Shown: piece by piece, positions 1-64,000 of the stretch
Numbering within the stretch: the first letter of the stretch is position 1
Layout: every line of letters begins with the position of its first letter
Source of the DNA: Ginglymostoma cirratum
Taxonomy: Eukaryota
DNA length: 64,000 nt
Direction: 5' to 3'
Assembly (NCBI GenBank): GCA_024137785.1
Contig: JAHRHZ010000082.1
Coordinates: 8,324,371-8,388,370, forward strand
Position numbers and translations under genes: made by a program
Notes under the pieces: model-generated
The model's database searches: none
What the model was told of the DNA's origin: nothing
What the model saw: only the letters and a program-made list of their open reading frames with translations

Positions 1-306
1 GAGGACTGGAAGGCATCAGTTTCAGGTAAGAGGGGAATGAATACACGGGAACCTGAGGGGCAACTTTTTTACACAGATGGCGGTACCCGTATGAAATGAG
101 CTGCCAGCGGAAGTGGTTGAGCTGGGTACATTAACAACATTGAAAAGGCATTTGGACAAACACGTGGATAGGAAAGGTTTAGAAGGAAATGGGCCAAGTG
201 CTGGGAAATGGGGTTAGCATGGATAGACATATTAGTCGGCGCACACCAGTCTGGGTCAAAGGGCCTGCTTCCGTGCTGTAGGACTCTGTTACTCTCTATG
301 ACTCTA
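1..306 (+). mobile_element. CR1-type LINE 3' end (truncated by window edge)
   Basis: Translates to decayed CR1 ORF2 C-terminus (GNLRGNFFTQ...NELPAEVVELGTLTTLKRHLDKH...KGLEGNGP), followed by a 3'UTR ending in a ctatgactct tail. Confidence 0.9.
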
Positions 307-944
307 ACCAATATGAAACCAGTTACTGCAGCTCTAGAGGGTGCTCCAGGCTCATTTATCCAGCTTCTCTTTGTATTTTGTTGAAGCCTCGGGTTATCTG
401 TGGGTTAGATACAAAAAGAGTTCAAGCGGGGGGCAGTTCTAGTCAAATATATTTCATTTTTTATACAAGATGATATTGATCCAGTTAGAAAATTCCGAAA
501 TACCTTCCTCAGTCAAGCTCAGAATGTAAAAGTATTAATCCTATTGCTTCTCTTCAAACTGATGCAATTCTAAAGAATAGATTAGATTTTTGTGACAGAA
601 CAGTTGCATTAATTGGGCGTCCATTACACTGACCTTTTTTTGTACGAACTATAGTACTCAATAAGCAAGATTGAACTTTTTATCTGCAGGATCAAATGTC
701 AAAATATTGTAAATGCAGCCCAACAACTGGGTAGTTACTGATAGTGATTTAAGTTAGGAAAATAAATGGCACCATATGTGATATGGCTGATCTGGACTTC
801 ATCAGAAAAAAATATTTGTTTTGGAAATGCAGTAATACCTCCACACTATTGTACAGCTGCCACATGCCGCTAGTTAGTTTAACCTGTGCAAAGCTGTAAC
901 ACATTTTCTTTTGAGTAGATTTTTTTCCCCGCTCCTGAGTGGAG

Positions 945-1071
945 TGTCTGTCTGTCAGTCTCTCTTGCCTTCTTTTGCACTCTCTATCTTGCCCTAACTC
1001 TCTCTCATGCCCTTTCCCTCTCATGCCTGTCTATCTCATGGCCTCTCTCTCTGTTTTGCCCTCTCTTTTTC
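945..1071. repeat. CT-rich low-complexity tract
   Basis: Runs of tctc/ctct/tgtc. Confidence 0.7.
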
Positions 1072-4000
1072 ACAAATTGTAGGAACCCATTTAGAATTAA
1101 CAGTAAACTGCACTCTTCATTTGTGGCAGTCTGATTGCTTAAAATGGACAGCTTCCTTAATTCAGGTGACATACCACCCTTTTGTCTCAGTTCAACTTCA
1201 GTCCAATTGAATGATAAGACAGACTGCTTTTTTTATTAAGATGTTGCTTGATCCAGGTGCAGTTACTAGTTTTCAATGACTTCTTTTCGGAAGCTTGTCC
1301 TTTGTTGTAGTTCTGGCCAGTTTGGCAAGTGTCTGTACAGCCTCTTTACAGGGGAGACTTGTACCAAAAATCTCTTAGTTCAGGAAGTAATGGAAGATGA
1401 GGGATTTTATAATCTTTTGACAGACCTTGGTATTGAATGCAAATACACGATAAATTTATCTAAAACAAGATGATTTTGGCCTTCAAGCGGTTAATCAGAG
1501 GTGAGAAGAAATCAGGATCTCTTGGTGTGTTTCTAGTTTGTATTCTGGTCTGTCTCAAGGACTTCATTTTTTAATCCCTTTTGATTGTGATGGTTGAAAA
1601 GCACAGGCACTTCTTTTGTGCCAGCTCTAACATTCTTCCTCCTTGCAGTGAAGTAGCTTGCAGTTGGACTGAAGAGACAGCTTGTAAACTGAAATTAACT
1701 GTTCTGAGAATGGAAGGAGTTTCATCACAGTCCAAATTTTCTGCCCATTTCAGCAACAGAAACTTCTGTAAATGGATAATACTGATTTATCGTGGGTAGA
1801 AGATATGAGACATTATACCTTCTGATGCTAAATAAATGTAACACATTGAATAAGTCTTACTTTGATGCAAGGACCTTACTGAGTTACTTGAGGACTGTGT
1901 TCTACAAAACTAAGAAATTACGTTTCTCCAACAATCAATAAATAATTGTAGAAGGAAACAATTTTTAAAGCATTTTGCAATGTAGATTAGCAGTGGCACA
2001 TAATGGAAGTCATTGGCTGAGTTTATGAGTCAGCAGTAGTTAAAAGTTTTCAATTTATAAGCTGAGAAAGCAACGGGATAAGATGGTTTGTGTTGCCGAT
2101 TGTCCTATCTAGCCTGCCAGATCTAATCCCTTAGCGGGTACCTTATATTGATCAAAAAAATTTTATTACACCACTAAACACTTGTGTCTCTGAAGTTTTG
2201 CTTTAACTTTTTCTATTGTGCTATAACTGAGTTATTAAAGTTGATATCACTCTTCCTTGACCTCGCACGGTCTTTATCAGCATAAGACCATAACGGCAAG
2301 GGGAAGTTTTAATCAGGGTTATAAAAGGTCTTGTAAAAATTGGATGACATAAAGATGTACATTTTGCACAGGCATTGCACTCTGAAGCTTTTAGTTCGTG
2401 TCTGATACATAGGTAGATGGTAACTGAAGTATGCGGAAGAGGAGAATGACTTGGGTTTCCACGTGTGATTCTTACAGCTTGTTTTCACTCATCTATGTTG
2501 CTACATGGACACCTATATGAAAGCTAGGTATAGAAAGAAGATGAAGAGGAAAAGTTATCTGGGGCATTCTCGTGCTGCAAGTGGTCTTTTTAATAGCAAC
2601 ATTGATGGAGGTGTGAGAAAAACAGTGTTTTGCTGCCTTTGGATTCAGGAAACGGTATCACAGTGCAAAAGGGAAAAGGAAGAGAATAAAATACTCGAAG
2701 CACAAAAAGCCTAACCCATACTGGGATGCAGTAATGTCCTTTTTTGATGCTCTTGTCATCCTCGTTTCAAGCAAACTCTCATGTTTCCTTCTCCATTTTG
2801 CCATCTGATTCCTGTGTCCCTTACTTGGAAAATAAAACAAATTGACAACAAGTTTGAGAGTGTTGAGGAGCTCTGTGTGCTCTCCTATTCGCTCATGTCT
2901 AGCTGCTGAAATAGACTTTTGGGTAGAAACCTTGAATTACATAGTGCAACATGTTCATTGACTTTTCTCCAAAGGGAGGATGATTTGTATTGCAGGTTCC
3001 ATTGGGCTACAGAATCCGAACGTGGTCCATGAGGTGAAACCAGTGTACAACCAGTGCATTTGGCACCATGTCTGTTTAATGGCCCTGTATGAAACTGTGC
3101 AGCTTCTGCTTGGAAACCCTCACAGGAGATTCTTGTCCCCCTTGGACTGCTGTGAATGCTAAGCTCTACCACCCTCTGAACCAATGCACTGCACCAACAA
3201 CATACCAATCCATATCCTTATTCAGTACTCTTCTGCACCGGCGAACTAAGCCTTCGGTCTTCTTCGAGAGCTGTACAGCTTTGTCCTGATGTTGTAGGAC
3301 AGATAGAAAATGCTAGGCGCGCTCCGCAAGACCATCAGCATTTTTGGAATGAGCAGACAGGGTAATGTGTAGGATGTTGATCCTTCATTTGAATTTGACT
3401 AGATTCTGCTTGGTAAGTGTGCAAACCCACATAACTCTGTCACTGCAAGGGTTAACCAGAACATACAAAGTCTGGTGTATGATATCGTCAGTACTTCCCC
3501 ATCTCACCTAGTCTGGTTTTGAAATGTCATTAGAACTTTCGAGTAGAATTGAGTAGATTTAATTAGTTTGGAATTTGGATTAACTGTGCCTGATGAGATG
3601 TACTTTCATCTTATTCAGCAAAATATTACCTTTCTTGGTTAGCAGAGGTAATGTAATTGGCAAACAATTTGAAAATTCTTGGTTCAAAATGTCAATTGCG
3701 AATGTCATAATCTAGTTAAAGCATTCTAAAAATCATTCAAGTGACATTTTAAAGATGATAAGCTGAAACAGGAGTGGCTGGGCACTTATGCGACAACTTG
3801 CTGGTAGTTAATTAAAATTGAATTAACATCTAATCACAGTCAATGCCGTTGGAATGGTTATTGTCCAATTCTCAGCCAGGTTGTGTGATGAAAGGTCTCT
3901 CTCGAAGGGGAAAATTCTGATCTCGCTTGGATTACTCATGCTCACCTTGGGTGGATACCAACAACCATTCCACAATTATTCACTCAGTGTTGCAAAAGAG

Positions 4001-4449
4001 TCAGATTGGATCAGACGGGTTGCTGTCTGTGGTTACAAACTTCAGTGTAGCTTAACCCTTTGAAGAATGCAATGGCCTTTCTGTATAGTGACCCCAAAAC
4101 AATGATGTCCCTCTATCTCTTTGTTCACCAAGGTGGACCACGGCCACTCTACATTCCCTGTACAATCAAGTACCAACCTTCTGAAACTCAATAGTTTCTC
4201 AAGAGCGACGACAAATAAATGGGTGAGGAGTTCAGTGACATTGGGAGGTGAGGGTAGGGAGCTTTTGCACAAGATTTCACCTGTGGCTGATGGATGTGAG
4301 GAGGACACTTTTAGAATTTGAAATTTGGAAGTCACCCTAGTATTGAGCAGGCTGTGAGCAACACCTGTTGGATTGAATGTTATAACTGGGAGTAGATCAT
4401 ATTAACAGCTTTGGACTGCATGTACCTGGGACTGAATTACAAATAATTG

Positions 4450-4810
4450 TGGCTCATCCATATTTCTATCTATATCCACATCACCCTACCCTTTACAAAC
4501 ACTGACTGTCTGGAGTTCCACTACGTCCACCTTATTTTCCAATCTTTACCAACCTCATTTGACGTCTTTCCTATGGTCCTTTGGCCACGGGCTACTTTAC
4601 ACTTTGTCACCTTTGCTCGTGCAGTCACCCATCTTGTCCAAATAGCCCGGAACTTTCTCCACAGCCCTCTATCTCTCTCAACCTCAAATCTTCTGTAAAG
4701 TTCATCGGCTCAATGGTTCTTACTCTCCCCTTTGCAAACTTGTTCATCAGTATTGTCTTGTTGTATGAGCTTACCTATTGTGAAGCATGGAATCCATAGA
4801 TGTTATTAGG
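4450..4810 (+). mobile_element. Decayed L2-like LINE 3' fragment
   Basis: HITLPF resembles the L2 HITPVL motif; a later 'ggaactttctccacagccctctatctctc' segment resembles the L2 WNSLP region; highly diverged. Confidence 0.45.
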
Positions 4811-4826
4811 AAACTTGAGGACACGA

Positions 4827-5148
4827 GGGCGGCACGGTGGCACAGTGGTTAGCACTGCTGCCTCACAGCACCAGGGACTGGGGTTTGATTCCACCCTTTG
4901 TGTAGAGTTTGCACATTCTCCCTGTGTCTGTGTGGGTTTCCTCCAGGTGCACTGGTTTCCTCCCACAGTCCAAAAATGAGCAGGCTAGGTGGATTGGCCA
5001 TGCTAAATTGCCCGTAGTGTTTAGAGGTGTGTAGGTTAAGTGGGTTAAAGGGTAATGGGTCTGGGTGGGATGCTCTGAGGTTCGGTGTAAACTTGTTGGG
5101 CTGACGGGCCTGTTTCCACACTGTGTAGGGATTCAGTGATTCTATGAC
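4827..5148 (+). mobile_element. HE1-like V-SINE (tRNA head, V domain, CR1-like tail)
   Basis: gggcggcacggtggcacagtggttagcactgctgcctcacag head; V-domain gagtttgcacattctccc...ggtttcctcccacagtccaaa; gattctatga tail. Confidence 0.9.
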
Positions 5149-8100
5149 TAATTATCCAATTATTTAAAACACAGCATTTAGAATATAGTTGAACTGGGTT
5201 AGGCTTTGGTTTAAGATATATATTTGGTAAACTTTTAAGTGAACTGTAAAAATGAGACTGGAGCTACTCTGTTTATAATCACGCCATGTTTCACTGAAAA
5301 GTTGGAGATGAGTGAAAGCAACAAGTTATCTCAACCAAAGCAAGTTTAAGAAATCATGACCTTGATTTAGCTGGGTACTATTTTTGTTTTAATCAACTAA
5401 AATATATAATAGAGGTAGGCTGTTGTGTTGCAACAGGTGTGAAGGGGTCTTTTATTTGAACTGAGGGATTAGACATTTAAAATCTAATCTTTGATCTCAC
5501 CATCACATTAGGATACTTTTTTGCTTCTGTAGTATGTTTTAATAAAGTAACTAAAATTAGGAATTCAGGGTGGGAAGAAAGCTTTAATCCCTCTGGCATG
5601 ACACTGCAAGCTGTGTACAATCGCTTCAATTCTTGAATCATTTGGATGATATTGGCAATCTACGTCAGTATGTCCGTGCTTTTTTTTTCCTCACAGTTCT
5701 CTCAGTTGGTGTACTTCGGATTTGAATGTTGCATAATAATAGGATGTGCTGGTGTTAGATGGTGTCTGGGGAAATAAAACTCGCCCTTTCAGACACCTCC
5801 CATATGGTTAGTTTGCTAATACAGTAGAAAAGGATGACCTCAGCTGTGTTTATATTTGTTGTAGATACCAGTTATTGGGATGTGCTTTAGTGGTGGCTGC
5901 TTTTTCTGCAAGTCTGTGGATCTGAAGTGATATGCTATTTATTTTACAGGTTGTTTCAACATTAGTTTTTGAGAATTACAAGGAAATTGCAGCCCAGTCA
6001 TCGGTCTTCCATTGATTTATGTCCTGCATGAGCCTCTTTGTGTCTTACTTGATCTCACCCCATCTGACAGTGTCCAATATCTTTCTCAAAGAATTATTTC
6101 AGGTCGCATAACAATTGCAGCCTCCTTGGATTTCTTTGCTAAAGGGTTGATTAACAGTGACCAGTGGCAGAAAATAGGTCGCATTGGAGTGGCCTTCTGT
6201 CACATACCCTGCCCCATTTCCTTTGCCAAATTGGACAAAGTGAACGACAAGCAGCCAAACCACAGCTGTTGAGTTACTATGTCAATATTTTATCCGGTAG
6301 AGTGGCACTGAGGGCACATTTTCCCAATGGAATAGAATGAACTTTTTTACTTGCTCAACATTGAGGGAAAATGGCGCAGTCTCTGGATTGTACCAAAAAT
6401 CCTCACCACATGCTACCGTGTGTTTGAATTGACTTCAGAAGGTGAAAGGATAAAAACTCTCAGACTCTGACTGAACATAATGATAGAAATAATACATTTA
6501 TAATGGTTTCCATCTTTAATATTCAACGTTTAGTGGCAAAAGTAGCAAAAATTCTCCTCTTGTACCAACTTACAATGTAAAACTGACCCTTGAACCATGG
6601 TTACTTACCTTTTTACACATTCTCTCAATCCAGACCCCATAATGGCCTCAGGCTGTTTTCTGAGGTGATTCAATATAGCAATGGCTTCAAATTCTGTTGA
6701 AGATAAGCCAGAATAAAGGTCATTAAAAATCATAGGGTGGAAATTCTTTTAGGCTCATTTTCTCCCAATTGGGAGGCGTGAGGTCAGCCTGAAATTGGAC
6801 TTCAAGCTTCATTAGAATTATTTGGGCTGCTGCCCTTTCCTGTCTTGACTACACATGCAGCTTGCCCATTAAGATGAATGTTGGAGCATTTGAATCACTG
6901 GCATGCCCCTTTTAGCGGCAGCCATTTACCAGTCCCCATCCACATCTGGAAAAGTGCCTCCTTGCTCAGGGCAGTCCAATTCACCCCTCGAGTCCCAAAA
7001 CCAATCCCAGCAGCTCCCCAACCACCTCCCACACCCGTATCATGAACAATGGCCCTAAACAGTATTGGATCAGACCTACTTTGACTACATTGACCACAAG
7101 AACTTGGACCTCAAATTAGCTCTCAATGAGTGTGTTTTCTTTTTTGAGCTTGTGAAACAGACATGGCAAGGTCCCATTTCTACTCTGATGTATCATGTAA
7201 GGTACAATTAGCTGCTTGAACATTCACAAGCTTCCAACCACGAAGGAGGTACGCTGGCCAAGATATTGTCTAGTGCATTCTGCAGCTGAAGGCTTGTAAT
7301 TACATTTAGATGTTCCTGGATAGCTTTCAGAGATGCTGAAGTGATACAAATCGCTCTGCGCTGTATGGGCATTGCCACCTAAACCCCTTCATATTTCACG
7401 GGAGCAACTCACATCTGCACAGTCACTCATTAAATGGAATGACTTCCAATCAGTCCAGGACAAAGAATTGACTAACTTTATCATGATGAGCAAAAAGCGT
7501 AGTTGCATAAATAATGAATTCATTTGTGTTGTGCTGGACAATAATGAATGTGCAGAATGGGATGCTCAATGTTGTCTCGAAAGAGAACATTTCTCTCGCA
7601 ACTCGCGGTTGCACAGCATGCCTTGGGTGATCATGTTTTTACTGTGCCATTGCTTGTTAAGTTCAATCACATTAATTTTCACTCCTTAGGACACAAGTAG
7701 CTTGCTGTTCTGTGCTCTGACTGGGGCAAGTCGGGAGGAGAATTTGTACCCAATCGTAGTGGTGTTGAGGAGTTGAGAGATTAGCAGAACAGAAACCAGA
7801 TGCTTTTACTTAATGCGGACGCAGTCTCCTCGAGCAGCCTTTTCTATATTTCTGCTTCTGTTATATCCACTTGACATCATAGTCAGAAATCTTCGAGCCG
7901 GTACCCCTAAAGTTGGAACAAAACTGTTCAGCAATCAAATGGCCAAATTAAGCAAAAGTGCAAACTAAAATCAGCGTTGTCACTTTTTTTTTCTTAGAGA
8001 GGTATGGATGATGAAACTCTGTCTCTGACAGAGCAATCCATGTTTTAAACCACAATTTTGTCTGAATGTGTCTCGCAAAATGACATCATTTAGAATGACA

Positions 8101-8896
8101 GACCGAACTATGAAATAGTTATTTGTTTGACAGGAAACCTTTCTGTGAGCCTCCTCCCTAACCACAGTGTTCACATCCAGATCATTTCATACCTGTGGGC
8201 ATGTTTCATTTGCAGTGACCACTTTCAAAGACAAGTTCTGGGTATCTCAACATGACTGCAGAGACCCCTGCATTTTTAACAGCAGCACCATTTTTCAAAT
8301 ATTGAATCATTTCCTTCCATCCACCCTCCACCCTTTGGAAACCTGCACCTTCTTCAACTGGCCAGCCTGACTTGTATTAAAAAGCAAGCTTTTGATCATT
8401 ATTTTAAACCCCAATGTCTGTGGGAGCTATTTTTAAGCCTGATATTAATGTGTCTAATACCTTTAAACTGAACGCAGAGCATTGTACAAAGCCAGGAGAC
8501 CATTCAGCTCATCCATTCCTGTGTCAGTTATTTGCAATAACTATCCAATTAATCCCACTCTCCTCTTCTTTCACCATTGCTCTATAAAGTTATACCCTTC
8601 ACTTATTGATCAAATTTCTTTGTGGTGGTTAAATTAACCTGCTTCCATTAGCCAACAGGTCATAACAATTTACTACGTTTCTTTTGACAAAAAAATCCCC
8701 CTCCTCTCTTATCTGGTTCTTTGCTAATGATCTTGAACCTATAATCTTCAGATTACTGACCCCCTTGTTAGTGTGAACGTCTCCTTATTTACTTGATAAA
8801 TATCTTTTGGAATTTTGAATGCCTCTATTAAATCCGCCCTTAAACTCCTCTACTCTAAATATTTTTAATATTTGATCAAACTTGCTGTTATACACT

Positions 8897-9005
8897 AAAT
8901 AAAAAACTGAAAGAACTGCTGACGCTGAGAGCTCTGAGGAAGGGTCACCGGACCCGAAACGTTAACTCTTGATTTTTTTTTCTTCACAGATGTTGCCAGA
9001 CTGGT
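8897..9005 (+). mobile_element. Penelope-like pseudo-LTR fragment with short inverted tail piece
   Basis: ctgaggaagggtcaccggacccgaaacgttaactct...cacagatgttgccagac matches the element at 10295; the upstream aaaaactgaaagaactgctgacgctg is the approximate reverse complement of that element's 3' end. Confidence 0.75.
8927..8970 (+). ncRNA. Putative minimal type I hammerhead ribozyme
   Basis: CUGAGGA 8934-8940, extra A, stem II GGGUC-ACCG-GACCC, GAAAC-GUU; stem I gagagcu/aacucuu pairs 6 of 7 including one G-U. Confidence 0.65.
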
Positions 9006-10260
9006 TTAAAGTGAATAATCTCAGTTTCAATATTCACTTCATTTTGCTGATGTTTTTCATCTCTGAGACCATCCTGGTAAATCTGTTTTGCACCTTTTCC
9101 AAGAGCTCAAATCCTTTTTTAAAGTGATGCCCAGCTGTGATGCTCACGTAACACTATCCAGGAAAGTGTATCCAGTGACGAGCAAGGGTTTAGCTTTACT
9201 ACCTGATGGACTCAGAAACTGGACGGAGATTAGCCTCACCTCATCGCTCTTGGCTTTGTACATTGATTTTCCAGGTTTGTTCTGGGGTGAATATTAGGAT
9301 GACCGCCAGAATATGACATCCATTAAGTTGTTATCAAGTCATTGGCTTCATTTGGTGTCCTTGACACTAATTCCTGTGTCTAACCACAGTCCATGTGTAT
9401 TAATTCAATTCACATTGTGGATGCAAATGGGACTTTTTTTAAGTTTTACTGAGCTTAGTAACTCATACTAGGCACAGTTCTGTACATGTAGTTTGCTACA
9501 AATCATGTTTTGCTGTTAATTATAACCATCTTTGTGTGAAGTTGGCATATTGTAATGATTTCTGGAGATCATTATTAAAAGCAAACTACCTTTTGATAGT
9601 AGAGGACTGGTTCCTGTTTGCAGTCTTGCGATATTTATGTGATTGGAGGAAGATAAAGGAAGGAAATGGCAGTCCACTGAAAGAACAATGAGTATGTATT
9701 TTGGCAGCACCGCAGAATGAAGAGCCCTGGTGTTGAGGGATACTGTACAGCATTCGCTTCAGGGAGCAGAACACCCATGTGGCTGACCCCAACGTGCACA
9801 TGAAGCCTCAGAAGGAGCATTATCTTTGTGTGTCACCCATCCCTAACTGATGTGACTCCTGAATGTCTGGTTTGAACGATATAGGTCCAGACAATAAATT
9901 TGTAAGTCACTCCACAAAGGGTAATGTGCCTACCATAGCTGAACAGCTGGAGGTAGCTGTACAGATGTCATCGTTCCCGAATGTGAAGGGGAGGTAGAAT
10001 TCATGAATGATGACCGTGAGTTCTGAGTGAGAGATTTTACTGTTGGATGAATGGTTGGGTGTAGCACACTAGTGTGAGAGTATGATCATGTAATGGCACA
10101 AGATGTCATTTGAAGATGCATTTGCTGACTTTGATCATGCTGATGAGTCCCTTTTCCATTTTTGTAGAATTGCTGCCTATTTCTTAAGGCTAGATTCTGA
10201 CATTGACCTTCCTTGCCAATTGTTCTTAATCCCTTGGTGGCTGCTATGTGAGAGGCTCCC

Positions 10261-10950
10261 TTAAGATCATAAGAAATAGGAACAGGACTAGGCTTCTGAG
10301 GAAAAGTCCCTGGACCTGAAACGTTAACTCTGATTTCTCTCCACGGATGCTTCCAGACTTGCTGAGCTTTTCCAGCAATTTTTGACTTTTTTTTTCTCTC
10401 TGATTTACAGCATCTGCAGTTCTTTCATTTTTTTTAAACAGGAGTAGGCTGTTTGGTCCCTCGAGCCTGCTTCATCATTCAATAGGATCATGGCTGATCT
10501 GACTCTCCTCACATTCACTTTCCTGCCTTTTTCCCTTTACCTTTGGTTGATAATGAATCTCTTTATCTTAGACTTAAATATACTTGAGGATTGCAGCGCT
10601 ACAGCTTTCTGCGGCAAGGAGTTCCAAAGACTCTCAACCCTCTGAAAAGAAATCCCTTCTTCTCCCAATTTTAAATTGGTACCCCTTTATTCTGGGACCA
10701 TGTACTCTGGTCCTAGACTCTCCCATGAGGGGAAACATCCTCGGCATTTACCCTGTCAAGCGCTTTAAGAATCATATATGTTTCAATGACTTCACCTTGC
10801 AGTCTTCCAAACTCCAGCGAGTAGAGCACCAACCCATTTAGCCTTTGTTCACAAAACAATCTCTCAATATCATCCTTGTGAACTTTCTCTGAACTGCCTT
10901 CAGTGAAATTATATCTCCCCTGAAGTAAGGGGAGAAAACTTGCTCAAGAA
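10261..10950 (-). mobile_element. CR1 3' fragment hosting a PLE insertion
   Basis: Antisense tail taagatcataagaaatagg, then typical antisense 3'UTR/ORF2 end (ctctggtcctagactctccc, gaactttctctgaactgcc). Confidence 0.85.
10295..10436 (+). mobile_element. Short PLE-derived element with hammerhead motif and 14-bp TSD
   Basis: Starts tctgaggaaaagtccctggacctgaaacgttaactctg; flanked by aacaggactaggct (10281-10294) and aacaggagtaggct (10437-10450). Confidence 0.8.
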
Positions 10951-13004
10951 TTCCTGCCCCCTTTTTGGAAACATGGCTTCTCTCCTGGACCCTGTGTGGG
11001 TGCCACTAGGGCCTGTGGCACAGGGTTTGTAAATGTTGGAGCCCTCATCCTAGCCTGGTTCACAGTTCAGTGTTCCAAACTCATTGTCAGCTTTCAACGT
11101 GGTTAGTGCAGCTTTCCTTTGAGATGGACAACATGTGTTTTAGAGTTTGAGAACCGAGCATGCTGTTCGATCCTCCTATTGTATGCTAGCAATGTGGTAG
11201 ATGCTTGGCCTTATGCTAAACCAGCATGAAATTTGTGCTGACCATGCCTAACACAAATGTTCTTGGCAGGTCACAAAAGGTAATCCTTGCCACCAAAAAG
11301 CAGGCTAATCCAATTTAACGTGAAATAAAGATTGTCCACATTCACACACACAGCAGTTTTGCATCGCAGTGAAGTGTATTGCCTGAGAAGGTCGACAATT
11401 CTTCAAGGTGGCAGTGAAATATTTGCGCCATGTCCGGTAAAAGCATGAACCAACCTCGAGGTTGTGCGGTCTATTGCCCTTTGCTGGAAAGACCACTAAC
11501 TCAGATCATTTGAATCTGTAGCTCCTTCCAAGGTGCCGCTGGACAACCGTAGGAGGCTTCCAAATAGGCGCTGGATTGAGGGGAGGTAGCATTATCCCCT
11601 CCACAATCCTCAACTACCAATTCCCACCCTCCAGACTGATGGTTGATGGAGATCGGGTTTAACTTATCCTAAGAAACCATCCATAAGAAAAAGCTAAGCT
11701 GGCTTGTCTGGAAGATAGGTGTAGAACATTTGCCAAATAATTGAGGAAGAAGGAATTTGAAAATTTCACAAGATCTTTTGATTAAACAATGTTGTTTCAG
11801 GTAGGTGGCATGTCTCTTTTAAGACTGCAACACCGTTGTATTGACCTGTACACATTAGACATTTTTTTAAAAAACACTAAAACTAACAAGTCTGCACAAT
11901 GTTCTGTTTTGCATAGCTCAGCCTTGTCATAAAGTTCAAAGTATTTTTTTATTACATTTGGCCTCTTATTACAGAAGAAATCAGCTACCACCTTTATTTA
12001 TGAGTCAATAAACATTGCTTTGAAGTAGTCGAACATTCCTTTTCCAACAATATACCTGTCAATTCCTGGTCAGTTTTGCCAACTCCAAAGTAAACAAAAT
12101 CAATTCTCAGTGTGTACCTGCGCTATCTGAAGCATCAGTATTTCACTAAGGAGATTAATATGATTGAATTTTCTAAAACATTCACAAGAAAAATGGTAGT
12201 GACGATAAGATTACTGAGACGCAAATGAGGGAGCAAATTAAATTTTGGCCATGGCCTGTATGAAGGGTATAGAGACTGGGGGTGGGGAGAGAATGAGTAC
12301 CTTGAATTGTAAGTTTGCTTGGGTTTTCCCAATATATCCCGTTCAAAGGATTTCTCTGAAGTGTGGGATTGATTTGGCCATGTTTACACCCAACTACAGA
12401 CACATATACTTGACTTTGTATTTCTGAGATTAGACAGCAGAGTGGAAGATGTGGATGTGTGCTAAAGGACTAATTGGTTTGGAGTAAGAAGACCACACAG
12501 AGCAGTTCTGAAATTGTGCAAGGTTAGGATGTAATGTGATGTACAAATGGACTGATCTGTTGAATAATTGCAGCACTTTTAATCAACTGTATTGTGGAGC
12601 TCATAATACTCTACCTTTTTTGCATTTGATTTATATCCGCACATGGTCAGGTACTTCCAAACAACTAGCCATCCAACTCAGTTCCAACATCATGAGCAGT
12701 CTGCACATACTGCCAATGTTAATTACTGATTGTACCTAATTGGTTATTTGTGAAAATGTAGGGAAGGAAAACACAGAATAAATGAACTGAGCCTTTAAAT
12801 CCCCATGATATAACAAGTTGAAGACCTTTCTATGCTGTCATATTTGAAAATCTACAATTGTACGACACCTCCATGTTTATTCTGCTTGAGGTTGGAATGC
12901 AAATATCACTTGTTAATAATGCAAAAATTAATCTGTTACTCTCCCTGCATGCAGTATTAGCCATAACCACCTTGTAAGAGGGGGGCAACCATTTGAAATC
13001 TCTC

Positions 13005-13212
13005 AAAAATAACAAAGAAATGCAAATGCTGGAAATCTGAAATAAAAGCATAAATTGCTAGAGGAACTCAGCAGGTCTGGCAGTATCTGTAGAGGGAAAA
13101 CAGAGTTAATGTTTTGAGTCCAGTAGAAAAGTCACTGGACCTGAAAAATTAACCCTGTTTTCTATCCACAGATGCTGCTGGACCTGCTGAGTTCTCCAGC
13201 AACTTCTGTCAT
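13005..13212. mobile_element. PLE-derived fold-back (inverted repeat) element
   Basis: Arms ~13055-13124 and ~13133-13202 are imperfect reverse complements (aactcagcaggtctggcag / ctgctggacctgctgagtt). Confidence 0.8.
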
Positions 13213-13373
13213 TGTGTCATTGATCTCTCTGTGGGTCTGGGTTCTTCTCAGCACATGCATGGCCCAAATGTAAAACAGGGTCACTGCTGGACCACATGCA
13301 TGTTATGTCAATGCTGACTTGGCATATTTTATGGCAGTTATTGCATCTTTTATGATTTCAAGAAGGCGTTATG

Positions 13374-13516
13374 GAGTCATGGAGACATACAGCACAGAGA
13401 CACTTTGGCACACCTCCTCTACGTAAACCAAATTTCCCAAACTATACCAGTCCTATTTGCCTGCCTTTGGCCCATATCCCTCTAAACCTTGCCTATTCAT
13501 TCATCTGTCCAAATGT
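13374..13516 (-). mobile_element. CR1 3' end fragment
   Basis: Antisense of the same 3' end as 1-306 (ggcccatatccctctaaacc...tgtccaaatg). Confidence 0.8.
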
Positions 13517-13665
13517 ACCTTGATATAGCACTTGGGACTAAACACATGAAAGGAAATGGGGAAAAAGCAGGAACAGGCTAGAGCTGGATGATCATCCATG
13601 ATCATAATGAATGGTAGAGCAGGGCCAAATGGCCTACTCCTGCTCCTACTTTCTATTTTTTCTGT
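13517..13665 (+). mobile_element. CR1 3'UTR fragment (different subfamily)
   Basis: ccatgatcataatgaatggtagagcagg...aatggcctactcctgctcctactttctat. Confidence 0.8.
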
Positions 13666-13744
13666 ATTTCCTCAATGGCATACCTCACTGATGTTTGTTG
13701 TTCACGGTTACATGCAGAACTCACCTACTTGGTTCATGAGTACC

Positions 13745-14048
13745 ACAAAGTCACAGAATCACAGAAGTCTTATGCGCAGAAGGAGGCCATTCAACCTCTT
13801 GTGTCTGCACCAGCTCTCCAAATAAGCATCATATGCTATTCGACTGTCTCTTTCAGTACCCTCGCACATTCTTTCCATTTTAAATATCCATCTAATCCCC
13901 TTTGAATGCCTCAGTTTAACCTGCCTCCACTGCACTTCAGGGCAATGCATCCAGACCTGAGCCACTCATTGTGTGCAAGAGTTGTTTTTTAACTTCACAT
14001 TTGCTTCTTTTGCAAATCATTTAACGTCTAACACCTCTCATTCTTGAA
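13745..14048 (-). mobile_element. CR1 3' end fragment
   Basis: Antisense tail cacagaatcacagaa; gcagaaggaggccattcaacc; same subfamily as 43755. Confidence 0.8.
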
Positions 14049-15739
14049 ATAGCTACCTGCAGAGGAGGGAAAAAGAACCTGGGGCATCCCTGATGCTGAA
14101 TACAACTTTCTCCTTAATGTGAGGACACCTGAGATCTTTTACCACATTAAAACCACAACATAATTGCAAGAAAACTGTTGAGATGATGAGGTGGTTCAAG
14201 TCACTGTGTGGTGCCAATGACTCTGACGTCAAGAAACTCCCTTATTATACTACAATCTGTTGGAAAATCCAAAGCATTATTGCTCTCCTGAAAATTAAAC
14301 TTAAAACCTACTTAGTAAGTACTTTTACACATCTGGCAAAATATGGAAATGCAGATTAAATAACTGAATGCTTTCATCCTTTGTTTTATGATTCAGTAGC
14401 AAATGTGTTTGCTGTGACTGCAAACCGAAGGGAAAATATGAACGAATTTCTACAGCTGTGCTCTGAAGCTGACGTGTGTTCCAATAGCTATTTGTGCTGT
14501 GTAATTTCGTGAATTTGAAGGTAAATCCACTATAGTTAGAAAGGGAGCAAAGGGACTGATATCTTCTAAATTAGGGCAGTTCTACTTGTTTACTAATCTC
14601 TTGGCTTATGTAGTTTCACTTGATTCATGTGTTCCAAAACCCAAAACGTAGCCTCTTGAAATTGGCTGGAAAAGTTAATGAGACTGCATTGGTGATGTAT
14701 TGAGTGTGTTACATAGGAAAATGTCTAACTGAGAATCTGGCCAAGTGTGCAGGTGTGGTTAACACAGTGTAATAACTTGCAATTTTTGGCTCGTTTCCAC
14801 AAAACTCTGGTCAGCAAATGGAATACATTTGATTGGATACTGTCAGTAGTTCTCCTCCCTCAGAGGATAGAGTGACATTGTCTTCTGAATGTTATTATAT
14901 CTCGTGGTCAATAGTCAGTGTACATTTAAGAAACAGGCGGATGATATCACCATGTGATCTGAGTGCATAAAGGTCCCATACCAGTCTTAGACAGGGACTT
15001 TCACATTGTTATAAAGTCACTACTCCTTGAAGTTTCTGTTTGTATCTCACATATGTTTCGGCGTGGATGCAAAAGTTTAATAATTTGCATAAAGCAAACA
15101 ATTTGACAGTATACCACCCACTTTTCTCTCAACTGATCAGAATTATAAGAAATGGTTCACATGTACTTCATTTAGAAAGATTGGCTTTTGCTGAAGATCT
15201 GCCAATGATTTAAGGAATTTTAAAGCTGAAGCCAGAAGAGAGGAGGCAGGTCCCTTCATGTAGAAACTGAAGGTTTTGACCCTTCAATTCAATTATTGGC
15301 CTCCTGTGCATCACTGAATTTAATCACTGTGACATTATTGCTAAGTTTGCGAGGCATCAAGCTCTAGAATTCACTCCATGAAGGTCTGCCTTACTCTTGT
15401 CTTTCTGAGATGCTTGCTGATTACTGAGCTGGTGCTTCCCAAACTTTTTCCCATTATGACAATATTTGAGGCTTGTATATTGTTGTGACGTTGGCGTCTG
15501 TGAAACTGCGGGCCTTTCTGTCAGAGCATGAGCGCAACAGTCATTAAACATGACACGTCTCCACGATAGTCATTGCTGCCTTTGAATTAGCAACCCCAAA
15601 ACTTCAGGGTGTCTAATGTCTTGCTCTGTCAGATTGTTTTTTTCACTGTCCTGTAAAGTTCCTTTGCGTTTTACTACATCTGCTATAACGGATGTATAAG
15701 TAGAAGTTTTGAGGTTTGTAGAACTTTCCAAACCTTATG

Positions 15740-15935
15740 ACCCAAAAGAGAGTCATTTGCCCATTATTTCTGTGAAGGAACTCTAGTTACTCCCACTCCA
15801 TTTGTTCTTTCCTCATAGCCTGGCAATCCCTTTGTCTTCTAAGTATTTATGTACTTCCCTTTTGAAAGTTACGAAATAAGCTTCCCACATTGTATTGCAA
15901 ATTATAACAGTTCCCTATGTAGAAGAATTGTCTCT
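15740..15935 (-). mobile_element. Highly decayed CR1 3' fragment
   Basis: tcccactcc...ctcatagcctggcaat...aagtatttat...cccttttgaaagtta resembles antisense CR1 3' end. Confidence 0.4.
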
Positions 15936-18900
15936 TGCTTTACATGTAAGGTTCAAATTTATGATGGTGAGGTACAGCTCCATTTTTAAAAAAAAACTCA
16001 AGGATATAGGACAGTTGACTAAATACCTTTGGAAAAATGCATGAAAGATCATAGAGAAAATGAATAATTAAACAATTCTGATATCCCATCAATTCAGCAG
16101 TTTCCAACATTTTACAAGCTGGGATCCTAAAATCAAACTGTTTTTCAATGAAATTTAGGGAACTGTGATGCATGAAAGTATGTAGGCCCTTTGTTTGGAA
16201 TTGTCTTTTCTCTACAGCCAGACTGGCAAATGGAAAGCAGTTGGCTCTAGGTGGTGTATCCAATCTGGTGTTTTGTAAAAGACACCTGAGAGCCATGTTT
16301 ATGACCCTTTAAGGAATTACCAGAATTACTCTTGACAGTCTTTTTTTAGATGGACTCTGGGATCAATATATTATCTGTCATTTTACCAACTTCATGAGAT
16401 AGTGTAATAGGATGTTGAAACTCAATTATGAAGTAAACCACATAAACCATGGGATTACGAAAATGTAAGACTTCTATAACTGCTTTAAAACGCCTGGTGA
16501 TATTTTTAACTCAGTCAATATTGAATGCTCTTTCCAGCTATCAAAATAGACTAAAAAAACATGTTGGATCTGTCAGCGTCTGTAAAAAGAAAAGACGGAT
16601 TAATCTTTTGGGTTATTGTTTCCTGTTTTTGGAATATATCATCTGTGTCAGCAATGTCCAAACTATGGGCCATTTGGTGGCTCTGCCATTGAAGCCCAGG
16701 GAACTTGATTCGATTCGTACTTAGAAGTTTTACTGAGCAATTCATCCCACTTAGAATTCCATGCACCTGAAGGTTTGAAATGGACCAAGTTTTTTTTTAG
16801 CATTGTTCTTCCGTTAATTCTAAATCATTGTACCAAGTGCTATTTATATTCAGAGTCAGCGACATATGATTTTCGACTTAATGTTTAGATGTAGCCCAAG
16901 AGGAACCGTTACATCTGTACAAGTGGTCCATATAAAGAGAGGGTTTGAATAGTATTTTTTTTCTGACAGTTGACATTGCTTCATTAATATTTAATTAAAA
17001 TTGGAATAAGGCATTGTCTGCAGATTGCTGAATTCAAAATATCAACAAGCTCAAGTTTATTAGGTTGTTGGTATTAATGCGGAAATTTGCCTGCTGTTCT
17101 TAACAGGATTAAGCTGTAATTTTCCTTGGAAAGCTTAATTTGTAAGGTGGGGATTGAATGCTATAGTGTTAAAACTTTGGGTTGAAGGATTTTGAAATGA
17201 CAGGTAGGAGACTGAACTTTTCACCTGTGGATAATGTTCAGAAAAAGCCAGTGCTGATCATTGCATGGGAAACAGGTGAGCTGCAAAATTGGGATAAGTT
17301 TTGTGTATATAAATTTTAAAAACCGCAACTAGGTTTTACAAGCAAAAAGAATGAAATTTTGATAAGTAATAATCTTATGCATGTATCGTATATAATCCTA
17401 TAGGGAGATTATGGGGGATGGAGAATGAATGAACAGTGGTGTTGGAATCTTGACCATCGGAATTGGTTTGAACTAGTTTCAGTATTTGCTGTTCTTCCAA
17501 TTTATCTCTGAAATGAAACTTCAGGAAAGAAGCTTGAAATTGAGTGTGTAGATTGTCATCAAATTCTATAATATCCAGCACATGTGAAACTAAAGATAAT
17601 CATTGCATTTGAATTGTTGTAATGTGCCAAGCACAGTAGGAATATTAACCATAGCTACACCATGAGGTTAACAAAATGATCTTTCTATTTAGTATCTTTG
17701 ATTTAGTTAAAAGAATACATTTTGCACAAAGTTGCTCCTTTGGAATGCAATGCTTAGTTGTTTTTAGAAAGTGTCGTCAGCTGAAATATTTCCTGAATTT
17801 TCTTATTAAAAGAGTTGAAATATGTGTGAAGATTCAAACAAAGCAATTATAGGCAGCTCTGAAAGTTAAATAAATTGTTCTTTTTAAAAAAAGCAATGCG
17901 AAGTACTTTTGCGGCTCTTGCCAAGAGCTCACTGCTGTTACTCTGGTGCTGTTGACTGAATGGGCCTATTGGAATGGTGGTGAACTGACAGAAGAGATTA
18001 GCAGTTGGGTGTTCACTGAAAAGTGACTGAAGATACTCAAGCTGTTGCCTGAAGTCACAATGAGTTGGAGTCTGAATAAAATCAAAAAGAAGAAAAACTT
18101 GATCCAAACACACAATTCTAGTTTACCAGACTTCCCTTCCCTTCGTGACGACTTGCTTAAACCTGTTAATGCACCATGATTCACTGGTACGTGAACTAGG
18201 GAAGAGTTATTAGTTCTGTCATGACTGTATGCTAAATTCAGTGATGTATGCGCCAATATTCATTTCTATTTATAATGTACTATTTGTACATATTGAAATA
18301 ATTGTTTCTCTGTGGATTATACTGAAGACTGTTGTTTCAGGTAAATGAGGGGACCCATTCTTCGCTCACCATTCTGAATGTATTTGCTGCTACTTGTGGG
18401 ACAGTTGGCAATCTGTTAAAACATTGATCTAGATTTGTTTTTAAGGATGTAATGCATCAATTTAGTGTTGTCAGTCAGAGTAGTTGGGTGACAACTTCCT
18501 TGCTGCTGAGTGCAATTTGGCTGGCTAGCAATTCTGTAAGTTTACAAACAAAAAATGCAAACTGTTGGCTAAAGGACAATTTTCCATTTCAGGGCTGAGG
18601 TTTTAGTTGAGTCGAAGAAAAGGGCTACAAACACTCCATTTGTCAAACATTGCTCAGGAGGAGGGTATCTCAATTCAATCTCAATGCTAAGTGCCAGCAC
18701 CCTTCGGGTCCCTCTCGAATACCCACCAAATAAGAAAAGGCAGTAACAATGGGATGTCTTGAGATCCTGACATAATCTCTGACCCTTTGCGTTTACTTCT
18801 ATCAGATCTAGGGTGGGATTATGCCAAAATGCTCTGGGTATACAGCCTTGATATGTTTTTGGAGCTGTCCATTTATTGGATATTTGGATGAATGGCATTC

Positions 18901-19334
18901 TAGATAACCCAGTAAGGTGGGGTTCCCTTAATTTTGATTTTATTTTTCAGTGTCTGGAATGTGATAATTATTTGTTTTATATTTACACCATTGAGACAAA
19001 GTGATCGAAAACTATGACCAGAGGGATCAGTTCAGAGCTTAAGATGAAAAAAAAAATTGCTGACATGCTGGGTGATGCTAGTGAAAAATAATTCTGGACA
19101 AAAGATGACTAGTTTTACTCTTTTAATGGGAATTTCCCCGGTTGAACCAAAGTCTGGGACTGTGACGTATGACCTGCAGGTGCAGATTGTGATCATGAGC
19201 TATTGTATAAAATCCTTGTTACGTTACTTGAGTTGAAAAATGTTCCCAGTGTTGGGAAGAACTGATCATGCCTGTGTTTAGAGGCATACTTTGAGCTCAA
19301 TTTCTTCCCCTGCCAGTATCTTTTTTTTTCCGGG

Positions 19335-19460
19335 AAAGTACGAACTGCAGGTGCTGGAGAATCTGAGATAACAAGGTGTAGACCTGGATGAACACAGCAG
19401 GCCAAGCAGCATCAAAGGAGCAGGAAAGCTGACATTTCGGGCCGAGACCCTTCTTCAGAA
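19335..19460 (-). mobile_element. PLE-derived single-arm element with hammerhead core
   Basis: Same sequence as the left arm of 21801 and 62844; minus strand 19458-19431 reads CTGAAGA-A-GGGTC-TC-GGCCC-GAAATGTC. Confidence 0.85.
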
Positions 19461-19729
19461 GTTGGTTTGAGAATATGAGCAGTGGCATCTCAATGCATTA
19501 TAAATTACTTCAACTCAGTTTGTATCATACTCACGAGGTCCAAAGAACTCTGTGTTCAGGAACTTTGGGCTCATAGTCCTGCAGAGATGGCAGTATAGAA
19601 ACTAGCAACGCTTAGTCTGGGGTGGGCAGTGACATCAGCCAGTAGTGACGTGACCTGCATGGTGTGCCATGCTGGAAAGAATGCCCCTATGGGCAGTTCC
19701 TTGCTGGACTGGAACTGAGAAGAAGACCT

Positions 19730-21110
19730 TAAAACATTAAAAGCAGAACTAGGCCATTCACCCCTTTGAATCCAGTCCATCATTCAGTGAGAGCATCGCT
19801 GATCCTATTAATTTAAGCTCCAATTTTCAGTCATTCCCCATAACCCTTGGTCCACATCCTGATTAAAAATCTAACTATCTAAGCTTTGAAATACTTAAAT
19901 GACTCAGCCTCAACAGCCCTCTGTGGTGAAGAATTACAAGATTCACAAGCATATGAGCAAAGAAATTAATCCTCATCACTGTTTTTAGTGGTTTGACCCC
20001 TTACGCTGAGATAATGTCTTCTGGTCCTAAACCCTCCAGAAAGGGAAAGAACCTTTTAGCATCTGCCTGTCAAGCCCACAAATTACCTTAATGTTCCTGT
20101 AAGGTTTGCTTTCTTTTTTCTAAACTCCATTACCTACAAGTCCAAGCTACTCAACCTATCTTCATAAGAAAATCTCTCCATGCGCTGAATTAAGCGAGTG
20201 AACTTTCTCTGGACTGCCTCCAATGCCAGCATATCTTTCCTTATAAAACAGCTCACAGTATTCCAGATGTGGTCTGACCAGTGTCTTGTATAGTTTTAGA
20301 AGACTTCCTTATTTTTTTTACTCCACTCCTGTTGAAATAAAGGCCAATATTCTGTTTGCCTTCCCTATTATCCAATGAACTTGTATGCTAACTCTTTGTG
20401 GCTCATGCACTAGGATTCCCAAATCCTTCTGCACTGCATCTTTCTGCAGTCTTTCTTCATTTAAATAATATTCATTCCTCTATTCTTGCCAAACCTCCAC
20501 ATTTTTCCACATTAAATTCCATCTGCAAAGTGTTTTCACGTGTTCTTAACTTCTCTGCATTGCTGTAGATTTTTTGTGTCACCCTCACCACTTTAGGGGA
20601 GGTGATGGCCGATTGGTATTATTGCTGGACTGTTAATCCAGAGACCCAGTAACATCTGGAGGCCTGGGTTCAAATCCAACCATGGCAGGTTTTGAATTTG
20701 AATTTAATAAATATCTGAAATTAAGAATCTAGCAATGACCATGAGTCGATTGTCAGGGGAAAATCCCATCTGGTTCACCAATGTCTTTTAGGGAAGGAAA
20801 CTGCCATCCTTACCTGGTCTGGCCTACATGTGACTTCAGACCCACGGCAATGTGGTTGACTCTTAACTGCCCTCTGGGCAATTAGGGATGGGCAATAAAT
20901 ACTGGCCTAGCCAGTGATACCCTCATCCTGAGGATGAATAAAGAAAAAAAACTTTCCTTTGCACCTATTTTTGTGTCATCTGCAAATTTTAGTGATAGCA
21001 TATTCATTTCCCTCATCTAAGTCATTAACAAATATTATAAATATTTGTAGCCCCAGCACTGACCCTTGTCACACTCTGCTAGGTATAGGTTGCCATTGGA
21101 AAATGCCCTC
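19730..21110 (-). mobile_element. CR1 LINE, 5'-truncated, with part of RT domain (pseudogenic)
   Basis: Minus strand encodes QGSVLG (~21050-21070, preceded by a stop) and KFADDTK (~20969-20989), then ORF2 C-terminus and 3'UTR; interrupted by a SINE. Confidence 0.9.
20596..20951 (+). mobile_element. tRNA-derived SINE (family B), full length, inserted in CR1
   Basis: ggggaggtgatggcc...tggta A-box-like, gggttcaaatcc B-box, tail gggcaattagggatgggcaataaat...gaataaagaaaaaaaa; possible acttt TSD. Confidence 0.9.
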
Positions 21111-21128
21111 CCAAACCACATGACCTAA

Positions 21129-22217
21129 TGTTGTAAAATGAGTCAATTTAAACAAGCTTTCTTGAATTAGCAATAAGAGTAAACTTATTAATTACTATCC
21201 ATGACAAGAAATACCAAAGCAACATATACACACACAGATTAGAAATAGGAGGTGAGTCCAAAATAACAAAACGTTACAGCAATCAGATTCTGCACACAGA
21301 GTGGATAGCTGATTGTTGCCACTCTTGTACTGGAGGTTACAGATAGCATTGCTATTGGTATTTGAACAGTTGGCTTCAAGATTCTTAGTTTTTCAGATTG
21401 GTTGAAATTCTGTCGTTCTGATTCTTTTCAACTAAGATTAAATTTCAGCTTTCGGGAATGATGTCCTCTTTCATTTTATCTGGTCTACAGGATTTAGTGT
21501 GAGAGAGGGTCTTACTTTAACTGCAGTCTTTGGGTGACTAGGAGAATGTTTGCATCCAGGTTGGTACATGCACAATGCTCAGTTCCTACTTGCACTTTCC
21601 AGTTGAGTCGAAATTGTCTTTTTAACCCCTGTCCTTGTGTGTTCTTCAAAGGGAAAAACAACATGTATCTGCGGTTTGGGACAAAATCCACAGGGGCTGC
21701 CTTACTGTTGAGTAGGGGATTATTGGCCCCACATTATTTTTGTTTTCACAGGCGATTACAATATAGTGTCTTTTGACTTGCCTATCACCCCCTTTGAAGG
21801 CGTAGTAGGAACTGCCGATGCTGAAGAATCTGAGATAACAAGGTGTAGAGCTGGATGAACACAGCAGGCCAAGCAGCATCGGAGGAGCAGGAAAGCTGAC
21901 GTTTCGGGTCTAGACCAGAAAGGTCTTCTGAAGAAAGGTCTAGACCCGAAGCATCAGCTTTCCTGCTCCTCCGATGCTGCTTGGCCTGCTGTGTTCATCC
22001 AGCTCTAAACCTTGTTATCCCCTTTTGAAGGGCTGTTATTTGAAATTCCCTTCACAATGATGGGTGTGTTATTTGTGGATTTTTCTTTCCAGATAACCAC
22101 TTCCTTTCCATCCACAGTTGTTTTTGGCTGTATAAGTCCTCTTTTAGAAAGCACAATTTTGAAATTGCAAGTTAAATAGGTCCACAGTAATTCTGAGTTG
22201 TGACCCGTGGTTGTGAC
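21129..22217. mobile_element. Possible decayed solo LTR hosting the PLE fold-back insertion
   Basis: Begins tgttgta and ends near ttgtgac; composition resembles LTR-like shark repeats; no TSD identified. Confidence 0.25.
21801..22018. mobile_element. PLE-derived fold-back element with 13-bp TSD
   Basis: 83-bp arms 21834-21916 and 21937-22019 with ~3 mismatches; TSD ccccctttgaagg (21788-21800) / ccccttttgaagg (22019-22031); decayed hammerhead at 21928-21955. Confidence 0.9.
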
Positions 22218-23094
22218 TTTAGCCAGAGTCCCAACTTGCAGATGAGCTCACTTTGAATAACCTCAGAAATTGCAAAGTACTGTGCAGTATTTTTGGGGTG
22301 GGAGGGAGGGAGAAAGCATTCCTGGATTTGGCAGCAAATGTTGCTACAAGCTCACAGTGAGGACAGGGGATACGGCGACTACTCCACACAAATTTGATCA
22401 TGGTTATGAGGGTTGCACTTGTAGCACCTCTGCATCTGCAATGCAACAGGGAGATGGAGCAAAAACTGCAGAGAGGGGAAATCCTATCTGTCAAGTTGGA
22501 ACTGGATTCTTCATGCATTTTGTCGATGACTGGCTTGCCAGGCAACTGCCTTTCAACGCGCCCAATATTTCTCTGTACATGGCCCTCAGTATTTCTCCGT
22601 ATTCTTCCCCATAAAGGTCCCATCTGGATCCCTGACAGCGGTGATGGACTGAATTCTGCAACTGATAGACCATCCTTCACTAGTGTCCCATTGCCCGCTG
22701 TCACTCATGCAGTTACCCTTGGTTTACCAGCTGTGCTCTGCGAAGTATTATTATAGAAAATAAAAACATGGGAGAGTGTAGGCCATTCAATCCCTCAAAC
22801 CTGCTCCACTGTTCAGGGATACTGTGTGCTGAAAGAGAGAGGAATACTCAATGCTGGTGAATGGTCTCACTGCTTAAGTGATTGGCTGCATGCGGAAGTA
22901 GCCAGAGCTCAGATACAAGTCTGCAATTATTGCTGTGTGTGTGACGGTGAGGTGAATTAACTCAGTGGAAGGTGTGAGCATTGAGTACCAGGGACTGCTA
23001 ATGGGTGTGTGTTGGGGTTTCAGTCCATTGACCATTGTGAGAGGTGGTTGAACCAGTGAATAGATGATGTTGTGTGAACATGCATTCACTGACC

Positions 23095-23190
23095 TTGACC
23101 ACCATTGTCAGGTGGTTAAACTTCTTGTTGCCTTGTCCATGGGATAGATTCTGGGTACTGACCTCCATGACCACCCACACCCATTCCTTT
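23095..23190 (-). mobile_element. Remnant of PIF/Harbinger Myb/SANT-like coding exon
   Basis: Minus-strand EWVWVVMEVS...NKKFNHLTMVVK followed by gtcagt resembles the W..VA.EVS...C.KKFNDL pattern of Harbinger Myb-like proteins. Confidence 0.45.
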
Positions 23191-24054
23191 AAGAAGATAT
23201 GAGGGATGGATAAATGCTGGCATAGCCCATCCATGTCCCATGAATAACTTAAAAAATCTTTGAGGGCTAGTTGGGCACTCGGTCACATCTATGACCTTAG
23301 GCATCATCTGTCTCTCTCCCCCTAGTGTTCCACTTATTTAGCTTCTACATACAACCAATGTCAATATAGGTAGTCAGCTACGAGATCCTTCCACTGAGAT
23401 CTTCGCCCAGTTGGAGAGGTCCTGTCCCTTCAAGGGGAGCAGTCATGTTTTCTCTGAGCTAATGCTGCCATCAGGTTAGTGAGAAGACAGCATCAAGTCT
23501 GTGTGCTGCCTACTTCGGTGGCAACAAGTACAGCAGGTTGTGAGTGACCATCCCTTCACCCAGAACACGGTGCGCACAATTTTTGTACTTGTACACAATG
23601 CATCCACACTACAGCCTTTGAAAGAGTGGCGCAGCAATACTGCAACATCATTTAATGGACAGAATGTTACATTGTATCAATTGCCGCATCTTCTAATTTG
23701 TCAGAAGTGACCGATTCACTAAGTTTGACTTTTCAGTGTCTCTCTGAACCAATGTTTTCACAAACATTGATAAAATTGGCCAAATGTATAACATTGGCCC
23801 TCGCTGCAATTTTCAATGGAGCCTGGCACTTGCCTGGCAATCTTTCCTGGTTTCATGACTGTTTCATATAGCCATGCTAATGTCCTGGTGGATTATAGCC
23901 TTGCAATAACAGTGGCATTATTAACTAATGTCAACTGTTTACTTTTTTTTATAGCAGTGATAGTCATTACAGTCATTGCGATTTTGCAGTGGCCTATCAA
24001 ACTTCAGGCCAGTGCATAATTTTTGGTGGGTGTAGAGAGTTGCTTCAGCAACAA

Positions 24055-24399
24055 GAAGGCAATGGCTTAATGGTATTATCGCTAGCCTATTATTCCAAAG
24101 ATCCAAATAATATTCAGGGGAACTGGATTCAAATCCTCCCATGATAGACAGTGGACAGTTTTTAAAAAAAAAATCTGAAATGAATAGTCTAATGTGACAC
24201 CGTTGCCAATTTTTGGGCAAATATCCATCTGGTTTACTAATTTCTTGGAGCAAAGCAGTCTTTACTGGTCTGGCATACATGTGACTCCAGAACCAGAGCA
24301 ATGTGATTGACTGTTACCTTCCTTCTGGATAATTATAGATGGGTATTAAATGCTGGCCTGGCTAAAAACGCCCACATCCCACGAACAAATTTTTAAAAA
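24055..24399 (+). mobile_element. tRNA-derived SINE family B (diverged)
   Basis: Aligns along its length with 20596-20951 (ccatctggtt, catgtgactccaga, taaatgctggcc). Confidence 0.85.
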
Positions 24400-27023
24400 T
24401 TATTGAATTTACTTTAGCAGCAAATTTTTTTCCAGCAAATTTTTTTCAAAGGCTGAAATTATTTTGAAGTTTTTTTTTTAAAATATAAGCCTCAGAAATT
24501 GATTCGGGGAATTATTCAGATCCAGGAAATCCTGGCCCTGGAAATAAACTGATCTGCCAAGAACTAACTGCTGGTCCTATAGTAATATGCTTTTGCCTCA
24601 GTTGTTGGTTTAAGTGCCATCTACATGGCTCACATCTGCACTGTTGTACTGCTGTTAACAACTTAATCACTGTGTTACAGTGATGAGTCCCTTTGGGGAC
24701 ATCCATGCTGCAGTGGTGCACTCTTCCCTAATAGTTCTGCATCACCTCCCAGGACCTCAGGTATTGCTGGAAATTGTTATATGTATGCATCTGGACAAAA
24801 TTGGTTTCATTTCCGTCTGCTACCCAATATATAGAAGCACCACACATGGGGAACACTCCCTAAACTAGAAAGAAAAGAAAATAGCAAAGTTAAAGCTCTT
24901 TTTTGAGACCTATAAGTCAATGCAGTGTGTGGGAATGCAACCTGAGAATGTGACCCACACCTGAAGCAATTTCTTTATCTTCTCATCCAAGTTCATGTGG
25001 TTGCTTGGTGACTGGGAGGAAGTCTCCGTCAGGTTTCACTCCACCAGTGACCTTTGTATCTAAATCTCTGTCCGTCTGACTTTCATCTTTTTGACTTCGA
25101 GCCAGGGCCTTTGAGTCAACTGTAACTTTTTCAGATTCAGGGTCATTGAATGTCTTTGAACATTTGCCCTGCTCATATTTCTAAGCTGTTAAGGAATGTC
25201 AGAGTCCAAAGCGAAGGATCAGCTGTTTAAATAGAGAGGGATACAATCCCAATCGAATTTAAAAAATATAAGAAAAGCATCACCTTGTCAACATCTAAAT
25301 GTAATTTTTTAAAACAATTAACTCTATTGTTGCTTCTGGACTGAGAGTGTGAAATGTTTGTCACCCCAGTTTTAAATTGCCCTGAACAACAACCTCCAGG
25401 ACTGGTCAAGCAGACTTATTTAAATATAATGTCAGTCTATTTCTGTGGGGCTCGAGCTATAAATATTCAGCATAAATGGATTACAGCTTTGTTTGTGTTA
25501 CGCTGCTGACATGCTTCGATGAAAAAATTTGATGTTCCTATTCATAAAATAAAAAATGTTGATTATGCATCTGTGACTTGGACTTGGGATTTTCTTCATA
25601 GTCATAAAGTCATACAAAATGTAAGCTGTTACATTGACAATTATTTTTCCGCCTTTCGCTGGCATTTTTTTAACTTATATTCTCGTTGAGAACTTCAGGT
25701 GGAAAAATTACTCCCAAAAACACAGGCTTTCCTACTCCAAAAATGGACCAAGGTTCAACAAATATAAGAGTAATGCAGGGAAATAAGGAAAGGTTTGGCA
25801 TCTTTAACAGTCAGAGACTGAAAATACTGATTTTGAGGTCCTCGGTATGTCAAAAATTTGTCTTTGCTATTTCTCATTCTGTTTTCAAAATAAAAACCCA
25901 AAGTAATTTGATTTAGAAAGAAAAAACCACCAAGGGATTCGCACAAAAAAGCTCCTACTATTCCCTGACTCTCTCAAGACCCTGAAGAATTTCTGGAAAA
26001 TTTTTAGTCTGCTGCTGAATGGAAATGGCTGCATTTTCAGTTTACATTAGTTTCATTGGTATCAAAGCTACACTTTGAATGCGAGATGTCCAAGCATTGG
26101 TGAACGTCAGTCAGTTGGTTTGAATGCCATCAAAACCATCTGCATACTGTCTCAGTATTAACTGTAATAGCATGGCAACTCTTTCTGTGGCCTAAGTTAT
26201 TAGCATGCAATCTCTGTATGCTGTCGGGAGAACAACATTTTATAACCCCACATTATTCATACGTTAATAGATACCTACATGTATCAAAACGCACAATTGT
26301 TTGACATTCCCTGATATCCTTTGGCAAATCCTTAAGTTTCAGCACTTATGCAATGTGATTCGCTTCCTTGAAACCACTGTTATAAGTTCTGAAGATAGTG
26401 TAGTGCAAATACTGGTATCTGAGTGATACCAAATCAATGACTGCAACAAAGAAATTGTACATTTTCTAAATTATCTACAACATTATAACAACTGGGATTT
26501 TGTGTTCTCCTGAGACCTTCTACTTGAGCCGAACTGTCAGCCTTGGGAATGACAATGTAGCAATGAAAGGGAGAATAAGCTCAGATAATAACAAAAGGAA
26601 AACTGCATCAAGAAGTAAATTGATGTGATGGAAAGGTAGCTTGATGTATGCACCGTGGCTTTCACAATTTTCAAAGTTACATTATGCACCTTCAGTTTCT
26701 GTTTTCTTTTCAACATTTTCACAGTTAGATTGTTCAGTTGTTAAAGCGTTTAAAATTGGTTGGTTTAGAGTGGAAAATATGAGTAGATGAGCTCCGTGGC
26801 ACTGTTTGTGCTGTTGATGGGAATAAGCAGAGTCTATTTTAGGTGTGTCCCTGTTCCTGGGTCAATTTTAGGAAAAGCTACTTTATCCTTTGTTGGCTGG
26901 TGAAATTGTCATTGAATTCCATTTTACAATCGTTGATGCAAGATTACAGAGGAGAGTAAAACAGAGCCTAACACCGGATGCTGAGTTCCGATGAAGGAAC
27001 AGTGGGTGAATTATGAACAAGTT

Positions 27024-27336
27024 GGGAAGGTATGGTGGCTCAGCGGTTAGCACCGCTTCTTCACAGCGTCAGGGACCCGAGTCTAATTGCATCCTCAGGC
27101 AACTTTCCTCCGGTGCTCTGGTTTATTGCCACAGCCCAAAGATGTGCAACTTAGGTGGATTGGCCATGCTGAATTGTCCGTAGTGTCCAGGAATCTGTAG
27201 GCTAGGTGAGTTAGCCATGGGAAATGCAAAATTACAGGGATAGGGTAGGGGAGTGTGTTTGAGTGGGATGCTGTTTTGAGGAGTCCGTGTAGACCTGAAG
27301 GGTCAAATGGCCTGCATCCACACTGTACAGATTCTA
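27024..27336 (+). mobile_element. HE1-like V-SINE with internal deletion
   Basis: tggtggctcagcggttagcac head; ggtggattggccatgct; cacactgtacagattcta tail. Confidence 0.85.
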
Positions 27337-27954
27337 AGTGATGGGATCCATTTCTAAAAACCAGTTGGATGTGGCAAGGAAGCAAATCTGTTCTGCGCTC
27401 ATTGATTAATTGTTCACCCAACTTTATCTGCTTAGTGTCAAATAAAGGGTTAATTTTCCCTTCACTTTAAAAGTAGCTACTGAGCATGGAAGAAAGGACC
27501 TGTCTCAAAGGGTCTCTCCTACCCTCTCTCGTGCACTCATCTATGTTTGATAAAAAATCAGTTAACGTTGATTCACTTGAAAGTAGGCCTGATCTTCTCA
27601 CAGCCTGTTGGATGAGCATTTGTGTTGATGTCATACAGGAAGTTGAACCTCTAACGTGAGTTAATTGATGGTGGCTGCAATCCTTCATTTTAAAATTGCT
27701 CATTGTTATTCACCTTTTTCTTTCAATATAACAGCATTATTTTGATGTCTAATCCATAAAGCCATCTAATTATTTTAATTACTGTTTCTATCAAAATAAT
27801 GGAAGGTGCTATGACATCCAGCTCATGTTGTTGAGGATTAAAATTGAACAGTGTTTGCACCCATTCTCGTGTACCAACAGATGTGAGGATGCCATCTGGT
27901 TATAATTATTCTATCAAAAAACAATTTTTTTTGCCCTCTATACAATTATTATAA

Positions 27955-28368
27955 CTTTGGCATTTAGAAGAATGAGCGGAGATCTAATTGAGGTCTGCAG
28001 GATGTTAAAGGAGATTGACAAAGACATGGAGAGGATGTTTCCTCATGTTGGACCATCTAGAACGAGAGGTCATAGTTTTAGGATAAGAGATAGCAAATTT
28101 AAAACCAATAAATGGAGAAATTACTTATCTCAAAGGGTTGTGAGTCTATAAAATTCACAAACGCAAATTGCAGTGGATGCTGGGTTGTTGCTCAAATTTA
28201 AGGAGAAGATAGATAGGAGTTTTAATTAGTAATGGGTTGAAAGAATATGGAACACAGGCAGGCAAATGGACTTGTGGCCAAGGTGAGAACAGCCATGATC
28301 ATATTAATTGGCAGAACAGGCTGAAGGGGCTGAATTGCCCGCTCCAGATCCTAGTTCTTATGTTCTTA
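27955..28368 (+). mobile_element. CR1 3' end
   Basis: ORF 27957-28151 FRRMSGDLIEV...RMFPHVGPSRTRGHSFRI...SQRVV is typical CR1 ORF2 C-terminus; ends ttcttatgttctta. Confidence 0.92.
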
Positions 28369-30523
28369 AGCATTACAATGGGAAGGAAGGTTTCAACTGA
28401 GTTTATCTCTTCAAAACAGGGCATGAGGAGGCTTGCCTTGAAGTGCAAGTGTTGAGATTGGTAACAGTCAGTTGTGGGGTACTGGCCTCTTTCATTACTC
28501 AACACTCTGTAATTTTACTTTTAATGGGTCATGCTGCAAGACATGTGAATAAAAAAGCAATCTGGCAATTTAAGGCTTTAAAGAATATGTTTATGTGAGC
28601 TGGAACAACAAGTAAGCGTTATCAGTCCGAAGGAATAGAGCCCCTTAAGGTACACGGTGTAGCTATTTATTAAATGGTGCAGGGTTTCTCAGTCATGTAT
28701 AAAACCAAATCAGTTCTATTAATGGTATTAAAATAAGAACAGTTGTGTTTTAGTTTGTCCAGATAATGTACTAACTACTTTGGCATACCAAACAAAAATC
28801 AAATGACTCGAGTGGTGCTGGAACCAACAGAAAACCAGCGTTACATGTTTCTCTTTCCCAAGACCTGCACTCTATTTGGATGCTTCATATCACAAGTTTT
28901 GGGAACACTCATTTAATTATGAATACACATATCATAGTTAACAGTTCATGAGCTACAATTGCTCCTGTTCACTGACCCTGCTGTGGTGTCTTTTTGATCT
29001 ACTTTGGAGAGTCCTTTCTCTACCTTACCTTTATAGAACATATTGGCTGCAAGCTCTTAGAAATTGAATATTCAAATACATTTAAGGCAGATAAACATTT
29101 ATGAGGAAGCTTTTTGCTTCAAGTTGTTTTCAGGTTGTGAATTTGCAAGGGATGCATGTGTTTTCAGTAATATTATCTGAAAGTAGATCATTCAAATGGG
29201 TTTCCATTTTTTGTTTGTGATGCAACGCACATAAATATACATTACTATGAACCACTCCAAGAGGATGGAAGGAAATGACCTGCTCAAGCTCTGAGGCAAG
29301 CATATGTGTTATTTACCTGAAACCATTGATTTTCCCCATTGCTCTGTAAGGAGCTGTCTAGTTTCTGATTTCCCCACAGCCATGCTGTTGAGCTGAAATC
29401 AACAGCACTGGAATCCAACTGGCATCCCAACCTGCAAAGGTGCAGTGCTTTGATACTCCTGAATTTTTTTAATTTAAGATCATTGGTGACCCATGTTCCG
29501 AATACAAAAGGTTCCTCCACTTCAGTGACACAATCTAAAACATGAGCTGTGGTACATGTGGCTTATGCTGTTTGGCCGAAATTTTCCACTGGCCAAACAG
29601 TTGTTATTCTAGACTAGGTAGGAATTGCTCATGGAGAATCCTGTGGAATCCCTATCATAACAGACTCTGACGGAATTTCCTGGGAAACTGAAGATCCCAC
29701 TGGGCAATTTCCTGACAATTGGAACTCTCCAAAAATCTTTTAAATTGGAATTCAGAAGGATCCAATGAAATTAAGGAAATAGTTACAGAGGAATAGTTAG
29801 ATGATTAAATACATAACTTAACTCCTTTCCAAAATGCAGAGCTCGCTCCTTTCATTAACAAAAAAAGAGGCAATTTGACGATCTCGCTGAGATTGCCACG
29901 CCTCAGAAAATCTGTCCGAATATGTTTCTCTTTGGACTTCTGCTTACTTCAAGGATGCTGTTTGCTTGGCCCTTGGTAAACCTTAGTAATCTAATAACAA
30001 TGTATTTATGTATGCACGTAACTATGCAATCTTTTGATTCATACAGTCTATTAAGGTGTATCACTGTACATTTTGGAAGATTATATGAGTTAGGTGAGGT
30101 GAGACCGTTCACCGGAATGAATACAAGAATATCTAGAAACGTGATAAAAGATCTGTTTTTTTTTAAAAAAACCTGTGATCTGAACATCAATGTAGCTGTA
30201 AAATGTGTCTACAAGAAATAGAGAGAGCAGAGGTGGATTGTTTTTAATATTGTGATGTAAGGTATATGATCTATGTGTATTTATTGCCATTTATTTCAGA
30301 GTATGGATTTTGAACTAGTGTCGCAGGGGTTTAGTTTGCATGTATGAGAAGGCCTAATAATTAATTTGTTATGTTTTCTGGAGCCTTGATTTTTTTTTAA
30401 AGACAAGTATGAGAGAGACACTTATGGAGTGGTATCAGTTTTCTTTCAGTTAGGGCTTTTTTTTGAATAAGGAAATCCCCTATAGCTTAGAACGCTTTTT
30501 GTATCAGTCATGGGTTGAAGTTC

Positions 30524-30733
30524 TTTTTCTTTATTCATTCACAGGATGAGGGCATTGCCGGCTAGGCAGCATTTATTGCCCAGAGAGCAGTTAAGAGTCA
30601 AGCACATTGCTGTGGGACTGGAGTCAAATGTAGGCCAGACCAGGTAAGGATGGCAGTTTCCTTCCCTAAAGGACATGCGTAAACCAGATGGGTTTTTCTG
30701 ACAATCGGCAATGGATTCACGGTCATCATTAGA
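30524..30733 (-). mobile_element. SINE family B, 5'-truncated
   Basis: Reverse complement of the 3' half of 20596-20951. Confidence 0.9.
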
Positions 30734-31155
30734 ATGATGAACAGAATGATGATACAAACCAACAGTCTGGCACAGAACAGCGAACCTGGCAAATTCAGCA
30801 GATCATTGCTAGTTATACAGAAAATCAGGGTCCCAAAGAGGCCACTTGAGTTTGACCCATTCAGTATTTTGCACAAGTGAGAAGTGTGGTGTATTGGAAA
30901 GTAGCTTTCTCTGCCTGTATGAGCAGGCAGTAGTTCAGCAACAGACAGAAAACAAGGCTGTTTCTGTGTCCATCAGTTCAGTTTCTGTTGAAGGCATCTT
31001 TGACTCCAGAGGAATTTACCTCTTTTTTTTTTTTGCTGCTGTGCAATGTGAGATGCCAGTCAAGCACGCTCTTTTGGATGAGGCTCCTTCTAGTTGCAAA
31101 CTGAGGCCGAGATAGAATAGAGAGGGAGGAAAATAAGGTAGATAGTAAAGAAGTG

Positions 31156-31503
31156 AGGCACGGTGGCTCAGTGCTTAGCACTGCTCCCTCACAGCATCAG
31201 GGACCCAAGTTCATTTTTGCCCTCGGGTGACTGTCTGTGTGGAGTTTGCACGTTCTCTCTGTGTCTGTGCTGGTTTTCTCTGGGTGCTCTGGTTTCCTCC
31301 CACAAGGATTTGCAGGTTAGGTGGATTGGCTTCGCTAAATTGCCCATAGTGTCCAGGGATGTGCAGGTTAGGTGGATTAGCCATGGGAAATGCAGGGATA
31401 GGGTAGGGGGCTGGGTCTGGATGGGATTTCTTTGGAGAGCTGATGTGGACCCAGTGGGCTGAATGGCCTGCTTTCACACTGTAGGGATTCTATAATTCTA
31501 TGA
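31156..31503 (+). mobile_element. HE1-like V-SINE
   Basis: ggcacggtggctcagtg head, ctgtgtggagtttgcacgttctc V-domain, duplicated gcaggttaggtggatt, gattctataattctatga tail. Confidence 0.9.
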
Positions 31504-33869
31504 GAGATGGTGGGAAAGAGAGAGGAGATGGGGAGGAACTGTTTGTTGGTAGAAGGTTGAGATTCAGAGACCAAGGATTTAAGGTGATTGGCAGAAATAA
31601 GATGTTGGTTACAGGGACTGAGTCAGGTAATGGGGCCAGCAGAGAGCTGGCAAGGGCATTTTGGGCTGAATAACCACCTCCTATGTTGCAACTGTTCTAC
31701 CATTCCATGATATGATTAGAAGAACAAGAACTGCTCCTTTAACCTATTGCTTTGAAAACTCTAGATCTTTAAAATACATTACATTTTGATATCTACTTTA
31801 AACTTACATTTCATTCATTCATTTTTGTGTGTTTGGGTCCGGAGAGCCTACCTGCTTTGTACAAATTAATATTTCACAAGCCTTACTGAGGTGACGCCCA
31901 CTATTCCTCTCTTTCATGTTTGAATTTACTTGTCTTGTTTATTTACATGTGTTGCTCTGCTGCTTTTCTCTGCACCCTGTCCCATGTTTGCACAGATATT
32001 AATCTTAAAATATTAGCATATGCAAGTTTGGGATTTACCAGAATTTTAATGTATAAATTTATCTTTTATTCCCTCTGCTTCACTCATGAATTTTTGTGGA
32101 AACCTATTTTGGCAGATCTTGGGAAGGATTATTTTTCCACCAGTACAGTTTTTTGCAGAAAATTTATGCAGCAAATTAATGTCTCACTCTCTGCTTGTAA
32201 ATGCAAGTTTGCTAACTGTTAGTCTTAATGGACACTACTGATATAGTAAGTACTGGAGTGTAGTAGGTAGTGTTTGTGTCCTCTTTTAAACTTCTAAGAA
32301 TTATTGTGAACTGAAACAGAGTATGTGCATAGTTTCCTTGGCACTTTCTAGGATTGTCCCTGACATGCCAACAGTGGTGTCTGTCTCTCATTCTGAGAGT
32401 TAAACTGGTGGTGTTACAGGTGAAACTTGCTTACAGAAAAAATGGCTGATCAGTGTGCTGAACTGCTCTCACTCACCTTTACACAAGCCAACAGTGTAAT
32501 TTCCCTTTTGACAACCTTCACCAGTGATTAACGAAGGTAACAACTCAGCAAATGAATCATAGGCGACAAGTTCAAAGCAACTGCACAATGCAATATTCTG
32601 TATGAACAGTTGTTTTAAGCTCCTTTTTTATGTTACAGGCCTCCAGTGCCAAGACACAGATGATCCCAGGTTGTTAATACTTTTCCTGCCTGATGCAATG
32701 CAATAGCAGAAGGAATCATGTCAATCTCTTGTTACCAAGTGTTCCCACTCCTAAAATTCACTCGATTCAAAACGAAAGCACGCACACCATTCAGAATCTC
32801 TTTTAATGCCTCTATTGCTTTAAAGCTCTTATCATGCCACTACACACCCATACATTGTGCAGCAATGGGAACTGAAGTCTTGCTGTATATTCCTTTTTAT
32901 CCTATTGTCCTACAGTACTGAGCAATGTATGAACTTGTGGGAAATGAGATCTCGATGTGGAACAAGTACAAAGGAGAAGTTTAATTCCAAGGGGCAAAGT
33001 GTTCCATCGGGGGCAGCAAGATTCAGCACTGTGTTGCTGTGGTTTATAAATATGTCAAAGAAGCAAGAAGTTAAAACATTGTCTCATCAATTCTGTATGA
33101 AATGCGTGACAAACGTGACCTTTCGTGTGCTCATCCTGCCCAGTTTAAGAGACTTGCAGACGCTGAATGAACAGCCTTATTATCTATTTAGTGCCTTTCA
33201 TCTCAAACATCTTCATCTTGGTGGCTTGTTCTTCCTTTGCCGGATATGGGGGCGAATTGTTAATCAAGCCAGGTCAGAATGGGCTTCATTTTTCTGCATT
33301 TCCAAAGACTTCTGTATCATTCTGTTGCCACAGTAGCCAGCAAAGATTTTTTTATGATCTATTCAAGCCCTGTGCTTTTGGTATCAATATGTTTTATAGC
33401 CAGTGAAGCGAAAATCTTTTGGTCACGTGATTCATGTCAAGTTTTACTGCTTACATTGAAAATCTGCAGAACTGTAAGTCCATTCATATCCTGTGCAAAA
33501 AATAGCCGGTATTGTTCAGTTATTTCTATGATTTATCTCATCTTTTCCTTTATTAGTACAAATTAAAATTCTTTCCACCCACCCACCCCCCATTCCACTT
33601 TTACCACACCCAAATTAGTGCTGTGTACAGAATTAATTATTGGCTCTAGAAACATTCCGTTGCATTCATTTTAACTTCTTACACAGATACTTCAAATGAA
33701 ATACGTTATTATCTGCTACCAATTTTAATTTGGGTTATAATTGTTTAAAAAATCTTGGAGTGAGAAATGGGTCGATAGAATGGTACAAGATTTTCAAGGG
33801 GCATTTTGGGTGTAGTCAGATATCTCTGAGCAGTTAAATATCACAGTTAAATAATCATCTGAGAAGCTT

Positions 33870-34100
33870 TCTTGTTTCAGGGTTTTTGTTTGGAGTTAGG
33901 AGGGGGTCGCCAAAAAGCGGGGTATATTGTCTGAAGGATCCTAGACTGAGGTCTATTAGTTCAGTAGTGGAGGAATGAAGATTGATTCTAGGAATGGACA
34001 ATTGTAGGACATCACGGAGGTAGGAGGTGGGAGGATCACAGAGGGATTTGGAGATAATGATGAGAATTTTAAAGATGGTATTTCTCTTGTCAAAATACCC
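33870..34100 (-). mobile_element. L2-like LINE ORF2 C-terminal remnant
   Basis: Minus ORF reads IFKILIIISKSLCDPPTSYLRDVLQ, resembling the L2 FKIL.L.FKSL.G.AP.YL..LLQ motif. Confidence 0.6.
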
Positions 34101-34104
34101 ATTA

Positions 34105-34145
34105 CCAGACCTGCTGTGTTTCTCCAACACTTTCTGTTTTCACTT
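34105..34145 (+). mobile_element. Small PLE pseudo-LTR fragment (no hammerhead part)
   Basis: ccagacctgctgtgtttctccaacactttctg matches the arms at 13180-13205 and 10353-10380. Confidence 0.5.
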
Positions 34146-34224
34146 GAACAGGAATTTAGTGTCCATGACAATGTTGTGCATCAGAACTGCATAAGAATGG
34201 GAGATGGAGTACACACTGCTGCTG

Positions 34225-34850
34225 CCTCTCCCCAGTGTTCCCCTGTCCCCTCACTGCCCTGCTCACCCTCTAATCTGCCCTCCCCTCACTGCCCTCACTG
34301 CCCTGGTCACCCTCTCTATTCTTCACTCCCCTCACTGCCCTGCTCACCCTCTTCATTCTCCACCCCCCTCACTGCCCTGCTCACCCTCTCTATTCTCCAC
34401 TGCCCTGCTCACCCTCNNNNNNNNNNGCTCACCCTCTCTATTCTCCACTGCCCTGCTCACCCTCTCTATTCTCTACTCCCCTCACTGTCCTGTCACCCAC
34501 TTCATTCTCCACTCCCCTCGTTGCCCTGTCACCCTCTCTATTCTCCATTCCCGTCAGTGCCCTGTCACCCTCTCTATTCTCCACTGCCCTCACTGCCCTG
34601 CCCTCCCTCCCTATTCTTCACACCTGTAATCAGCCCGCTCACCCTCTCCATTCTCCATTCCCTTACTGCCCGGCTCACCCTTTAATCTGCCCTACCCTCA
34701 CTGTCCTGCTCACCCTCTCCCCTCCATTGCCTGTTCACCCTCTCCATTCTCCACTTCCCTCACCACCTACATGTCCCTCCATTTTTCCACTTCTGGCTTT
34801 GCCTGCTTGCTCCTTTGTTTTCCTCTTCCCTTGCTGCCTGCTCATCCTGT
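34225..34850. repeat. C/T-rich minisatellite, ~37-bp unit with 28-bp variant
   Basis: Unit cccctcactgccctgctcaccctctctattctccact repeated, degenerating toward both edges. Confidence 0.9.
34417..34426. other. Assembly gap (10 N)
   Basis: nnnnnnnnnn inside the minisatellite. Confidence 1.
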
Positions 34851-36261
34851 GACCTACTGGCCACTCTTTTCAATGTGCTTTATTTTAGTTGACAATTCCT
34901 GCCGCTATAATTTTGGTTGGTATTAGTTATCTCCTATTATGTATATTCAGTGCTGCTGTTATGAACTCTTCTCTCAAAGCTATGGTACAACACCAACCGC
35001 CAAACAAAAGCCAAAACAATGTGACTTCTTAGTCAGTTTTAATCAATAAGTAGTCTGAAATCAAGTGGTCCATTTTTAAGGGTATGACCCACCTGATGGA
35101 AGGGGTCGATGGACTGAACCATTTTCATTGTCGGGCCTCCTCTGTGTTCTATGAGTCAGCTGCTCTACTCCTTGTGATTTTGACAGTTTCTGCTTTTGAA
35201 AAGGAGATTGCCTCTGCCTCTGGTAAATTAAGGCAGAGAAATCTGGCTGCCTGTAGGCTGTATGGGCCCAATGCTAAGATTTGAACATGGTTTCAAGATG
35301 TTTTAAAGTATATGTTGCACCCAGGGCAGCAAGACAGAAAAAGTCTATGGGATTGTAAACACTCAGTCTGCCACTGGATTGATGGCAATGGGGTGGAAGG
35401 AACTCTGCAGCTTCTTTTGCTCCCCAATAACTGCCGTCAGTATGCATAAAAGGTTTGTCCAAATGGTTTTGGGAACACAGTGTTTGCTTATTTAACCTAA
35501 AAGTGGGGCAATGACAATTAGCTCACAGCAGCATCAAAAGAAGCAGGTGACAAGTTGCCTGTTCTGTACTTTCAACAGTGATGCGGTGCCTTCTATAGCA
35601 AACCAAGCTCAAGAGAACTTGATAGCAGCTGCGTCCTGTCAGTGAAAAAGTGTTGTGAGAAAGTGTTTCCCTGAAGCTTGTTTTCCGACACTAGGCACCT
35701 CTGCTCTGTTGAAAGGACATACAGGCATCATGACTTGTTTGTGTTGATATTGCCGTGTGACTGGCTGGTATCCATTTCCCTGTGCCCAGCTTTGTTCATG
35801 GCACTTGATCTTGAACATAGTAGATCAGCAACAATTAGGACTATCTATTGATGGACGTGTTAAACGTTGCATTCTGTTAATGAAAATATGCTTTATTTCC
35901 AGAGCTAAGATGTAACTCACCTCTATTACTCATTTGCAAAATTAAACATCATTCAGTCTGAATTTGAGCAGGAATATCTAAACTGTGGTCTGTTATCTGT
36001 CACTGTCACGTTATAATGACTTGACCCAGAAGGCTTAAGAATGTGTCTGTTGATGCTTGACTCTCACTGGTTTGTTGCCTTTGAAAACCTGTGAGGTGTG
36101 AAAGTTTTGAAAAGCTTTTTCTTAGTGTTAGAATCAGAGGAGAAAATGCTTGTAATACTCAATAGGTCAGGCAGGTACATGGAGAGAACTTAGGAAAACC
36201 GGTGATGCATTAATATTTATTGCGAGCGGTTTGCATAATATTAAGAAAACCCATCTCCAAT

Positions 36262-36545
36262 TATATTGGCTTTGTGAGACTGTACCTGAAATAAACAGTG
36301 CAATTTGGTTTCCTTACTTAAGTGCATATTTATCCTGGACAGGGTGCAATGAAGGTTCATGACATTCATTCCTGGAATGTGAAGCTGTCCTATGTTTAGA
36401 GGTTGTGCAGAAGGATCATTTCTGTTTTGAATTTGAGGGCAGTAAAGGAGGATCTTGCTGAAATGTATTAGATTTTTCAGGGACTGGTCAGGATAGCTAC
36501 TTAGAGGCTGTTCCTCCCTGGCTGTAAAGTCTAGACCTGGGTTTG
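36262..36545 (+). mobile_element. Decayed CR1 ORF2 fragment
   Basis: gtgagactgtacctg...gtgcaatttggtttccttactt...agggtgcaatgaaggttca, resembling the VRPHLEYCVQFWSP...RVQRRF region. Confidence 0.7.
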
Positions 36546-38237
36546 CGGATCTACATTTCCACTTGCGCTGCTGGAGTGCGAGGTTTTCCTGGCTCACTGC
36601 ATCCACCTCTGGAGACCACCTCCACTCACCTTGGTCAAAGGCACAGTCTTTGTTCCAAAGGGAGATGTGCGATTCAGGATGGACTCAAGCCCACCACTCC
36701 CATTGATTGGGTGTGATTATAGGGGCAGCCAAGTGACAGGATGTGCTGATTAAAACTCACCATGCATTGTTTTGTTGTATTTTAGGTCATCTGGCCCTCA
36801 CCGCTCACATCCTATGACCTCTCTGTCCACACTCCAGCCCATCTCTGTGCCCTGAGGCCAATATAATATTAAATCATACCAATCCATACATCCTTCTTAA
36901 TGCCAGCTCATGCCCTGCCACCCATTCCCACCAGCTCTTATCGTCTTGTGTTAATGCATGATAACATACCCTTGGCCCTTACATTCTCCGTTTGAACTCA
37001 CCCCATATGGACTGTAGGCAGACTTCAGGAGCCATGTTGAGATCAAATATAATAAATGTCTGAATGTATATTTTAGCTATGACTACGCTTACTGTCACTG
37101 CAACTACCGGGGACACTCGCTACCTGTGCAATCACAGTGCATGTGTTGTCACTGCTAGTGACACCGTTGGTAACTGCTCCTGTCAATGAATAGAACCATC
37201 TGCAGTACTGAACAATGCAAAGATATTTTAAGAAGTGCAGCACCAACAAAATGTGTTTTTACAAATGCTGTAACTCAGCTCAACTCAATTAAATTCCAAT
37301 CCTAGGATTGAGATTTTCTTGCTGCCCCACTCCCAAAACTTAGTTGCTCTGCTTGTGACCATCTGACCCCTCATTGCCTTTCTCCTGCTCACTGCCCTGC
37401 TTCTTCACTCTTTGCCATTCCCTGAGTGAGGGCGCAGGCCATTCAGTGGGAGGAAGGCAGTGAGGGGTCAGGCGTAGGGTGGCATGGGCGGTGGTGAGTA
37501 TACACACAGTGATAATGTCCATAACACTGCAAGTGTGCCTATGGATGGAATGGATCTCTAGGCACACATTGATGAACATTCCTGTTCTAGTGCAATGTCA
37601 GGAGATCAGGTGTATTTTAAAAAGTGCTCCTTCATGTGAAAGTCCATGTGAAATTTCTGAGTTTCAATTGCATAATCCCTTATAAAATTCATCTCCTATT
37701 CATTACTTCACAATGAAGAGACTCAATTATCTCTTTGAGCTACAAATCAAACTGTGAACTTAGGAAGTGCTTTCTGAGGTAATTATGTAGAAAACAGCCA
37801 AACATTCATAATGCCCTTGGGGGGAAATATCAAGTGGCTACTATAACTGCTAGAACAGAGCCTTTTCCCCTGACACAGGTAACTTCTTAATATTTAAAAC
37901 ACCGTGGATTTAAGTAACTTCAAATTGTGATAATTCTACGGTCCTTAAATGCCCTGCAAAAGTGTTCATGTCTCTTCCATTAATTCATGACTGCTACACT
38001 TTTGAATAAGGCCCTTACTCTGATGAAAATAATATCTGTTTGAGCTGAGCGTTGAGGTCAAAAGATCCTGTTAGGTTCAGGTTTTCATCACATCATTTAT
38101 GGTCCCATGCCCTTTTTCCTGACTGGCGAATATGGGATCTGTCCGTGTGGAAGTCCTGCCCCCATTTTCCGATGCTACCAGCCATTTTTAGAAGTCCAGG
38201 CAGTCTGCACAACTGTGAAAAAATTCAGGCCATGCTT

Positions 38238-38476
38238 GGGATTTGGGGCTGCCCATTTAGGATAAAGAGTAGGAGCAATTTCTTCACTCAGGGAATTATG
38301 AACTTCTTGAATTCCATTCTCCTGCAGTGAATGCTCAGTTGCTGAGAAGTAATAGATTTTTGGGCACAAAGTGGATCAAAAGATATGGGGAAGTAGAGGT
38401 GTGGAGAAGATCAGCAATAATCTTATTAAAAGATGGAGCAGGCTGGGGGGGCCTCTTCCACCTTTTGTTTCCTATG
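38238..38476 (+). mobile_element. CR1 3' end fragment
   Basis: IWGCPFRIKSRSNFFTQG motif in ORF 38052-38330, then 3'UTR ending tttcctatg. Confidence 0.75.
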
Positions 38477-38485
38477 GGCGTGTTT

Positions 38486-38523
38486 GCAGTTAATGTTTCA
38501 GATCAAGGACCTTCCATCAGTGC
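38486..38523 (-). mobile_element. Isolated decayed PLE hammerhead stub
   Basis: Minus strand CTGATGG-A-AGGTC-CTT-GATCT-GAAACATTAACT. Confidence 0.55.
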
Positions 38524-41034
38524 TGTTGCCTTAGAGTCATAGAGTCATACAGCACAGAAAAGGAGTCTACAGTGACCTTTCTACACTAATCCCACTTCGT
38601 TGGCAGAAAAATCCTGAATCCTAGGTTAGGTGGTACCTGCAGCTTGTGTTATATGCAAATTCAATGGGACATTGAATAATTGGCTACATGACCCGCGTGT
38701 CTCAGCAGTGTTTAATTAAGGATCCCATAAAGACAGGAATAAAACCTTGGATATTTCTGTTTTGATATTTTCCACATTTATGCTGTTCTCCTACCATGCT
38801 TCCCTGAAGAGGATTGCAAAAGGATGATTTCACAAGCATGAGCAAAACGCTGTGCTAACATGCCTGCAGAGTGTGTGATGCTTCTTCCAAAACTGTACAC
38901 CTAGAAATGTCACTTTCCGCTGTCAGTTGACCCATCCCCTACCTGAAGTTGAGATTCTCACAGCCCCTCCTAGAGCCAGATGCTAACTTGCTAAATTCCT
39001 GTGCTGGAAGTTGTTTTGCTGAGGTGCCAAATAATCCTCTTTGGTTTTAGTTTTTCAACTGTTAGGACACCTCTGTGTGGAATGTAGGTATGTGCAGTGA
39101 TAGAATTTGATATATTTAGCATTGACATGTAGGGCTGGTTTCATGGCACAAACTGAATTGTTTTTTCGCTGTTATGGAAGAATGAGATTGCAAACTGATT
39201 ATCTGTCATGTAATCTGAGCAAATTCAATCACCTTCCTTCGACTATAGATTTACCATTTGCTTTGGAGGTTGTGTTGGCATTCAGTATCCTGTTTATTAT
39301 GAGCATGTGCTGGATTTTTCAAACCTATCTCTATATTGGAGATGTTATAGTAAACAATGGTATAGAGCCAACTTCACCTTGTCTGCCTTATGATGTGGCT
39401 GAGGTGTTAGGGTTTATTTTTCTGTCTGTTACAGGAATATCATGGTATTAGTTCAAGAGGATCTGACAGCTGGAAACCCTGAAGTTTGAATACAACTTTA
39501 AACTGTGCCACCTATTTGCTATTTATGGAGGCCAGGGAATGTAAGATAAGAAATATGAAGAGCACCTAAGGAAGGCTGTGTGGACCAGACCTGGGGCAAT
39601 AATCAAAGGGAAACCATGCACAGGCTAGGAGAAGTAGGGCAGGGAGGCTAGTTGGAGATGGGGAGAGGTGGGGTGAGACAAAACTGAGTTGGTGAGTGGA
39701 GGAGGAAAGCAGAAGCAGGAAGCACACTGAATTGTGAAATATTCAATTCCATGAGTTTCTGTGCGGGCATGAGTTTGGATGGCACAATTCAAGAAGTCCA
39801 GTGTGCAACAGCACCTCTGCATCTGCTTGACTGGGTCTTCTAATGAGAAGACATGTTAGCCCTGGCATGAAGTGACAACAGGGATCAGTATGGCCATACC
39901 CATATGGAATAACGATGTGGACTCATCCAGGATTCTGATCTGTGTTCACTTATAACTAGTAAAGTGAATTTGGAACCAAGCATGTGACAGGAAAGTTTAT
40001 GCATAGCCCTGAAATCAGGAATGGTCTAACAATTTATACAAACACATTTTTCACATTAGAAGCATAATTGTACTAAGATTTAGTGAAAATAAATGGTTCC
40101 AATTTTTGACCAAACTATTTCCCATTTTTCTTAGCTCATTGAATCATAAATCATTGCATTATTTCTGAGTGGAACAGCATTTTGTGACCCATGGCAGTGA
40201 AATTGTTCTTGATGGTACTTGATGTGTACCTTGCTGGACCTTGATACTCTCAACACAATGGTCCGTTCTTTTGATGAATCTGGAGTTTGCATTATCGATT
40301 ACCTGCCAGAGGAGCATGTAGTACCTAAAATAATTCCATGATGACTTGATCATCTAACCCACAAGGAATGTGCAGTTGCAAATAGGTTATGTTGAGGTTG
40401 GGTAATTGTTAAATATTTTCTATATTCCCCAGTTGTCTACCACACATTCTCTTCATACCAAGGACTAGCTGTGAAGCTGGAACACGTTGATGATTCAGAA
40501 CTCTTTGTTTTGTTTTGTCAGGTGCTTTCTTTCATGGTTTGAATTTGTACTTGATAGTGCTGGATGATGTGGTGAGACGTGCTGTTGCTATGGTGCATTG
40601 TTTGGCACCAAAGAGCCCTGCGTACCTTTAAATTGAATGGGTGTTATTGAGGAGTTTGGCAATGAGGGGGGTATTCATGACGTAAAAACTCTCAAACCTC
40701 ACACTCAGTCTATTGAGAGGGATCAAATAACAACCATTTCCTGGAGGAAGGGAGTTCTGTTAGCAGACAGGAATATGCTGGAATGTTGCAAAACTTATAA
40801 GAGATCCTATTTCTTAGGGTGATTTGGTGTCACCAGTGACTTATTTTTGAACAGGACACTTTTTTGTTTCTTCTGCGTGGGTTGTCCAGAAGTTTCTATG
40901 GTGTGAATTTGATGTTACAGAGTCTGAATTTTTGTTTTCTACATCTATACTGTAAGATATGGAGATATTGTAGTTATTAAGGTTTTCACTAAAATTTATT
41001 TATCAGCGAAGCCATTGTGGAAACATGTTCATTG

Positions 41035-41142
41035 TCTGACTGCACTTCAAAAGTAATTGGCTGAAAACTCTAATTGGCTGCAAAGTGCTTTGAGAGGTCT
41101 GGCGGTCTGGAAAACTGCTACATAAATGCAATCCTTTGTTTA
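41035..41142 (+). mobile_element. DeuSINE-like 3' tail fragment
   Basis: gactgcacttcaaaagta...aattggctgcaaagtgctttg...gctacataaatgcaa, similar to the tail at 57215-57300. Confidence 0.6.
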
Positions 41143-42599
41143 TTTTTCTGTCATTCTGCTGCCACCTATCCAGAATTGGGCTCGACAAAAGGGTGGCGTG
41201 TCTAGAATGTATTTTGGCCTACAATGAGTGTAAAGCATTCTTTAGCCCTGCAGAGGTGATATTCTGTATTCTGAAGCACTTTCTGCCTGCTAATTCATCC
41301 CCAAATAGTGCAACACTGTATTTATCTTCCGAGGGATTATAAGAAAATACACTCCAATGCATAGCAGTCCAAGTGATGGTTTGCAACAGCAAGTCATCAC
41401 ATTTAGTTTTACTGTGCTAAGGTATCATGTGAGGAACTGATGACCAACTAATGCACTTTAAATAAATTACAATCTCTTTTGAGTGGTTTGGAAAGGTAGG
41501 TTTACAACAGCCTCAAAAGAAACACCGCATGTTTTAATATTTATGGAATGTTTTCAAAAAAGGTGCAAGAGTCACGACTTCAAAGCAGTATTATTGCATA
41601 TATTTCCAGTGTATTGTAGAAGGCGGTTTGTTTGTGAGCTTTAATTAAATATTAAACAAGAACTACGCCTGCTGATGGGAGTGGCAATTTTATTGATGCG
41701 TTAATGAATCTCCGATCGTCTGATCCTTTTCTTGAACTACCTGTGGGGAGAAATGCTGACAGAGGTGGTTGTGTTTTATTAGTTTGTCTGGTGAAGAGTA
41801 AACACACCTTGTTTAGAGTTCTGACACTTCTATAAACAGCAGAGCATTCTTAACACTATAGGAAGCCTTGGGTGGAGATTATTTTTGATCTTCTGGAATA
41901 AGGTCATCAACTTTTCTGCACTTTCATGTTTAGTGGGGCTATAATGTATGATTGATTAGTATCCACTGAAGCCTTAACAAATGTGACACCTTGTGACATT
42001 AGTAAGTTCAAGATACTCCCCCATGAGCTGATTAATTTCACCACTGCACAAGGCCTGAATTTTGCATACACTTGTCTTTCTGAAAAGTAAAATAAAACCC
42101 AGTACGGCACAGCAATAAGTACAGCATGCTTCCTGTGTGATTACTCCTAAAACAATCTTTCAGTCCTCGAGTTATAGCTATCAATACTTCACTCCTCCTG
42201 TTATATCTTGTTCTCCTCCATTGGTGCAGTGCACCCAGCACTTCACTTAAATGGAATTCTAGTGAAGGAAACATCTTCAATGCAGTTCGATGAGAATGAT
42301 CCATACTTGGGGCTGGATATCATCTGGGTAGCGGTGGCCCCCGTGACAGATCAAAAAGCTGGGAACGTAGCTTTGAGACTCTATGACAATGACCTGCTTG
42401 GGGGTTGTGCTGTCTATTGCAAATAGACAGCTAATAAGCTGCAAGAGTGGTGGCCACAGTTGTACTGCACTCACTGCTGGAGAAACAGCGCGACACTCCT
42501 CTGGAAGCAAGTTAAATGGATCTGGGCGTTGTTGAGGCTACTCCCTGATGGAAGGGCTGGGAGTGATATTAGTGATGTGTGGCCATTTCTACCAATCAC

Positions 42600-42873
42600 C
42601 ACCACCCACCTCACTGCCAAACCCCCAATCCTCAGGAAGCCTGCCAGGGTTTGCCAGGCAGCCTCCCCATAATGGAGGGCGCACCCCGCCACTGGTAAAA
42701 TGACAATGGGATGAGGCCCTTCATGGTTACTTCAATGGCACAAGGCCTCTGGGCAGGAGGGCCATCCTCCATTTCCCCCACCACCGTGATGGGTCTGCCA
42801 AATCTCGTTCTCCATTCTGATTTTACACACAACCACCTCCTGTCCCATTCCCGCAAGTTCCGTAACATTCTCC
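42600..42873. mobile_element. Possible subterminal region of a non-autonomous DNA transposon (Harbinger-like)
   Basis: GC-rich block with ggtaaaatg...ggcccttcatgg and a gtaacattctcc end; recalled pattern only. Confidence 0.25.
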
Positions 42874-43109
42874 ATTTGTTTAATGTGCATCCTTGTGACT
42901 ATCTTAAAATATTAAATTTTATTTATGTTTGTGTGAGAGAGAGAACACCACAAAAGATTATTACTGTCAGGCAGGTTGGATAGTTTATTTCTTTGTGTTC
43001 AGCCCTTGTGCTGTGAGGATCCTTACTTTTGTCCAGATTTAGGCATTTTTCTTTCAACTTTTCATATCTGAGCACAAATGCTGATGGTAGCGCCACTAAC
43101 AATCATGGT

Positions 43110-43484
43110 GTCGGTGATGTAGTGGTAATGTTGCTGCATTAATCCTCAAGAGGCCTAGTCTAATGCTCCAGAAGATGCAGGCTTAACCTAACAGGATGGA
43201 ACTTAAATTCAATTAATAGAATCAGGAACTTAAAGCTAATCTCAGCAATAGTGACCCATTAATTGCTGCTAAAACCCATCTGGTACACGAATGTCCTTTG
43301 ACGGTAGGAATTCTGCCATCCTTGAATGGCCTACATGGGACTCCAGACTGACAGCAATGTGGCAGATTCATAACTGTTCTCTGAATTAGCTCAGTAAGCC
43401 TGTAGTTCAAAATATTCCCATGATCAATTAGGGATTGGCAATAAATGCTGGTCTATAGCCAGCAAAGTTCACATCCCATGAACT
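43110..43484 (+). mobile_element. SINE family B relative (older)
   Basis: aaaacccatctggt...ctgccatcctt...actccagac...ggcaataaatgctgg...cacatcccatgaa. Confidence 0.8.
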
Positions 43485-43754
43485 CACCAAAGATATTTGT
43501 CGGGTGATTCTGTTTCATTGGTCAGATTTTGGAGAGTCAGTGTTATCTCAAACAAGAGGGAGCAAACCAATATATCTGAACATTTCAGATTGAGGGTCTG
43601 ATTGCAGATGTATTGGTCTGCCGCTGGTCTGCAGATTCTGTTTCAGTCAAGGATAACCATGCTCACACTGCTTGGCTCCTGCCTGAATTCTTCTGTGCAT
43701 CGAATACATTTTCATTTGAAAACAGTTGAATTAGAGTCCATGCGTTGTCCACAT

Positions 43755-45340
43755 TCACAGAATCATAAAATTGTTATGGCGCAGAAGGAGGCCATTCAGC
43801 CCATCAGGTACTGTATATACCTAGGTACGTGTGACAATAATAACTCAAATCTCCAATGAGCATTATGACTCACTGTCATTCTCCTGCCTTTTCCCCACAC
43901 CCTTGCATATTATTTTTATTCAAATAGTCACTTAATACCCTCTTGAATGCCTCAAATGAATCTGCCTCCACCACAATTCCAGGCAGTGCATTCCAGACCT
44001 GAACTACTCATAGAGTCATACAGCATGGAAACAGACCCTTCGGTCCAACCTGTCCATGCCGACCATCATCCCAAACTAAGCTCGTCCCATCTGTCTGCAC
44101 TTGGGCCCATTTCCCTCCAAAGCTTTTCTATTGATGGACTCATCTAAATGTCTTTTAAATGTTGTAACTGTAGCTGCATCCACCACTTCCTCTGGAAGTT
44201 CATTCCACACATGGACCACTCTCTGTGTAAGAAAAGTTGTCCCTCAGGTCTTTTCTTAAATCTTGCTCCTCTCACCTTAAAAATACGCCCCCTCGTCTTG
44301 AAATCCCCTTCCTTGGGAAAAGATACCTGTTATTCACCTTTTCTATACCCCTCGTTATTTTATAAACCTCTAAGGTCACCTCTCAACTACCTACGCACCA
44401 ACGAGAAAAGTCCCAGCCTATCCAGCCTCTCCTTATAACTCAAACCCTCCAGCAACATTCTGGTAAATCTCTTCTGAACCCTCTCCAGCTTAATAATATC
44501 CTTCCTGTAACAGGGCAACGAGAACTGGACACAGTACAGAGGAGGTCTTACCAATGTCCTGTGCAACCTCAACATAAAGTCCCAAGTTGTACATTCAGCA
44601 GTCTGAGCAATAAAGGCAAGAATGCTAAAAGCCTTCGTAACTATTTTATCTGTATGTGATACTAACTTCAAAGAATTATATACTTGAACTCCTAGGTCTC
44701 TCTGTTCTTCAACACTGCCCAAGGCCCTACTTTTAATTGTATAAGTCTTATCTTTTGTTTTACCAAAATGATAAATGTGAGGTATTATAATGTGATGCTC
44801 CATTTGCCACTCTCCAGTCCATTGACCCAATTGACTAAGATTGCTTTATAATCTCAGATAACTTCCTTCACTGTCCACTATACCGCCAATCTTGGTGTCT
44901 TCCGCAAACTTTCACTCATTGTGAGGAAAACCGTTTTCACACATCACATTTGCAATTCACTTCAAATCTGTGCCCTCACTTTTTCTCCCTCCTTTTATGA
45001 ACTGGAACAGGTATTTCCTATCTACAGTATCCAGACCCCTCATAATTTTGAAAACTTCGATCAGATGTCTTCTTGAACTTCCTTGTCTTCAAGGAGAACA
45101 GTGCCAACCTCTCCAATCGATGCTCATGACTGAAGTTGTTCCCCCCAGAAGTACATTTTTTGAAGTCTTTTCTGCACTGTCTTCAAAGCGTCCACGTCCT
45201 TTTCTACGGACCCAGAAGTGAACACCAGCTGAGGTCCAATGTGTGTTTTATTTAAGTTTATCATAACCTCCTAGATCTTGTAGTCTATGTCCCTGTTAAT
45301 AAAGCCAAGGATACTGTATGCTTTATTAACTACCGTCTCC
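43755..45340 (-). mobile_element. Older CR1 3' fragment split by a younger CR1
   Basis: Segments 43755-44005 and 44914-45340 join into a sequence matching 13745-14048 (ccagacctga.c.actcattgtg). Confidence 0.8.
44006..44913 (-). mobile_element. Younger CR1, 5'-truncated at the RT catalytic motif
   Basis: ORF 44387-44830 (QRDLGVQV...LVRP..YCVQF...KDIIKLERVQKRFTRML.GLSYKERLDRLGLFSL); KFAEDTKIGG at ~44880-44910; actcat duplicated at 44006 and 44914. Confidence 0.93.
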
Positions 45341-45681
45341 ATAGAAGCACGGAAACTAGGTGCGGGATTGCACCAGTCAGCCCTTCCAGACTGCTCTGCC
45401 ATTTAATATGATCACGGCCAATCCTTTATCACAACACCATACTCCTGTTTTCACTTCACTACCCTTGTTGCTTTTAATATCTAAACATTTGTCAATCTCT
45501 TTGAATAAATTCAGTGATGCAGCATCCACAGCCTTCTGTGGTAGTGAATTCCACAGTTCCTGAGTGAAGAAATGTTTCTTCATTTCAGTCCTAAAAGGCC
45601 TACCCCATATCCTGAAACTGTTACCCGTGATTTTGGGCTCCCTTGGCAGGGGCAATATCCTCTCTGCATTAATTCTGTCAA
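45340..45681 (-). mobile_element. CR1 3' end
   Basis: ORF 45377-45703 GNSFRIWGRPFRTEMKKHFFTQ-LWNSLPQKAVDA. Confidence 0.9.
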
Positions 45682-45708
45682 GTTTTGGGTCAAGACCTTT
45701 CATCAGAA
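45682..45708 (-). mobile_element. Isolated decayed PLE hammerhead stub
   Basis: Minus strand TTCTGATGA-A-AGGTC-TT-GACCC-AAAAC (GAAA to AAAA, consistent with CpG decay). Confidence 0.55.
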
Positions 45709-48700
45709 TACATCCAGACTTAACTCCAGTGGTTTCTTTCTCCCTTCTGCCTTTGATAAATTATGGTATAAATCTGGAACCAGGTTGAGGCCTTGATTCC
45801 TCTGCATTTAATCTGCAAGATTTGGATAAATTTACCAGTCAAGCATGCACATACCTCCAGTTTACCCCTGAGTGTCACTCCTACTGTCTTTTATAGTAGG
45901 TGAACAAGCCATTCTGTTGTAAAAGCAATTCCTGCTGATGCAGCACTTAAAAGTTGGACAGTACATATGGTCTGACCAGTATTGCCAACATCTAGAAAAC
46001 AAATTAGATAGAATACTATTTTTAGAGCAGGCCAACCTATTTCTCCTTTGAGAAATATATGGTGTCGTGACAGAACGAAAATGAGGAAGTTTCTATTCTG
46101 TTGCTTAAATGGCATCCTGTGTGGATTGGTTGTATTTTGGATCGTGACCTAAATTGGCATGGAAAACTTAAAAGATTTTTGTTTACCGCAATGAGGGAAT
46201 TCCTGAGAAACTAATGTTTACTGGCCTTTCGGTGATGATGGATAATCACTTGTGTGTTTAAGTAATCTTTGGGCTGGTAAAATGCACACAGACGCATCAG
46301 TGCATGGGGCAGATGAATAACGCGGAATATGCTGAAGGGATTTTACAAAAAAAAGTATATGTGTGAGTCTCTGAAGCAAAAATTGGGGAATCAATTTGTC
46401 CTTTTCATGTAATCACATTGAGTCTCCTTCTTTCTTTGTGTGTAACTTGTTTTGATTTGTAGGTGGCCTCTCACGAGGGGAGGCCTTTTAATCCTGCGAC
46501 ACCTTTGACTTTCACCTTGGTGCTCGCCATTCAGGCAGGTTTAGTCATGTAGCACAGGATTAAAACAGCTCTTGAACAGTGAGGGACATAGTGGGACTTC
46601 TCCTCAGACACACAAAAGGCCCAAATAACATTTGGAGGTGGGGGAGGGGTTTGTACAGGGGAAGATTAAAAGGAGCAGTTTGTACTTGCTTGTGTGAATT
46701 ACTCCCCATATTGCTTTTGTGCCTCTGTTTCAACCTGCAGAAAGGCCTTGGTCATGTTGTACTGACCTCAGCAGGTAATGCATTGTTAAACAGCAAGGCA
46801 GAGTGGAAAGTACTGGGTTCAGCATTTTTGCAACTGAAAATTATCTTGAATCTCGGGAAGAATTTGGCTGCACTACACAGAGAATTCAGCCAACCATCAT
46901 GGCCAGTTTTCTTCAGAACTACCTGCTTGGCAGAGACACGGGAAAGCAATGTTACTTAAAGGGACAGTGTTCCACGGACAAGTCAGTCTGTCGCAGACAA
47001 GTACTCCCCGATTCCATCTGAAAATTGTTGTTTGCCTTTTGACCCAAAGGTGTGGCAGCCTTCTGTGCAATTGGAGTCAAGAGTTTGCTCAATTCACTCC
47101 CCTGCTCTCATTTGCCAGGATCTAAATTTCACTTGTCCACACTTGCCAATGACTTGTGTACAGTCTTCTCTGTGATAAGGCTTTCTGGCAGGTCTGAGTG
47201 CATGATTATAGATTTTAGCAATCTCAAAAGGAGTTTCAGACTTGGAGAAAGTTGCACTTAATTGGAAAAATAGATTTTGAGCTACATGGGGTTGCTTCAG
47301 AATGACATTCTTATTCTGTAATATGAAGCAATAGACTTTTAATTTGAAAGTGGTATTTACTTTCATCTTTTATTGTAATTTGGTTTAAGTGACTCACACT
47401 CGGGCACTTTCAATAAACAAACTTCTGTAACTCATTATTAATGTATCCTCTGTCTGTCTGAGGGTGTAAACTGAAGGGAAATTTGACTGCAGATTTTGTT
47501 CAGTAGTTGAATGGTTTGTTGACCGACTATATATCAAGGTTGGGAGTTGTGGACACAGGAAGTTCATCTCTACTCCATCCATTGAGTTCTTCCTGTTGAA
47601 AGAGCAAACTTTGAGATGATGACATGCTGGCAAACAAAACAAAATCGCAGTGTCTTAACACACTAATTTTCCCGAGTGCCTGTATGTTGTATGAGACTAT
47701 TGAAATTGTTCAAGGGTATGATGCATCAATTTGAGAGCATTGGATTGAATCCACAGTTGACGCTCATAAAAAAGGACATAATTACATGTTACTTGACAAG
47801 TGGTTCTGGATTAAGTTTCTAGTTTGTGATGCAATAAGTGAATTTCTTATTCAAAAGTTAGCTTTTTAGCAACATGAATGCCACCCATTTGATATCCTAC
47901 ATAATCCATTCCCAATTTCTGATTTTGATAAACAAATCTGTTTGTAAGCTCTGTTCATTTCAGTTTCTTTCCCAAGAATCCAGGCAGTACATGTAAATCA
48001 CCTTATGTGACTTATCACTGGTCACGTACCTGTGAAGGATGTGAGCCTGATGTCTTCTGTGAAAGTGGATTAATCCATTGTAACCAAGTTTAGGTTCTCA
48101 AAATCTTCCCATCCTCAACTGTATCCCTGTCACTGACCTGAGCTTTTCCATGACTTAGGCTGTAATTTGTGCCTTTGAATCATATGGCTTCCATTTGATT
48201 GTTGGGAAGTTCTCCGAGAACTTCTTTCCCTGTGGGAGCAGTAAGCTCCATCTGTTTCTGTCTGCACCACCACCCCCCCCCCCCCGCCACCTCCCCACCA
48301 AGCTTGTGTCCCCTTAGCTTTTGGTGTGGTCTTGCTTGATAAGTTGCAGATTAGGTCCAGATAGTTTTTGGTGTGCAGTTTGTTTTTACAGCTTACTAGT
48401 TTTCAACTCATTTTGCAGGTGTGCTGTAGCTTGAGTTTTACAAAGCCGTCAGGGAGATCGGCTCCTTATTTGCACGTGTAGCTATTGAAAAATAAACTCT
48501 GTGGTTGTTGTTGTTCCAGCATCAAGTTAAGGTTGTCAGCTTTCTGAGAGCCTGTGTGCAAGATTTTCTCAACAGGGGAATGTTCTGACATTTCAGTTTT
48601 TGGCAGTTTATGGTTTGTACTCTGTCAGTTTCACAAAGTGCTTCTATTTCTGTTCTGACAAATTAAATGACTGTAATTTAATAGAAAGTTATTGGATCCA

Positions 48701-49611
48701 CACTCTATTTTTATGTAGGAACACATGTATGGTAATATGCACAAATTTTCAGAGCAGAAAATGCCTTTGTTTTGGAAGCTGCTGGAGTGAACTGGTTATG
48801 AGTGCTGGATCTGATAGCTTCCAGTGTTGGATTGATATGCTCCATGCCAAGGATTCTGTAACACATGCTCATGAAAGTTAGATTTTATATTTTATCCTCC
48901 CTTTTTACCAAATTGCAGTTCCTACACTAAAATCCTCTGGTGTCAATTCAAATGTCAGTGCATTGTGTTGGCAGAGTGGGTGGTATCATCTCAAACTCAG
49001 ACGCTGTGGAAGATGTAGCTACTTTTTTAAGAGTGTGTTATTCTGTACTGTAGGCAGGATATTCATTGCCAAATAGCCAGCAAACTCTCAGCATGCTGGA
49101 CTTGGGCTCATATCCTGCATAGGTTAAAGGTCACACAGTGAAACTGTGACCTCATGCCAGTCATTGTCTGCACACTGCTTAATAACACATTTTTCTAATG
49201 TTTATTTCAGTGCAGATAAAGCATATGAAAAGCATTAAAGCCTAGTTAAACGAATATGGGATAAATGATATTCTCAGTAAGCTTTTTTCTGTCCTTCACA
49301 ACCTCAAGCTAATATGCTTGTTTGCCTGAACGTTAGTTCAGAATATACTAGTTCATGAGTTGTTTAGTACTGAATAGTATGAGTCAGAAATTTCTGATTG
49401 ACTTTTGTCCCTCTTGAAGCCTCGAAGTCGTCAGGAAAATGCTGTTTACATTGATACCGTTTTGGTTTTCCATTTGGAAGCCAAAAATCTGACTTTCAAA
49501 CCATAATTCAGGGAGTATATTGTTGCTGTGAAAACTGCCAGCTGGGCAGTATCCAAGATGGCAGTAGTTGGATCAAGCTCACCATCATTTTTGAACTGAA
49601 ACTGTATTCAG

Positions 49612-49835
49612 GGCACTGGGTGGTGCAGTTGGTGAGGGCACTGTCTGTACTTCTGAATTTTGGGTCCAGCCCAAACTAACAGCATAAAAAAATTCTCTCC
49701 CAAGCTCTAAGGGGTCTAATTGAGATTAGTTATGGAGGTTTTAACTCAGCTGTTGGTGGCACCAGTCCACACTTTGCGGGGAAAAAAACTGCACATAATT
49801 TAGTGCCAACTGGAACTCAATTGGAGGCCTCACTT
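49612..49835 (+). mobile_element. Ancient tRNA-headed SINE, LF-SINE-like
   Basis: tggtgcagttggt A-box, tccagccc after a degenerate B-box, then gtccaca...aaaaac...tgccaactggaactcaattgg..ggcctca resembling the recalled LF-SINE body. Confidence 0.4.
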
Positions 49836-50441
49836 GGTCTTTAATGATAGATAATTTTGGAAATGTTCCAGTGATATCATTAAGAGTGTTTACAGGTTGT
49901 GATTAAGCCTCATTGTCGGGGTATTAAAAAAGTAGCTGCTACGTTAAGACAGATGGTCTCCTCGGGGTCAATGCCTCTAAACGTTCCCTTCTGAATCCAA
50001 GTTTCATTCCAAATTGCTAGGTAAATGTCACGAGATCTGGGGATCAAACAGAGAATCCCAGTTACTGAGTTGGTCTGTTACATACACCACTTTGTGATCC
50101 CTTCACTTCCCTTTGATAGATGAATATATTCTGAGCACATGTGGTTCAACCAGTAAAACAACAGACACATTTACCCCCGGTTGAAAATGTATATTTTTTT
50201 GTCTCTGTCTTATTTACTGCATTCTTTACTGCTGATCAAAGTGTACAAGTGGGCAAGTGCTAGCTATTTTGGCAACTTGAAAGGAAAATAAGTTACGCTA
50301 TGAGAAAAACGCATTATTTTTTGTCTCAGCAAAACAAAAATGTTAAAACAGCTTTTTGAAAAGTTGGTTTCCAAAATGCTGACCTTTATGTAACAGCAAT
50401 ATTTCTTATTTACCCCTGCATTCTACATTTCAATATGGATC

Positions 50442-50599
50442 TTTATTTCTATTCATTCACCGATGAGGTGCCACTAGGCTAGCATTTATTGCTCATCCCA
50501 GAGGGTAGTTAAGAGTCAACCATATTCTATGGATCTGGAGTTACATGTCGTCCAGACCAGGTAAGTGTGGCAGTTTCCTTCCCCAAAGGACATTACTGA
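50442..50599 (-). mobile_element. SINE family B 3' fragment
   Basis: Reverse complement of the family B tail, nearly colinear with 30524-30675. Confidence 0.85.
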
Positions 50600-51574
50600 T
50601 GCTTTTATTTAAACTGTGGTGGTATATTGTGGAAATGCACATTTCAGGGCCCACAATCAAAGAGCATGTTAAATTGATATATCTGAATTGCCCCTGTGGC
50701 ATTGCCTAGCCAGTTGATTGATAAATGTTTATTTTACATGGAAGAGGGCAGTAGAGTTGGACTCTGGAAAGTCACTTCTCAAAGCTACCTCGTGACTGGA
50801 GCTTAGAATGGCAGTGAAGTAAAACTGTGCAGCAGTGTCAATGTTGTTGTTTGCCTGTAGAAAATGCAGCCAAAAAGGCAGAACCAAAATTTATGAGAAC
50901 AAGGAGCAAAGTTTATGGGTGGGCGGTACGTAAGAGACACCAAGATTTTTAAGCACATTTTGAACCATGGTACGCACCTACAAATTATATGCAACTGTTG
51001 AAATAAGCAGGCAGTGTTGTCTTGAACTTTTCTCTATTTTGTGATTTTTTTTTTCTTTTGTTCTACAACTGTGGGAAAATGGTGCCATTCTGCCATTTAT
51101 TGTTTCTTTTATTTAACCTGATAATTATTCATTTGTAGAAGCAAGTCCATCGAGTGGGAGAGACCTTGGTGGAGTGACAAAGACTCACTAGTCTTTTGTG
51201 GTGTAGTTGTAAGGTCATATCTGAAACTATATCTTGTATATAAGACAGGCTGGTCAGAGAGAAAGCAAGACAAAATCAAGAACTTTTGTCAGGCTTAAGC
51301 TTCTGTCAAACTCTATTAATTACACGTTAACACTGTATAAAACTATGCATGGTAATCTGAGATATCCAAGTTCCGTTGATATTTTCGCATTGTCAAGAGA
51401 CTGTTACTTACTTGTGCTTTTCGCTTCAAATCTATTTCAAATCTACCTTGTATTGTTCTTCCACCTTCTATCTTTTTTCTATCTAACTCCACCTACACGG
51501 TGCTATTTATGCCCTGTGGGAAACAGTTCTGTCATATCATCCTAAGGTTGCTCCAGGGTCCTAAAACCCTTACG

Positions 51575-51932
51575 CAATAACTGGACGAGTAATTCAAAGA
51601 CCCAAGCTAATGTTCTGGGTTCAAATCCCATCATGTAGCTTCTGAAATTTAAATTCAATTAGTGAATCTGGAATTCAAAGTTATTCTGAGTAATGACAAA
51701 CATCATGGATCGTTTTAAAAAAAAACACATCTGGTTCACAGATCTGCTTTTGGAGATGGAAATCTTCCATCCTTTACTTAGTCAGCTAGCCTGGCCTGTG
51801 TGTGACTCCAGGTCCACACAATGCAATTGACTTTTAAATACCTCCTGCCATGGGCTTGTCAACAACACACTTCAAGGGAAATTACAGGTGGGAAGCAAAT
51901 GCCAGTGTCCCATGGAAGAATAAAGAAAAAAA
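51575..51932 (+). mobile_element. SINE family B relative
   Basis: gggttcaaatccca B-box, catctggttcac, gtgactccagg, tcccatggaagaataaagaaaaaaa. Confidence 0.8.
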
Positions 51933-53096
51933 TAATATTAGTTAATTTTGCCGCTGTAGATAAAAGCAACATCCGGGATCTAAAGAATGAAAAATGCCTG
52001 AAATATCAATACATGTCTTGTTAAGAATTTGTTCCTATTTATTGGATTTTGAAGCCCCTTGTACAGGAATGGTTTATAAATATCTTGAATACTATATTTC
52101 TAGGCTTGTAGGCAGGGGTCCGAGTGGTGAGGAAACACGATCCTTTTAAGTTTAATTTTGTGAATTAATAGTATTTAGTAATTAATCTACAAGTGCCATT
52201 TTGTCTGTTGGTTTCAACTAAGTGGAAATAGAGGTAAAACGGGTGGGTCAACGTTTGTGTTTGAGGCCATCAGACCAGAAAAGTGGATAAATGCACTTGT
52301 ACATATCAATATCAAGATAGGGCACTTCTTGTAGTCGTCTTATAGAGTCGTTGGAAAATAGGAGCGAAGAATGCTATATGGAACAGTTCAATGGATAGTG
52401 GATTTTGTAATACTAGAAAAGTATGATGTGTTGTGTTACATTGTTTGACATCAGTCCCATAAGTAAACTGAAACAGATTGATTGTTTTGATGAACTTTGA
52501 AAGGAGCTCCAAGTATCTTGATTTGCCTATGACCCAGAAAGGTTAAAGGTCAAGAGTCCCTGAGAATATGCCCGAAGGACTGTCTCTTCTAAGGAAGTAG
52601 CAAGAGGGAAAAATAGAACAGAACTGCTCTTAATCAGTTAATGTCAACTGATGACTCGTTTAGAGACAAAATACAATTCTAAAGTGCCCAGTCATTGAAT
52701 GTGCTTATTCCATTGAGGGAATTTTGTGTTCATTAGGAAGTTTGAGTGCAGAGTATATATTTCTTAGGATTTTTATCCTCCCTGTTAACCGTGAACTGAT
52801 CTAAACATGTATGGAGGCCTCCCAATGTAATCTCTGCATCAAACCAATTGAGAACAAGTAACCTGTTTAAGAATTCGCTGACGTATCGTCTGTCGAGTTT
52901 GGCCCCAACATGCTGTCAAACAAAAGATGTCTTAAACATTTGAAACTCCAGTTGTGGGAACGCTGCCTAATTTTCAGCTTGCTTGAATGCAATGCAATTC
53001 TCATTGTTGGAAGTAAATGTGAGCCTGTTCCTTGAATGATTGTAAGTAAAAACTATTAAACTTGTTACCCATTGAAAAGTTACTTATTAAGAGGCT

Positions 53097-53210
53097 CTTA
53101 GAGTGCAGTGGTAGTGGCCCAACCTCAGGGTCAGCACTTTTGGTGTTGGACTCCCACCTGCTACGATGATATGTGATGACATGTTTGAACATGTTGATTT
53201 TAAAAAAAAA
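53097..53210 (+). mobile_element. Short (~115 bp) tRNA-derived SINE
   Basis: gcagtggtagt head, tcccacctgct, tgaacatgttgatttt; colinear with 58905-59021. Confidence 0.65.
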
Positions 53211-54233
53211 AGTGACTTGGATTGTCCCAGTTTAAGCTCCATGACTTGATCATTTATGAAATAAGGGAGCATTTGGCTAGAACCACTTGGTTTGATGTGT
53301 AATGCTTTGAATAGGTATTGTCAATTTTACTGGGACTAAGACAGTATAGATATGACTTGGAAAGTCTGAATGATTCAAAGCTCCCTATTGGAACTGTTCA
53401 TAAATAGTTGGAAAGTATGGACTGTATTTGTTCAGAGGTTGTACTCTTCCTTCCTCTTGTGCTTTGTTCCTCCCCTCAACATGGTTGCCAGGTGTACAAA
53501 GCCTTTAAAAAGGAATGTACTCAGAATCTGATATGTTTTACACAGAGCAAACTCAGTGGCTGCTCTGGTTTAGAAACATCACTGGCCTCTCTGCATGCCA
53601 CTAAGAGTCAACACCCCTAACAGAGAAGGGGAAGAAACAGGGGAGGGGGCAGGCATGTTGCTTACTAAAATGGAATACTTTTCTAATATTTGTTATCTAA
53701 CTTACTGAAGGATTTGTGCTTCATTTTCTAAGTTGTATGGATGCATCATGCTCTATATTAAAATTGGAACTGGTATGTGGATTTTGCCCAATAAGTGGTA
53801 TAGGAGATACATGGCTTGTATTGTATTGTTTATCACTGCTCAGATCTGTATATATCATTTTGGAAGAGTTATACTGGAAAAAGTTAAGATAAACGTCTTT
53901 CTTTTCACTGACAATACATTTTATTATGTCAGTAGTTCCATTCAAAATCAATAAAAGACAGATGGCAAACTCCACAGTCTTGTTTGCCAAATAGGTCCAT
54001 AACAATTTAATCCTGCAGAAAACTCTGTGGTTGGTTTATTTGTCGATGCAACCGTCAAATGTGGCACAGAACAGCTTAGATCCAGAGCATACAAATTCTG
54101 ATCTTTGAGTCTCTGCTAGTTGACAGAAAGGGCGCTATGAAAGGTCACAGCATTTCTTGGTTTGATATGTGATGCATCAGTCAAGGCTGTTGCTCATGAT
54201 CGCTCTTTAGTGGTTTACACTGAGAGATTCACA

Positions 54234-54282
54234 TGTCTCTGTCTCTGTCTCTGTGCCTGTCTCTGTCTCTGTGCCTGTCTGT
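54234..54282. repeat. (TGTCTC)n-like microsatellite
   Basis: tgtctctgtctctgtctctgtgcctgtctc... Confidence 0.85.
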
Positions 54283-56653
54283 GCATGAATTCTGGGTGAA
54301 TTCGGAATCAGGCTGAGCTGTGATGGCCCCCAGGAGGAAAAAGTGCACTGATACTCTGTGATAGATGAGGCCAGTCCTTTTGGGTGAGGTGGCAGAGGAC
54401 TGCCAGCATTTGTTCAAGAACCTTCCAAAATGAGCCGTCATCAGGAGCCAAGGGAGAAAATTGGAAAGGAACACTGTTACACATTTACATGAGGTCTGAA
54501 CCAACTTTATGAATAGTACTTTTAAATTTAGAGTCTCTCCCAGGTAGGCCGTGTAAAAGCATTTTGTTTTTAATATGTAAACTTTATCTTATAAATGTGA
54601 CTGACATACAATTCTGTTTTACTTTTTGCATTAGCTATTCCACATACTACCACCCACTACCTGATGATCAAAAGACGGCTTATTCCTAACCTCAATATTG
54701 GAACTACAAGCTGTCAAATGTGACATTGTGAGCAACATTCACTCAGCACTGAAGGCTAAAACTCAACATTCCCTCTGACAAATCTAAACAGGACACCATG
54801 ACAATGTCAAAAACCAGCGCATCGTTTCAACACCTCTTCATTTTGGCCTACATCTGTGCTTAATTTGGCATTGGACACCTTTTCTAATATAATTCCGAAA
54901 ATAAACTGCAAGGAAGGAAGATTGCAGAAGAAATGAGAGAAAATACCACATGATAAAATGACTGTTGTTGATGGATCTCAATGAGGGACCTTTTGAATGG
55001 ATTTTCACCATTCACAATTTGACAGATATCTAACTCGTCTAATGCTGAGATTGCCAGATTAAAATTTCTGCTTGAACAGTATTCATTTGTGTCTGAAGAA
55101 TTTTGTTGTCACATAAATAGGTAATATTAATGAGCATGCCAAGGGCATTGGGTTGTAAATGCTTCATGGTTGTGGAATCTACAGTTTGAACTTGGTATCA
55201 TTGAGATATTTTTATTGTCCTTTTTAATGTAGTGAATATTAGGATTTAGTGAGCATTTTAAAAGTTTTACACTACAAATGAAGTGAACTGACTGGCTCTG
55301 TATGTTCATTTGTGCTTTCTCATAAAACAGACTTCCATCTATGAATGAATTGTGTTCAGTTTTATATATTTATTGAGTGTATGTCCAAATAATTCTGATT
55401 ACACTGTACTCTGTCTTCCCTTTTAAATCATTGTCCATTTGAAATGCTTGAACTGCTTAATTTTAAAACGACCGTCAGAAAGGACTCCTATAGAAAACTA
55501 TTTTTCTCATTGACATTTGCATCTTTACTAAGTTTAATTGGCTCAGGGCAGTTTAGACAAAGTTACTCTGTGATTTGCAATAATAGCTCTTCCAACATAG
55601 AAAAAAAGATAGCCCGTGAAAGATTTCAATAGAATGCTGGGTTTAAGATGTACAGTATGTGTTCTGCGTTATCTCTATGTTACCCTACAAAGGGAAATTA
55701 GTGTTATACAGCATCTTATTAAAGGTTTTAAACACGCCAGGAATAGAAAGCTGAATTCAGCAAAATATAAGCTGGCTCAGTGCTATGACTTACTGCCAAT
55801 ACATTTTATTTAAAATGGAGGCTGGGGGCTACATGTGATTTCATACAGATAATGATAGATAAAGAGTTATTGCCCTCTCAATTCATATGTTCTTCCTTTC
55901 CAGCTATGCCCCTGACATGACCAACCAAGTAATATATATATAAAATGAAGTTTTAGTCACTAAAGAGAACTGACTTTTTGAAAAAGAGATCTACTGACAA
56001 TCATCACAACCTTAAAATAGCTGCTCCTATTTGTTTTGAGTGACTACAAAGGCAGTGTTTCATCTTTTATTTAAGACATGGATTCCAGTAAAATAATTTG
56101 ATGTGTACCTTTCAATTTTATTTTGTATTTATGATTTTACTTTGCAATTGTAAAGTGCATGTATGACCTTGCATAATAAATATTTTACAAAGAAAATTTA
56201 TTTTGTTTGTCTTATCTTTAGTCACAGTTGAGGATTACTTGAGACTGCTATACATTAAAGTCGCAATTCGTCTGGTTTGAATCCCCTGTCTGTCTCAAAG
56301 CATCCATATCAGCCTTGCTGCTCAACAAAAAATCATATGGGGTCAGATGTTTAGCTGAAGAGAGATGGAAATGAAAAGAGAGTTGTCCAGTTTGCTCTTT
56401 TGAGTGCACTCAACCTGCCACTTTGAGTATCAATAATAGCAGGCACACAGCACATTATCTACCTGCTCTCTGCACTGATGATACTGCCAAAAGTATTCAG
56501 TTTGAAAATAATCACTTCCTTCATAATAATAAAGTCGCTTGTATTTGCTTTCTATTAAATAAGAAGGACTTGAGAGTTAAAATTTCAGAGCTGGAAAAAA
56601 TTAAATATCTGCCAGTAATTTGTGACTTTGATTGGGTAGTAACTGTATCCACC

Positions 56654-57305
56654 TGGCTCAATACTTGGCTTTGTTGCTTCTAACTCTCAAGGTTGTGGAT
56701 TTTCCACTCAGCACATGAGCAGACAATGTAGATCAACAATTCAGCGGGGAGGTGATAGCCTAGTGGTATTTTTGCTGGACTAATAATTCAGAGACCCAGA
56801 TAATATTCCGTGGACTCAGATGGCCGAATTTGAATTCAATAAAAATAATCTGGAATGAAGAGTCTAATGGTGACCATGAATTCATTGCCTCCAAGTGACT
56901 CCAGACCCACAGCAATGTGGTTGACTCTTAACTGCCCTCTGGGCAATAGGGATGGGCAGCGACACCCTCATCCCGTAAATGAATAAAGAATAAAGCACTG
57001 AAGGAGAGTTGTATTACTGACCATCTGCAGGTTTATGTGGATGATCAAGATCCCATGGCACAATTTTGGAAAACAGTGGAGTTCTTCTGCTGTCCTGGCC
57101 AATGTGTATTCTTCAACTGATGTCACTATAGGTTATCTGGTCAGGTATTTATTTGCTGTTTGTAGGACTTTGCTGTGCCCAAATTAGCCACTGTGTTGGT
57201 CTCCATTACAAGTCACTACATTTCTGAAGTGGTTAATTGGTTCTGCAGTTGCCTATTGGGATATGCTTTCAAAGTAAAAAGCAATATATAAATGCAAAAC
57301 TTTTA
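56654..57305 (+). mobile_element. DeuSINE (SacSINE1/AmnSINE1-like), interrupted by SINE B
   Basis: Deu-domain-like gatcccatggcac...gagttct...tgtcctggccaat...ttatctggtca...ttgctgtttgtagga.tt.gctgtgc.caaatt; tail tatataaatgcaa. Confidence 0.75.
56746..56992 (+). mobile_element. SINE family B with internal deletions, nested in DeuSINE
   Basis: ggggaggtgatagcctagtggta head to cccgtaaatgaataaagaa tail. Confidence 0.9.
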
Positions 57306-58904
57306 TTTTTATAATAATTGAGATCAAATTGATTCAAACTTGTAGCAAGGTTCAGTAAAGTAATTTTTGAGCAGATCTTCCTGTTTGTGTGCATTGACCT
57401 GTTGAATTTCTTTGGGTAAAACAAATGAAGGACATAAACATGAAGGAGAAAGTGACCTTATAAAACTCCCTCATGTTGCAACTACTTCAGAAAGGACAGA
57501 AAATCGGAAGGGCACTAGAACTCTGTACTCTCCACTGTGTTCATTATAGATTGTGATCAAGCAGTGCAACAGACTAAAGAACAGAAATGTCTGACCCAAA
57601 CTGGAATCGGAGAAACCATTTCAGTGTAAAATAACCTGTTAAATACAATCACTTTGCAAACTTATTCGAGAATGCTGGTGTAGAGATATGCTGCTTAATA
57701 GATTTAGAACTAACAATCCAAGATTGAAACCAAGCTGCCCCTTTTGCAGAAAAGGGTCAGAGTTTCCCTTTTTTGTTACCTCCAGCCTGTAACTTTCCAT
57801 TCATTCATTTTACTGGGCACCAATTCTAATTTTTTCCAAATACTTTTAACGGTTTTGCCAATTTAAGTGAACTGTAACTGATTAAAATATTAATTAAAAT
57901 AATTAGTTTAGTCAATGAGTTAAACCACATGGAACAGTGCAGTACATTTTCACCTATCAGATTGTTACAACTGTTAGATTAAAACAAGCAATAGCCCTTC
58001 TCAGCAGTGGCTTTGCAACTCACGTGATGTATCAGCTGAAATATGTAATCGTGAATGCAGTGGTCTTTATTTAGTCTTGTATTCCATTATTAAATAAGGC
58101 ATGACATGTTAATATAACTTGCAACTTAGATGGCTTTTATAATGGATTATTGCATCCAGTTACTTAGTTCTTTGAAAAAAAAAGTTAATTGACAGAATGT
58201 TCTCTTACCAAAATAAACAACAGCCATGGGTCGACGTGACTAATTGCATAGCACAAATTAAATTTCAAGAGATTTTAAATCTTTTGGCAATGTATCTGTA
58301 AATTCCTTGTTTCCCCATCAGGTAATCTGTACTGTAACACAATTCGATGATTCTAGGTAAATCATGAGGTGGGGCAAGTTTTCAACTGGCATAGAGGCAT
58401 AATTAAGCCAGTCAGAAATTTTGCAATGGATATGTGACATATTTTTGGCTGAGTACCTTTTTAACAACCTACAAATATTAGAATCACTGAAACCAGGGCT
58501 TACGTTTGTTTAAAAAAATGACGATGTTCCCAATCAAGGCAGCCAATCGGCTTTTAGTGTAAAGGTTAGAAACATAACCCAGCCTTATTACATGTTCTTA
58601 TGGGAAAATGGTTTTCGTTTCGCACATTTTCATTTCTCATCCATTATTTAAGAACACTAAATGTGTGCTACATCATTTAGCAAGGCCATGTCGTGGTGTT
58701 AGTAGGGAATTCAGCCTATATTACAAGCAGATCACATTGAATGCTCAACAGCTGAAGTCGCAAATGCATTGGTCTGCAGTCTTGGCAATAATAGAAGGGA
58801 AATGAAGATCTGTGGTGGGACAGCATTGGTCTTCTAAATTGCAGATTTGATTCCTGCCTGTGCCTTGAGGCAACAGTTTGATTTGATTTTTTTTTTCCTG
58901 TCTC

Positions 58905-59021
58905 ACCCTTGTGACACAGTGGTAGTATCCCTCCCTCTGTGTCAGAAGATCTGGGTTCAAGACTCCCCTTCCCCAGGCATGTTCCATTACATGCCTGAAC
59001 AGGTTGATTAAAAATATCTAT
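58905..59021 (+). mobile_element. Short (~115 bp) tRNA-derived SINE
   Basis: cagtggtagtatccct A-box-like, gggttcaag B-box, ctgaacaggttgattaaaaata end. Confidence 0.7.
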
Positions 59022-59639
59022 AAGGTGAATAGAAGGAAACCTACTATTTCCAGTCTTTTATCTAACAATTCCAGCATTTGAAGTGACCTAGAAGCATTTG
59101 CATCTCACAATGGATCATAAAAAAGTGCTTTAACTTCTGCTGCAGTGACTTTGCCATACACATGATTCCTTGTCACAAAATATCTCCAGACTTTTTTGTC
59201 TTCACTCACTCTCATCCCTACCCCATTCAATTCCCATTAGAGATCTAAGACCAGTTTCATTCATTGGGTTCCAAACCTGTATTTGCCATTTATTTCCTTC
59301 TATTGGCATTATTATCTTCTGAAGATCATATTGGAGATGCTAAAGTCTAAAATATAAAGCAGATTTTTTTTCTGCCCTTGAATAAAGTTGTTACGTTCTT
59401 CAAAGTTTGATGTTATTAAATGTCTCATGAAGATAATAATTACTTTAATGTTTTTACTCATACTTTTTTCATATGTTTCAAAAAATGCAAAAGTGTTTGT
59501 CTGCATCCAGATGATTTACAGATGGATCAACAAGGCCTCTTTTGCAACAATATTATGAGAGTAAGCTTGGTGAGTTATGTGTCAATGTCTCTCTAAAAGT
59601 GTGGTCTGTAGCTAGCACTTAATTGATTGTTAATGACTA

Positions 59640-60585
59640 AGAATTAAAGTAAGCAAATAAAGTAAAGTGATTTTCTTCCAGCCTTGGATGGGGTAAACAG
59701 GCACTACGGAGAATAGCTGATTAGTTAATTAGGTAAAGCAGTTCACTGTAATTAAAAGGTATATAACTGCAAAGGTCTCTGAGTAGCTTGCACGTAGAGC
59801 GCAGATTTCAACCAAAGGGACTCTGGTAAATGTTGGGTTAGCTGTCATGAGGATTTACTTTCTTCAACATCCAATACTTGGTTCTTACTTTGGTGCAAGA
59901 GAGGGAACTATTGGTGAGTGACTGGTAAGCTGTTCTATGTGTAATACATTGTCAGTACAGTTAAAATAAGGCAGGGGAAGTGGAATGTATGGCCTGTGTG
60001 GAATATGGGGAGTCATGTGCCTGAGTTGAATACATCTGCAGAGAGAGTCTCTGCACAAACTTGAACTCTGTGATTCGAAACTCAGGTGCAAGTTGGAGTC
60101 ACTGTCATGCATCCAGGACGTAAAGGATGACGTGGATAACATATTTAGGGAGGTGGTCATACTCTAGCTTAAGGCTGTGTAGATTGATAAGGAATGGATA
60201 ACCATGAGACAGTCCAAGAGAGCCAGGCAGGTGGTACATGTGACCCTTGGGATGATCCCTAATGTTTTGAATAATAGGAAGTGATCTCATTTAAACTTGC
60301 AAATTTTTGTACAGAGCTTGACAGCATATATGCAGACAATATTTCCGCTGACAGGGACGTAATCTTAGGATAAGGGGAAGGGCGTGGTGAATATTTGGAG
60401 GGCTGTGGAAGTTTAATTATTGAGCGTGCTCAAAACGGAAATTGATCATTTTCTGGAAACTAATGGCATTGAGGGATATGAAGATTATGTGGGCAACTAG
60501 CATTGAGGAGACACTCAGTCAGAATCTAGAATGGCAGGGCAGTGTTGATGGGCTGAATGTTCCACTCCTGTTTCTATGTTTCTTC
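59640..60585 (+). mobile_element. CR1 5' region/ORF1 start joined to a CR1 3' end
   Basis: ECMAC...HKLELCDSKLRCKLESLSCIQDVKDDVDNIFREVV*...KEWITMRQSKRARQVV (CR1 ORF1 Cys/coiled-coil N-terminus), then from ~60275 SDLI... and 3'UTR ending tttctatgttt. Confidence 0.75.
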
Positions 60586-62803
60586 CCAATGTACAAAAAG
60601 TAGACTAGAGTAGCATGGATAGCTCTTCTTTGAGGGAAAAGACTAATGAATGTATTGGAGACTGCTCTAATGGCTCAGCTAATTGTAAAACAGCTATTGG
60701 TGATATCTCACAGGTAAAATCATGGAGCCTTGTGCAAGAGAATTAAACAAATTTTTAAAGTTTTTTGAACGTTGCACTTTGAGGAATCGCAAGTACAAAG
60801 GAAAGCAAAATAAAAATTGATCACACGAATCCTTGCTTTAGTTGTCCCACTCCCATCCTCAACAATTGTCTGGAGAGAATTCAGCAGAGCCCAACCACAT
60901 GAATGACAGCCAACACCAATAAGACATTTACAATTCGTCAAGATGGGTGTGATGAGCATGTTTGTTGGCATTTATCTTGCTTCACTCTGGATGTTAGCAT
61001 TAATCTCCTAGGAGGCCTATTACTAAAAGCATAACAACGCTGCAGCCATTTTGACCAACTTCAGCTGATCCTGGCGAAACTATGTGCAAAGCATACCCAT
61101 GAAAGTTGCACCCTTACATCAATCTGAATGAAGACATGAATCTCACTGTTTCCGTCTTGTGTGGAACTCTTGGAGTTACATCACAGAAACCAGTCTTTCC
61201 TAGATTTGAAGGAGAGGATTATTTATTACTTGGAGAAAGGGATTGAAGAGACCGGGCGACTTGCAAGTAACTTTCTAGTTTGCAATGTAAGCATGTAAAT
61301 TAATAAATACCTTTAAATTCCCCACCAGTTCAGATATCTCCAGGTTGAGGATATCTTGTCAGTTACTTATATTCTGAAATAGGCCATTTACAACTGTGCA
61401 GCGTAAAAATAATTTAAATTCATTTTCCATTGTTATCATTTAGTGTGGAAGTATACCAAGGCAGAGTTTGGAGAAAGGGGCAAAATAAGTGGCCACCTTG
61501 AACAGTACCATCCAGAGGTCCCGTTCAAGGACAGTGAGTGCGCTGCTGAATTTAAGGGGCCAGTGGGGGAGCACTGAATGTTTTACAATCCTGTTGACAG
61601 AGGTGGGAAACTCTACCATGTCTGATCTTGCCCTCACTTGGTGAATTTCTGTATAAGTTGAAGTAACGGCAACCTATTGACAATGATCAGCAGATGCTAG
61701 CCAATTTCCACTAACCACTTGAGCCCACTAACCGTTGACTTTTATGTGCTGGGTGACTGTGGTTTACGACACGAGGGTGGACTGTGCAGAACAGTAATGC
61801 CAGACTGGGCCAGCAATGAACTTGTTTGTGAAATCAAAAGCAAGGTGAATGATCAGGGCGTGTGATGCATGTGGGTAGTTGCTGGTTGCACAGATTGTGA
61901 CCATGTCTGCTCAGAGAGAGCTTGCTGGCTACCATTGTATGAAAAAAGGTTGAAACATTTTCACTACTGCAACGCAACTGCAATAAGGGTTAAGCTCTGA
62001 GAATAGGATTAATATTTATTTACAATCTGAGGAAATATCTGATCAAGAAAGCTAGCATTTGACAGAATGATTGAGCTGGAAGTATACGTACATCTCATTT
62101 TCACTTGTAGAACAATAGAATATTATGAGTCTTAACAACAGGATACTACTTCCTTTGTAACACCAGTTGTGGCTTTTCCCTGACAGTAACAGTCTCAGAT
62201 CAGCCAGTGAGAGGCATCGATCTTCTACCACTCTCATGTTCCATGGGCTTCACTTGACAAGGCTGTAATCCTGATACAGCAGATGATAGAGCAATTCCGC
62301 TTTCGTCTGAAACCGGAGGCAGTACTGGAGTACATCTGACCACTTGTCTTACTGTCTATCAGCAAGTGGAAGTGGATTCAAAGCTATTCATTCATTTCCC
62401 ACTAAAGGAAGACTGGCCATCTGTGAACACTTTTGCAAATCCAAGCTGATCTCCTTTCATACTTTGTGTAATTCCACTTCAGCTCTGGAAAGAACAGAGG
62501 TGTGCCCATTGCTGTATTTTATTCACAACTATTGAATTGCCTCAGAAGGGTACAGGAAAATGGTTATCTTTGAGCTAGAAAGCTAGAGTCTGGTTCTGAG
62601 AATAACATCTCAGTTACAATTCAAATAATAAAATTGATTGCAAAGCCATTTTAGAATTACAGTGCTGGAAAATAAATTTGCTTATTCTTTAAATTGAAAT
62701 TGAAATTGTTTGATTAAGCTGGAAGAAAATGCTAGAGCTGTTTGTGGGTCAGACCTGTATGACATTGGACTTACTTTTCTTCCTAAATTTTTCTTTATTC
62801 AAT

Positions 62804-62818
62804 TGTGTGTGTGTGTGT
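62804..62818. repeat. (TG)n microsatellite
   Basis: tgtgtgtgtgtgtgt. Confidence 0.85.
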
Positions 62819-62843
62819 AGAAACCTGTCTCCATATTTGAGAG

Positions 62844-63040
62844 ATAGTAGGAACTGCCGATGCTGGAGAATCTGAGATAACAAGGTGTAGATCTGGATGA
62901 ACACAGCAGGCCAAGCAGCATCAGAAGAGCAGGAAAGCTGACATTCAGAAAGAAGAAGGGTCGAGACCCGACACGTCAGCTTTCCTGCTCCTCTGATGCT
63001 GCTTGGCCTGCAGTGTTCATCCAGCTGTACACCTTGTTAT
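62844..63040. mobile_element. PLE-derived fold-back element with 14-bp TSD
   Basis: Arms ~62877-62944 and ~62973-63040 with ~5 mismatches; TSD tccatatttgagag (62830-62843) / tccatatttaagag (63041-63054). Confidence 0.9.
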
Positions 63041-63389
63041 TCCATATTTAAGAGTTTCCTCACCAAGCTATCAAGTTAGCTGCTGAACTTCAGTTCCTTA
63101 TTTGCCCTTAATGGAGCAAACATTCTCTATTAATAGGGACAGAAAAATTAGAAGATTTAGGGAAAATAATATGTAAAACTTAAAACTCCTCAAAGAGGAA
63201 TTGCTTGAGGTTAACGATAAATGTACACTTTGAATTGGACTTAGTTCTCTGCAATGTGAATTCCCCATACAGAGAATGATCCAGGAAGCTGCTGAAAGGA
63301 GATTGTGCACTTTTTCAATGCTGAGTAATCTGTGAGAATACTCCCTGATGTGGGCAAACACATAACAAAACACCATCAATGTAAGACAG

Positions 63390-63605
63390 TTGCCAAGAAA
63401 TTTAATAGGGAATTTGGAAAAAACTTCTTCAGCAAGAGAGTGCTGCGAATGTGGGGTTTGTGACTGCAGGGGGTGGTTGAAAATGAAGGGTTACTATGAA
63501 AAACTTGGTGAAGAAAAATGAAATAAAGGTATGAGTGGAACATAAATACCAGACTAAATGGGTCAAGTGGTTTGTTTCCATCCCACGTATCCTTATGCAA
63601 CACTA
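63390..63605 (+). mobile_element. Decayed CR1 3' end
   Basis: aaacttcttcagcaagagagtgctgcgaatgtgg (NFF.QRVV..W-like) and 3'UTR gtggaacataaataccagac. Confidence 0.6.
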
Positions 63606-64000
63606 TGTAGATGGTCAGTGAAATCTGAACACTTCAATACATCTTCAACTGATCAACTTCCAAGGCAAAAGGAGAAAACTGGGGCAAGGCCAAGTGCCTA
63701 TCTTCTCAGTTAGAAAACTGGATGTATACCTTGCCAACACAAAACTAAAGGAGAAAAAAGCTTGTTATTGCCTTTTTGATCCAAGTTGATAGTTAAAACA
63801 AGGCTGCTGAAAAAGAAAGACAGAAAGAATGGGCAAAATCTTATAAGAATCTGAGCAATGTGGTGAGACGAGTGGCAGAATCAGACGAAAAGTCCCCAAA
63901 TGAGGCCCAGCTTGATATCAGGACTAACTCACTCCATCTTTAATGTTTTTCATAAAGTGACATGGTGAGATTCTCACTAGGCAGTAATGAGTTGTCAATT

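Follow-up and report, generated by a model that had tools for sequence, protein, structure and literature searches.

The insert at positions 21801-22018 of the window (by which we mean the whole analysed stretch of 64,000 nucleotides from Ginglymostoma cirratum) is, with a probability of roughly 0.93, a one-off stump of a Penelope-like element (PLE), i.e. a heavily truncated head-to-head insertion of the element's 3' end. The arm that it carries twice is the 3' end, or pseudo-LTR (pLTR), of this genome's own RT + GIY-YIG PLE. The locus is real and, for PLEs, ordinary, and its layout has been published before; new here are the counts of a strict one-tail pairing and of a stop at the front edge of the hammerhead, both absent from the parts of PMC8557442 and PMC3846280 that we cite. 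In the main texts of the searchable literature we found no description of short PLE hairpins in sharks or of a MITE-like family of PLE hairpins, and no paper that proposes two-strand priming as the cause of PLE hairpins.

Structure of the insert and its surroundings

The insert comprises 218 bp, in which two inverted arms (21834-21916 and 21937-22019, 83 nt each, 96% complementary) are arranged head to head with a 33-nt tail on one side only, and it is bounded by a 13-nt direct repeat (21788-21800 and 22019-22031) with one mismatch; remeasurement confirmed this geometry as the earlier note had given it. Its parts are as follows.

21788..21800, no strand: left copy of the target-site duplication (TSD), 13 bp; where it meets the tail end is known only to within a few bases
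21801..21833, minus strand: PLE tail, 33 nt, ending at the outer of two fixed 3' ends
21834..21916, minus strand: tailed pLTR arm, 5'-truncated within stem II and devoid of CUGANGA
21917..21925, plus strand: templated filler at the junction, copying the sequence 15 nt downstream, private variant included
21926..22018, plus strand: tail-less pLTR arm, from the hammerhead front edge to the inner fixed 3' end
21928..21955, plus strand: decayed minimal type I hammerhead motif with lesions at 21936, 21951 and 21953
22019..22031, no strand: right copy of the TSD, 13 bp

The templated stretch, 10 nt in all (21917-21926), can be read directly from the sequence as a repeat of 21932-21941. The 218-nt hairpin is predicted to fold with -169 kcal/mol (z = -23), and none of 200 shuffled sequences folded equally well. 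An Rfam search returned no hammerhead match: all 19 matches at E up to 10 lie below the gathering score, and most are to miRNA hairpin models, with strong scores. We regard these sub-threshold miRNA matches as hairpin artefacts. The open reading frames of at least 130 aa in the window gave nothing informative on host gene context.

The motif of the family combines CUGANGA, a bulged base, the G10.1-C11.1 pair, stem II, GAAA and a palindromic stem III, all of which the relevant part of PMC4209133 lists as features of minimal type I hammerheads in metazoan PLEs. The majority of arms possess CUGANGA and GAAA, as the proposal of a hammerhead-bearing family had presupposed, and the intact minimal core with stem II has 7,363 exact matches genome-wide (reversed control 0); variation is concentrated at N7, in loop II and at a U-A/U-G pair, and the stem II pairs are kept in 94-96% of arms. 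The focal subfamily has a weak helix I (two pairs, a mismatch and one pair, as compared with the 4-5 bp described for metazoan PLEs), and that of the sister subfamily has 4 bp, with an extra A. Stem II of the family is 5 bp long (GGGTC/GACCC) with one bulged A ahead, and since it starts in this way after the bulged A, the G-to-A change at 21936, in the first stem II pair, counts as a third lesion beside those at 21951 and 21953. The earlier note, which read the centre as AA-GGTC..GACC-C, had recognized the motif correctly, but its division of the stem was off and this lesion was missed. Its statement that neither core is intact holds, with three lesions on the plus strand and a minus-strand motif cut inside stem II. 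On the minus strand, GACCCGAAACGTC is found at 21898-21910, and this motif is encountered seven times in the window at up to two mismatches, against 0.18 expected. The hammerhead of the focal copy is not intact, and it is predicted to be locked within the hairpin, where the computed pairing probability of stem II is about 1e-12 or lower.

Two further copies of the same family are present in the window.

19337..19460, minus strand: solo tailed arm that ends at the hammerhead front edge; a TSD was looked for around it and not found
62830..63054, no strand: second fold-back, with another centre and a 14-bp TSD (1 mismatch)

A second, related hammerhead-bearing family is represented by a more decayed fold-back at 13021-13222 (arms 13064-13124 and 13134-13194, 82% complementary) and by additional copies near 8951, 10301-10366 and 34105-34145. 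A pyrimidine-rich tandem array with a 36-nt period occupies 34248-34806. Other repeats include what we take to be a dispersed SINE-like family (4826-5047, 27024-27269 and 31152-31427), presumably another family of this kind (20596-20954, 24053-24379, 30518-30698 and 56746-56993) and a fragment that we assume to derive from a CR1-like LINE (44387-44845).

The arm as the pLTR of a coding element

The repeats of this genome seem to be of the cartilaginous-fish type. In a pattern search of its 4.36 Gb we counted 99,026 occurrences of an exact 27-mer from the arm and 3,006 of an exact 35-mer from the tail, with reversed controls of 0 in both cases. The earlier note had taken the arm for the pLTR of a PLE, complete with tail and minimal type I hammerhead, and this identification is borne out by arms that run on into RT and GIY-YIG sequence: upstream of the arm, on the hammerhead strand, there is a pyrimidine-rich 3' UTR, followed by GIY-YIG and RT sequence. 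Arms joined to decayed coding sequence (L127, L092, L124) share 95.5% and 93.9% identity with the focal arm; compared over 112 nt, tail included, the EN-linked arm of L127 matches it at 95.5%. PLE machinery is the likely agent of the insertion, as had been proposed.

An autonomous RT + GIY-YIG element with the same pLTR, the search for which had been suggested as a check, was found in a sister subfamily. With the N-terminal part as query, a protein search yielded 13,499 candidates, of which 150 were scored and 20 loci fetched for open frames. L182 contains an open frame of 1,049 aa between a partial arm with tail on its 5' side and a 3' pLTR with tail; against Pfam, RVT_1 scores above the cut-off and GIY-YIG reaches 23.4 bits (cut-off 22.6). 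L186 has the same 5' arrangement, i.e. a partial arm and tail ahead of the frame, and in both full-length copies the tail continues into the ORF. The open-frame copies belong to the sister subfamily, with 85% identity to the focal arm; none of these 20 loci contained one from the focal subfamily. The younger subfamily (L182, L186, L171-L190), characterized by an extra A after the cleavage triplet and a 4-bp helix I, comprises many near-identical copies with long open frames, and for this reason the PLE may have been active in the recent past. In L182 (6990-7003) and many long copies, the 3' UTR closes with a pyrimidine tract and TTTCAG, some 20 nt ahead of the hammerhead, and this resembles a splice acceptor; for D. 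virilis, a part of PMC4209133 describes PLE introns whose ends lie close to helix I.

The element looks Neptune-like, because the linker between RT and GIY-YIG carries a C-x4-C-x2-C motif (protein P0001), and according to the section of PMC8557442 cited here a CX2-5CxxC motif between RT and EN marks Neptune and is shared with Nematis. It resembles the Neptune clade in the order of RT, cysteine linker and C-terminal GIY-YIG, its placement being by motif, and its GIY-YIG domain contains CxxC and two histidines downstream. In the vertebrate sample of a preprint (bioRxiv 10.64898/2026.07.22.740005, as far as its cited part goes) only Neptune and Poseidon are represented. The genome also harbors, alongside the focal PLE, another RT + GIY-YIG element, which lacks the cysteine linker motif (L097:430-1380, L081:5070-5381), which by inspection is Poseidon-like.

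Ends and pairing of the arms

We collected 287 non-redundant arms from loci L001-L120 (contigs C1-C4 and C8) and from the window, about half of them picked by a tail anchor; arm ends were taken from local BLAST, which places them to within a few bases and misses very short arms. The 3' ends of the 287 arms fall into two classes 33 nt apart, and contigs of another sample have, among the matches listed, loose ends at 21803 and 21831-21833, matching both 3' ends. Head-to-head pairs combine one tailed and one tail-less arm in 84 of 92 cases, none has two tails and eight are tail-less; for the 40 pairs not picked by the tail anchor the corresponding numbers are 32, 0 and 8. Several of the eight tail-less pairs seem to be parts of units with at least three arms, both tandem and inverted, and insertions of at least three arms were seen at L006:1500-1905, L083:1999-2388, L101:6439-7110 and L107:7335-8006. 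A TSD of at least 10 nt was found in 70/84 cases, compared to 4/84 and 6/84 in shifted controls, with lengths of 10-19 nt (53 of 70 at 12-15 nt). Solo arms with a TSD include 15 tailed ones and 4 of 16 unpaired tail-less ones, with one tandem duplication set aside, in an uncontrolled search.

It is typical of PLEs, as stated in the cited parts of PMC8557442, PMC3846280 and PMC8969392, that a 5'-truncated copy lies next to the element in inverted orientation and that one end carries a tail. The insertion unit of EN+ PLEs, as outlined in portions of PMC8557442 and, for Adineta vaga Pen2a, of PMC3846280, is similar to ours in the head-to-head inverted pLTR, the TSD, the tail of 30-40 bp at one end (here 33 nt), the strong 5' truncation and the pLTR hammerhead; the present case likewise involves an element with RT and C-terminal GIY-YIG, a tail at one end and an inverted 5'-truncated copy enclosed by a TSD. 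It differs in that both focal arms are reduced to the pLTR and the coding sequence is gone, and in the TSD, which is mostly 12-15 bp here as opposed to the 8-10 bp given for Adineta in the cited part of PMC3846280.

With the exclusion of 41 arms that run on into the body and 38 with incomplete adjoining sequence, the 5' ends of truncated arms lie within 6 bases of the hammerhead front edge in 46/103 tailed and 34/76 tail-less arms (45%). The site of hammerhead cleavage is not enriched in 5' ends (3/103 tailed and 5/76 tail-less arms, compared to 3/4 and 4/2 in adjacent bins), which speaks against hammerhead-cleaved RNA as the template.

Arms within one insertion differ by 6.7%, compared to 9.6% after shuffling (minimum 8.8%; 2000 shuffles, 83 pairs), and within subfamilies by 6.65%, compared to 7.9% (minimum 7.4%; 69 of the 83 pairs). 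Paired arms share rare alleles at 13 of 4,555 sites, a rate that none of 1000 shuffles reached (0.17% at most), and one rare allele is common to both arms of the focal insert. At two of six diagnostic sites, paired arms agree in 24/24 and 58/60 cases, and elsewhere in 37/44 to 32/35. Since paired arms are more alike than shuffled ones, both arms of an insertion likely derive from one source element, although their similarity could instead stem from gene conversion.

Origin of the head-to-head arrangement

The best explanation overall is, with high probability, a truncated head-to-head insertion of a PLE 3' end, likely via priming on both cut strands of the target; two-strand priming as such has, in our estimate, somewhat better than even odds. 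Staggered nicks at the target would generate the TSD, and on RNA from one source element synthesis would begin at the tail end for one strand and 33 nt inward of it for the other. Each cDNA would stop early, often at the hammerhead front edge (either the RNA 5' end or an RT stop), and the two cDNAs would then be linked by end-joining, with either microhomology or templated filler, hammerhead cleavage being probably unnecessary. The 10-nt templated filler at the focal junction fits end-joining. According to the relevant passages of PMC11167929, a Poseidon protein nicks the two strands of the target in vitro and extends both of them, two RT start sites bound the tail and hammerhead cleavage is not needed; those passages do not tie two-strand extension to inverted insertions. 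The element studied there, Poseidon PAc of Anolis, resembles ours, as far as described in that part of the source, in a tail bounded by two start sites and reaching the ORF side of the RNA and in having no ends at the cleavage site, but its clade differs from that of the Neptune-like focal element.

A more tentative proposal, to which we give slightly less than even odds, is that the stumps may record PLE integration itself, with a protein dimer that would prime both strands, a fixed division of the start sites and run-off at an mRNA start located at the front edge. In full-length copies the tail immediately precedes the ORF, and RT starting within the 5' pLTR of the mRNA would therefore yield run-off copies of about 130 nt; such run-off may account for the 5' ends that pile up at the front edge.

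Self-primed fold-back copying of the first cDNA, halting 33 nt short of the tail end and followed by deletions across the palindrome centre, is a possible alternative that we nevertheless consider doubtful. Self-priming has been proposed for Adineta Penelope (in the cited part of PMC3846280), and palindromic centres do exist, at stem II in L076, L088 and L114 (3/61), at stem III in L011 and at the front edge in insertions of the L073 type. These centres, and the rare alleles shared by paired arms, fit fold-back copying and two-strand priming equally well. What separates the two is the tail-less arm, which is longer than the tailed one in 34/83 pairs (by 1.9 kb in L127) and also stands alone with a TSD (in the 4/16 cases given above); two-strand priming is therefore favoured, even if later asymmetric deletion could explain unequal arms. 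Moreover, of the 61 junctions of short fold-backs 19 have an overlap and 6 are blunt, whereas 36 contain filler, contrary to what fold-back copying would suggest.

The earlier note had viewed the insert as a candidate non-autonomous family inserted as a unit by PLE machinery; in such a family a hairpin RNA would be transcribed, processed by its hammerheads and put back whole by the PLE protein. Fixed outer ends, TSDs and many copies of 95-249 bp are consistent with such a family, two junction types recur, and non-autonomous PLE derivatives are known, namely MRC1 (in the cited part of PMC8557442) and tandem retrozymes (in that of bioRxiv 10.64898/2026.07.22.740005). Nevertheless, the central junction of the focal insert, searched for with up to one mismatch, is found a single time in 4.36 Gb, the 61 short fold-backs (95-249 bp) display 58 distinct inner junctions, and the tailed/tail-less layout is unbroken from 95 bp to 3.3 kb, with fold-backs of 1.8-3.3 kb (L123, L124, L127, L128, L129, L131) that have a TSD around the whole and EN and RT sequence on both arms. 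For these reasons we conclude that the insert did not arise by the copying of a whole unit. The junction seen most often is present in only seven exact copies genome-wide, too few for an amplified master carrying it, and its tail is on the short arm in five and on the long arm in two, which indicates that it arises repeatedly and not by copying. The two motifs lie on opposite strands, stem II is buried by the hairpin, and arm ends are not in excess at the cleavage site. Reinsertion as a unit is thus very unlikely, and for the focal copy already largely refuted. Random breakpoints had been named as evidence of ordinary truncation, and here the picture is divided: inner ends do vary, but they pile up at the front edge, and the outer ends are fixed. 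Non-LTR retrozymes, as portrayed in part of the same preprint, are similarly non-coding, pLTR-derived and endowed with a type I hammerhead motif, but they form head-to-tail tandems with complete motifs on one strand, and the focal insert, head-to-head with one broken motif per strand, is not one of them.

The last option, a MITE (i.e. a DNA transposon derivative) or post-insertion recombination between two neighbouring solo pLTRs, can practically be dismissed in spite of the hairpin shape and the high copy number of the arm, because the termini are not inverted (the 33-nt tail being on one side), TSD length is variable, a single TSD bounds the whole unit and the arms agree at diagnostic sites; that the arm is part of an RT-coding element refutes this option.

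The one-off PLE stump is likely a dead end, and the insertion is likely old, as suggested by a contig of run X1 that crosses the left junction with a flank about 5% different. The empty site was not seen in that run, in which one contig crosses the left junction by 32 letters and another the right one by only 22, too short an overlap to count as bridging.

On its own, the locus is ordinary repeat debris, and hairpins of this kind may be wrongly annotated as MITEs or miRNA precursors. Taken together, however, tens of thousands of these insertions provide statistics on the formation of inverted pLTRs with a one-sided tail, the origin of which is called unresolved in the cited parts of PMC8557442 and PMC11167929. 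The one-tail pairing, the common source of both arms and the stop at the front edge are predictions testable in an in vitro PLE system, and the dimer and run-off, if true, would offer a single mechanism for both the inverted pLTRs and the tail on one side, with no need for cleavage by the ribozyme.
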